64,000 nucleotides of DNA from the NCBI GenBank assembly GCA_964270895.1, contig OZ185437.1; one strand, given 5' to 3'. The notes under the pieces are model-generated. The model was given only the letters and a program-made list of their open reading frames with translations, had not been told where the DNA came from and did not search any database. A program made the translations under genes and the position numbers. Position 1 is the stretch's first letter. Each line of letters starts with the position of its first letter. The stretch is from Podarcis filfolensis. Lineage: Eukaryota. Positions 1 to 64,000 of the stretch are shown piece by piece.

Positions 1-163
1 TGGGCAAAAGGTATTGAGGTATTGCTTGCCAGCTTCCAGCCCCTGCTTGGGCAGGGGGCATCTTGTGCTGCCATCATAATACGTAAATTTACAGGGCTGA
101 CGCTGGCCAGAACCCCTAAAGAAGTCCCGACAAAGCTGCTGCCGAGCCAGCTTCCTTTTCAGA

Positions 164-830
164 CACACACTCTGTGCAATGCAACTACACACTCCATGCA
201 ACACAACTACACACTCCGTTCAATGCAACTACACACTCCATGCAATACAACTACACACTCCGTTCAATGCAACTACACACTCCGTGCAATGCAAAAACGC
301 ACTCTGTGCAATGCAACTACCCTCCATGCAATGCAACTATACTCCATGCAATGCAACTACACGCTCCGTGCAATGGAACTACATACTCCGTTCAATGCAA
401 CTACACACTCCGTGCAATGCAACTACACACTCCGTTCAATGCAACTACACACTCTGTGCAATGCAACTACACACTCTGTGCAATGCAACTACACACTCCG
501 TGCAATGCACACACACTCTGTGCAATGCAAAAAACACACTCTGTGCAATGCAACTACACCCTCCGTGCAATGCACACACACTCTGTGCAATGCACACACA
601 CTCTGTGCAATGCAACTACACACTCCTTGCAATGCGCCCACACCCACACTCCGTGCAATGCAACAACACACTCCGTGCAATGCAACTACACTCTGTGCAA
701 TGCACACACACCCTCCATACAATGCACACAACCTCCGTGCAATGCAAATGCAAATCTCTCATGCAATGCAATGCAAATGCAGCCCGTGCAGCACTGTGCC
801 CTGCAACGCACAGAGCAAACTGCAATGCGG
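164..830 (+). repeat. Minisatellite, ~22-bp unit (TGCAATGCAACTACACACTCCG), decaying into TGCAA pentamers at the 3' end
   Basis: Unit repeated with variants (TCCG/TCTG/TCCA) from ~164 to ~745; looser TGCAA repeats to ~830. Explains the three long overlapping + strand ORFs. Confidence 0.95.
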
Positions 831-1341
831 GCACGCAAAGGTGCTTTCTCCCGCTTGCATATTGCAAACGTGGCGCCTGTTACATCCCTCGCAGTGAGGG
901 AACCACCAAAAGACCCTCGACACTGGACCTAAGTGTCCAGGTAGAGCAATGGGGGAGCATGCAGCTGTCCCATATAGGGACCAATCCTGCAACCTAGGCA
1001 TTACCGGCAAAAGCCCTGTCATAGTCCGCAAAAACTAAACAATGTAAGGAACCGGTGAAACCAATGCTTCATGGACCACATGGGGACACTATTCAGGCCG
1101 GAAACGCTTCCAGGCCATCGAATTCTAGGGCAAAGCCCTAGGATCACGTGCTAGGCCAGGCATAAATGTTTCCAGTGAAATAGCAGAGTTGAGGTAGCCC
1201 ACAGCTTGTCCAGGTACCCCTGCTTGCCCTTTTAGCGGGAAGCACCCCTTCAAGAAAACCAAAGTTCTTTTTTCACAAATGGGCCGAACTACCCAGCAAG
1301 AGAATAGCCCAAAAGGAGCAATTTGTTTTGTTTTGTTATAA

Positions 1342-1417
1342 CAATGGCTAAGAGGGGGATATGAACCCTGTCTCCAGGTCCTAGTCCTACTCTTTAGCCA
1401 CTAACCCACAATGGCTC
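1342..1417 (-). mobile_element. tRNA-derived SINE head fragment (Squam3/CORE-like)
   Basis: Reverse complement GAGCCATTGTGGGTTAGTGGCTAAAGAGTAGGACTAGGACCTGGAGACAGGGTTCATATCCCC has box A- and box B-like motifs. Confidence 0.55.
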
Positions 1418-2084
1418 GTCTCTAAAATGGCAGTCGCCACTATCAGGGCAAAACAAACTTAGTGAAAATAACTTGTTCAGAAACAGCATAGTTCAAGAGC
1501 ATATACAGAGTGCTCATAGTCATTGGAGGCACAGAGAGCCTCTGCCGCCCTGTCTGCCTCAGATATACATTAGCAGCAACTGAGCCTGCAAGCAGGTACA
1601 TTCTTATAGAGAGGTCAGAGACTTAAAAATTAACTGCTACCTGTAGCAGACGTAGGCTTGGAAGTTATGTGCAGGCCAAATAGGCCTCCCTGCCTCTGCT
1701 CTTGAGAATCTTAGTCTCATAGCAATATTAAAGGAACTCAATATAGTGCTCCCGCCCAAGGCTAGATTAAAATTTGGCCAACAGCGCTGCACACACTCAA
1801 ATAAAGCCAACCTTCGGGGGTGCTATAAACGAAAGCGATTCCAGCTAAGCTGGGAACAGCCCTGACTAGCCCCACAATTTACAACAGGAGAAATGGGGGA
1901 AACCTTTTTTGCAAAAGAAAGCCCCTAACGGGGACTCTCTCCCTATTGGGAAAGGCAAGCCACAGATACAGGGAGAATCTTCCCACAGGGCAGGGTAAGG
2001 GATGGGGTGGGAAATCGAATAGGAAAGGGGAATTAAATTATTTAAGGGACTAAAGAGGATTAAAAGAAGGGGGAAATAAAGAAA

Positions 2085-2469
2085 TGTAACCAGACAATGA
2101 GAAGATTGCATCACTGTCCTCCAGACAGTCCAAGTGCTCCACGTGATCCGGTTCCCACATTGAAAGAGAAAGCAGCTTGCTGTGAACCTTGTTTAAATAA
2201 CCTGTTCCCACCCCCAAATTGGCAACATCCATTTTATCCCAGCAACTCAAACAGCCAATCCTTGCCAGGCCCCTCTATCTTATACTGCCTGGCAACTATG
2301 GGGTGTCTTGCTAGGCCCCATCCGCAACACGTGCTCTCCTTTAGTGAGAACACGCTTTCTCAGTCCCACTGAGTGCCTCTGGGTAAAGGAAAAGCCAATC
2401 ACGAAACCATAAATAGTGGGCCAAAAGTTAATCCTGTCCATGAGAGTCTCCTAAAAACGGAATAGTTCA
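2085..2469 (+). mobile_element. Possible LTR remnant
   Basis: Purine tract AAAAGAAGGGGGAAA just upstream, TGTAAC start, CCAAT at 2395, CATAAATA at 2408, possible GTTCA end. No TSD or partner LTR found. Confidence 0.25.
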
Positions 2470-5400
2470 CCCCTGAATTGGTCAGGAGCCTTGGCTTGCT
2501 TTAGCATTACATGATACTGGGTGTCTGACTAGTACATTGAGGAAGCAGTTCAAAAATGTTCACTTTTAATTTTGGTTTGGAAGTGCATTTATAACCTCTG
2601 CTTCATGCACATAAACAGCTCTAAACGTTACTTGATTTCTGATACAGTCCTGGGTTTCGGAACTGGCTGTCATATGACCTCTTGACTTTTCAGACCTCAT
2701 TTTGAATTCTAGGAGCACCATTTAATCATCCACAGCAGCTTCTCCCTTGATTCCCTAATGAATTTTAAACTCTCCATTACAATAATGTTTGTGGGTGAAA
2801 CTGAGCTTAAAATGTCGTATTTATCTGGACTGGTTTGCATGAAAATCTTCTAATGCTTTTTAAAAAATGAATCTTGATATTATAATTCATATGAGGAGGG
2901 CTGGAATGCTATTTATTTAATTTTGAAGGAGTCCCCTGATTAAAGGTACTCAGAAGAGATTAATGAGTGCAGCAAATATTGTGAACTTACAAGACCTTTT
3001 AAAAACTGTTCTTTGAGAGTTTTCATGCATTGTTAATTAATCACAATTATTCCTTGTTGTCAAGGGGCGGATTCCACCTATGTGCCGTTCTCACTTCCAT
3101 TACAATTAATTCTGTTTCCAATAATGTTAATTAGAAAACATAATTGGGTATATGATGACGCACATGAGGCTACTGTCAGGTGACATATGCTCACCAAAAG
3201 AACTGAAGCTTTGTATTTTGTTAGAGGCTTCCAGGGAATGTAATCAAGGCATTCCCCAAACATGTATTAATTACACTACCGCATTCATCAAAACGGTTTG
3301 GAAATTGGCACGCAATGAACTTTGGCTTTTAACTCGAATATCAAATCATTGGATGAGTGAGGCACTTTTCATTGGATGAGTGAGGCACATAAAAAGTAAA
3401 GCAACATATTGATATTAATTAAAAATAGCTCACAGGCCATAATGCCAAGCACAATTTACTAGGAAGAAAACTCCAATTCACTTAAGCCATTGGTTATCTT
3501 ATGCAAATTTCATTCAAACAAATGAATGTGCACCTGCTATCTGTACCTTCTTGTTCACTTTAAAATCAAATGCAGAATTCTAAGGATGTTGATGGATACA
3601 GCAGATTCCAAACCAAGAATATAACTTGACAAGAGTGGGAAGGGCAAATGCAGGGCTACCCTATAAAAACCCCATTGTAATCAAGCCTGAGATTTGCGGG
3701 GGGAGACGTATTCATGATCAAAGGGAAATGTCTGTGGCCTTGTCAAAATATCTTACCTCACCAAATTATCACTAGGTTACATAATGATTCTTGGATATCA
3801 TCATGCATTATATTTTAGTGGAATCACAATAAAATATAGACGTCTCCCAGTGACGCAGGCACTGCATCTTTCATTGCAATTGTGGTACTTGGCAAGTTTT
3901 CTCCCTGAAGCTATTCCACAGGCCCCAGTTAAGATGCATCAGAGATCTCATTATTTCTTCTGCTAGACACTTGTGAAAGAGCGTTTAAACTCCTGGAATC
4001 AAACCCTGTTATGACCTGTTGCTTCTTATTTATCTTTTGATTCTCACTTATTTCTGACATTTTCTTTGACATGATTCCGCGTTCTGTAATGGGTGATCCA
4101 AATAAAGCAGTGTCACTGTGGGCCTATTCCCTGACTGACCAAAATAATCTGCTTCTTGGTTTATCTTGGCCCTTGTAGCCATGGCTGTTACGCTTTGACA
4201 GAGATGAGTAGGACCAGACAGCGGCAGAGCAAGCTGATCGGGTGCCTGGGGCAGCGTGTGCACACTATGCCCAGGGGTGGGTCCAGCCACCTGTGGGGTG
4301 GGGTTAGCTGGAGCAGGATGCTCCACGGGGCCTCCGAAGAGTTTGCCTGCCTCTTCCCACTCAGCTGCCCTACAGCTGAGGGGGAGGAGGTGGGCGGACC
4401 GTTTGGGGTAGCGCAGAGGCTGCGGGCGTGCTGCAGGCCCCGTGGTGAGTGCCACTCTGCATTTTGACACCCCCTCGGTGACACCCGGGGTGGCCCGTCC
4501 CCACCACACACCCCTTCCTCTGCCCCTGGGACCAGCTCACCAGAATCAGGAACATTGTGTTTGCTATCCTCCTTTACTGTAGTGATTCTAAAGTTAATTT
4601 GGAGCAGCTCTTACAAAGGGTGAATAAATCTGTCATTTTTGGTTTCTCTCTGTTTCTTATCTTAAGTTTCATTCACCACAGTTCCGTATAAGTTGCATTC
4701 TTTATTACAGAAAAGCCACCATGAAAATTTTGTGAGTATTTTAGTATGTCAGTTTCATAATGAACACATTTTTGTATGTAATCTTGCTTAGATATACATT
4801 TTTTTGCACTTTTTCTAGGTAAAGATCACATAAAGATGCACTATTTTAATGCATGCATTTTTAGGTAAACTTTCCCCTGATATATGCATGTTTGTATATA
4901 TTTTCTGGTTGGAGAACTGCATCATATAATTCAGAGCAGTGTGAATTTCAGAAGATAGTTGCATTTCAGATTGCATGTTGTTTTGAAAAGTGAAAATTAG
5001 GTTATACTAAAATGTGAACCAAATTTGTCCTCCATCCTTAGCACATCCATAAAACTTAGTATCAGCATCTTCCTTGGGCAACAAATGCACTGATTTTTTT
5101 TTTTTTTTGGTGAAAATTAAATTAACTAGTAGTTTTTTCCTCGAGAAATTTTCACCTGTAGAGTAAGGGGTGAAAGTAATTTAACCAATCATTGTTCACT
5201 CAAAGGAAGTGTTGTTGTAGCAATCTGTTGACAGGGATGGAAACCAAACAGGGAAAGCAACAAATGAACAAATGCAGAACAGGAATGAAAGAAAACACAC
5301 AGTGGAAATATAAAATCCTGCCTAATACACAGTTCCTTTAAGTATACAGAATTATTCAGCTGAATGCAATTCAGCACCTGCTTCTTCCAATGGTGTTGCA

Positions 5401-6569
5401 TTGTTCTCTCCTGGATTCAATCAACAGTTCAGACACGTAGAAGCCAGTTCATTAACCCTGTACAGGAATGTATCCATATCTTGGGGAAATGCTCCGAGAG
5501 TGATTCATTTGCTGGCAAAATCAAAATCACATGGCTCTGCTTTGCTGATTCCATTTCAATTTTTATTTTAGCAGCTAGAATTAAGACAAACCTCTTGCTA
5601 GTCGAGATAATTACACGCCATCCTCTCCTAACCAATGGGTGTGCTGCATTATAATCCCAGAGGGGATTTTTGTTTTAGTTTTTTTTTAGTTTTTCTGAAA
5701 GCTCCACATGTGTTATCATAAAACACCTGTTAGAATGCAGATCATTTGCACAAAAGTAACAATCTATCTCTATAAATTCCCACCGGTCCTTATAATTATC
5801 TCAGCTATTTAATTATTGATTGTAAAGCTTCAGAACTGTGGTTTGACACCGTAGACATTAAGGTATGGGCAGGGAGAACAGCGACTGGCAAGGAAAGGAT
5901 ACAATTTGGAAATGCATAGCAAGGTCCCTATTTTCCAAAGGAGATAAGCAGCTTTCTCTGCTCAAATGGAGCAGAAAAAAGGGTTTTATGTTTTTTCTCT
6001 ACTGCACTCTGTATTTTGCAGTAGCTGCTCTGCAGCATACATATGGGTTTCATAGCCAGCAGGGAGGAGGCAAGCTGTTGGAAAGGAACATCCAGTGGGG
6101 AGCCAGTTGTGTGAATGTCTGGAAATGGTGAACTCATACTTTATAGTTCTAAATGTTTGGGACTCACTATCCTTCCCTAGCAATTCTCAAATATGTCGGT
6201 TAGATTAATGTTATGTTATTGAGAGGTGTGTTGTTTTTTAACTAGGATTCCACAGATATATGTTGGTGCGTTATTCTTAGCTGTTTGGGTTTCCTTCTAG
6301 AAGGAAAAATGGGGTATAAACGGGAATTGAAAATAAAATCAATATACCCAGCAAAGCTGTGACATTAAGCATGTTAAAATACCCTGTCAAAAAGAAAGAA
6401 AGAAATTTCATTGTGCACCAAAAGGACTAAAGTCAGGTGCCCGGTGAGCTTCCTTGGGAAGGGCACATCTTAAACAGGGGCCACTAATGAAAAAGCCTTC
6501 TCTCTCGTTACTACGTACCTACATATTTCAACGAACTGTTTAATGGGTGCACAGTTTTCTCTGCAGGAA

Positions 6570-6725
6570 GCGGATGAGGGGAGGGGGATTATTGGTTTGT
6601 GGGGTTTTTTTGTTCTTGTTTTTATTATGTATTTTGTGTTTTCATATTGTATTTTTATGTTGCGAAGCACCTTGAGATCTACAGATGAAGGGCAGTATGC
6701 AAATGTAATAAATAAATAAAAAACC
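6570..6725 (+). mobile_element. L2-type LINE 3' tail
   Basis: T-rich tract, then GATGAAGGGCAGTATGCAAAT and (TAAA)n end. Confidence 0.6.
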
Positions 6726-6779
6726 ACAAATAAAAATAGAATCATTACATTAAAACATCTTACTGAAAACAGATACTTG

Positions 6780-6907
6780 GGGGGATGGGGGGTGCTGTTG
6801 GTTTGTTTTTGTTTTATTATGTATTTTGTGTTTTTATGTTGTGAGCCACCTAGTGATCTTCAGATGAAGGGTGGTATATAGATTTAATAAATAATAATAA
6901 TAATAAA
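6780..6907 (+). mobile_element. Second L2-type LINE 3' tail, similar to 6570-6725
   Basis: Shares TTTTATTATGTATTTTGTGTTTT and CAGATGAAGGG with the neighbour; ends in (TAA)n. Confidence 0.6.
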
Positions 6908-9900
6908 GAATTCAACAAAGAAGTCTTGTCAGCAGAATGACTTCTGCTGGGCAACGGGTTCCCCCCCCCCATGCATCCCCAGGAACTGGGTTGGCAGAAC
7001 CACTGGAAATGATTAGTGGAATTCAAAGGATCCAAATTTCATTTTTTTCAAAAGAGGCCTTACCAACACTTCCCCTCTCTTCTCAGAGGAGGCATTAACC
7101 ACCCCTGAGGTTCATTTCCCCATCCTTGCCTGGCAGGTTTCAGCTGATTTGCTGAACGAACTTCGCTCTTTTTGCCACAGCTGCCAGGCGTGAGTTATTT
7201 TCTGAATTAGATTCTATTGCCTCTTTCTTACCAAGTACAACTGAAAATGTCCTCCTCCTCAGGAGGGAGCAAAGAAGGGAGAGATTCAAAACTGCACAAC
7301 ACAGCAGGGCTACAACCTCCCCCCCAAATTGGTAGCATCTTGTTCCAGCACCAAAGTGTTTTTTTTTTATCGTGCTGTGTATTTCATACAAAAAAAAAAA
7401 TCACACCACTTGCTGTGTGGATGTGGGGAAAGAAGAGAATATGAAGAAAGTTTAGCATCTTGTCAGGTCAGGGATTGTAGCCTTAGAAAGAGAAATAGGC
7501 AATTCAAAATCCAAAGACTTGAAGATGGTGCCTGGAGAAAGGAGGAGATCAAAGAGCAGCTCAGCAAGCACCTGAGCCTTTCAGAAAAACATACTGTGAA
7601 CTTCCAGTCTTCAAAAAGGGGACTCAAGCTCTTTAAAGTAAAATTCCTTTTGGTCTTCCTGTGGCCTGATACAATAGCAGCCATGCCCTCATACAGTTGG
7701 TGCACACGCAGAGGTTCCCCCCCAGCTTGCTTAAAATAACTATGTTTTGCCAATTATAAACCCCTCCCTTTTGCAGATCAAGGCAGTAGACAAGTAGCAC
7801 TACAATGAATGAAATACATTCTAAATAATAAGCTACGCAGTGTTCATTTCAATAGATGTCAAAGAAGATGTGCATATTGTGTAACGACTAAGAGTGTTAT
7901 CCTTCCCTGCAGTCTACCAGGGCTGTGCGGAGAAGCAGAGCCACCACATTTGCAGCCCGGTCATGCACAGCGTCTGGTGCAGATTGGTATGCTGGCTTGA
8001 AGAGGGTGCAGCAAATGGACCCAGATTGAATCTGTTGCCGTCATTCAATAGCAGAGGGGCCAGTTCAGCCCTTCCCTCTGCCCACCCTAGAAATACTTGC
8101 TTTGAGTCCACTAGCTGCCACTGGTTGGGACTCTTGCAGGCGCCACCTCCACACAGCCATACATTTGGCAGGCAGAAGAGGGTGCTCTGTGTTTACAAAA
8201 CAATTCCGGCATCCTCTCAAGTGGTGGGCCAGTGAGCAAGAACAGAGCTGTCAGAACCACACAATCTCCCCACCACCATAGACCCTGGAGCAAAGGATGT
8301 TTGGATTTCTGTAAACTGGTAGTTCTAAAACACATAATCCTTACTAACTTCTGTTTATATCCCACCTTTCAGACAATCTTACATGGTCACTAAAAAGAAA
8401 GACTTGCATATCAAGAGTTACCTTAACTTAAAATAACGTGACTATCTGAGACCACCCCAAGAGTTCTTGTAATCTTGTAATCTTGTATGACTAGTACATA
8501 TAAATCAGTGCATTTTCACAATCTGAAGCAATTTCACACCATGGAGCAGATTGCATTAACCAAGTTTGCACTATGTTTTGTAGCTCTTCAGACCTTCTAC
8601 AAGTAGCTTCTGGATGACACAAACGAGAAATCCAGGATTGGAGTTTAGCTAGTTCCTGTCATCATAAAACCCGTATCATGTTCTCTGACCTGCTACATCT
8701 GTGTCAGACTGGGCTCTGCACAACAGCACACCCCTGTCTTTTGCTTGTAGGGATTAGCCAGTGTGGCTGAACGCAATGTAAAATTGCAAGGAGAATGTGG
8801 CCTGTGGATTTACTTTGTGATGCTGTCATAATAAAATTATTCGTGACATGGTGCTGATCCAGCGGTTCTGTAGGTGAACTACATTGCCCTCAATTAGATT
8901 TTCCCACAAACAACCATCTCAGCACAAGAAGTTAGAACGGATGCAGAGATCTAACAAGACCTAAGCAAAATATAACGATACTTACAAAAGGTTGAAACAA
9001 AGGTACATTCTCCACCCTCCACCCCATTTTAAATCCCCCATTTTAAATTTAAGATACATGCTTTTCTGGAACAAAGGTAAAGGTCATTGGAAAACTAATG
9101 TGTGAAATTATCCGCAGAATTGACGGTGTTGTATCTGTACCACTAGATTTATTGGGAGAAATTCAACATCATCCTAAACAAATATTATTTCAGTGCAAGT
9201 ATTTCTGCTGGTCTGATAAAACGACCTCCCTTCTACCCTCCATGTGCTGTTCTAGGGGTTCTCCTGACTCCCCAAAGCAAATTGAGGAGGTATGTGATGG
9301 TGGGGAAGCCCTGGTGGGAGCCCTTGTGCTGGATCCTACTGCCAAAACTACTTAGTTGACTCCAGCCCAAAGTCAGGAAAGTAGTAAGACATACATCACT
9401 CTGAGGGGTGATCAGAGTCTTTCAAAACAAGTATTTGGGAAAAGGTTACAGTGTGCACTACAAAGATGCCTCCCAATAACAAACACAGGATACAAGCTGG
9501 CCAAACTTAATTTTTAAAAAAATTCTTATTGATTTTAATGGGAAAGTGTTAAACAAGTTCCCGAATCCCAGCCAACTTTGGCTGGATCGTGCTAACCTCT
9601 GTGTTTACACAGATGCCTGAGCTAACATAAGATGAGATCTCCCACCCTAAAGTAGCTGGGGCATCTGAATGAATATGTCAAATGGTAGGATTATCACTTT
9701 TTCATTTCCATTCTTGACAAAATTACCTCATGACTTGCTGAAAGGACACGCTTCATCTGGAAACACTATGACATCAAGAAAAAGGAGACCTAGCCATAGT
9801 TTCCCAAATAAACAATTCATCCATTGGGTTGCATTGATTGTTTATTTGGCTGCTTTTCTTGGTTTTCTACAACATATAAATGCTATTATGCATAGACAAT

Positions 9901-10250
9901 AACAGTGGACGAAGAATAACCAGGAATGAGTTTGAGCTACTCCAGAGGCGAAGATTTCTGCAGCTTCTAGGATCATTCTCTTATCCTTTTCTATATGAAA
10001 ACAATAATTAAAAACGGAGGTCTCAGAAGGAAATAAGATTGGCAATGATTATTAATGCAAGCCATCAGCAACTGTAAAAACAACCTGAGGCCATCGAGTA
10101 ATGCCGTTTTTTCAGTAAAGCCACTCACTGCTTTGTAAGAACAACCATCGGTATGCCTACAGCACTTCTTAGCTTATCTTAGAGTGTAATTACAAAAAAA
10201 CCTTTGCATCAGTTCCAGGCTGATGAACAAAAGACTGATTTTTCATTGTC

Positions 10251-10251
<1 letters not shown>

Positions 10252-10296
<45 letters not shown>
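10252..10296. repeat. (AC)n microsatellite
   Basis: Direct reading. Confidence 0.98.
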
Positions 10297-10300
<4 letters not shown>

Positions 10301-11141
10301 TCTTAAACCTTCCTTCTTCCCCCAGTGAATCACCTCTCAGGTGGGCATCATTGCCATTAAAAGAGAACAAGGGAGGCATTCATTGTGAATTCTGGCACCT
10401 CTTTTTCTAGAAAAATAGCACAGATAACCACCACCACCACCACAGTCTATTTGAAAATCACTACCATCACCATAGTTGGCACAGTGCTTTTGCATGAGAT
10501 TGCAGCCCCCAAAGACGAGTGTCTTCTGGGGCTGTGCATTAGAGCATTTTGGTAAGGGTATGTGATGCCCATTATGGGTAGGACATGCACAATCATCTGT
10601 CCTGTTTAGAGGGGCCAAATATGGACCAGGGAATTTGGGTTGTCTGCTCCACAGTGGCTTCCAGTACTGATCTTTGCATGAGATGCACTGTGACAAATCC
10701 ACTGTGGTTTTGCATGAATGAAACAGTTGTTCCACATATTATCACTGGATGAAGCAGCTATTATTTTATTTTCACAACTATATTATGGATGTCATCCTGA
10801 TGCGGGATCTGAGCAGTATGAGTCATCGTCTCCTTACATTGCTTTAATAGAAAGTACATATACATCAGGGCAGCTAAATGCAGTTTCAAAGACTTAAATA
10901 AAGCCTCTTGGGGCTTTTATGAAGATTGATGTCATCATTAGCTGTAGCTCCTTTCCGCCTAGCTTATCGTTAGATTTGTGGCTCAAGATGAGCTATAACT
11001 AAATACAGCTTCCCGTTCATAATATTCTTCTTCAGGATGAAGAGCCAAGCAAAGATTATAGTTTTCCTCTCAGCAAATCACTGGAGGTAACAGTGCAATG
11101 CTACAACTTTTATGAGTTTTTATAGAACACACTGAAATTAT

Positions 11142-11205
11142 TAAGAACATAAGATGATCCTTCTGGATGAGGCAAGTGGTCCATCTAGTCCAGCATCCCG
11201 TTAGT
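11142..11205 (-). mobile_element. SINE/LINE 3' tail fragment; same family as 55918-56002
   Basis: TAAGAACATAAG...CCATCTAGTCCAGCATCC resembles the reverse complement of the 55918 copy. Confidence 0.45.
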
Positions 11206-11450
11206 GGAACTGTGGAGGGGGAAAACAAACTCTCATCAAGATCAAAGCTGAAATTAAAAAATTTGGATTCAGGTAAAGCTGGCATTTTGATGCAGCAGAG
11301 CCTCTGAGAGGAGAGTGCAGCCATTACTGCCCAGATCTCAGCACAGGCCATGGTGCCTTGCAATATACCAGACTCCCTGCCATCCCATCTCACCCCTCAC
11401 TGTCCTGGTAGCAGCAGCAATGACCCCACTGCCAGGAAGATAGCTTTGTG

Positions 11451-11685
11451 TGGTATAGCGGTTAAGAGCAGTAGACTCGTAATCTGGTGAACCGGGTTCG
11501 CGTCTCCGCTCCTCCACATGCAGCTTCTTGGGCCAGTCACACTTCTCTGAAGTCTCTCAGCCCCATTCACCTCACAGAGTGTTTGTTGTGGGGGAGAAAG
11601 GGAAAGGAGAATGTTAACCGCTTTGAGACTCCTTCGGGGAGTGATAAAGCGGGATATCAAATCCAAACTCCTCCTCCTCCTCCTT
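11451..11685 (+). mobile_element. tRNA-derived CORE-type SINE (Squam3-like)
   Basis: Box A TGGTATAGCGG, box B GGTTCGCGTCTCC, CORE-like CTCAGCCCCATTCACCTCACAG, (CTC)n tail. Possible 7-bp TSD CTTTGTG (11444-11450 / 11686-11692). Confidence 0.8.
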
Positions 11686-12784
11686 CTTTGTGACTCTGCT
11701 TCACCAGGCAAGTTGCTTCTGTGGCAAAGGGTGGTGGCCACTGGACAACAGGAGTCTTATGACCTGAGCCCTGGCTATAAGAACCAGATATTTGTTCTTT
11801 GAAAAGTTGACAGCTTTTGAAGAAAGAAGACAAGGCAGTCTTTAATCTTCACATCTTGTGCAGATGAATGACCAGGTGTAAAGACTGGACACCCGTACTT
11901 CCTCCTTTTTCTTCCTAGCACCATGACTTCCCAGGGTGGTTGCTCCCCCACTTTTTTTTTTTTTTTTAATATGCAAGTTAGTCAGCCATGGCACCTGCCA
12001 ATTAGCCGTTCAAAAGAAAGGAGAGTTCATTGAAAAGAACTCTGTGCTCTTTTGATTTGTGGGCTTTATTTTGCTCACATTTTCATTAACCTTTACATTT
12101 GGAAAGTCTATCGTTCTATCTTGCAAGAATAGGGGTTTGCTATTTGCAGAGACCTAACAAAAGTCCATTAATATTGTTGAAACATAATCAGTATATTGAA
12201 CTTCAAATTCTAAAGTCAAATACTATTGTTAACAGTATTCCATTTACTATTAATCACACCACCCTTGTTAGAGAAAGTCTTTGGATTGAATAGGGTTATT
12301 GAGGACTATAAATCATATAATTATGTAAAGTCATTCCAAGTCTATTGGTGTAATGAATAAATTCATATTTAAATTCTATTCCATTTCAGTAAAAGTCTGA
12401 AGAAATAAAAGTCCAATGCAAAATTTTCAGTATATGGTTACCTTATATTGGTTGGGGTTTTTTACATTAAAAATGTGGTCTAAGAGGCCTGACTTGGAAT
12501 AAAAGACAATTTTATTTGTATTTGTAGTTTCAGCTTTTGTCTGAAACATCATGGAACATGTTATAATTTAATGCAATAAATGTGTTTAATATTTTTGATG
12601 GCCAGTTCAAAAAAGGATAAGTAGAGACCCATGATCTGCTAATGTCCCAGTTAGACTATTGCAGTGCTTTATATGTAGCACTATACATATAATTTCAGTT
12701 AGGTTTTTAACTGCATCCTAAAGAGCCAATGACACTTCCATGCCACACATTTAAATCCAACACACATTTAAATCACTTAACTCC

Positions 12785-12875
12785 CCCGCAAAGAATCATG
12801 GGAATTGTAGTTTCCCCCCTCATTGAGCTACAGTTCCCAGCACCCTTAACAAACTATGGTTCCCAGACTTATTTT
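12785..12875. mobile_element. Short MITE-like inverted-repeat element
   Basis: GGGAATTGTAGT...GCTACAGTTCCC inverted arms; same family as 21716-22155. Confidence 0.55.
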
Positions 12876-13304
12876 GGAGACATCATCCTGCGTACAAGTT
12901 ATGAGTATACATTTTTTATGTTCACTGTGTTGCTGTTTGCGTGTTCAATTGTGTGAAGTAAGGTTGTGTTACCCCTTCTTTAATGGTTTTTCTTTCTTTT
13001 CAGTCCTTGAGCATGTTGTGGATCACTACTACATTTTTTTCACTCGTTCTAACACTTCTACCCGCCATGCCTCCATGCACGAGGAATACAGTATTTTGGG
13101 AATAGGTGGACCTTGGATATGCAAACATAGCATTGTGATGCAAGCTTCAACTACAGTGATAAGAAAACTGCAATAACATTACTATTGCAAGAATACTAGT
13201 TACGATCCACATAATTCTTCCACTGTATTGGCACAATTCCTCCCTACCACATTGGTGCCAGCCCATGCAATTGAGCCTAAGCGAGCCGCGGTTATGCCTT
13301 AGAG

Positions 13305-13690
13305 ATGGATGCTGTATGTATAGGAGTTAGAACCCCCCCCCCCCCCCAGTCAGCAATAGTGTAGAAAGTGGCAAATCTTTGCTGGAGTATGGATGCTTAC
13401 GCTTAATGTGCTGGAAGGAGAGGCAGGTGTAAGTTAACGCATGACATCCAAGCAGTGCACCCTTGGTGATCAGTTATTACCCTTCAGGAATAAGGAACAG
13501 ATTATTGGTGTTCAGGATCCCAGAAAGACAAGGCCAGGAGCAACACACTGATTGTAGCTCAGGATCAGTTTATCATCTGTACTCCCTATAAAACAGAGAG
13601 TCTTAACTAGGGGCGTGGGTGAGTGTTCAGTCCTCGAGGTACAGAAAGAAAGTCAAAGGAGCATAACATGAGTACAGTTTTACACAGTGG
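13305..13690 (+). mobile_element. LTR-like segment (unclassified)
   Basis: TG start after a short purine run, TATAAAA near 13588, ends in TTTTACA. No matching TSD. Confidence 0.3.
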
Positions 13691-15395
13691 AGCTGTGATA
13701 TGCATACTTACATATGTCCTGTTACATCCCGTCCTGTTCTATTGATTTATGTGAGCGTGGGTGGTACAGAGCACTTTCAGAATGTACTGATAATCAATAT
13801 GATGCCTTCTTGGTGCCACGAGTTGAGAATGATGTTTATTTGCTCCCAGGAGAAGCCACGCTCAGGGTAGAACATGAAGGCCAATCGAGGAGCCAGCTTC
13901 TTAGGCAATTCAAGATGGGGTTCGGCCCAAGTCAATCAACTCTTAAATGGAATGCCAATTTGCTTAGCTGATATGAAGCCCAAGTCCCAATTTAGGGGTC
14001 AAGTGTGGACCAGAGTGGACCAATCCTATCTCTTCCAGTTAGTCAGCTAAAGTGATCTACTGTGGAGGAGGACCTGAGCAACAAAGTAGGCATTGTTAAC
14101 TAGCCATGCCAGATACAGCCAGCCAGGTGTGTGCTGAGTTGAGAATCCTCCTTTGCAAAGGAAAGAAGTGCTGGCTAGAGTATAATATTACTACTGGAAG
14201 GGTACATGCTACTACTGATCAAGATTTACTCTCTTTCTATATATATATCTAAAGCATAATGCATGCATAGCTATCATTTATTTATTGTGCAAACCTCTTA
14301 TTTTAGTGTCTAAATGCAAGTTGACAACTGAGATCCATTATTCACATTTTCTTACCATTTGTGTGAAAAATCTGAATTCTGTGATGTAAAACTTGTTGTT
14401 ATTGAATAATACATGTTATTACAGGAAGCTTAGCAATGCATATTCTACATGGTAGAGAATGCCAGCCTCCTGCTCTACTGCACTCCTGTTTCTCAGTTTG
14501 CCATAAGAAAAGGATGTATACCAAGAGCTTGATGTTTACTGTCAGTCTAATGAGTTCTACTCTTCAGCAGTCATGTTATGGTTTTGGTATTTTTTCAAAG
14601 TGCATCTTTTGTAAGAAAAATCAAATTTACTTCAGATCCAGAAATAATCAAACATTTATAGATATTTAAATCTCAAAAATTTCAGAAGGGCTTATATGCT
14701 GCTGAATATGTGTGTGTTCAAATTTCCGTTTCATTCATATGTTTTCGGTGAATTCTAAACAACATGAAGGACACAGTTAACTTCCTGAACTGTAGGGAGC
14801 ACAGCCTTTAAGATAGGTGGGTGATGATCAGCAAGGGATGGAGCCATGAGGGAATTATAGACTGAATTGAGATCGGATGTACAGATTACAATCCTCTTTC
14901 AAATGTGTAAGGCTGATGTGCTTTAACTGTAGGAATAGTTAAGTGAGTCTTACATGCAATATACAATGTGACATTAGATGGCGATGATTAGCCTTATGGA
15001 AAATTCAATGTATTTTTAAAACCACTTTCAGCATTTTCAGAACATTTTTTATATGTGTGTAGATTCCACCCTAGTCACACTGTAAGGTGCTTCCAGCAGC
15101 AAGGTGTGCTGATCCAAGTTGATCCATTTGCCTTTCCATGTCCGTTTTGGTTCTTCAGTCTGGATGTTTTGGTTACCTAAGATAAACCTTGAAGAATAAC
15201 TGAATAACTTGTGGGGAAAGTTACATTTGTTGTTTATTTCCATTCAGCCAGCAATTTCTAACGGCCTAACTCAAGGGTTGCCAACCTTTTGCAGCCAATT
15301 TAAATTAGAAAAAGTGTTGTGTACACATGCACCCAAATACAAACAGTATGCCCTCTAGCCCCACAAACCCTTTGAGAAAAGCCTTCTAGTGGCTA

Positions 15396-15397
<2 letters not shown>

Positions 15398-15443
<46 letters not shown>
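15398..15443. repeat. (GT)n microsatellite
   Basis: Direct reading. Confidence 0.98.
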
Positions 15444-15445
<2 letters not shown>

Positions 15446-15798
15446 CGCTGTGGTCTAAACCACTGAGCCTCTTTGGCTTGCTGATCAGAAGGGTGATGGG
15501 GTGAGCTCCCATTGCTCTGTCCCGGCTTCTGCCAACCTAGCAGTTCAAAAGCATAAAAGTGCAAGTAGATAAATAGGTACCGCTGCAGCGGGAAGGTGAA
15601 CGCCATTTCCGTGCACTCCGGTTTCTGTCACAGTGTTCCATTGCACCAGAAGCTGTTTAGTCATGCTGGCCACATGACCTGGAAAGCTTTCTGTGGACAA
15701 ACACTGGCTCCCTCGGCCTGAAGCAAGATGAGCGCTGCAACCCCATAGTCACATTTGACTGGACTTAACTGTGCAGGGGTCCTTTACCTTTACCTTTT
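15446..15798 (-). mobile_element. Sauria SINE (Squam1/POM-like), longer subfamily
   Basis: Ends in GGGGTCCTTTACCTTTACC (reverse complement of the head); conserved GCAAGTAGATAAATAGGTACC core. Confidence 0.9.
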
Positions 15799-15799
15799 T

Positions 15800-15801
<2 letters not shown>

Positions 15802-15835
<34 letters not shown>

Positions 15836-15844
15836 GCTTTAACT

Positions 15845-15880
<36 letters not shown>
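15802..15880. repeat. (GT)n (15802-15830) and (CA)n (15846-15880) in inverted arrangement
   Basis: Direct reading; 15-nt spacer TTATTGCTTTAACTC. Confidence 0.95.
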
Positions 15881-15885
<5 letters not shown>

Positions 15886-16104
15886 TTTATACATGTTCAT
15901 TATATTTATTGCTTTAGGGTGCCTCATGAGAAGTGATTCATAAATGGAATACAATAAAAGACATTTCATGTCTAATTTGCAGGGTGGGGTGGGGACAGAA
16001 GGGACAGGGTGTTGTGGGTACCAGGGAAGGCATCTGTGGGTGTGCCCATGGACACTGCATTGGCAGCCCATGGTTCATCCAGATTTCTAGCTTTAAGTTC
16101 ATAC

Positions 16105-16166
16105 AGGGGCGTTTGGATTAGAAGACTCCATGGTCCCCTCCAACTCTACAATTCTATGATTCTATG
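16105..16166 (+). mobile_element. CR1 LINE 3' terminus
   Basis: GGTCCCCTCCAACTCTACAATTCTATGATTCTATG: CR1 terminal (ATTCTATG) octamer repeats. Confidence 0.8.
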
Positions 16167-17110
16167 AAAAGTTGCTGCATCATAACAAGTGGGTTTTTGT
16201 GGCAGCTTGCTATGATCTTAGCCTGTAAATCTCTCAAGGTTAGAGGAGGAAAACCTTAAATCTGTCATGCAAAAGCTTAGTGTGCCTCTGAACTTAAGCA
16301 CCGATCTCATTTGTGGATAAGGTTCATTTGAGCATTAGCAAAATGATCTTAATATATCATCTTTACTGTTGCTAAGCAGGAGTTATAAATGTCTTCCTGT
16401 GTGGTAGGTCTGCAAACAGTGAGTCATTACAAGTTACACCTCTGCTTGAAAGAACCTAATTTAAGATAACAAAGGATAAATGCAAAGGTCAGAGTTGGGG
16501 ACAAAAAATCTATTATTTAAATGCAAGACATGAAAGCTCCCTTATAAACGATGGCACTGAGATTATGAGAAAATTATGATGTGAACAGAATAATGTTATT
16601 CAGATTTCCAGTACCGCAAGAAATATTTCTATGGAACATAAATACCACCAAATGTTAATTGCCAAGCAATTATTCTGAATGTCTGTTGCCAGTGCAGCTT
16701 TTATGAAGGTTTTGATAAGTGATTTTTTCCCACTACACAGGTCACAAGAGCAGCATCCTCCTAACCAAGACCGCCTTTAGTAATCCAAAATTAGCACAGC
16801 TCAGATTTAGACAAGGGCACCTGCCCTTTCTTTTGTGCCACTGAATTTACATTTGTGAAAGTCATCTCAATAGCTATTTTTAAAATGAAAAGGGATGGTA
16901 TATTTAGGATGAGCTGCTGGAAGTTAATTAAAATTGGTTCTTTGACTGGCTAGTTTAGCATGCCACCCTTAGTTAGAGCCATTCACGGAAACAGTCTCGC
17001 CTGCATTGGTTGTTGTAAATGGCGTGTCCATGTTTAATTCATTGGTCTTGGAAGAAAAGATGTAAGGATACAGTGGTTAACAAAAGAGCAGCCACTGATT
17101 TGCTGAGAAT

Positions 17111-17460
17111 AAAGGTAAAGGGACCCCTGACCATTAGGTCCAGTCATGGCCGACTCTGGGGTTGCGGCGCTCATCTCGCTTTATTGGCCGAGGGAGCCGG
17201 CGTACAGCTTCCGAGTCATGTGGCCAGCATGACTAAGCCGCTTCTGGCAAACTGGAGCAGCGCACGGAAATGCTATTTACCTTCCCACCAGAGCGGTACC
17301 TATTTATCTACTTGCACTTTGACGTGCTTTCGAACTGCTAGGTTGGCAGGAGCAGGGACTGAGCAACGGGAGCTCACCCCATCGCGGGGATTTGAACCGC
17401 TGACCTTCTGATCGGCAAGCCCTAGGCTCTGTGGTTTAACCCACAGTGCCACCCGCATCC
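17111..17460 (+). mobile_element. Sauria SINE, full length
   Basis: AAAGGTAAAGGGACCCCTGACCATTAGGTCCAG head through TTAACCCACAGTGCCACCCGCATCC tail. Confidence 0.95.
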
Positions 17461-18216
17461 TGTATGAGGACTGTTAGCAATGTACAAACCCCACTCCACA
17501 CAATATTTGGTGCAAGATTTATGTAAATCTCTCCTAACGCAGCAATCCATTCCTGACGCTCACCTGTGGCATGTAGGATGCCATGTCTAGTAATGTCACC
17601 CAACTCCACCATCAGATTCCCGCCCCCCCCCCCCCGCCCCACACTTCAAGCTGCATAATAGAAGAGATGAGTATTGGGTTCCTAAGCGCTTGTTCCATTT
17701 CCATGTTAGTAGTGCAGCACAGTTTGTATGCAACTTCAACGAATCTGCTGTTGTAGTGATATTTCCTGCCACTCTACATTTTCGTGTGAATAGGACACGT
17801 TGGCAATCATTGATATTATCAAATTGTCTCTTTTGATTATACAAGAGTACAACAAATCTCTGCAGCAGGTCATTAAAAAAAAAAAAGGAAGTATATTGGA
17901 GAGACAGATAGAGAAGTGCAAACGTTGCCCAGTTACTGCAGGGCAAAGCCTGATCTGTGGTCTCTTTACCTCCACTTTCATCTCTCCTGTAGGTTGAATA
18001 AGACACTAATGTGTGGGATAATTATCTTTGGGGTATCAAAGCACAAAACAAGCCCAGGTTGTCATTTGGAAGCCAAAAACTATAAGGTAAAAGGTTAAAG
18101 AAGAAGGGAAGCAATTTGAAAGTAGCATATCAAAAAATACACGAAATTTTTTTTTGTAATGAAAACCAGCCATCATCAACCAGGTGTCCCCCAGATACTG
18201 GGTGGGGCTAATGAGA

Positions 18217-18584
18217 GGGCAGGTGGCACTGTGGTCTAAACCACTGAGCCTCTTGCACTTGCTGATCAGAAGGTTGGCAGTTCAAATCCCTGTGATGGGG
18301 TGAGCTCCTGTTGCTCTGTCCCAGCTTCTGCCAGCCTAGCAGTTCGAAAGCATGCCAGTGCAAGTAGATAAATAGGTACCACTGTGGCAGGAAGGTGAGC
18401 GGCGTTTCTGTGTGCTCTGGCTTCCATCACGGTGTTAGTTGTGCCAGAATGCTGGCCGCATGACCCGGAAAGCTGTCTGTGGACAAACACCGGTTCCCTT
18501 GGCCTGAGTGCGAGATGAGCTCCACAACCCCATGTTGCCTTTGACTGGACTTAACTGTCCAGGGGTCCTTTACCTTACCTACCT
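18217..18584 (-). mobile_element. Sauria SINE, longer subfamily
   Basis: Reverse complement of head and tail motifs both present. Confidence 0.9.
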
Positions 18585-18676
18585 TTTTTTAAAAAAAACA
18601 ACAACACCCAATGGGAATTGCAATCCAAAGTTATCTGGAGAACACCAAGTTGAGGGAGATGAGCTAAATACCCTGA

Positions 18677-18782
18677 TCTGCGGGCAAACACTGGCTCCCT
18701 CGGCCAGTAAAGCGAGATGAGTGCCACAACCCCAGAGTCGTTCGCAACTGGACCTAATGGTCAGGGGTCCCTTTACCTTTAC
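18677..18782 (-). mobile_element. Sauria SINE 5' fragment
   Basis: Ends GGACCTAATGGTCAGGGGTCCCTTTACCTTTAC. Confidence 0.85.
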
Positions 18783-20379
18783 AGTTCATAAAGGCAGTTC
18801 AGACTTGAAGAGAGGGGTAAGTCACCTGGATCATGCAGGACTTTCAAGATGTTCAGAGTGGTGATGAAACACAGGAATCCATAAAATACAAATTCTACAT
18901 TAGTGGATTCAGATGAAGATGGTTTTTATTTTATTTTTAAAAGACAGGTAAAGCTTGAGGTGTGCCCTTTCAGGTGGTTCTTAGCTCAAGAAATGTTAAA
19001 CGTTCTTCAAATTTGTGTGTAACTGATTGTGTTTTTTTAAATCTTCACTGACAATTCAGTTTCAAGTGGGCTTGTCCTTGAGAGTTCTCCACCAAAAGCA
19101 TGAGCTAATTTAGGCTGCAATCCTATACCCACTTACCTGGGAGTAATTAATATCCACAGAACTCAATGAGACTTTTTTGGTGCTGTTAGAATGTTATTGC
19201 AAATGAAGCTGGCAAATGGCAAAAGTTAGTTGAGTAGAAGATGGCAGGATGCCTCCTTTCAATTTGTATCTTCTGACTGAGAGTGTAATTATCATTTTGC
19301 CACAAGCACACTCAAATCTGGCTGTCAGCCTGGATAGGGGGGAAATGCAGCTTACTGTATATCCAAGGATTTTATGAATTACTCTTAGTTATGTCTTTTT
19401 AGCTTTAACCCCTGGTAAGTTTTGATAGTCTCATAGAAACAGAAACCTCAGTAATTCTGGAAAATCATCTTACTCCAGTGAAGATGTACTATTTTCCTCT
19501 CTCAGTGTTTCTATGCCATTTCACAAATTTATTTTCTACATCACTGAATCCTAAAACTTGCTGAATTGTATGCCTACCTCACAGCTATTAAAAACACAGA
19601 GTCAAAACGGGATTCTGTTAACACCAGAATGGTCTATTCTGAAAATCCATCCCATTATCCAGACTAGCATGCTACAAGCAGAGAGCCAGATGAACAAACT
19701 GCCTCTTGTCAGGGGCACCTGCACATTTAGGCACAATAAAATGATACAAAAGGCAATGCTAGTAGTTATTTGCCTCATTCCCCTCCTTTTATTAAAAGGG
19801 ATAGCCAGAGCTGCTCACTAGGGTCACCAGGGCAGGAACATCCCAGACCTTGAGACCTAGGGGCAGCTCACTGATGTCATAGAAGGCAAGGTGAGGGCTT
19901 CTTTCTCCTCAGCAACCATGTCCTTTGGTGACATCATGGGTGGTCGTTCACCAAGTGTCAACTGCTGGAGAGGCATCAGGACAACCTTCCAAGGTCTGAC
20001 AATTGTGGGGCACTCCAGCTGTGCAAAAGCCAGAGGTTTCTATGCCAACACCAGCAAATCTCTCAGTCAAGTTAAGCAAGAAGCATCACAGTTCAGGGAA
20101 ACATTCCAACCAGGGAAAAACTCTTGAGGAGGGTGTGACGCAAGACTGGAGAGGGGCATCCCATGAGGAGAGCCCCAGGGCCTATACAGACTGGCCTGGA
20201 GGGCTGCATTTGGCCTGCAGACTGAGATTCACTAGTAGTACCCAGGGTGTGTTTTTACGGTTATGTTTTGTTTTTGAGAGACAACAGTAATTTCAACAAT
20301 CAAACAATACAGAGCTATAATATGCCTAGTTTGACATAATTGGTTGTACAAGATATTCACTGCACTCAAGTTGAGAATG

Positions 20380-20411
20380 TATTATTATTATTATTATTAT
20401 TATCATCATCA

Positions 20412-20459
<48 letters not shown>
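20380..20459. repeat. (TTA)n/(TCA)n microsatellite, tail of the adjacent minus-strand L2
   Basis: Direct reading. Confidence 0.95.
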
Positions 20460-20460
<1 letters not shown>

Positions 20461-20735
20461 ATTATATATCGCCTCATACCCAGAGGTATGGAAAGAGGTG
20501 GCCATATGGAAAGAGGTGGTCCTTGAGGTATTGCGGTCCTAAGCCATTTAAGGCTTTATAGGTCAAAACCAAGCTACGAACCTGCTCCTTCAGAGGAAGT
20601 GTAACCCCATCAAGAGCAGGCGATCTCCCACCCATTTGGTCTAGGAAACCACCCACTAAGAGGGCCTCAGTCTTATCTGGATTGAGTTTCAGTTTGCTGG
20701 CTCTCATCCAGTTCGTTACCAAGGCAAGACATTGG
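20460..20735 (-). mobile_element. L2 LINE ORF2 fragment with internal deletions
   Basis: Translation WMRASKLKLNPDKTEALLV...LDGVTLPLKEQVRSL joined to VLTYKALNGLGPQYLKDHL; both are L2 post-RT motifs. Confidence 0.85.
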
Positions 20736-20773
20736 TACCATTTTGTTCTTTTGAAGCTCAAGAAGGTTTATAG

Positions 20774-20955
20774 CAGGCATGTCCAAAGTCTGGTCCGGGG
20801 GCCTAATCTGGCCCGCTGGTCGGTTTAATCCGGCCCTTGTGGCAGTTTATTTCCTGGGATAAAATCCTAAAAGAAGGTCAACAACTGTGGTTGGCCCTCA
20901 CACATGTTCACTTCATCAAATCTGGCCCCCTTTGAAAAAAGTTTGGACACCCCTG
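20774..20955. mobile_element. hAT-type MITE
   Basis: TIRs CAGGCATGTCCAAA / TTTGGACACCCCTG; perfect 8-bp TSD GTTTATAG (20766-20773 / 20956-20963). Confidence 0.92.
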
Positions 20956-21039
20956 GTTTATAGTAAATATTTAAAAAGCAGAAATGCAGTACAAAGAAGG
21001 CAATGAACAGCAATCAAGGGGAAAACCCCCAACAAATGA

Positions 21040-21490
21040 GCCAGCCAACCTAAAAAGAAAGTCAAGCAGGTCGGCCTTATAATCTCTCCCAAAAACCTGC
21101 AAGAGATGCTCCCAGGTAGAAATCCCACAGCCTTGGAGCAGCTGATGGTTTTGCTTCTAACTGCAACATTTCTCATTTCGTGCAGCACACGTCCACGAAG
21201 CAGGGACTGATTAGAGGACTGAAGTTGGCCTGGGTAGATAATACAAAGAGAGATTGTCTTGGAGATATGAAAGGCCAAATCCATGAAGGGCTTCAAAGGT
21301 TATTGCCAGCACCTTGAATGAATGAATGAATGAATGGTAGCTAGTGAAATATGCAGTGGGAGCTGTATATATTTGTATCTCCCAATATCTATTAGGAGAC
21401 ATGTAACTGCATTTTGCACTAGCTAAAGCTTTCAAGATGTTTCCAGGGGCAGCTTCATATATAGTGCATTACAGCAGCCATGCCTGAAGG
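21040..21490 (-). mobile_element. Degenerate L2 LINE 3' region
   Basis: Minus-strand motifs resembling LDYCNALY...LVQNA and FKVLAITFEALHGFGLSYLQDNL; interrupted by (GAAT)n. Confidence 0.75.
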
Positions 21491-21715
21491 TTACGAATAC
21501 AACTTAACAAGACTTCCCCAGTCAAAGGAAAAAGTTTGTCCAATTAACAGAGTCAACGGAAATTACAAAGTTCTCCTAAAACAACAGAGTTTTCTGGCAT
21601 TTTGAAAACCAATACATTGATTATGGAATATGGACTACAGCTTACTTTATCAGTTGCATCTGAAAAAGTGAGTTAGAGTCCACAAGTTACTTTGTTTTTG
21701 CTGCAAGAGACTTTA

Positions 21716-22155
21716 CCCTATCTGCACTATACATTTAAAGCAGTATCATACCACTTCAAACAGTCACTTCAAACAGTCATCATCCCTAAGAATCCTGGGA
21801 ACTATAGTTCAAGTGTGCTGAGAGCTGTTAGGAGACCCCTTTCCTCTCACAGAACTGTGATTCCCAGAGCTCCCTAGAAAGAGAAATTGATTGTTAAACC
21901 ACTCTGGGAATTGTAGCTCTAGGAGGGGAATAGGGGTCTGACAACTCTCAGCACCCTTAACAAACTATAGTTCCCAGGATTCTTTGAAGGAAACCATGAC
22001 TGTTAAATTGGTATTGCTGTTGACATCCACCCGTCTCAAGAGACAATGGAGTGCACCTCCAGGGGTGAAGTCAAAGCACTGTGTTAGCAGCACCGAAGTG
22101 ACCTTTCCAGGGCAAAAGTGGTATAATAGTGCTTTATATGTATAGTGCAGATGGG
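21716..22155. mobile_element. Long palindromic MITE-like element with a ~100-bp insertion (22015-22114)
   Basis: Nested inverted arms, e.g. AAGAATCCTGGGAACTATAGTT / AACTATAGTTCCCAGGATTCTT and TCTGCACTATA / TATAGTGCAGA. Insert flanked by AAATTGGTAT / AAAGTGGTAT. Confidence 0.75.
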
Positions 22156-22239
22156 ACTTAATACTACTTTTCTCTCGGAAAGTTTTAGTTACTGTAACTA
22201 CCTGGTTATCCAAAGGCATGCCAAGGGAAGCTCTCAGAC

Positions 22240-24341
22240 TTCCGGGTCAGCGCTAACGACGAATGGCGGAGTTCCTCCGATCGGAGGAACGGGCTCTGTG
22301 GAAATTGGGTCTTCCCGCCGCGGCGAAGGCGGGGGCCCACTAGAAATCCCAGGTGGAGAAGCCTGGGAACGTGGGGTTCAGCAGAGCACCAAGAGCGCCT
22401 CCCCTACTCACGAGGAAACCCCTTTTCGGGGCTCCGGAGTGAAGTGGGGTGAGTAGCGCGGTGCTGCGAACCGATCGCTATTTCCATGGAGGGAAGCCGC
22501 GCAGACTTTTTCCTGATGACATTTGGACTCCAAATCAAGTACCCGTGAGTAAAAACGGAGAATTGGATTAAGAAATTTGCAAAACTTATGAATTAGGCAC
22601 GAAGCGGGAAGGTTTAAACAGGAAGTCCGCCTTCCGCTTTTTGTATATACACTGAAGCAAAGACCTTGCAACCTAATAGCCTGGAAAACTGCTTTAAAGT
22701 TGGAAATTTCCTGCATCCACAACCAATAAAACCCCCTTGGAAGCAGGAGAAAAGGGGGGGGGGATTTGACTGTTTAATCCTGCAGGAGGAGAGTAAAGGA
22801 ATTTAAGTTTCCATCGTCCCAAACCTGGGGACGGGGTGTCGGGACAGAAATTGTTTGAGACGTCCATTGCTTGAAAGCGGAGTACTTTGACAGATAGTTA
22901 AAAAAAAAAAGAGAAACAAATTAACTTTAACGCTACTTTCTGTACTTCTGCATTTTAAAGAAACAAAGTTTTGAAATCGAAAGTAATCTCCTTTGTTGGA
23001 TACATTTTAAAAATGGATACAAATAGAAACTGTGTCCCCTAGAGGGAGCCTGTCAGTTTGTGGTTGCAGTTTACTGGAGACTCTACAGCTGCGAGATTTG
23101 GATCGTGGGACCAGCCGTTTGACCTTGAACAGAAATGTGTTGGAAGGAAGGTTTGGTGTCTGCCCTTGGCATGACAAATGTTTTGCTGGAGCAGCTGCAT
23201 GAGAAAATGAACTTGATGCATGAAAAATTGGACTTGATGAGTGCTGTGGCCAGTGAATATGATTTAACAGAGAATAAGGATAAAGAAGTTATACAGCTAT
23301 CAATTCAGGAATCTGGTTTAACAAGGCAAGTCCAAGGGCAGATTAAGAAGGAAGAGGCAGTGATTACTCCTCAAACAACACAAATGGAGAGATCCAAAGT
23401 CCTGCAGGAACCAAAGCCACTGCGTTGGAAGATTGAACTTGGAGAGTGCTGGGAAGTGTTCGAAGTCAAGGAAGCTTTTAACTCTAGTGGGACTGTGAAA
23501 CAGGTGAATAACTATCTTCTGGATAAATATTTTTTGGATTACAAAGATGACGACGGGGAGTGGGACTGGGGGGAAGGGGCCAGCCTGACGAAGGAAAATG
23601 GAAACTATTACCGGATGGAACCCTCCGGAGACCCACTCCCCAAGAAACCAACAATAGACAAAGAAGTGCGTAAGCACAAACAAGAACAAGAAAATTTGCA
23701 GAAGGGGCCTAGAAGAGATTTAAGGGCCTCGGACATAAGAACACGATTGATGGACTGGATGTAATGGACAGAAAGGACTGACACAACCCGAAACCAGGAA
23801 GAAGGGACGTTGGATAAAAATTTGAGATATCAAGGGAAATTCTTTTGTTAATTTTGGAATTAGTGTAACATTAATGAAATATCAGGGAATATGCTGGAAA
23901 GGAACTAAATTGGCTTTAGCAGAAATGATTTAAGGAGATATGTATGAATATGATGTAAACTTTGAAATTTTAAGATTTTTAAGATAAGGTCAAAGAAATT
24001 AAGGTAAATTGAATAACAGATTATATTAAAAGATGGAAAGGTGATGTTGAATCAATAAATAAGATAGATTGTGAAGATTAATCATTTAAATTAAAATTGA
24101 GACATGGGAAGAATTTGCTGGAATAACAAATTAAACTAGAATACAAAAAGGGAGGTGTGAGGAGGTTCAAGAAATAAGCAAATGAAAAGTTGTAATCAGA
24201 GATTTGTATTTTTCTTTCTTTCTTTTTTTGGTTTTTTTTGTTTTGTTTTATTTTTTGCTGTATTTTTCTGTTTTTCTTGTTTCTTTTTTGTGTTTATGTA
24301 TGGATGAAATGTTGAATAAATATCATTTAAAAAAAAAAAAG
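22240..24341 (+). mobile_element. Non-autonomous L1-related retroelement, apparently full length (HAL1-like architecture)
   Basis: 15-bp TSD GGGAAGCTCTCAGAC (22225-22239 / 24342-24356); CpG-rich 5' end (GAC)TTCCGGG...AATGGCGG; one ORF; AATAAA at 24315 and poly(A) from 24329; 3' UTR motifs shared with L1 tails in this window. Confidence 0.85.
23135..23764 (+). CDS. Orphan 209-aa ORF of the 2.1-kb retroelement (Glu/Lys-rich, short coiled-coil-like N-terminal segment); may be a pseudogenised copy of a longer ORF
   Basis: Longest non-tandem-repeat ORF in the window, co-oriented with the element's poly(A). No RT or endonuclease motifs seen. Confidence 0.55.
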   Translation: MCWKEGLVSALGMTNVLLEQLHEKMNLMHEKLDLMSAVASEYDLTENKDKEVIQLSIQESGLTRQVQGQIKKEEAVITPQTTQMERSKVLQEPKPLRWKIELGECWEVFEVKEAFNSSGTVKQVNNYLLDKYFLDYKDDDGEWDWGEGASLTKENGNYYRMEPSGDPLPKKPTIDKEVRKHKQEQENLQKGPRRDLRASDIRTRLMDWM

Positions 24342-27300
24342 GGGAAGCTCTCAGACCCTACATCTGTTCCAATGGACAAATTATTACTGATATGTAAACA
24401 TTCTCCCTAAAGATTCAGAGGAAGACCCTACAAGTATCACATCTGATTTGTCTGAATTAAGATTTCATTCTGACCATCTGACCACCACTTCCAAAAATTG
24501 ACTCAGAAAAGACAAAGCAGCTCTCTGGCATTTATTAACTGAAGCGCACACCTAGGTGTCAGCAGCATCTGAAAAACCCCCACTTGATTACCTCTCCCAG
24601 TGGTTTAATGTAAATGTTAAGTAGCATTGAAGTACCAACTCAAGAGGAACATCACAATCCAAATTCCAAGGAGTTGTGTTTGCTTCCACAATTACCATTC
24701 TTTGTGTCCTTCTGCCAAACGAGAGAGCGCCAGGAAAATTCAGCTGAAAACTGGAGACACTGTAACAAAATGAGAGTGATCCACCAAATCAGGATTGCAT
24801 CACCCCAAAATTCAACGTTGTGCCTGTGTTGAACAATTGTTGATAAGGAAGCCATCTGCTTCTTTCTTCAGCTGGAGTAGTTAATTCAGGACACAACATT
24901 GTGCAAGTGTGATGGGGGTTGTTTTCTCCCTCCCCCAGTGTGCATCACTTAGCATACATCAACACAGAATCTCATCTGCCATTGCTTTGTCTACTTGCCT
25001 AGTCTCATGAGACTTTTCTGACGCTTTCTATCATCCACCCACTCCTCTGGTTTGGGGGTGGGATGCTGGAACTGGAAACAAGCAGTAAATGTGAGACATT
25101 TCGTTTCACTCCTCATTATTCCCCAGTTGCTGTGGCAAAATCCCACATCTTGCCTGTGGCTAAATGTAAGAGAGAATATTATTCAGCACTCCAGCATGAA
25201 GCTCATAGTAGTGTGATATAACAACTTGCCACAATTCGCTATTTAGTGCATTTTCTGTTCAGTTTTAGCATGGGTTGCTCAGGTGAGGATCCCTAAAATG
25301 CACTCAGTGCTCCCCATTAAAATGCCAGTGAGTGTGTTATCCCACAACACGGACTTTTTAATTGGAGGACATCACAGGTTGGGGAAGTCAGTCCTTCTCT
25401 TATCCACAACTACATCAAAATATCTTTTCTAGCTTGCTTCTTCTTGGGATCTGGTGAACCTAATTGCCGTTACACTCTCTAACTTACTTTTCTACATTTC
25501 ACTGATTTCAATTAATCCAAATCTTCCAAGAGAGAAACACAAAATACTGCAGTACGCATTCCCAAATTAATGATCATCCCTTTTGAAAATGCATCTTCAT
25601 ATTATGGACAAAACAGAAAATGAATGTGGAAGTTTGGGGAGAGATTAATGTGCCTTCTTTGTAGATTGATACAGCAGTGATAGCCTCTAGGTATGTCGGC
25701 ATCTTTGTAAATTACTTCCAACATGAAAAGCCATTAATGTGCCTTTGCTCCTTACTTATTCAAGTCCATAATCATCTATTTCACTGTGTGCACCTTAGTA
25801 GAGCTCAGAAATGAGATTATCCTTCCAAGCAGAAACAACATCTTATATTCATGGTTTGCATGCTGGTGTTGAGTTTAACTTCTTCAGCCTCTTTTTCAGA
25901 AGTGTGTGTATCTGTGTATGTTGTTTGGGGGGCAGGGAGACTATTCTTACCCAGGAGGGAGGTGAATGTCTTACTTCTGGCAGCAGAATATGTCAACAGC
26001 TAACTTTTATTGTCTGCTATGTTTTGTCTTGTCTTGAAGAAAAGTGTTGGTGGTAGTGCATTAGATAGCAGGCATGGGTAAAATTTAGCACTTTGCTCTT
26101 TGGGTTTACAGAATTGGCTTGTGCGGAATAATGCAAAAAAAAGAAAAGGGTTGTTCAGGTATAAGTCAGTTATAGCAAGGACATGTTATTGTATGATAAT
26201 CACTTGGGAGTAAATAACACTAGTTATGGATCTTTCATATATTTAGTTAAGAAAATCGACTAACATAAATTATGGTACTATGTGGCATACGTTATAGGGT
26301 TTGTTTGGGCAAATTTATTTCTTATGTATAACCATGTTCAACTTGTAAGGACTGTTTCATATATTAACATTTTCCAGGTGAGAATGCATTTGTGGAGCTT
26401 TACATAGTTTCAAAGCTGCAATTTAGTACACAGCAGTGCCTCACATAAAGGAGAACTGTAATATGTGAAGTAGCCCCCAGTAATCCATCTGGCAGTTGCA
26501 CAAACCACACTACAAATAAGCTGTGAGTAATAAGAACAGCTAACTAATTGGACAGCAAAGATGCACAATGCAAAAAGATGCAAATTAGCTACCGATGATA
26601 AATGAGTTTATAATGATAAATGAGTTTTTAACAGAGGCACTATAGTTGCCTGGAGAGATTTAGCAAGGATTAATGTCAGTAAAACAACCTTGCAAAGCAT
26701 AAAGGGAATATTACTGGCAACATGATTTTAACAAGACTTTTTAACAAGACTTTTAAGGCAAAGCAAAAATGAAAAGAAAAACATCACAACCCAAAACATG
26801 TTTCAGCTGCTGCAGTTGAACAGTGCCCACTTTTCCCTCTAAGACTGCACCATGTTATTACTGATTTTCTGCTTTTATAATACTGTTTTACTGTTTTTTT
26901 ATGACATTGTTATTGTTTGTATGTTGTATTTTGAGATATTTTAAACTGGTAAGCAGTTTAGAAATGGCTTTAAAGAAATAAATAAAATAGGGCCAAGTAA
27001 GAAAACCACGTCCCAGGTTGCCTGTGAAAATTCCATAAAGCTTTATTAATCTGTTTCTGGAGCTTGGTGGTTAGTCCTAGAGTCTCAGGTTCATGCTCTC
27101 TTCCCTTGCTTCTCTCCAGCATCTGCTGCTGAAACCCGTTGCATGGCTGTAGGTGAGTGTTTATTGCTGTATCAACACTGCAGTCACGGTTTTGCACTAG
27201 AGGTCATTCAAAGGATGCATTGGTCTGATTGCTGATTGCGTGTTGTACTTGCAGAGGGATCTTCTCAGGTACCTCTAAGCTATCCTTACCAAACACAGTC

Positions 27301-29407
27301 AAGTAGTTCTATCCTACATATATTTTCGGGTAGCTATGCTTGCCCATCAGATTCTTCACATCACATAGGAAGAGACTGGGGACTTCAATTTCCAAAGAGT
27401 TTAGAAAAATAAGAGTCACATAAAGTACCTTGTTTCAGAAAGAGGAAGTAATGAGGCAGTAGGTGGTGCAACAGAGTCAATTTTGGGGAAAGGGTGCCAT
27501 TCCTTTATGTACACAGTAGCACCAGAGAAAAGTTTGAGCTACACAATTAAAATCTCAAAAGCTAAGGCTGCTTCCACACTGCTGCCTTTTAATGTTGCTG
27601 CAAAGTTGCTGATCCTTTCTTAGGTGGAAATGGAATTAAAATGAGGATTCCATATGGCACTTAACAGAGCACTATTTTCTGCATCAGAATATGCCATATC
27701 ACAAAGGAAGACTTCCTGAGGGTTCTTTTGTTATCAGGGGTTATCAGGGGTTCCAGCTGCAAGAAGGCTTCTAAGCACATTCAAGCATGCATAGAAACCC
27801 CCTTTAGTGTTTCCTGCTCCAAGTAGGAAGGTTGGGGATAGAATGAGCAGGAACGACACATACTGTACACAGATTTAGGATGGGGCTGGTGAATGCATCC
27901 CTGTGTTGTCCCCACCCTACCCCGAATTTGTCAAGCCACATAGAATAATGCCTGAGCAAGGCTATGTTTACATTTTTTTATCAATGGTAAATCAAAAGAG
28001 CTACTAAATCTCTGATGATCATGATGAAATGAAATCCATGTGACAAAAAGAGATACCATTGTTCTGGGATTGCACATCCCTCTTATTATAGGTTTCAAAT
28101 GTTAGCTAAGCAGTTCACACTTTAAAACAATAGGGTTTCCCCCCCTGTATACACAAGCACATTTGCATTTCCTGTAAATCTCGTTTTTTTCTTAATCTCA
28201 GGACCAAACAAGATGTCATGTGGGAGATTTCTGATTGGATCTTTCAGTGTAATTTTCTTCTTCCAAAAACAGGCATATCTCATCCCCTATTAGGATCAGG
28301 ACTGCAGGGGGAGGGGAACCCATTTCTCCCAACTACCCCACTGTGCTGTGCCCCCTGCCACAACCCTGAGCTGCTGCTGTCCATGCAAGGAAAAGCAGTC
28401 ACAATATGGCACCTTTCTGGTTTTACCTCTGTGCTACAGCCCTGATCCACACTTCCCCCTCTCTGTGGCTGCTTTTAGAAAAAGAAAATTATGCTGGGAG
28501 TGTCATTCACTCATTTCTATCTGAATATATAACTTCGCCCTCCAGATATTCTAAAGAAGAAGAAAAACCAGACTATCATGGAGTCCCATTATAAAACATA
28601 ATTGAGACAATAACCCCAAATATCTGAACATAATCATCTGATTTAATTCTGGGCTCTTGCATGGCCCTACAAATGAAATCTTCTAACTAGAATTTCCTGC
28701 TTATACAGACATTAGCTCACAGGTCTTTGATATTGATAGGCCTTAAAACATGACACTGTCTAGAATGTTTTGGGTTTGTTTGGGTTTTGTTAAAGCAGAG
28801 CAATATAGGATTTTAAAGTAAAACTTGAATGAAGCTTTTAGCTGCTTTTTTTTAAAAAAACCCAAACGCCTCTGCTGCTGTGCTTAACTAGATAACGATC
28901 AAGTGCTCTTCAAAGCTGCACAGGCAACATTTTGGACAGGCTCACTTTTTGCAGCTATTAAAATATACAGCTATTATGTACAAAAAAAGCACAGAAAAAC
29001 AGAGCGGCAGAGCCTTGTGGAAACCCTGATCCACTGATGTTACTGACTCAAGACAAGGATGGAGCAGGCTGCAGTGACCCAAAAGGCAGAATGTCAAGTG
29101 TTCAAGAGAAAGCTCTTTACTTGCCGGTTTGGCCCTTCATGTACTCCATCCTGGTCTTAGAAGAGTTGTGGGTGGGTTCGGGGGAGCAAGTCGTGTCTTA
29201 TCCAAGTGGTCAGGAGGGGAAACTGGCCCTGCCTCACCCTTGGTGAGGTTGGGGCTTGGTACCTGCAGTGTATGGTAAATAAATAAAAAAGTAAGTAAAT
29301 GAAGTATACACTGGAGAAATCAGCATGGACAAGAGAAAGATCTGAGCCAAATGTTGTGCCCAAATCTTCACCTGCTTCATAGGCAAGCTGTGCCCCAATC
29401 TCCAGTA

Positions 29408-29760
29408 AAGGTAAAGGGACCCCTGAGCATTAGGTCCAGTCGTGACCAACTCTGGAGTTGTGGTGCTCATCTCGCTTTATTGGCTGAGGGAGCCGGTGTA
29501 CAGCTTCCGGGTCATGAGGCCAGCATGACTAAGCCACTTCTGGTGAACCAGAGCAGCACACGGAAACGCCGTTTACCTTCCCGCCGGAGTGGTACCTATT
29601 TATCTACTTGCACTTTGACGTGCTTTCGAACTGCTAGGTTGGCAGGAGCAGAGACCGAGCAACGGGAGCTCACCCCGTCGCGGGGATTCGAACCACCGAC
29701 CTTCTGATCGGCAAGTCCTAGGCTCTGTGGTTTAACCCACAGCGCCACCCGCGTCCCCCC
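29408..29760 (+). mobile_element. Sauria SINE, full length, young
   Basis: Complete head and tail; 15-bp TSD CCCCAATCTCCAGTA (29393-29407 / 29761-29775). Confidence 0.96.
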
Positions 29761-29931
29761 CCCCAATCTCCAGTACTGTATTGTAAATACTGACATTCCA
29801 AATTCCGCTTTGCCTTTCACAGCCTGATTGCTTGTGTTGCATGAGCATTCTGTTGAATAATATTAGGACTTTGAGAGCATGGCTGAAATTTCCGTCCTTA
29901 GGTAAATTGGGATGGAGAGTACTAGCTCTAG

Positions 29932-30369
29932 TGAAAGATAGGCTGCAAGAAAGTTGCAGGAGCCCCTAAAATTAAGCCTGCCTTTCCCCACCCACTGGGC
30001 TGGATTCATGACATCCAAGGATAGAGAACAATAGGCCAAGTGAGGTGGGGGTTGTGTGTGTGTGTATGAGAGAGAGAGAGAGAGGGAGGGAGGGAGGGGG
30101 AGAGAGAGTGTGTCTGGCTGATGCTGGAGGCTGAATCCACAGAGGCTTGTCTTGCTGTGTGCTGGACCCAGAGCTGTGTCTTGAAGAACTCACTAGGAAC
30201 CTAATGAGAAGGTTAATGTTAATGCTATGAGCCCCTTCACCCTATATTCATGTTGCATATATGAGTAAATAAAAACATATACAGTATCCTAAAGACACCA
30301 CAGTCTGCATTGACCTTCATTCCAAGGAAACTGAACCCTGAATATGCACTGGATCCCTAGAGTCTCTCA
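29932..30369 (+). mobile_element. Solo-LTR-like element
   Basis: TGAAAGA...TCTCTCA imperfect terminal inverted ends; AATAAA near 30268; internal GT/GA repeats. TSD not matched. Confidence 0.4.
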
Positions 30370-32876
30370 CCAAAGATTGTGGTGTGTGCAGCAGATTTTT
30401 GCACCTACCACATGAAAAATACACTTTTCAAATTCTTTTCTAGCCATCAAGTCCTGTGGTAGTTTAAAATGTATCTGGCAAAGAAATTTGGATTCATGCC
30501 TGCTATGAGGAATAAACATTTTAAAATACAATTCCGTTTTGCCACTATTGTGTACTGAAGCTGTTCTTGTTGAGATTGTCTTCATAGAGAGAAAAATGAT
30601 TAAGTGTGTTGGAATCATGTTCTGGGAATGACAGAAAAGCTTTGCAGGTACAATTATCTTGGGTCCAGAAAAAGGCAAATGGCATAATGAAATCTGCTGT
30701 AAAAATAAGCTGTCTGAATCAGTAAATCATAGTTGGGAAAATGTGGGACAAACTAATGGGCATTTTCTCAGCCAAGGGTTATGTAAGTTCAGACAAATTC
30801 TTCATGCTTTTCTGTGAAGTTTGAGAAACAGATACTACACAAGGATTTCAACAGCAGTGTAATGTCTCAATCAAATGTTCCCAATCAAAAGGCAGAAAAC
30901 GAACAACTAGTTTCTGATACCAGCTCATCCAACATTACAAACATTCTGTGTGGTTTTTTTAAGGAGGCAGAGGATAGAAAATGATGCCATCATTTGAATG
31001 TAACTCATTTCTATCCTCGCTCACTGTATCTTAAATATATTAACCTTTCATGTTACAAAGGAAGGGTTTTTAAGAGAATAGCAATTAACTTCTGTGTGCA
31101 CAAGTGTGCCCATGGATGCCATGTTAGCAGAACTTGCAGGATGGGTGAATCATATTGGAATAATGACTTACAGTTTCTGGAGTTCAGCGACTTTATTCAT
31201 TCAGAAACTATTTACAGGATGAGTGGAGATGAGAGAGAGAAACTGCAAACATCTTGTCTGGAGAAAAGATCAAATAAAACGGCTCAGCTTTTAGGGGTGA
31301 ACTTAGACATAGAACTCAAGAGAAGGAAATGTATTAGCTTTTCTCCAGCATGTCATGTTGGCAATTCCTGAAACCAATCAGTAGGTAGTTGTGCTTGTTT
31401 AGCCATCTGCTCAAGGTCGAGGCGCAGGAAGTAGGGATGAAACTTCAAAAAACAGGAGCTCATCATCCTGAAGAAAATCAGTGTTGTGCTCTGATTCCTC
31501 TCTCTCTTCATCTTGTTGTATCTTATTTCTTTTCAAAACTCTCTAGTCCCTAAGACTACTTACATATGGATTTCTTCTTTAATTTAGGTGAACATATTGA
31601 AATGTCTTGAATTCCAAAAATAGGAACTGTCTGGTAATGCCAGTTATGGCTTTGGATTTATCCCTGGGCACAAGGTAGCATGGTCTCATTGCTGGGTAAC
31701 AGAATAGTTGACAGGAATGTTTGCAGTATGAATTGGATTGACTTCAATCCAGATCAATAATGTTGCGATCCCAGTTTTAAATCCCAGCATCTATGTTTTT
31801 ATTTGGGCTTTGAGGAACCAAGGTTATTACATGTAGTTCAAAATGTCAATGCACAAAAAAAATTAAACATGCAGTGACTGGAATGCATTCTCATATATAT
31901 CTGGATCTGAACTACCTTTAGACCTGAATGTGATGTTGTTGAATGAATATGTGATTACAGAATAGACCTTTCAGCTTGGCTGTAATACAAGTCTCTAGAT
32001 AACTGATTGTACATGAAAGTATAACTAGAAAAGAATTGTAGTGATAAATTACCGGTGGGTTTAATTGTTCTGTTTTATTGCTAGTAATGGGCAGAAGAAT
32101 TTGCTTCAGCAAGCCCCTTTTCAAGTACAGAGAGAATGGTCTGAGCGCTTTTGAGACCAGATGATGTACTGAGCAGCTTCTGAATTTTGCAGTGGTGGAA
32201 TATGCAATTCCATCTTACTTGCAGTGTTGAACAGGACAATCTTTGCCCAAGCATGAGCATTTAAAGGAACATATTAAGCTTGTTCTTTATATATATATTT
32301 ACAGTTGCAGTAATAATTTGAATTATTTATTTCATAAAATTGATATACTGATTGATTGTGGGAATGGGGAAACACAAAGAGGTAAAAACTTCAAAGTACA
32401 ACATGCCAGGCAACCACTGGGTAACACTAGGTGAATTGGCTTCTGTTAATTCTTCAGACAGTTCAGGACTTAAAAGTAATTCTCAAACTTCCAAGAAAAA
32501 GCACAATCTTAGCTACATTTTTCACTTCTCTAATCTAACATTTTGCATATGCCACAGCAATAAACAATGATACCTAATAAGTAACAAATTTATGCTCCCT
32601 AAACTTTACATTTGCTATATGTATTATGCCACTATGTATAGATGAAATAATTTTGGCGCAACACTATTTTTAGCAACACATTTTTTATGTAATTCTCCAG
32701 CTTTGCTAATATGATAATCAGGTTTCTCTTTCCTTTTGTCCTTGATCTTACACAGGATCCATGTGTTTTGCATAGTGCTGAGTAACAGTCAGGTTCTACA
32801 GTTTTTAAAAATAGGGAATGACCATTATACTTCTTCTCCCCCCCCCAGTAGCCCTTGGTGCAACCTGAAATTTCTT

Positions 32877-33293
32877 TCTTTTTTTTTTATAATATTTTTA
32901 TTTTTTCCATATAAACACAACACAACAAACATAAACATACAAAGACAAAAACAGAACAAAAAACATGTATCATTTCATATCCTAATTTCATATACCTTTC
33001 TTCCCCGACTTCCTCATGCCTCCCCTTTCTGTATTCCAAATTCTTATCGATTGTTCAGCAAATCTTCCCTTATTTTAATTTAAATTTAGACTATTCTTCC
33101 TTATTCTCCTTGTCTTAACCATTGCTAATAGTAACCATTTACTTTCCAGTCCAACATCATTCTAACTTTCATTAACTTTGTAATATTTCTTTAAATAGTC
33201 CTTGAATTTTTTCCATTCTTCTTGCGCTGCCTCTCTTCCCTGGTTTCGGATTCTGCTCGTCATTTCTGCCAAGCCCATGTAGTCTATCACCTT
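32877..33293 (-). mobile_element. 5'-truncated L1 (ORF2 C-terminus, 3' UTR, poly(A))
   Basis: 16-bp TSD CAACCTGAAATTTCTT (32861-32876 / 33294-33309); minus-strand translation KVIDYMGLAEMTSRIRNQGREAAQEEWKKFKDYLKK; T-rich end. Confidence 0.9.
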
Positions 33294-34251
33294 CAACCTG
33301 AAATTTCTTAGTATGCCCATAGTATGCTCCAATCAATACACCCAGCACAGTCCAGTTGAATTAAATCTGCAAAACAGTTACTGCATTCATAAGAAGCCAT
33401 GACAAATGTCAAAGGCCTGAAGTCTGCAAGTCTGTAAAGGGCCATACACCTTTGTAAGGCTGTAATAAAATGCAGGACTTTGGGCTTTGCCATTGTGCCC
33501 AGCTCCCTCCTTCCTTTTCCGCTTTGAAGGAGCTCTAGAAAACTCTACATTACTTGATCCTAATAAAAATATCACCATACTGGGGCTTTGGGTTTTTAGT
33601 TATGTCATGCTATGGAGACCCTTGAGGTCTTTATCCAGGTCCTTGAAATGTTTGCATTCAAGACAGCATTTTATATTTTTTATTATTCTGCCTTGCACAT
33701 GTATCTGAGTGATACACCCCTCAGTACTGCAGCCTGTAAGCTATTTTCAGGTACTTCTGGGTCATAAGATTCAGTGCCTGTCTAGGAAGCAGAGCCTCTT
33801 TTTGCTTCAAGATTCCACAACAACAGTCTCCTTAAAGTCTTAAGAGGCATGTCACTTGAATTAGAAAAATGGTAAGCCCTCATATTCTATTCTACCGGAG
33901 CATTATAAGTGCTCATGCTATTTTCACTAGAGAGAACACTTGAAAACAGAATTGTTTAAGATAAAAGTCAAGGGCTGATAAAAGATAAGAAGAGATTTTG
34001 TGCCTCTGATAGAACGGCTTCTAAAGATGAAAGGAGCAGAGAAAGCTGATATCTCGATAGCCCTGCAATGTGTCAGATTAACGGGCCCAGCTGTGGTCTG
34101 AAGAAACTATTTGTCTGAGAGCTGGTGGGGTGAGCAGGTTGAAAGCCACTGTAGTTAATAATGCCAACTGCCAAGGCACCAACCTGTAGAAGAGTTTTAG
34201 CAGCAAATACACACACTTTGTATAATGGAAGTATGGTACATCTATACTACA

Positions 34252-34572
34252 CAGGACGCGGGTGGCGCTGTGGTCTAAACCACAGAGCCTAGGGCTTGCC
34301 AATCAGAAGGTCAGCAGTTCGAATCCCTGCGACAGGGTGAACTCCCATTGCTCGGTCCCTGCTCCTGCCAACCTAGCAGTTTGAAAGCACGTGCAAGTAG
34401 ATAAATAGGTACCACTCTGGCGGGAAGGTAAACGGCGTTTCCGTGTGCTGCTCTGGTTCGCCAGAAGTGGCTTAGTCATGCTGGTCACTTCCTTGGCCAA
34501 TAAAGCGAGATGAACAGTGCAACCCCAGAGTCGTCCGCAACTGAACCTAACGGTCAGGGGTCCCTTTACCTT
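34252..34572 (-). mobile_element. Sauria SINE
   Basis: 15-bp TSD TACATCTATACTACA (34237-34251 / 34573-34587); head and tail motifs present. Confidence 0.95.
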
Positions 34573-35739
34573 TACATCTATACTACAGTATAATATCTTA
34601 TATAATGTAGAACAGCAGCATATTTCAAGAAAGATCTCAGGCCTCTGGGGGGCCTGATCCAGGGACAGCCAGATAAAAGTAGGAGACAGAAGGTCACTTG
34701 CCCTGGTCTGTTGCTTGGGTCATGGAGGAGAAACATGTTGTGCAGGCCAAGACTCTGAGTGTAGGTAAGGTCTGGAACTTCTCAGCAGGCAGCCAAGAAA
34801 AACATGGAAGAGTGGAGGTCTGCTCAAGGCATTGCAGTCAATCAGCTCTCTGGGGAGCAGGTGTTGATATTTTGCTGGATGAGTTTTAGTCAACAGTGTT
34901 CAGTGACATTCTATGTGGTGGAGTTCAGTGGAGTAGTCTATGTCAGGTTTCTGCTTGGGTGCAGACTTCCTGTTCTGCCTCCTTTATGCTGTTGTACTAC
35001 ATTTGCATCTAATTCAGTGGTTAAGCATTTTTATAGCAACATTACTGTTTCTCATGAGAGACCAAAAAGTTGAAACTTTTTTTTACATATCCAAAAGTTA
35101 GACATAAAACTTCTTTTCATCCTTAAGCCAACCACCAGGTCCAGCTTCTGAGACATAGCCCCTTCCTTCTCTCTTTAATAAGAAGTTGTTTTACGCAGGG
35201 AAAATTTCATCCCTGGGCAATAATAATGTACTGCTTGTGAACATTTGATACTTGGGAACATATAAAAACATGCTGCTGTTTTCAGGGTGACTTTAACTCT
35301 GTTGCTTTGCAAAGCCTAGAGCTACAACTCATTCAACCAAATTTTAAACTGCAAGACAGACATGGTTCCAAATGTTTCTCAACTCAAGCTGTGTTCAGAA
35401 TATAAGTTGTCAGCCAGAAGCTATAGGGAAGCTCTATCTTTATTTGTTTGTGCATGTTTGAACTTCTTGAACATTGTGTGAATGTAGTTCACGCCAAAGA
35501 AGACAAGAGTCAGAAGCATATAGTTCTGAAATAAATAAATAAAGCCAATATTTTCATAGTCATTATAATAAACTGGTTATAGTCATTCTATTAGGTATGC
35601 GTTTGTCACCCCATTAGATATTTTTGTTTATTTATATAACCATTTCTATCCTGCCCATCTAATGCTCACATACCACTTACAGTCTTGTAAGGATTGCTTA
35701 ATGAGTGGAACTACAAATGAACATTGACTGCCAATTGTA

Positions 35740-35875
35740 CTGTAGGGTTTAGACAGAATGGATACGGGAAGACTGGGGTTCAAATCCTGACCGAAACCAT
35801 GACACTCACAAGGTGACCTTGGATACTGTGTCTCAGCCTACCTGCCTCACAAGGTTGCTGTGAGGATTTAAGGGG
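35740..35875 (+). mobile_element. Old tRNA/CORE SINE remnant
   Basis: GGGGTTCAAATCC box B; GTGACCTTGG and TCTCAGCCTACCTGCCTCACAAGGTTGCTGTGAGGAT CORE-like sequence. Confidence 0.65.
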
Positions 35876-36214
35876 AGATCTTTGACCAAGTCAGAGGAGT
35901 TCATTTTTTTGTTATAAGTACTTTATGCTCGCAGAAATCTAAGCACAGCTTAGTTAAGAAAGCACAATATTGGCTTCATATTTGTTTCTGTGTGTCTTTA
36001 GGAGGTTTCACATTAAGGTCTCTTAGCTTAAACACTAAAGTGTGTCTGCTCACGTTGTTTGCCCACCCCTTCCCTTAGACCACCCCACCCCTAAAAACCT
36101 CCTGAAACCCTCCTCCTCCCCATAGTCCAGGCAGGATGAACAGCCAGCCCACATGTGGCAATGAGAAGCCTGGTTTTCCTGACCATTCACTTCTGTCACT
36201 GTAGTTAATCAGTA

Positions 36215-36429
36215 TAGAGGTACCGTGGGTTAAGAACTTAATTTGTTATGGAGATCCGTTCTTAACCTGAAACTGTTCTTAACCTGAGGTACCACTTTAG
36301 CTAATGGGGCCTCCTGCTGCCGTCGCTTGATTTCTGTTCTCATCCTGAAGCAAAGTTCTTAACCCGAGATACTATTTCTGGGTTAGTGGAGTCTGTAACC
36401 TGAAGCGTCTGTAACCTGAGGTACCACTG
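36215..36429 (-). mobile_element. Tc1/mariner (Tigger-like) MITE
   Basis: Terminal GAGGTACCACTG, TA at both ends; inverted homologue of 61538-61779. Confidence 0.85.
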
Positions 36430-38236
36430 TACAGGGAGCAGGCCAGGGAAGGGGGTGAAGCACAGCCTAGGGACTCTGGGGGTGTAACTGTCGGAATCAA
36501 GCCTTCAGTCAGAGGAATTGGCCACTCTCCAGGTGCCCGGCTTGGATTCCTTGTTGATCTCCCCCGTCAGCGACTCCCGGCAAGACAAGGCGAGATCCCG
36601 GCGATCCTCCTCAAAACGTGAGAAGAACACACCATTCCCTCCTCCCATCCCCAGGGAGGGGAGAGAGACAGACAGAAATGTATTTACATGCCTTTATTTC
36701 TGTCTTTCCAGCAGTACAGAGAAAACGTGTCTGCACTCTCTCAACACCAACAGCAGAGAGAGAATAACTCCTCCCATGTACTTCCAGTACAGGGTCATGT
36801 GACACTCTGAGCTAACATCCGGTGCTCAGTGCACATAATAGACTGTCCCTTGTTCCCACGGTACAGTCCCAAAACATCAACATCCTGTTTGGCTTTCCAG
36901 CCATCTGGAGCACTCAGCTGCAGCATTGCTCCTTTTTCGTAACAGTAACTTCAGGCTCAGTTGCTGCACCCAAGGTGCACTCCCTTACCTCGCTTGTTGC
37001 TGACTCACATGTGCACTTGAGATGTGGTGGCAGCGGCAGCAGTAGCAGATCTGCAGGCCAGCTGACCACCATTCGTGGCCATCTTCCTCATCACCACACT
37101 GATCTTACTGCATTCCAGTGGTCTCCATTGTTCCTTAGTGTCAAAATAAAATAAAAGCTAATCTTTAAAAACCAAAAGATTGGACTGAACACCAACCTCT
37201 TAGGCCAGCAAACAGCTGTGAACTGGCACAAAAGAGGTGAGAGGTGTTGCCCACCTTTGAAGTGAGGGGTGTCCTTTGGGAAATATTTTGATGCCCTGAA
37301 AGCCCCCTTTTCATGTTTCGTATGTTAACTTACTGAGCATTTGGTTTCATCCTCGTAATAATACCTTCTGACTGTCCCCAAACCTATTGGGAAAGGGCAA
37401 GGATGTCAACTCCTCCTCAGGAAAGTTTCAAATTAGCTTGTTAAAGAGATCAGGAAGCGAAAGCCTGAGGGACTGGCTTAGACATTGTGGGGGAATACAC
37501 TGACAGAGATGACAGATAATTAAGAAGTTAAGACTGATATTCCCTCTAGAATGAGAGCTTCTTTCAAGTCATAAATCTCTGAATATGGAAGCTAATGAGC
37601 TATCTACATCCAGAAGTGTGTAGAAAAAAACAAAACCCCTGAACAGTTTTTTTTTAAAATAAAAGAACCCCTGAGAAACAGTTTTACAATGAGTTCAGTA
37701 ATGAAGGAATCTGCAGAAGGTGAAGAAAAGGCTCACACAAAAGGAATTGTATTTTGTGTGAAAACAATCACACAAGGAAGGAAATATCCTTAGTTATGCC
37801 AAAAGATTAGTGCAGAGGTTATGTCACCAAGGAAGGATAACACATTCATTAAAGGCGTACATGGAACACTGGGAGTTGCTCTCAGTTATGATGCAAAGCC
37901 ATATTAGCATTTCCACACTTCTGAATTGGCTCTTGCTCTTTCCCTGTAAGCATGTGACTGGGCTCACTGGCTTTTCAGCAGTTTTTGTGCCTTCTTGTAG
38001 TCTTGCAAACAGTTGGCAAAGGTGCGGTTACACACCTTCTGCTATGTTTTACCCCCATCTTTTCCCATCTGGCGGCACCCTCCATGATCCATGATGCCCT
38101 TGGTCACTGAAGTGGCAATTGTTGCCTTACTCTTACTCCCTTGATACAGATTGAGTAGAAAAGGGATTTCCCACTACTCCTGTGCCACTGGGCTCCTTTG
38201 GTGAGTTATAAATTTAACAATCAGTCAATACTGTCT

Positions 38237-38530
38237 CAGACCCTCCAAGTGTCCCTATTTTCCAGGGACGTTCCTGATTTACAGAAGCTGTCCTGGTTTC
38301 TGATTTGATCCTGGAATGTCCCACTTTTCCTTAGGATGTCCCTATTTTCACTGGAGAAATGTTGGAGGGTATGGAGTTATCTGACCACCGAGCTGTCTGA
38401 AGGCAATCCTGTATAGGAAAGTGTTTTTCAAAAATGTTTAATGTTTTATTATGTTTTTATATATGTTGGAAGCTGCCCAGAGTGGCTGGCGCAATCCAGG
38501 AATATGTGTGGGGTATAAATAGTAAAATTA
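38237..38530 (+). mobile_element. Chimeric repeat: TIR-bounded MITE (CAGACCCTCCAA...TTGGAGGGTATG) followed by an L2 3' tail
   Basis: TIR pair visible; followed by GAAGGCAATCCTGTATAGG...GCCCAGAGTGGCTGG...GGGTATAAAT; same junction at 55553-55879. Confidence 0.7.
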
Positions 38531-40083
38531 TTGGCCACAATAAGCAAATTTTTCCCATAGTATGACTATTTTCTACCTTCCCCTTTCAACTCTCTTACAC
38601 CCTATCTGTATAAACTAACAATTCTAAAATATAGATGCGCTTTTACTCTCGCAAAGATTGAATGTACTGCCCTTGGCTGTACTTTAGGTAAGATTCCAAC
38701 AGATTCTACACAAAAAAAGCTTATGTCCCTGTATAGATGGCAGTACCAAATCAGAGGTGCATGCCCTTCTGGCTTGCACTCTTTATAAAAACTTGAGGAA
38801 TGAGGTTATCACCCCTCTTTTATTGTCCATACCTCGTTGCCCAGCCACTGCCACAGTGTCCTTTCTCTTGGCAGATCAAAATGAGCAGGTGACAGCAAAG
38901 GTTGCAGGGTTTTTAGCTGGGGCAATTAGAATAAGATCCACTATTTGACTATTGATTCAAAACCCTAAAATGTATTTTATATCACTGACTTCTTATTTCT
39001 ATTCTTTGTATATTGTATTGTTGTTTTATTGCTATGGCCGATGGCTGACACAAATAAAGATTCATTCATTCACAAACTCACTCACTTATATGTGGTGGTC
39101 AGTCTCTGAATTGAATGTGTAACCAGCTCAGTATTGTTTATATGTGAAACACGGGATATTGCTAGAGAGGCTAAATGCATAGCCTGGTGGGGTAGGGGGT
39201 TTGGTAGTCTTTAAGAATAAAAAAGAGTGCTTGTAGGGTTCATTCCATGGGGAAGAAAACATTTTAATGTGCGCAGGAACACTTTCAGACTGACACCAGT
39301 TGTGCATTGTGTGGCATGTGGCATGGCTAGCTATAGCTTTCTGGGACATTACTTCACATGCCAAGTGTCAAACTGCTGTAGCGACCTATTACTGCCTTTT
39401 TGGTCACTTCTATTTAGAATTTTACGGGGAATTGTTTCCTACTGCAGGGAGACTGGTGCCCAGATTCACACAGATAATTAACTTGTTAATCAATGAATTG
39501 CCTTTTCCATTCACCTCAAGGCAACTTACAACCCACCCCCATAAAAAGACTAAAAACAGTTTTTAAAATAGCACAACTTTTCCAAGACCTTTAAACCCAA
39601 GGCACAGACCTTTTCATCTAGCTGCTAAAGCTTCATTTGTTGTTACAGTACACTAGCCTTTTTAACAGAACAGTAAAAAAAAAGGAAATGAATTTAAGAA
39701 AATGTAGGTCACATAAATAATTGTCCTGCATAGATTTTTTGTTTGCTATTCAAGATTTTCCCCAAATGCACTTGACTTATAAACAAAGAACAGTCTAATC
39801 AAACACATTGATTATCCAGCTCCAAGTGAATTCTTTACCCTTCTTTGAAAAGCGCCCTTGAATGAAAGTGTTCAATATCAAAGTTATGCTCAAGAGATTT
39901 TTATATTGCCTTGGCCTAAATTGCCATGAACATAATTAACAAAAAGACTTCCTGTTTACATTCAAGAAGTTGCCGCATCAAGATGGTAAAGAATTAAGAA
40001 ATCCTTGAGCTTTCAAACACATCTAGCTATACATAAGATATATACCTTTTAAAACAGGGTCTACCCAAACTAATGGTGTGCTT

Positions 40084-40378
40084 TTACTTGAATTGCAGAT
40101 GGACCTCCATTGGGAGCTTCCTCCACGAACAACTGGAGGAGGGCAGAAACCACAATGTATGTGGCCATAGCCTCTTCTTGCTCACGGAACCCTGTTCCCT
40201 CTTCAGCTTCTGACACCTTCTCCTCCCAGTCTACTCCCTCTTCTGCCTGTGACCACTCATTGTCATCCCATCACCAGTCCTCTGGCCCTGGGCCTTCTTC
40301 TACTCCCTGGGATTTCCCCTGGGGTTTCCCCAGCTGATACCTCCCACCAGTCCTCTGCATCCAGCTAGTCCATGACCT
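40084..40378 (-). mobile_element. Possible LTR-like remnant with pyrimidine-rich + strand, similar in style to 58376-58979
   Basis: Compositional and motif resemblance only. Confidence 0.3.
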
Positions 40379-40883
40379 CCTGCATTTGTCCAGAATTGTT
40401 CTATAATTTTTATAAGTGCATGGTTATACAGTAGTAACAAGCCCTGGGACCTTATGGCGAAGAAATATAAATAAATAAATTAAACAATGCCTCGCGATTC
40501 CCCAGGTCCTGACTGGCTGCTGGAATGTGGTGGAGGAGTCAGCAGTTCTGGTAGCCACTATGGTAGCAGTTTTGCCTGCTTCATGTCAAACTCTTCTTCC
40601 AAAACTGCATACCTTCCACCTTCCCGCTCAGTATGGAGGGGAGCCAGATTCCAGTGAATGGCAGTGTGGATTTCCAGTAGGCGGGGGTCATGGAAGCCAA
40701 CCCCACCTCTATCAAGATACTAAACTAAAATGCAGGTATCAGGAAGGAAGGGCGGTTTCTCATTGAGATTAAATAAAGGATTTGTGATGTCCTCTGTGCC
40801 TGGGGCAATTCCAAACCTCTTAGAGGTTTCCACAACCTCTCCGCTTTGCTTCCAGGTTTTGTGACACATAGGCAGTTGCTAGT

Positions 40884-41618
40884 TTGGAAGACGCCTGTGT
40901 GTGAATTTGTTTTATGTGTGTAGATCAATGCACGCTGACCAATGCACAGTCTTTGCAGTAAGGCTCTGTTCCGGTGGCATGAGTACACCATGATGACCGG
41001 TAGATTCTTATCTGCGGAAGCCTTCATCCGCCTTACAGCTGTTGTAGCATACCACTTGTTATCATCCGCCTGTTCTGCTGTTGAGGACTTTTTGGACCAC
41101 TCTTTGTCTAGCTCCTTCCCTTTGACCTTACCACCTTGGGTGACCCTGCTGGGAGTACGAGATTCCCGAAGGCTTCGTTCACAAGGGTCATAGGAATGTG
41201 CAAGCCCACTCACCACGACAAGGTGACGATCCAGCAAGTTCTGAACTTTAAAATGGAAAGCGTAATGCTGGTGGTCAACAAAAGAGATTTAAAGACTGTC
41301 TCAAGGCAAATTTTTTAAAAAAATGTAGTATAAACACCGACAACTGGGAAGCACTGACCTGAGAGCACTCCAGCTGGAGAACAGCCTTTACCAAAGGTGT
41401 CATGGGCTTCAAAGACACTCAAATTCAGGACGCAAGGGAGAAACGTACTAAGAGCACACTTGGCAAATCCACACCGTGATCAACTCCCACCCGGAAACCA
41501 ATGTGGAAGGAAGTGTGGATCCAGAATTGGCCTCCACAGTCACCTATGGACTCATTGTTAAAACCGTGTTTATGGAAGACAATCTTACTCGACTATGAGT
41601 GATCACCAAAGAAGAAGA
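40884..41618. mobile_element. RTE-clade LINE insertion: inverted 5' UTR segment (minus, 40884-~41236) plus 3' end (plus, ~41239-41618)
   Basis: 10-bp TSD AGTTGCTAGT (40874-40883 / 41619-41628). Plus part reads NGKRNAGGQQKRFKDCLK and NWEAL-like motifs and ends in a (GAA)n tail. Minus part shares 5' motifs with the BovB derivative at 51008-51296. Confidence 0.85.
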
Positions 41619-44344
41619 AGTTGCTAGTAAGAGTTGTATCATCCTTTATCAGGCTTGCCTTCTAATAGGGAGAGGTCCTACATCTTCTTTCCTTTTACAA
41701 GCTGAGCCCTGGATCAGACCCTAATACTCTCTTTTCCACCACCAGAGAGAAACCTGTTCCTCAAAGAGTTATTTTCAGTCTTTTGCTGTATCTGACCTTG
41801 GCCAGTAGTACTTGGAAGCCCAGGAAAGAGGCTTTTAGAGCAGATATCTTCAACCTTTTCAGACCCAGGACTTATTTTTAACCCAAACATGCATTTGGGG
41901 ACTGATTGCTTAATCCTTTACCATATGGTTGCATGGTGGTAGTGCTCCTGATCTGACTCATCTTGGATCAGGCCACAACCCACTAGCTGAAGGCCAGTGT
42001 TTCAGGGGGTCCAGCTCAGGCTGCCCATGGAAATTGCTTCACTCTCTCCAAACCTGGCCATGGCCTCCAACTTCTCTCCTCATTGCTTTGTTGGGATACC
42101 TATTCCAACATATGGTTGGCTTATATCTGTATGTGTAGACTAAGATGGATGTATTGATATTTATTGTATTTTGAATGTGAACTGTCAATTTTGTTTCTGT
42201 TCTGTTGTGTGCCCGTGGTTTTTTTTAAATGTTTTATCTCTATAACGTTTCTTCCATTAATAAATTTGCTACAAAAAGCAAAAGATGTAAAATATAAATG
42301 TAAAATATACCAGTGAAGGAATGATTAACGAAGAGCAGCTGCTTTATAATTTGACACAGGAACAATAGCCTCAAAATGCAATCTTGTTATCAGTCATGGG
42401 CTCACATAAACCATATTCTTCAAGATATTATGCAAATGATGTTACTATATCAAATCTGAAAGCATAGCGCTGGGGGGCGGGGACTTAACATCACATGCAT
42501 TTCCAAGGAGGCTTTCAGCTTTGAGCAGCTTATATTACTGATGGTTATTTCTTGGGTTTACATACTACTTTGTAGCAAGGCCCCTAAAATGTTTAGCTTA
42601 AATCATTAACAGAAATAATCTGGAATAATAATAATAAAAAATTCTCCATATAATTAAAACAATCAGAAGCAGTAAAGGCAGTACAGGAATTCCAGTTCCA
42701 TTCCCCAGTAACCATTATCTGCAGGTATTATCTCCAATAGCTGGAAGGCCAAATGCCCTTTTAGAAAAGAGTCGGGAAAAGATCCTGCGGCTCCTCATAT
42801 ACAGAATTCATATTTAGTGTGTTGTGTGGGGCGGGGAGGAGATAAAGTAGCAGTATATAAGGGTTATAGAGGCCAGATGAATGGCTGTTGGGATCGTTAC
42901 TAAAGGTCAATTCACACAGCCCAAAATTTATTTATCTTTTATTTATCAAGAAATGTAGTATATACTGCCCTTCAGTAAAAGATTGCTGGGCAATGTTCAA
43001 CTGGAAACCAACCTAATCACCATAGAACACAAAACTAAAAAACCCCAGTTGTTTTGAAACAACTCATAATAAAGTCAGCAGTGTCAAACTACCCATAAAG
43101 CACCCTCATGCTGTGGCAATTTGAAGAGAATTCAACACGCAATACCCTTTCCCTTGTGGCAAAGCAGGTCTTTGATGTCAGTGTGACATATGTCCACTCA
43201 TTTGATCTCATCAGACAGTTGCTGGACATACTTACAGCTGTAATGGAATCTTCGTAGGTTATCATGTGTTGAGGGTAGATGTTTTGTTGTACAATTTTGC
43301 CCTGAGGTTATTGTGTGGGTGAGAGGCTAAAAGGAGAAGAGGAGGAAGCTGTGAGAAAGAAGATATTCAGAAAAGAGAATTGCAACGGAAAAACTATATT
43401 AAGTATCTGGGGAAATTATCCAAGACTGAATTGTATATACTCTTATATTCATTGCTGGTCTTTAACTGCTCTTTTTATGTACCTGAATTCTGTTGGCCAC
43501 AGAAAAATATGTATCATTATAAATTAAAGAATGGTTTCTTTTGATGAACATTTGTTGGGGGGGGAAGTATGATAGTAATAAACCCACAGATGAAGCTATC
43601 TCCAATTTCACCTTTGCTTCCTGTCCCTCTTTTAAAATTTAAATTATTCCATTTCCTGCAGCCAAAGCCTTCTCCAGCCTCTAAAGAGGCCAATCTTTTA
43701 ATCAAAGGACTTGTTATTCATGAACATTTTCAGGACAGAAAGGATTATAATTAAAAGGCCCATGACAACAGACCAATATTCCCTCCTAGCCCAGACAGAA
43801 AAGAAATGAAATTGAGATTTCTGTATTTTAAAAATCCATCTCTTCACATATCAAAACCATAATAATTCAGCAGTCTCTGAATGCACTCCTGTGCACATTT
43901 ACTTAAGAATAAGGCCTGCTGAATATAGTAGACACAGAGAGTCTTACTTCCAACTTAACATGCATATTAGTGTTAAAATTAGGAGCCATCGCTTAAAACA
44001 GTAGTTCCGATAATATCAATTAAAATAATAGAACATCCAATAATCTGTGTTGCTGGATGATTTGCACCAGGGAATAAATAGGGTGGTGGTCGTGGTGGAG
44101 CAATCCTGTTGATTCTTCTGGACCTCTCTATCTTTCAATATCATCAGCTATAGTGTCCTTCTGGACCATTTCTTGGTTGGGACGTGGGGAAAATGTTTTG
44201 TAGTGGCTTTAGCCCCACCTGAAAGCTGGGGATCAGAAAGTGGTCTTGGGGAATGTGCTCTACCTCAAGGCCTCTCACCTCTTGGGACAACCCGGCTCCA
44301 TTCTCTTCCCTACTCTTCAACATCCACATGAAACCAGTGGTAGA

Positions 44345-44510
44345 AGACATCTGGAGGTCTGAGCTAAATTGTCACCCATATTTGGATGACACACGCCTCT
44401 CATTTCTATCTTCTAGTTGCTAAGACGCAATAGAAACCCTCATCAGATTTCTAGGCACAGTTTGAGGGTGTGTGCGTTTGAGGGTGAATAAGCAAAAACT
44501 TAATCCAGGA
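44345..44510 (+). mobile_element. L2/CR1-clade RT fragment
   Basis: CHPYLDDT (YADD-like) and RVNKQKLNP motifs. Confidence 0.6.
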
Positions 44511-45689
44511 GGAGGGTGGTACTTTCAGCAGCATTGGAATCTGAACCCTATTTCCTTTTGCATCCGTGTGAAGCCAGGATGCATAGAAATATCCAGAAAA
44601 TGGTTCTCATTCAAATTATGATGAGGTGGCAGTTAAGGACTCCTGATACTATTGTAAAATTATAATACACTGCCACAGGAACACAGAGAAAAATATAGAA
44701 AATGAATACATTATAGAAAATAATGATATATATTCAATTCCCTTGAAGATTTCCACTGCCTCTACCCTCGATACATGTATGTACACTATAGTATGTGAAA
44801 TTCCAGGAAGATATGCAGTAAGAAAGCAATAAAAGATTTATAGTGAATGTTAAAAACAGCAATCGTAATTTGCCTTGACCACAACAGATCTCTTTTCTAG
44901 AAGCCTGGCAGAGCTGCCAGCTACTTGTCACAAACAGCTGAGACAGCCCTGTGAAGTGACAAGCATCTGGAGCTTGCTTGTTCTCTTAAATCTATTGCCT
45001 TGATGCCTATTTCCTTGAGAATTTCCATCAGTTTTCTGTTCCATTTTGTCAATTATAGTGAACAACTGTAGCCACGGATTGCTTTTCGGCTAGCAGTCTT
45101 GATGTTAATGAAAAGTTGCTTCATATGCTGTGTAGTTTCAGCAGCTTGCTTCCACAGTCTGATTGCAGCGTGTGAAGAAGAAGAATACAAGCAATGGGGC
45201 AACTAATGGGGGTAGATGCAAATGCCCTCTGAAACATCGTTCAGCTGGATGAATGCCACATCCCTTATGCCTGCAAGTACCGTTATTCCTTGCCATCAAT
45301 CATTAAAGAAACCACCATATAAGCCAGTAATGTGTCTCATTGAGCTAAGAGTGACCTGAGGGCTTTCACCCGTCGTCTTGTGGTGCAACACTCAAAACTG
45401 CATAGAGGAAAGAAAATGGCTCTACTCCTGATAGCTCACCATTCCTCACTACTACTGCATAGCTATAAATGCTACCAAGGGTTGTTTTGTTTTAAATATG
45501 TTTTTATTAAAGATTTTCCATAAGTATCAAAAGTACATTCAGTGTCTCTATTGTCAATTTGTAGAGTCTTTCATACAGGTCAATTCAAGACATTTTTGTT
45601 TTAAGTAATGGGTTGAGGGGGAAAGAGAAGAGGATAAAATAGAAAAGGAGAAGGGGGTGGGAGAGGCAGTAAACTTTCATTCTTTACAG

Positions 45690-46368
45690 CAGGGGTCAGC
45701 AAACTTTTTCAGCAGGTGGCCGGTCAACTGTCCCTCAGACCCTATGGGGGGCTGGACTATATTTTGTTTTTTCAATTTTTTTATTGATTTTCACAAAATT
45801 ATAAACAAACAAACAAACAAACAAACAAAAATCATAACCTTATTAAAATTACGCTTATTAACATTGTTAAGTGACTTCCTCGCTTCCCCTTGGTTGAATT
45901 TCAATGCATATTTTAACGGTTTTCCAAATCAGAGTTCTTATAAACTTAACTTAATCATTTAACATCCTTATATCTTTTCAATTTGAGGTTAAACATATTA
46001 ATTCATCACGTAACTTATATAAAATCCTAAGCCAATCAAATACCTGCAAGCTATTTCCGATTAGTTTAACTTAACAAATTTAACTAAATAATCATTAAAT
46101 TTTGTCCAAGGGCTGGACTATATTTTGAAAAAAAATAATGAATGAATTCCTATGCCCCACAAATAACCCAGAGATGCATTTTAAATAAAAGCACACATTC
46201 TACTCATGTAAAAACAGGCAGGCCCCACAAATAACCCAGAGATGCATTTTAAATAAAAGGACACATTCTACTCATGTAAAAACACGCTGATTCCAGGACT
46301 GTCCACGGGCCAGATTTAGAAGGTGATTGGGCTGGATCCGGCCTCGGGCCTTAGTTTGCCTACCCATG
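45690..46368 (+). mobile_element. hAT MITE (CAGGGGTCAGCAAACT / AGTTTGCCTACCCATG) carrying a nested insertion
   Basis: Perfect 8-bp TSD CTTTACAG (45682-45689 / 46369-46376). Confidence 0.95.
45767..46109 (-). mobile_element. L1-type 3' UTR fragment inserted in the hAT MITE
   Basis: 18-bp TSD GGGCTGGACTATATTTTG (45749-45766 / 46110-46127); T-rich left end; contains the reverse complement of AAGGGGAAGCGAGGAAGTC. Confidence 0.88.
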
Positions 46369-48855
46369 CTTTACAGAATGTATGGTGCTTTTCTGTCTGT
46401 GTTGCGTGGATAGGTGTCTTATTTTTGCTGGTGGAGCGAGAGATCAGAGGGCCCAGGGCATGGTTGGTTACAGTGAGTTTTGATTGTGTGTGAGGGGGTG
46501 TTGATTGCTTTGTGTGTTGTTGGGGGTGGGAATCAGGCATTGTCTTATTGGCCTGTGCATGTGATAAAGGGGAGCCCCACAGGGGTGAAGGTGTCCTCCC
46601 TTGTTTGTCCATGTGATAGTTCCAGTTTGTTGGTTAGTTTTTCTTGTAGAGCGGCCCCATACAGTTTTGTACCAGTGGTGAAAGGACATTCTCGATAGGA
46701 CCCTCTAGTGTCTAGATATGACACTCCTAACTACTGAGAGTAAGTGACATGAATACTTTGTCATGTGAGTGTGCATTATTGTTTTGGAAGACATATGTAG
46801 GGCCATTTCTGGAGTTGCTTCTCTTACCTGTTTTGTTAGTTTGCAGATTTCTTGTAAGACTGGTATCCAGAAAGGTTGGATTTTGGAGCATTCCCACCAC
46901 ATGTGGAGGCATGTGCCTGTGGCAGTGCAACCTCTCCAGCACTTAGATGAAGTTCCTGGGTGTATCATTGCTAGCTTACGTGGTGTTAGAAGTCTGTTAG
47001 GCAGTGTAGACCTTTGGCTTGCCATCCCTCATTTGGAAATTGTGTGATGCAATATGGAACTGTGGGTGATGGGCCAGGGAGATTAGTGGGGATAGGGCTA
47101 GGGACAATGTTTCTGCTTTTTCTTTCCATGCTTTAAGCATGGTCTGCATGAACCTGTTTTGTGTCATGGGGTTTTTCTTAGGTTTTGAGAAATGGGTGGG
47201 GGTGTTTCCGATCATATCTATCTCCATGTGCACCCATTGTTTCATTACGTCTTCTAAGATGTATGAGATTACGAAGCATGCTTGGTTGGCAAGGTATAGT
47301 TCTATATTGGGAATTCCCCATCCTCCTTCTGAAGAGGGGACGTACAGGAACTTGGAGCTTATTCATGGCTTTTTGTGTGCGAAGATAAGTGAGTGTAGCT
47401 TTTTCTGTCACTTCCGGAGGTGGGTTGAGGGGATCCTAATTGGAAGGATTCGGAATAAGCAGGTTAATTTCAGGAGGGTTATCATTTTGATCATGACTAG
47501 TTTGTCTGAGTGAGTGAAGTTGGTTCTACTCCATCTCTTCAGGTCTTTATTGATTTCCTGCCAGGGTGGGGGTTGTGTTGTGAAAGTACAGCTTGTTGAG
47601 GTTTCTGATTATTTATTCCCCTAAGAATCTAAATTTGGTTCAGCAAAGTTTTATCTGACTCCCTATTCTCCATCTCTCTGCATTTGCTTACTTCTCAGCC
47701 AATCTTCCTGACTTTTATCTGCCTGCCATCTCCTTGTGTCTCTGCCCAGATTTCTTTGGATGGACTCCTTGTCTTGGATACTGGCTTGTGATTGATCTTG
47801 CCTCATCCTTCTCCTCCTGCAGTGCATGTGCTCCTGCCACTCTGAGCAGCAATCCCATGAAGCAGGTTAGACTGAGAGAGACTGGCATGCCTTAAGCCAC
47901 CCACTGAGTTTTATAGCTGAACAAGGAACTATGTCAGAATTTCCCCCATTGAAAACAACACCCTGGCAAACCATTGCATCAGACTGGTTCCCACACCGAC
48001 TGCTTTATTTTTGTGTGTGATTTCAGTGATATGTGGAGTTGTGAGGGTTTGTGGATATCCCTTCCCAATAAAATGGAAAGTATTAGCCTATTACTCAAAT
48101 GGCGGAAGTAATTTGGGACAGGAAGATACAAACAAACACAGGCTGAATTTTCAAAAGTACACAAAATTAGTTTAATTTTGTTCCTTTTGAAATAATTTGC
48201 AGTTTGACCATTGCACATAAAATCCTTAAAAACATCTAGATTTTTTAATAATTGGTAAATAAAGATGATTACTTGGCAAGGCTGTACATTAATCTTTCTG
48301 TGAATTTTTAATATGGTCCCTGATAGGCACTGAACAATGATGGTTAATGGATGTAATAAATAGTTCCATCCTCAGCACAGTTTGACTGAAATGGCTTTCA
48401 GAATGTCTCCTAATCTAATCATATAGCTCTTTCAACTTTGAAATTTCCATTAAATTTTAGTGTAAACAAGAAAGTGCTTCTTTCCACGTTTCCACGTCTC
48501 CATCCATACAATATAATTTTCATCGTCATCATCATCATCAACATCACACCCCGTTAGTGTTTCCCTCTTGGAATCTACCACAACCATTTAATGACTGCAA
48601 ATCTAATAAATAGCAAAACAAATGTAAGCTCTGTCCTTGCCAAAGAGTAAATTGAGTGTAGATGAGCTTCATAAACTAATTTAACAGGTGGCCTTGCAGC
48701 TGCCTCCCAAACATAAGTCAATTATACACTTAGTATAATTTAAATGAACAAGAACTGAGTTTCTGCTTTTTGTTTGTTTGTTGATTTGTTCAATCCCAAG
48801 TACCAAAAGAAACACACACCTCATGTTCAGATAAGTGGTAAATGAACACCCGATA

Positions 48856-48861
<6 letters not shown>

Positions 48862-48908
<47 letters not shown>
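48862..48908. repeat. (TA)n microsatellite
   Basis: Direct reading. Confidence 0.98.
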
Positions 48909-48911
<3 letters not shown>

Positions 48912-49231
48912 TAATCCTATCCTCTGATTTGCCCTACTAGGCTTTTTAGGAAGTGGCAGAGGTTTCCTCTGCTAGAGAGGGGCCTCCACCGGAGGTTTCT
49001 CCTGCACATGCCAAAAGCATAGGCAAAACTACTACTGGTAGTGTCTCCACGAACAACAGATAATATAAGCAATTGAAACAGATAGGGTCTGAGTGTGAAG
49101 CTGGGTTGGCCAGGGATCTACTGGCTCCTAAGGCCATTCAGTTACTGGTGATGGGTCTAATCTGAGCTTCTCTTCTGTGCTAGCCTGGAGCTGGTGCAGC
49201 AAAACTTGATAGTTTTACAGTCCCAATACCT

Positions 49232-49435
49232 AGTTACAGGTAGGTAGCCGTGTTGGTCTGCCATAGTCGAAACAAAATAAAACAAATCCTTCCAGTAGCA
49301 CCTTAGAGACCAATTCAGTTTGTTATTGGTATGGGCTTTCGTGTGCATGCACACATCTTCAGATATCTGAAGAAGTGTGGATGCACACGAAAGCTCATAC
49401 CAATAACAAACTTAGTTGGTCTCTAAGGTGCTACT
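49232..49435. mobile_element. Penelope-like element remnant forming a 2 x 71-bp palindrome
   Basis: 13-bp TSD AGTCCCAATACCT (49219-49231 / 49436-49448); arms 49294-49364 and 49365-49435; motif recalled from squamate Penelope pseudo-LTRs. Confidence 0.85.
49362..49403 (+). ncRNA. Minimal type I hammerhead ribozyme-like motif
   Basis: CUGAAGA (49367-49373), A, stem II GUGUG-GAUG-CACAC, GAAA (49389-49392), GC, UC cleavage-site position, AUACC. Stem I is only ~3 bp. Confidence 0.6.
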
Positions 49436-49666
49436 AGTCCCAATACCTTCAGCCCTGGCCAGCATGAATGGCAGAGCTTTGCATGCAGCAGCGGTATGTC
49501 CATTCCATGCAGCCCCATAGCCCTAGTCTGAGGAAGGTTAAATTCTTATCTCTGTGAATGCCAGACTTGGCCTGCATCTCCTCAGCTAACAGTTTCTTAC
49601 AGCGCGAGACTTTTTCTTTGCAGTGGCAGTAATGCAGCTTTCCTTTCTTTCTCATAATGTATAGGC

Positions 49667-49978
49667 CAGGGGTCAGCAAACTTTTTCAGCAGGGGGCCGG
49701 TCCACTGTCCCTCAGACCATGTGGTGGGCTGGACTATATTTTGGGGGAAAAAATGAACGAATTCCTATGCCCCACAAATAACCCAGAGATGCATTTTAAA
49801 TAAAAGCACACATTCTACTCATGTAAAAACACCAGGCAGGCTCCACAAATAACCTGGAGAAGTATTTTAAATAAAAAGACACATGTAAAAACACGCTGAT
49901 TCCTGGACCGTCTGTGGGCCAGATTTAGAAGGCGATTGAGCCAGATCCGGCCGCCGGGCCTTAGTTTGCTTACCCATG
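49667..49978 (+). mobile_element. hAT MITE, same family as 45690
   Basis: Perfect 8-bp TSD GTATAGGC (49659-49666 / 49979-49986). Confidence 0.95.
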
Positions 49979-50244
49979 GTATAGGCTATTGTTGGCAGAA
50001 GCAGCAGTAACTACTGGCAGCCTGGCCATCATTATGCATCTTCCATGATGCCTCAGATCTAGCCGAATTCTGAAGGGGGGGGGAGATGGTGGCAGCCACA
50101 AAATATGGTGGAGAATATTGGGAGAAAATTCTACAAAGTAGATGCCCCCCACCCCTGGATTCAGAAAAGGAAAAATATCAGAAGTTTTCAAGGAAAAGGG
50201 TCTTCTGAGAAATTGCAGCTCAGCTCTGATTTTAAGATAATAAT

Positions 50245-50302
50245 CACAGAATCATAGAATTGCAGAGTAGGGGGGTACGCTGAGGAACATCTAGTCCAAC
50301 CA
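50245..50302 (-). mobile_element. CR1 3' terminus
   Basis: CACAGAATCATAGAAT...CATCTAGTCCAACC. Confidence 0.7.
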
Positions 50303-51007
50303 TTTCTGATACCAAATGATTTTGAAGGTGGGCCAGTTTTTCAAGGATTATTGTTTTGAAATTGGGCCGCATTTCAAGAAATCAATGCTAGTGTTTACAT
50401 ATTCTGTAACAATATGTGTGTTTCATGAAAAGCAAAATTAACTGGGCATATACTGTATTTTGTGAGCTGTGTTATGTACTTCTTTTAAAGGTATTATTAT
50501 TGGAAACTCAAAGGATCTGCTATTTTTACAGTGCTTCCATTAAATCCTTTCAGTGGTGCTCCCTGAGGCAGCAATTACTATTATTTCTTCAATTTGATTC
50601 AAATTCTTCGATCTCCCTAGAAGTGGATTAGTTTTTTAAATTACCAAGGGATGCCTGATATTATAGGAAGTAGTTGCTTTATCCTAGAATGTCAGTGTCT
50701 ATTAAGGGAATCTTTAATCCACATATTTCAGACATAATATGCTATTAGAGCACCAGTGAGGCTAGAAAGGTGTATCCTGGCAATTTCTTCTTGAGGAGCT
50801 GTTAGACTACAAAACGTTCATGCGATATACTATAATGGTTCCATAAGGATAGGTAATTAGAGTACATTATGTACTCTAAACTGGGGATTTTTTTTTAATT
50901 GACTAAACCATGAGTACAAGGTTACTTTGTATGCTAAATATTATGATCTGAAGCAGTGGAATTTGCAAATAACATTTGCTTATACTCATAGCATACTGAT
51001 TAAAAGT

Positions 51008-51296
51008 TGTTGTTGTTTAGTCGTCTTAGTCATGTTTGACTCTCCGTGACCCCATGAACCAGAGCATGCCTTGGAAACTCTCACTTTCTTCTCAAAGCTT
51101 CTCCTTTTTTATGTCCATGGAGTTTTCTTGGAAAATACTGGAATGGTTTGCCAATTCCTTCTCCAGGTGGATCACATTTAGTCTAAACTCTCGGCTATGA
51201 CCTGTCCATCTTGGGTGGCCCTGCACGGCATAGCTCATAGCTTCTCTGAGTTATTCAAGCCCCTTCACCACGACAAGGCAGTGATCCATGAAGGGG
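51008..51296 (-). mobile_element. Bipartite BovB/RTE derivative (5' UTR joined to 3' end)
   Basis: 13-bp TSD ACTGATTAAAAGT (50995-51007 / 51297-51309); 5' CACTGCCTTGTCGTGG...CCACCTGGAGAAGGAA; 3' GGGGTCACGGAGAGTC...(CAA)n. Confidence 0.88.
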
Positions 51297-51832
51297 ACTG
51301 ATTAAAAGTAGGACTAAGTAAAATGCCAATTTCCTCCTGCACCAGCAGCACCTCTATTAACAACACTTTACAAATACTTGACTACATAGGTCAGAAATGG
51401 GGAATATTAGGTGGGAGTGGTTGTTAAGATGTGAAGGCCAGGAAAAAACCCCCCAGGTTTACTTAAAAAAATAAAATATTTTGCAGGTGTGTGTGTATCT
51501 GGCCCACAGGACTCTCCTTCCATCCTTCACACTCATCGTTCTGTTCATATTCTCTCTCCATGTCTCATTCCGTCCCTGTGTTCATAAATATTTGCTCTTT
51601 GTCAGTGCTTATTTCAAACAATATATATGTAATAAGTTGAACAAGATTTCTGCTGTGTTGCACTTGATTCAGCCCTCTGGGTACTGTGGAAGCTGGAATG
51701 TGTGATGGAATACAACTTATGTGATAAGTGTGACATGCTAGAAAGGAGGCATGCTAGGCTAGACTCCGACAAATAATGTCAGATAAGCAGGGAATTTTAA
51801 TAATTAATGCTGCTTTTATCATTGTTTTATGT

Positions 51833-52061
51833 CATGGGCAGGCAAACTAAGGCCTGGGGGCCGGATCCGGCCCAATCACCTTCTATATCCGGACCACAGA
51901 TGGTCCAGGAATCAGCGTGTTTTTACATGAGTAGAATGTGTCCTTTTATTTAAAATGCATCTCTGGGTTATTTGTGGGGCATAGGAATTTGTTCACCCCC
52001 CCCCCAAATATACTCCGGCCCCCCCACATGGCCCACTGCTGAAAAAGTTTGCTGACCCCTG
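51833..52061 (-). mobile_element. hAT MITE, same family as 45690 and 49667, shorter variant
   Basis: Both TIRs present; only a 6-bp flank match (TTATGT); a single internal unit. Confidence 0.88.
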
Positions 52062-52186
52062 TTATGTTATACATAATTTCATGCTTTTTTAATGTTTCAG
52101 TTTTTAATGTTGCCTTGAGGGTCTGATTTGGATTAAAAACACATTAATTCAATAATAATAAAAAGATGCAGATATGTGTATGTATA

Positions 52187-52388
52187 GGGAAGGACAGTAG
52201 CTCAGTTGTAGAGCATCTGCTTTGCCGGTAGACACTCCCAGGTTCAAAATCACAGACATCTCAAAGTACAGCTGAAGAAAATCCTCGTCTGAAATTCTGA
52301 AGAGCCACTGTAAGTCAGTGAAAACAATGCTGAGCTAGACAGACCAAAGTGTTTGACTCAGTGTAAGGCAGCTTCCTATTTTCCTATG
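52187..52388 (+). mobile_element. tRNA-derived SINE (Squam2-like)
   Basis: GTAGCTCAGTTGTAGAGCATCTGCTTTG head, CCCAGGTTCAAA box B, tail GGCAGCTTCCTATTTTCCTATG. Confidence 0.8.
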
Positions 52389-52794
52389 TTTTGTATTCAT
52401 TGCTCAGATTCAAGTGTCTAGTAGCTAGGATTGTGCTGTCTGCAGTTTTGCAGGTATTTCGCCTCTGAAATTGTGTACGCTGTTGATTCCCTAAGCCTCT
52501 CTCACAAGACAAAAAGGGCGGGAGTGAACACCTGGAGTTTCAATCGCTTAAGTACTAAACACAAAGGTGATAAATGGCTAAATCCGAAGGGCAGATGATA
52601 TAAGCGTTGTGAATATGCATTTGGGTTTTTATTAAAGCAGATCAGAATCCACTTTCAAGGCATAAAACTGGGTAGTTAGCAGTCAGCCATTTTCACCCTC
52701 CTTTGTTTCCTTCATCGCAATAGAAACATATGTAACATCTGGAGGGCCGAGGTTGAGGAAGCGTGATCTAGAGGGTACCACAGTGGCTATTCGT

Positions 52795-52862
52795 GGCCAG
52801 GGATTGAACCTGGGATCTTCTATGTACAAAGCATCTGCTGTACTACTGAACTATGGTTCTTC
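52795..52862 (-). mobile_element. SINE head fragment (Squam2-like)
   Basis: GGGATTGAACCTGGGATCTTC...TACTACTGAACTATGG. Confidence 0.65.
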
Positions 52863-53884
52863 ACAAGAGAAATTAGATTTATTTCCATGTGGATTCTCCA
52901 AGAAGGAACGCTACCCAGGATATTAATTTTTGAGCAGTTGTTTCTTAAAGGATCGTCTCATAAGTGTCTCCATGTGACAGAATCCACAGGAAGCTATATT
53001 AAAAACTTTCCCACAGAAGCCATATTTGTCTCTGAGAAAGTTTTACCATTTCTTTTAAAATTAAGTGAAATTGTAACTCTAAGAAAAGCTCTTGATTTAG
53101 AAGCCCAGAGTGAAGATATTCCCTGATGTGTTCTTGTTTATCCTTGCCACATAGTTGTCTGCCAGTTCGATACAAATGTATTGTAAAAGATTCTGCATTT
53201 CCCCTGGCTCTCAATTCCCTTGCTAGAATTCACTCTGTCATTTAAGTCCTGCTTTGGGATAAAATAATCATCAAAGTTCTCTGTTACGCTTTCAATTTCA
53301 GGTAAGAAGAACTGAAATGTTTTGTTTTGCTCCTCTTCCTGGGGGAATATAGGTAGAATAAATCTTTATCTCTGTGATTCGCAGACCTGTGAGCTACAAC
53401 CCCAACAGAGGTTGCCAAAGAAATTGATTAGATTATCATAAAGTCCCATCGAATATCAGCTTTAAGCTGCTTATAACACTGAAATGGAAATGGAAGTGTG
53501 CCTCCCAGTGATCTTCAGTGCCTACACAAATCTCATCTCTATACATCACATTCCCCACCCTCCTTCATGCTCCTGACTTTAACCTAAAATAAACAACTCT
53601 ACTTGTGGGAACATGTCTGAGCAGGAGTACTTAGGGTATTAGGCTCTAAACACAAAGCAGATAATAGTCTCTTGCGATATTATTTTTCTAGAAAAAGAGG
53701 TGTCACAACTCACTGTCAGCACCTGAGAGGTGCTGGAACCAAGTTCTGGTGAGTTCCAGCTGAAAAAAAAAGCCCTGGTCTCTTGGGTTAAATAGTTGAG
53801 TCAGAGTACTGCGATGACCTAATCAACAGGATTAATGTAATTTCCATATATACTTCAACTGAGATTTTGGCCTGGTTTGGGTAT

Positions 53885-54580
53885 GGAGACTGCCTTGGTC
53901 ATGTGTCAGGAGAGAGATGAACCAAGTATGACTCTGTTGACCCCCCCATCTCTTAGTGGCTTCTGATACCATTAACCATGGTATCCTTCTGGGGTGACTA
54001 TTTGAGGTGGGTATTGGGGGTACCACACTGCAGTGTTCCTGCTCCTAATTGGCTGGCTGGCTGGCTCCAGAAGGTGGTTCTTGGGCAGCACTGCTCAGCT
54101 CCATGGATACTCCATTATGAGGTCCGACAGGGGTTGGTTCTGTCCCCCATGTTGTTTGACATTGACATGAAACTGCTGAGTGGGTTCATATAGCATTATG
54201 GAGCATATTGTCCATCAGCATGCTGATGACACATAGCTCTGCAGGTGTGGCCATGTATGTGCTTGGTTGCATTAATGGACTGGAACAGGGCCAGTAAGCT
54301 GAAGAATAATCAGGACAAGGCTGAGATGTTGTTAGTGGGTGGTTCTTCTGTCTAGACAACTGGTTTACAGCCTGCTCTAGATAAGGTAACACTCCTTCTG
54401 AAAGAGTGTGTTTCTCTTTTTGGGGTTTTCCTGAATCTATTACTGTCATTTGAGACACAGGTGGCCTAGGTGGCATGGAACGATTTCCACCAATTTAGGC
54501 TGGTAGCCCAACTACAACCCTATCTGGATGGGGATAACTTGTGCTGATCTAGGTCCTGATAACCTGAAAAGCTTGGCTCT
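53885..54580 (+). mobile_element. Degenerate L2 reverse-transcriptase fragment
   Basis: DTINHGILL, QGLVLSPMLFDIDMK and HQHADDT motifs with stops and frameshifts. Confidence 0.85.
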
Positions 54581-55552
54581 GTCCCTTCATTTCCCACCAA
54601 CCATGAAGAATGGTTTTCAAACACCTCTGTGTTTGAAAGAGGCCTGCTTCGTGTTTGTGTGTGTCTATACATATATTTGAGAAGGAGTACAAGAGCTGAG
54701 CTGCCTCAGCTTCAGCTAATCACAATGGCCCAGAGGACTTCTTGCTCATAGTTTGCTGCAGAAAAAGAATAGCCCAGCTGTCAAGAAATTAAACACCGTC
54801 ACAGGACAAAGAATTTTGTCCAACTTAAAATCCCAGGGCCTCTCTTAACCACTGGCAACCCCTGTGTGGCTGAAAAAACGAAACGGCTGTCAGAAACAAA
54901 ACAGACTATGTCAATGGAAAGGAAAGAGGAAGATAGATTGAAAATTGGAGGGACAATTATGATTTTGCTGCTATGAATTTTTAATTTCTCATACATGTGA
55001 TTTCCCATCTATATGTGTTTGTCAATTCTGTCTAGCATGTGGGAGAAGATAGAACCCTGTGAGGCACCACAGGACAACTTCCATAGTGCTGAACAGTAGC
55101 CTTCCATGACTACTTTCTAGAAACAGCTCTGGAGGTAGGAGCGGAATCACTGAAACCCAGTTTCCCTAACCTCAACCCCCCTTGAGACGCACAAGCAGGA
55201 TACCAAGGTCAACGGTATCAAAACCACTGAAAGATCAAGGACAACGAGCAAGGCCACACTCTTCCCATGTATCTCATGATATATGTCACCTACTGGGGTG
55301 ACCAAGCAGTTTCAGTGCCATGATCAGGCCTGAAGTCAGACTGGAATGGATCCAAGTTTACCTAACTGAAGAGCAGCTATTGTGCCCACACCCATGTTGC
55401 AAGACACACATCAATGGACTGAACTATGGCCATGAATTATGATGTAATACGTTGCAGGAAACCCCAGCTATAAGAAACTCAGCACTGAGAGAAGAAGGCC
55501 AACAGAGCATTTGATGCAACATTTCTCTGATGAAAATATGGACACCCTGTTC

Positions 55553-55879
55553 CATAATAATAATATTAATAGTAATGATGTTATTATTTATACACCACCC
55601 ATTAAACATTTTTAAAAATCCCTATACAGGGCGGCCTTCAAATGTCTTCTAAAGGTTGCATAGTTACTTATTTTCTTGGCTTCAGGGTTGTATAACTCCA
55701 TACTGTCCAACATGTCTCCAATGAAAATAGGGCCATCATACCACACCCTCCAGCTTTTCTCTGATGAAAATAGGGACATCCTAAGGAAAAGCAAGACATT
55801 CTGGGATCAAATCAGAAACCAGGACAGCTTCTGTAAATCTGGGACTGTCCCTGGAAAATAGGGTCATTTGGAGGGTCTG
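55553..55879 (-). mobile_element. Second MITE + L2-tail chimera
   Basis: Minus strand reads CAGACCCTCCAA...TTGGACAGTATGGAGTTAT, then NYATFRRHLKAALYRDF (L2 ORF2 end) and the L2 tail. Confidence 0.72.
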
Positions 55880-55917
55880 TTTGATGCAGTGCTCATCTCC
55901 AATTCTGACTGGATCCT

Positions 55918-56002
55918 TCCCATGGGCATCTGGTTGGCCATTCTGAGAACAGGATGGACTAGAAGGGCTACTAGCCTATCAAGCAGATTTTCTTATATTC
56001 TT
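55918..56002 (+). mobile_element. SINE/LINE 3' tail fragment
   Basis: GGCATCTGGTTGGCCA...GAGAACAGGATGGACTAGA...CTTATATTCTT. Confidence 0.55.
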
Positions 56003-57677
56003 GCACCTGGCAAGAGTTAAAAATCTCAGCTGCCTCTTTGGCAGCCAGTTTTTTCAAGCCTGGGAAGAGACTCACGAGCTACATCTATTAACTACAGGAT
56101 TTGAGGCATATAATTATTCTAATAACAACAATGAAAATTGCAATGTGCACTACTGAACTGCAGTAGGAACTGCTGTCTTTGATTTGCAAAGCAACATCGT
56201 AAGTGATTTGAGGAAATCAAATCTTCATAAAAGATAGCACTACCAAGTACTCCCCCACACACCAAAAAAACAACCACCCAGAACCCTTCAGTGAAATAAA
56301 TGGGCTGTGTTCTGCTTGGCCATCTCTTGAGACTGGCTTCTACTCTCAGATACACCAATGGAAATTCAACAGTTGACTCTGATCGGATTACTGTGGATTT
56401 GCACAGGTGAAAGTACGATCAAAGTGCAGTATTTGATCTGTATTGCTTGTCATGCCCCTGGGTTTTCTGATTTCTTAGGTAAGCACCTTATAACTTCTAG
56501 CAGCAAATATATATTAGAAATCTGTTCTCCTTTTCTCAGTAGAAATCCACTGTGGAAAAATTGATCTTAATTGCTTTTGCACTTAGCGTAAAATTGTAAA
56601 GTCTAAGAAGTGTGTGTTTGAGAGAGAGAAAAAATATGAAGGCGTTATAACCACCTTATCCAAAGCCCTTCCAAGCTCTCATTGAGCTCTCATGTCCCTC
56701 CATCCTTTACCTTTTTCCTTCCAATCTGTCATGAGCAGACTCTGCAAAAGTCTGAGTTATTTATCTGCAAAAAATCCTATATCATCAATATGCTATGTTG
56801 TTTAGAAAATACCACAAACAGCAAAAAAACCCACAAAAACCCAACAATAACATTATATTGTTAAAGCAAATTGATAAAGCAAATCCAGAACATATCACTA
56901 TGCAGTGAAAACCTTTTTTATTGCAACCTAGCTGGATCACCAGTTCAATCTTAGGAGCCTCTAAATGAAATATATTTTATATTTTAGGCTCTTCATAATG
57001 TTGGAAACATATTAGAAATATTAGATGAGAAACTGGGGTGCTTTAAGGTGGTTCCCCTCCTAAAAAACTGCTGGATTGGAAAGATAATGGATATGTGACA
57101 ACTGCAAAGCCTACACGCCCCCCAAAAAAATTCGTTTGAGAATTAATATAAATTGCAGCAGTTTATACCAAAAGAAAAAGCTGCCCATAAAGACTGTGCT
57201 ATTTGAGCTCACCCTATTTTGTCTGGTGATAATATTTGTCATAACTATGCAAAAAGATGCTGTAAGAATTATCTACTTAAAAGTAACAATTACTGTAAAG
57301 CGAGAACCAAGCAGTACCTCAATTTATATTTAATAAGGCTCCTATTATGTTAATTAAATATGCATTGAGCAAGAAAGTAAGTCACTGAATCTCAGTTACA
57401 TTTGATAAATTCATTTGGCAAGTGTTGTGTTATTAACACAAAAATCCAGAAATGCCATACATTCCATGTAATTATAGTTTTCATACCCTCCTCCCACTTC
57501 ATATGTCACAGAGTCCTAGGCATTTAAGAGTGTGAGAGTAAATTGAATGGCATCTTCTGAAGCTAGTAATTAATAACCAGAACCTATGCAAATGTTTATT
57601 TGTTCAAGGTGTCTCTAATGTAGTGATGCCAGGGTATTAAAGACCTTGGGGTGAGTTAAGAATATACATCTTTAAAC

Positions 57678-57767
57678 CATAGCTGTCAACTTTTCCCTTT
57701 TCTTGCGAGGAATCCTATTCGGAATAAGGGAATTTCCCTTAAAAAATGGGAAACGTTGACAGCTCTG
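57678..57767. mobile_element. 90-bp hAT MITE
   Basis: TIRs CATAGCTGTCAAC / GTTGACAGCTCTG; perfect 8-bp TSD CTTTAAAC (57670-57677 / 57768-57775). Confidence 0.92.
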
Positions 57768-58375
57768 CTTTAAACATCCAATGAAGCTTTCATTTTATTT
57801 ATAGTGCCTTTCCCCCAAGGGATTTATTTCTCAAAGCACTGTTAAACAACAACATCTAAAACTGTAATGTTTTCTATACCACATGTCCATAGCACCTCTT
57901 TAGGATTTTTGGATTCTAAAGTCACATTGAAAGGGTGGGGAAGTGAAGGGGAGAAGAAAAATTGGGTCCCTGAGCCTAAGGTGAACAATTCCTCATTCCA
58001 TGTGAAAATGCCCTCAATTTTAAAAACAGTTAGTGATGTGGCATGAAAGTCAGCTGGTAAAAGAAAAGGCAGGTCAAAATAAAATCTCACTGAGCTAACT
58101 GCATGCCTCCAGCTACAGTACAGGAATGCCCTGAAGGTTTTGTCCATTGCTGCAGGCAAATGATTTAGAGAGAGAGAGCATAATCATTCATGCCCATGTT
58201 CATCTCAAAACTATTGCATTCCAACATGGAGCCTATAAATACAGGGCAGGCACTACCATGGCACTCGGGTGACAGAAAGGGCAGCAAATTAGCACTCTTT
58301 GGCTCCATAAACACCCAGCTACACTGCCCACCTACCCGTCAGACGTCAGGGAATCCGATCCCCCCCACGGTAGGC

Positions 58376-58979
58376 TGCCAGGAATAGATAGGACAAGGAA
58401 AGTCCTTACCAATGTCTTTTATTCAATATTCACATAGAGAGGCTTAGGAATGCAGCTTCTTGGAGTAATGGCGTTGCTCCACCCCCCTTCTCTCCTAAGC
58501 CCCACCTTACGGAGGCCACATAGGCACTGGCAGAGGAAGAGGCATGTGGTAGGTGCGGCCTGACCCAGATATCATCCCTGAGGGTGGGGTGACATCACCG
58601 CCCCGGCCTCCTGGGATGCTCGATGCTCACCACGAATGGCTAGCCCCGCCCCCAGGTTCACAGCATGTGTGCTGCTCTGGGTGCTCCACCTCTGCGCATA
58701 GGGCCATTTGTTTCTGAGCCCTTTGCTCTCCTACTTTCAATGCTCTCAGGGTTCTGGGAGAAGGGGGGTCTGGAATGCTTTCTAGTGATGACGTGTCAGC
58801 CAGCTGCTCCGGCTCTGCCTCCTCCTCTCCCATTATTTCCCAACTTTGCCCCTCATCTGCCTCTGAGCTGTGGCCTCCCGCAAACCACTGTTGCAAATCT
58901 ATAGTGTCTTTCTCTTCTCTGGAAGGTTCAAGGCTGGGGAGGTGGTCTCCACCATCCGTCCTCTGTCCAGTCCCTGACA
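58376..58979 (-). mobile_element. Solo LTR-like element (Gypsy-type ends)
   Basis: TGCCAGGAA...TCCCTGACA inverted ends; AATAAA on the minus strand at 58418-58423; GC-rich interior. Confidence 0.65.
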
Positions 58980-61199
58980 CTACCTGGCTCTTCCTGTGGC
59001 TCTCCAAACCGATATCCTGCCCATACCTTGGATTCTTGATGAGGTAGCTTAGCAGAGTGCCTCAAGCAGCGGTGAAGATACCCACTTCAGACTGTGCAAT
59101 GCCGCACAAGGAATCGGGAGCTTCGTGCAACCACTGTATAACCTCAGTTTGGGTCACTGCAATATGAACATGCATGTGCAAACTGTGGCCTGCAGTGATC
59201 CGTTTTCCCGAACTAGCTTTTAAAGCCATCTTAGAGCCACAGCAGTGCTGCTTCTTCTTGTACTGCTGGACAATGCGAGCAGCCTGGACCATTCCAATGT
59301 GGGCTCCTCACATTACATGTGGGACAAGGTAATACAAGAACCCAAGAGGCCAGGCCAAGAGGCAGAAGGACATAGACTGAAATCAGAGAACAATAGGCAG
59401 TAAACGTGTGTGTGTGTGTGTTTGAGAGAGAGAGAAAGAGAGAGAGAAGTTATATTTTGGAGTCAGCATAAGGTTTTCTGGTTTGCATGCAAAGTATGAG
59501 TGAAGAGATTTATATCTACAGTGGTTGTGTGCACGCCTGTTTTTAATTAACCTTCTGCTACTTGCTCCACACCTCCAAAATAAGATAGGATAATAACCCA
59601 TATAAGAAGAGAAGAACTAGGGACCAAGGGCCAGGGAAAGCAAACATGAATTAACCAGAGTCAATTGCCTAATTTATTTTTTATTTGAAAACTAATTTTC
59701 CTCCCCCACCCCACCCTAACCTGCCCCCCAAAAGTAATTTCATTTCTTTTATTCAGAATAAGGAAAGAAATGTCTATCTATATAAAGATAGCTATGCTTT
59801 TCTGAATAAGGAATGTCTCTCAAAAGCCGGGTTGGGAAGCAGGCCCACTGTATGAAGAACAGTTTGTTTTCAGAATGCGGTGAATAGAAAAACGCTCAAG
59901 CGTCCAATCTGAGTGAAGTAAATGAGCTCTCAAATGATAAACACCTGCAAGCACCAGTTCTACTAGAAGGCTTCCTCTTGATGAAGAAAAGCAGCCGCAG
60001 GTATCAAGTAATTGCAGAAATAACAAAAGAACAGTAACTCATTCAGCAATATGAAACTATCTTAAAAACAAAACAAAAGGCAATCACGTCTCTAAACTTG
60101 TGATTACTCTGAGGAACATACATTTGCTACCGTGAGAAGAGAGGATTTCAGAACTTCTAAGTGTCAAAGTAGTTTCATAAGTTTGGAAAGAACCCAATGG
60201 ATCATTGACGGAAATCACATCCAGCGGTTTGAAATATGTGGAGAACCTTGAAAAAGACAGCAATGGGTTCAAGCATCTGCTTTAATTCATCCCAATGGGA
60301 AAGAATTATACAGGACTTTGTGGTGGGACTAAACAGGTTTATAGACCAAGGTTTGACATTCTTCCCCAAAAGGTAAATGCTTCAAGTTACAGCAACCCAG
60401 AAAGTTGAAGAAATTACAGATGCTACTGCACACTTGTATTAGACTTCTCACTATGAAGGGTGTTTTGAGTGAATTAAGTGGAAGCAGAAAATTCATATTG
60501 TAAAACTGATTTACATTTCATTGCTTTAATAGGAGGGTTTCACAGTGTGTTCACTGGGTTTGGATTTTGCTTGACAAAGATTCCACTTTTCATAAGCACG
60601 ATGAAATGACGACTTTTCCATTAACCGTAATGCAATGCACATTTCTATTTTAATTCAGTGGCAAAGCGTAATTCGCATATCTTCAAAGTGCAATAACAGG
60701 AGTATATGGTCTGTAACAGTTTTAAAGCAGAAAAAAAATATTTTAGCCACTGAGTGCAATTAAAAAATAGATGATGATAAACAGGCCAGGAAAGCATTTA
60801 TTACATACAAATTATTAATCCAATTATTAATATATTCCTTAGTAACTCGAGTTTGTTTTCAAGACTAGATGAGACACAAGAGGTCTATGATTCAGATTTT
60901 CCACTGATTTTGTTTTTCTAATTGGCTGCTTTGAAGACCAAGGAAATGTTGCTCTGGGAGAGGGTGTTTAAATCTTCCTTCCCCTACCTGTTCTCTGAAT
61001 GCTATTTGCTCTATGGGGAATTGGGAGACGGAACAGCACCTGTACCTATTTTTCCTTCTCCCCAAGTGGTAACTGGAGGCTGGAAAGGAGGTATACATTG
61101 AAAGAGATATGAACAGAGAGGATTAAACATCTGATCCTCCTAGTGATGCAGCAATAAAACTGCTAGCACATTTGCAAAGCTAAGCAGGGTCCAGTATGG

Positions 61200-61285
61200 T
61201 TTCAAATTGGATGGGGAATGTGTGTTGAGATTCCTGCATTGCTGGGGGCCAGACTAGATGTTACTTGGGGTCAATTCCAATTCTA
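61200..61285 (+). mobile_element. CR1 3' end remnant
   Basis: GAGATTCCTGCATTG...GACTAGATG...TTCCAATTCTA. Confidence 0.6.
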
Positions 61286-61299
61286 ATAATAATAATAAC

Positions 61300-61420
61300 A
61301 ACAATAATTTATTATTTATACCCTGCCCATCTGGCTGGGTTTTCCCAGCCATTCTGGGCGGCTTCCGGCAAAATATTAAAAATACAATAAAACATCAAAC
61401 ATAAAAAACTTTCCTAAACT
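61300..61420 (-). mobile_element. L2 3' tail
   Basis: TTTATACCCTGCCCATCTGGCTGGG...TTCTGGGCGGCTTCC is the reverse complement of the tail at 38460-38520. Confidence 0.75.
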
Positions 61421-61537
61421 ATGATCATAGGTTTCTAATTAGCAAAACAAGAGATCTTAATCACAGATATCCTGGGTCACATTTTCCCACCTCCCCAGTT
61501 TAGGAATTTACAAAACTAAGTTCCCATCACGTATATA

Positions 61538-61779
61538 CAGTGGTACCTTGGGTTACAGATGCTTCAGGTTACAGACGCTTCAGGTTACAGATTCCACTAA
61601 CCCAGAAATAGTATTTCGGGTTAAGAACTTTGCTTCAGGATGAGAACAGAAATCGTGCTCCAGCGGCGCGGCAGCAGCAGGAGGCCCCATTAGCTAAAGT
61701 GGTACCTCAGGTTAAGAACAGTTTCAGGTTAAGAATGGACCTCCAGAATGAATTAAGTTCTTAACCTGAGGTACCACTG
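61538..61779 (+). mobile_element. Tc1/mariner (Tigger-like) MITE
   Basis: TIRs CAGTGGTACCT / AGGTACCACTG; TA TSD at 61536-61537 and 61780-61781. Confidence 0.92.
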
Positions 61780-62860
61780 TATTAATCTCATGAAGGGACC
61801 CCATGCGATAACCAAAGAGTGAGGTTGTTTAAGTGTAATCTACAACAGGGCAGATATCCAGTGGGGAACCTGACACTGGGATGCAACACAGCCCCACTCC
61901 CCAGCAATTGCATTTAGCAAATCATGGATAAATCAGGTGAGACTTTTGTAGGCATATTGGAGACTCTCACTGGAGAGAACAGTGGTGTTCGAACTGTTTC
62001 TGGTTCTACATAGCAGGGTTGCTCAATAATGACTTTTATACCTAAACATTTTTATTAGAATGGCACACAGATTTTAAAAATTCATTTCCTAATCAACGTT
62101 TGATTGCATCTTATCAGTTAATGACATTAAACTGTAGCATGTAAAAGGATGGAGGGTATAAAAGTATAAACACTGCATGAGAGACTAAGCAAGCTTAAAG
62201 CAGAGTAAGGAGACTTTTGCTTTCATGTCAAAGAAACAACACAGTTCAATTATTTTCTTTGCAGCAGAACACAAATCCAGCGAAATCCCAGGGGAGAAGA
62301 TGATTCATCGGGTTTACAGGCTAATGGAATCGCTGGATAAAGTATCTGCAAGGGCAGATTTGTGAAGAGCCATCACTTTGTTTTTTGTCAAATATAGAGT
62401 TTAGAGCTCTTGAAAAAAATTTTGGAAAACAAATTGCAAGCTATATTATGAGAGTTACATTCAACATTTACTTTTGATGTAAAGAACTGCTTCGCAGTGA
62501 TATCAATTGATCCCAGTACTGTCAACCATGACTGGCAGTGGCTTTCAGGGATCTTTAGCTGATCCCCGCCCCCTCCTGCCCTTCTACTAGCGGGCTTTGA
62601 TTCCTTAACTGGAGATTCTAAGGTTTTAAATGTGAAATCTCATACATGACCTCATACATACTTACCACTTCAGTCAGGTTTATCTTGGCCAATCCTCCCC
62701 CATCCTTCATTTTGAGTCTTTTCTCATCCCCCTACATGAGCTCATTGTGAGTCGTCTTTCGAACACTGCCTAGCTAATTGTAGTCACCTTATGAATAATT
62801 ATAATGCTGCCTGTAAATTTTAAGCAACTTAGAAGTGTGTGGGATGAACCCATGGAAATA

Positions 62861-63151
62861 GGTAAAGGACCCCTGTTAAGTCTAGTCAAAGGCAACCATG
62901 GGGTTGTGGCGCTCATCTCACTTCAGGCCGAGGGAGACGGTGTTTGTCCACAGACAGCTTTCTGGGTCATGCGGCCAGCAGGACTAAACTGCTTCTGGTG
63001 CAACGGAACACCATGACAGAAGCCAGAGCGCACGGAAACGCCGTTTAACTTCCCGCCACAGCGGTACCTATTTATCTACTTGCACTGGTGTGCTTTCGAA
63101 CTGCTAGGCTGGCAGAACAACGGGAGTTCACCACCATTATGAGGATTCGAA
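62861..63151 (+). mobile_element. Sauria SINE, 3'-truncated, with TSD
   Basis: Head and core present; stops at GGATTCGAA; 11-bp direct repeat CCATGGAAATA (62850-62860 / 63152-63162). Confidence 0.88.
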
Positions 63152-64000
63152 CCATGGAAATACTGCCAATTAAAGGGAGGCATTTGGGTGCTACTGTGCC
63201 AAACGTAAGGTGGGGACTTATGTGTCTCCAGAGAGAGACTGAGAGAGCACAAGCACAAAGATTTGCACAGGCTAGCTTCTGTAAATGGATGCAATTTTAG
63301 AAATTATTGCTATAATTTTTATAGAAACATAGTACATATCAACGTAGAAGAAGAGACTGAGCAGGTGACCAGTGGGCCCACTTAGTCTGCTGTACAGATA
63401 CCATTGATGGCTGATTTTGAGGTCCCTGCTCTCCTTTCTTACAATTTTTTATCTTTAAACTGGACTTGGACCAGACAGTTCATCAAATACAGGACAGCCC
63501 TTAAAATACCAACCTCTGTAAAGTAGGACCCATGGTCTACCTAGATGACCAGGAGTGTGAGAATTTGCCATTTGAGTATGTCAGCAGATACAGTGGTTTT
63601 TATAGAGCTTTCACAATACAATGTACAATTTACATAGATGTGTAAGCTCAAAAGGTAAGATGTTCCAGCATCTCATATTTACTATGAACAATGTCTTGGT
63701 CATGAGCTACTTTTCAGCTGCATTGATTCTTGCACTCTGGCTTATTCTTGGATTTTCTCTTCTTTGCAGGTTGTTCCAGGAGCTACTGATAACCACAGAG
63801 AATGCCATTCCTCCTGGGAACAGTAATAATTGAAACGATAACATACACAACCTACAACTACAAATGGATTCTTGAAAAGCAGAAGTTACTTCCTGTAAAA
63901 GTGCACTTGTTGAGATTAAGCCTTTGAAAAAACTGACCTCAATTGGGGGGGAAAATACAATTGAAGAAAGTTTGTTGCTGAATGAAGATAATATAGTGGC

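Follow-up and report, generated by a model that had tools for sequence, protein, structure and literature searches.

The segment at positions 22240–24341 of the window (the whole stretch of Podarcis filfolensis DNA analysed, 64,000 nucleotides) is, with a probability of roughly 0.85, a full-length member of a family of non-autonomous, ORF2-less L1 derivatives of lacertid lizards, i.e. a half-L1 of the kind represented by HAL1. Judged by sequence homology at both of its ends, the element clearly descends from L1, and it most likely spreads by borrowing the L1 machinery. It combines an L1-type 5′ UTR head, a single open reading frame (ORF) at the position of ORF1, a short remnant of the end of ORF2 and an L1-type 3′ UTR.

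Insertion site and element ends

The element is 2.1 kb in length and forms a retroposed unit between direct repeats. A repeat scan identified an exact 15-bp direct repeat, GGGAAGCTCTCAGAC, which constitutes the 5′ (22225–22239) and 3′ (24342–24356) copies of the target-site duplication (TSD), neither of which is assigned to a strand. The first bases of the element are TTCCGGG, at 22240. The final three nucleotides of the TSD, GAC, are also the usual opening bases of the element family and of L1; therefore, the duplication is given as 12–15 bp with 3 nt of microhomology. The target itself held one TSD copy that included GAC, as indicated by the empty-site contig described below. At the 3′ end, an AATAAA signal (24315–24320) is followed by an 8-nt spacer and a poly(A) tail on the plus strand (24329–24341, by reading of the sequence), which consists of 12 A residues (24329–24340) and one extra G (24341) located between the A tail and the 3′ TSD copy.

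Contigs from four public sequencing runs were placed on window positions 21200–25400. A 4333-nt contig from run X6 (organism C, record 27) covers 22046–22224 and resumes directly at 24342–25393. The element and exactly one TSD copy are absent from this contig, and the single 15-mer is present. Such a precise empty site indicates that the insertion was a real event, rather than a chance arrangement of repeats. A half-depth contig of 291 nt from run X3 (organism B) is probably the same empty site. A third contig, from run X1 (1031 nt, zero mismatches), begins exactly at 24341, which fits a filled site in the species of the window itself. The flanks of organisms B and C are ~1% diverged from the window, which together with the empty site implies that the insertion either took place after the lineages of these organisms and of the window had separated or is still polymorphic. 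The target sites of all four insertions that were read (CC/AAGGG, CC/AAACC, TTT/AAATC and TTC/AGAAA) consist of pyrimidines followed by A-rich purines, as would be expected for cleavage by the L1 endonuclease.

A preliminary description of this region, made from the letters alone, had proposed a full-length L1-type retroposed unit with a 15-bp TSD, AATAAA and poly(A), and had considered the insertion to be young. The unit is confirmed at 2.1 kb, with the TSD (which is exact), the signal, the tail and an empty site all in place, and the direct joining of 22224 to 24342 in the contig of a related animal supplies the empty-site check that had been suggested at that stage and supports the young age.

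L1-derived 5′ UTR

The L1-derived 5′ UTR head occupies 22240–22709 on the plus strand and is rich in CpG. Its first 300 nt have a GC content of 0.60 and a CpG observed/expected ratio of 0.94, compared with a ratio of 0.26 for the whole window, and are the best-conserved part between element copies (94% and 84% identity in two comparisons). A YY1-like box, AATGGCGG, is located at 22263–22270 and is directly followed by a 20-nt palindrome or hairpin at 22271–22290. The CpG-rich 5′ UTR beginning TTCCGGG, with its YY1-like motif, was thus correctly read at the outset.

Homology of the head to L1 was missed by plain blastn and was revealed with an nhmmer profile built from three element copies, in which window 22256–22709 matches the 5′ UTR of an L1 at L007:4960–5415 with an E-value of 5.2e-41. 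The L007 locus was reached through cluster members of a Podarcis ORF2, and contains a full-length, 6.2-kb L1 (L007:4940–11112) with an 18-bp duplication. This L1 starts with GACTTCCTGG and carries AATGGCGG ~25 nt inside, the same arrangement as in the element. The L1 copies compared are ~30% diverged from the element head, and the exact parent L1 is not among them. Two L1 copies of a different lineage, L005 and L006, displayed no DNA- or protein-level similarity to the element. By analogy of sequence, the head (22240–22709) is presumed to serve as an internal Pol II promoter. The remaining 5′ UTR (22710–23134, plus strand) is 75–88% conserved among element copies, and gave no match to the L1 copies at hand with either blastn or the nhmmer profile.

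3′ part and ORF2 remnant

Over its final ~600 nt, the element matches 5′-truncated L1 copies in L002, namely their ORF2 end and 3′ UTR. The first part of this region (23745–23943, plus strand; nhmmer and blastn) is a remnant of the ~40 terminal ORF2 codons, together with the beginning of the L1 3′ UTR. Window 23748–23943 matches L002:18220–18404 (nhmmer, E = 1.4e-16), with further ORF2-end matches by nhmmer at L002:527–353, at L001:28573–28745 and in the window's own L1 tail at 33302–33117. The second part is the 3′ UTR proper (23944–24328, plus strand), which includes the AATAAA signal and within which homology to L1 3′ UTRs extends over window 24073–24338 (nhmmer, E = 7e-22 to L002:18431–18699). 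A GC content of 0.27, measured for the 3′ part of the element, bears out its earlier designation as AT-rich. A T-rich tract is found at 24197–24297, and a peak of sequencing depth at 24020–24160 is common to the element and to many L1 tails.

The window's own L1 tail that matches the element 3′ end lies on the minus strand (33302–32918). The element 3′ end also matches the end of a 5′-truncated L1 copy in L004, and the tail homology comprises four L1 copies in all; the element's 3′ end is carried by 5′-truncated L1 tails in the same loci as the element copies. Since both the head and the tail match L1, the ends of the element are L1 ends. The initial proposal of a separate system with its own promoter is not sustained, as the head and tail are both L1 sequence (nhmmer E-values of 5e-41 for the head, and 1e-16 and 7e-22 for the tail).

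The joint of a large deletion is located at ~23731–23745, and the stop codon of the ORF falls inside the ORF2 remnant. The last ~40 codons, which survive as DNA, are the sole trace of ORF2 in the element. A tblastn search with a complete lacertid ORF2 (P0006, 1245 aa) and E-values up to 10 gave only noise across the element, in agreement with the original observation that reverse transcriptase and endonuclease are absent.

Element copies and protein relatives

Full-length copies were found in two other Podarcis species. The P. muralis copy (L001:9069–11175) is 82.7% identical to the window element from first to last base, has unrelated flanks and its own ~17-bp duplication, and contains an open ORF of 204 aa. 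The P. lilfordi copy (L002:9089–11250) shows 70% identity and begins at the same base; it lies within a zinc-finger gene and is flanked by a 17-bp duplication of its own. In total, three genomes have thus yielded one full-length copy each, at unrelated loci and with separate TSDs.

Annotated proteins that contain the element ORF are only element copies or a chimeric model. P0001, found with a word-index search, is a P. muralis gene model that joins 178 residues of the ORF by splicing to lysozyme C exons. Two further relatives came from an exhaustive HMMER search of 1.84 billion proteins: P0002, a P. lilfordi hypothetical protein encoded within the L002 element copy, and P0003, which derives from a Logan contig. 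The relatives of the ORF in that search were lacertid elements and one weak tick hit, with no annotated ORF1p among them. The tick repeat protein (P0004, HMMER E = 4e-5) was rejected as a chance match, with an hhalign probability of 1%. No recorded gene has a product exactly equal to the window ORF, and an Rfam search of the element gave one sub-threshold chance hit.

Conservation of the ORF

An ORF scan identified 23135–23764 (plus strand, 209 aa) as the only long ORF in the element, as originally noted. About half of the family has a CA dinucleotide at 23744; its absence from the window copy makes the ORF of this copy end in RLMDWM instead of PD.

Selection on the encoded protein was evaluated with four ORFs, a comparison among copies that had been called for at the start. 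Nei-Gojobori dN/dS ratios are 0.41–0.61 in the six pairs, with dS of up to ~1.1, and at least 99% of codon bootstraps give a value below 1. An open frame is retained in four lineages whose nucleotide divergence reaches 32–38%; three of these ORFs came from protein databases, so that their openness is partly ascertainment. In simulations of neutral substitution at the observed divergence, an uninterrupted frame survives in 1.5%, 0.02% and 0.02% of trials. The eight-codon DLRASDIR motif near the C-terminus shows six synonymous and zero replacement differences.

An alternative reading of the element, which we consider doubtful, accepts the ORF2-less L1 derivative and regards its ORF as functionless and decaying. 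The RNA would then be a passive template, like that of a processed pseudogene, and the open frames would result from youth and from the picking of sequences in protein databases. Nucleotide conservation is in accord with this reading, as it is no better in the ORF than in the UTRs (86% identity versus 85–88%, and 72% versus 71–79% in a second comparison), as are the loss of the RNA-binding core, the mostly disordered AlphaFold models (see below) and the ascertained sample of comparison ORFs. Against it, dN/dS is significantly below 1 in all six pairs, the changes in the tail motif are synonymous only, and at 32–38% divergence a neutral frame would stay open in only about 2 of 10,000 simulations. 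A weaker argument in the same direction is that only one of the 12 best-supported common indel variants of the family lies inside the ORF, at its very end. Contigs of the family of up to 930 nt are present in run X17, whose identification as RNA is a guess.

Relationship of the ORF to L1 ORF1p

The ORF is located between the L1 5′ UTR and the ORF2 remnant, i.e. at the position of ORF1. Its protein consists of an N-terminal helix (residues 3–45/59), a remnant of the coiled-coil end and RRM strand 1 (residues ~47–112), a remnant of a CTD motif, NGNYYRMEPS (residues ~155–165), and a conserved C-terminal tail, NLQKG..DLRASDIR. Matches to ORF1p were obtained along its length. Residues 11–38 match the N-terminal part of ORF1p (hhalign, E = 0.01), and residues 47–112 match the coiled-coil end and RRM strand 1 of the L1 ORF1 in L002 (BLASTP, E = 0.014; hmmsearch, E = 0.011). 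The best match is that of residues 138–185 of the P. lilfordi ORF to the CTD end of ORF1p (BLASTP, E = 4e-5; shuffle z of 7.9). At the nucleotide level, window 23576–23730 matches the end of L1 ORF1 with an E-value of 1.4e-3. In the alignment, NGNYYRMEPS of the element corresponds to NGIIFRWEFPQ of L1, and NLQKG..DLRAS..TPD to DLQKK..ELRAL..TPD. The matches are colinear along the protein; most are individually weak (E = 0.01–0.5), with hhalign probabilities of 1–4% for the ORF against ORF1p. MAFFT gives another register for the C-terminal half of the ORF, which makes the exact limits of the deletions within ORF1 uncertain. These colinear similarities, mostly weak in themselves, identify the ORF at the level of sequence as a shrunken derivative of ORF1.

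ORF1 of the L007 L1 encodes roughly 340 aa (read as two pieces), and that of another lacertid-like L1 lineage 372 aa, compared with 209 aa in the element. The element ORF is thus too short to accommodate both a complete RRM and a CTD; it lacks any equivalent of ~70 aa of the RRM/CTD core and of the basic N-terminal part of ORF1p. The combination of coiled coil, RRM and CTD that makes up an intact ORF1p is consequently not found in the element. The preliminary statement that the ORF has no RRM or CTD motif holds for the canonical domains; a remnant of the CTD motif is present.

Structural support for the link to ORF1p is absent from the predicted models. AlphaFold was run twice, with two and four sequences, and gave pLDDT values of 47 and 44, respectively. 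Both the N-terminal helix (residues 3–45/59, with a 3–4 hydrophobic spacing) and a short helix at residues 176–189 were predicted at low confidence, and no fold was predicted for residues 46–175. Of the comparisons with ORF1p and AlphaFold modelling that had been recommended, the former yielded colinear, mostly weak similarity and the latter only poor models (pLDDT 44–47).

The ORF had been regarded as an orphan, and it could accordingly have an origin outside ORF1, as an orphan or as a captured sequence, making the element a new protein-coding parasite that uses L1-like ends. We find this improbable. Such an origin would agree with the blank Pfam and PDB sequence searches (noise alone, with no Pfam hit in the four element ORFs), with an HMMER search in which 1.84 billion proteins yielded lacertid element ORFs and the weak tick hit and no annotated ORF1p, and with 22710–23134 and much of the ORF having no nucleotide match to the L1 copies compared. 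The Pfam result carries no weight, however, because Pfam likewise gave no hit to the genuine ORF1p pieces of L007. The remaining evidence is opposed by the position of the ORF, exactly between the L1 5′ UTR and the ORF2 remnant, by the match of the sister-subfamily ORF to the CTD end of ORF1p (BLASTP, E = 4e-5), and by three more weak colinear matches together with the nucleotide match at the end of ORF1. The ORF can thus no longer be called an orphan, its position and its colinear similarity to ORF1p, CTD remnant included, pointing to descent from ORF1.

Copy number

Only the ORF bins were usable for an analysis of sequencing depth, the head and tail being common to L1. Depth summed over these bins is 68–120 thousand in run X1, 27–52 thousand in X3 and 2.8–6.4 thousand in X6, and the corresponding single-copy flank depths are 93–116, 107–123 and 8–10. 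The ratio of ORF to flank depth is ~230–1300 in the three DNA runs; as a summed contig depth, this ratio is not a copy number. Its magnitude rules out a single retrocopy. Both the separate TSDs and the high ORF depth indicate that the family was amplified by retrotransposition, and the copy-number check advised earlier is answered by a multi-copy family with full-length copies in two more species and a depth 230–1300 times that of the flanks.

A TSD, poly(A) and AATAAA would also be expected of a processed pseudogene derived from a host mRNA, or of a single L1 that had suffered an internal deletion and was dead on arrival, but both are scarcely credible and were rejected on copy number and independent insertions, given that the same deleted architecture, from first base to poly(A) site, recurs at unrelated loci in two other species, that the depth is hundreds of times that of a single copy and that both element ends are L1 sequence. 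A match to a catalogued L1/HAL1 family with canonical ORF1p, or a single copy that is just a deleted L1 or processed pseudogene, had been named at the outset as grounds for rejecting the initial reading. These grounds apply in part: the element did result from deletion within an L1, yet it occurs in multiple copies and its ORF1p departs from the canonical form.

Origin and proposed life cycle

Homology shows that the half-L1 family arose from an L1 of the local lineage by the loss of ~3.8 kb, which began shortly upstream of the ORF1 end and reached as far as the final ~40 codons of ORF2. ORF1 itself was reduced from roughly 340 aa to about 200 aa. We infer a life cycle in which RNA polymerase II would start at the L1-type head, with the YY1 box ~25 nt inside fixing the start site, and the RNA would be polyadenylated at the element's own AATAAA. 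The small ORF1-derived protein would then be translated, and would probably bind or mark its own RNA via the coiled-coil N-terminus and the conserved C-terminal tail. The ORF2p of an autonomous L1, acting in trans, would nick a pyrimidine/purine target and reverse-transcribe the element RNA there, leaving a poly(A) tail and a 12–18-bp duplication.

A more specific role for the protein can be envisaged, which seems to us unlikely on present evidence. In that scheme, the miniaturised ORF1 protein would be a specialised L1 hijacker, rather than a weakened ORF1p, that has retained only a trimerising helix and the DLRASDIR tail, has lost the RNA-binding core, and joins the L1 particle (L1 ORF1p or ORF2p) or recruits it to its own RNA. 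If so, the element would parasitise L1 at the level of the protein and might also lower L1 activity, and the fast evolution of the ORF would reflect an arms race with its L1 host.

Irrespective of that role, the lizard half-L1 is of independent origin, appears to have reached hundreds of copies and went on inserting after the divergence of closely related animals. It keeps under selection an ORF1 remnant that is too small for the known RNA-binding fold, which makes it possible to ask experimentally which parts of ORF1p allow an RNA to capture L1 ORF2p in trans, and it offers a natural system for the study of L1 parasites outside mammals. Lizard gene models that are chimeric or labelled "hypothetical", such as Podarcis LOC114587986, are also accounted for by the element, which is thus of relevance to annotation.

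Comparison with known systems

Among the known systems closest to the element are the autonomous lacertid L1s (for example L007:4940–11112 and the P. muralis ORF2 clusters P0006/P0016). The element and these L1s start with GACTTCC.GG, followed by the YY1-like box and then the hairpin, and they share a homologous first ~470 nt, ORF2 end and 3′ UTR, as well as the same type of target and length of duplication. In contrast to these L1s, the element contains no endonuclease or reverse transcriptase, its ORF1 is shrunken, and it is 2.1 kb rather than 6.2 kb in length. Processed pseudogenes and SVA elements resemble it in the hallmarks of target-primed reverse transcription (TPRT), in poly(A), in a 12–18-bp duplication and in an L1-type target, but differ in that the element has the head and tail of L1 as well as an ORF descended from L1, and forms a family that propagates itself and does not consist of host-gene copies.

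HeT-A of Drosophila telomeres is a non-LTR element that encodes only a gag/ORF1-type protein and needs the reverse transcriptase of a relative. The lizard element is similar in both respects, whereas HeT-A belongs to the Jockey clade, inserts at telomeres and encodes a gag protein that is intact. Telomeric elements of the ORF1-only type are mentioned in 10.1101/2025.06.09.658640.

The best parallel is mammalian HAL1 (half-L1), a non-autonomous derivative of L1 with ORF1p as its sole product (Smit 1999; Bao and Jurka 2010; both as cited in PMC5753468). Several independent origins are reported for HAL1 (PMC5753468). In the literature searched, half-L1 elements are described from mammals only, where they have a whole ORF1p. 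Full-text literature searches gave no description of a half-L1 or HAL1 in lizards or Podarcis, which is in keeping with the earlier suggestion that the family may be undescribed.

Both HAL1 and the lizard element keep the L1 5′ UTR, an ORF at the ORF1 position and the L1 3′ end, have lost ORF2 and form an amplified family, and both presumably use ORF2p in trans. The element is derived from a lacertid L1 lineage, in contrast to the mammalian lineage of HAL1; its ORF encodes ~200 aa instead of roughly 340 aa, without the basic N-terminus and most of the RRM/CTD core; it keeps ~40 codons' worth of the ORF2 end; and its recent activity is reflected in an empty site in close relatives. Based on its sequence, the lizard family is a reptilian equivalent of mammalian HAL1 in which ORF1 has been miniaturised.

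Summed contig depth across the element and its flanks

Contigs of the public DNA sequencing run X1, aligned to window 21200-25400, reach a summed depth (which is not a copy number) of about 8.7x10^5 at position 24144, within a peak at 24020-24160 that is several times the depth over the remainder of the 2.1-kb element (window 22240-24341). The sequence of this block (…GGGAGGTGTGAGGAGGTTC…) forms a conserved part of the L1 3' UTR, and the peak arises because the block is common to thousands of truncated L1 tails. The window itself contains a 5'-truncated L1 3' end on the minus strand (32879-33320), consisting of the last ~50 ORF2 codons and the 3' UTR, which belongs to the same broad lineage as the tail of the element. 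RT fragments at 46798-47563, also on the minus strand, are more diverged than this L1 end.

Immediately 5' of the element insertion is a very high-copy repeat (window 21623-22186), where summed contig depth climbs as high as 6x10^5 and the contigs contain many joints, both opposite-strand and skipping. It probably represents a SINE or several clustered SINE fragments, and it resembles other repeats in the window at 17111-17460 and 29405-29757, as well as repeats in the Podarcis muralis locus L001.

Proteins and genes associated with the element

The RefSeq model LOC114587986 isoform X1 of P. muralis, spanning L001:10001-20904 (OZ076971.1), is a chimera, in which residues 1–178 correspond to the ORF of the element and a splice donor within the element is joined to lysozyme C exons (Pfam Lys). 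Two readings fit the chimera: faulty annotation, or a genuine alternative first exon of a lysozyme gene driven by the element. A tandem-repeat protein of the tick Rhipicephalus appendiculatus (KAL1433005.1) matched the ORF profile at residues 95–149 (hmmsearch E 4e-5); given an hhalign probability of only 1%, this is most likely a chance match.

The Podarcis lilfordi copy (L002:9060-11290, CANTUW010000076.1) lies within an apparent C2H2 zinc-finger coding repeat. Its flanks resemble finger-linker sequence on both sides, so that a ZNF gene or pseudogene has probably been interrupted by the insertion.

Comparison with a full-length L1

The full-length L1 of 6.2 kb in P. lilfordi (L007:4940-11112, OX395141.1) is flanked by a duplication of 18 bp (AGAAAGCTTGGGGGTTGG). 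ORF1 of this copy is broken in two, with one part at 5944-6357 and the other at 6402-6980. ORF2 is split across several called genes. Directly 3' of the YY1-like box, a hairpin is present in all copies of the element (window 22271-22290; L001:9100-9119; L002:9120-9139) and in this L1 (L007:4974-4996), with fold z-scores of -1.7 to -2.4. The stems are unlike, being GTTCCTCCGA/TCGGAGGAAC in the element and CCTCTTC/GAAGAGG in the L1; the hairpin is possibly a structural element that the L1 head has conserved.
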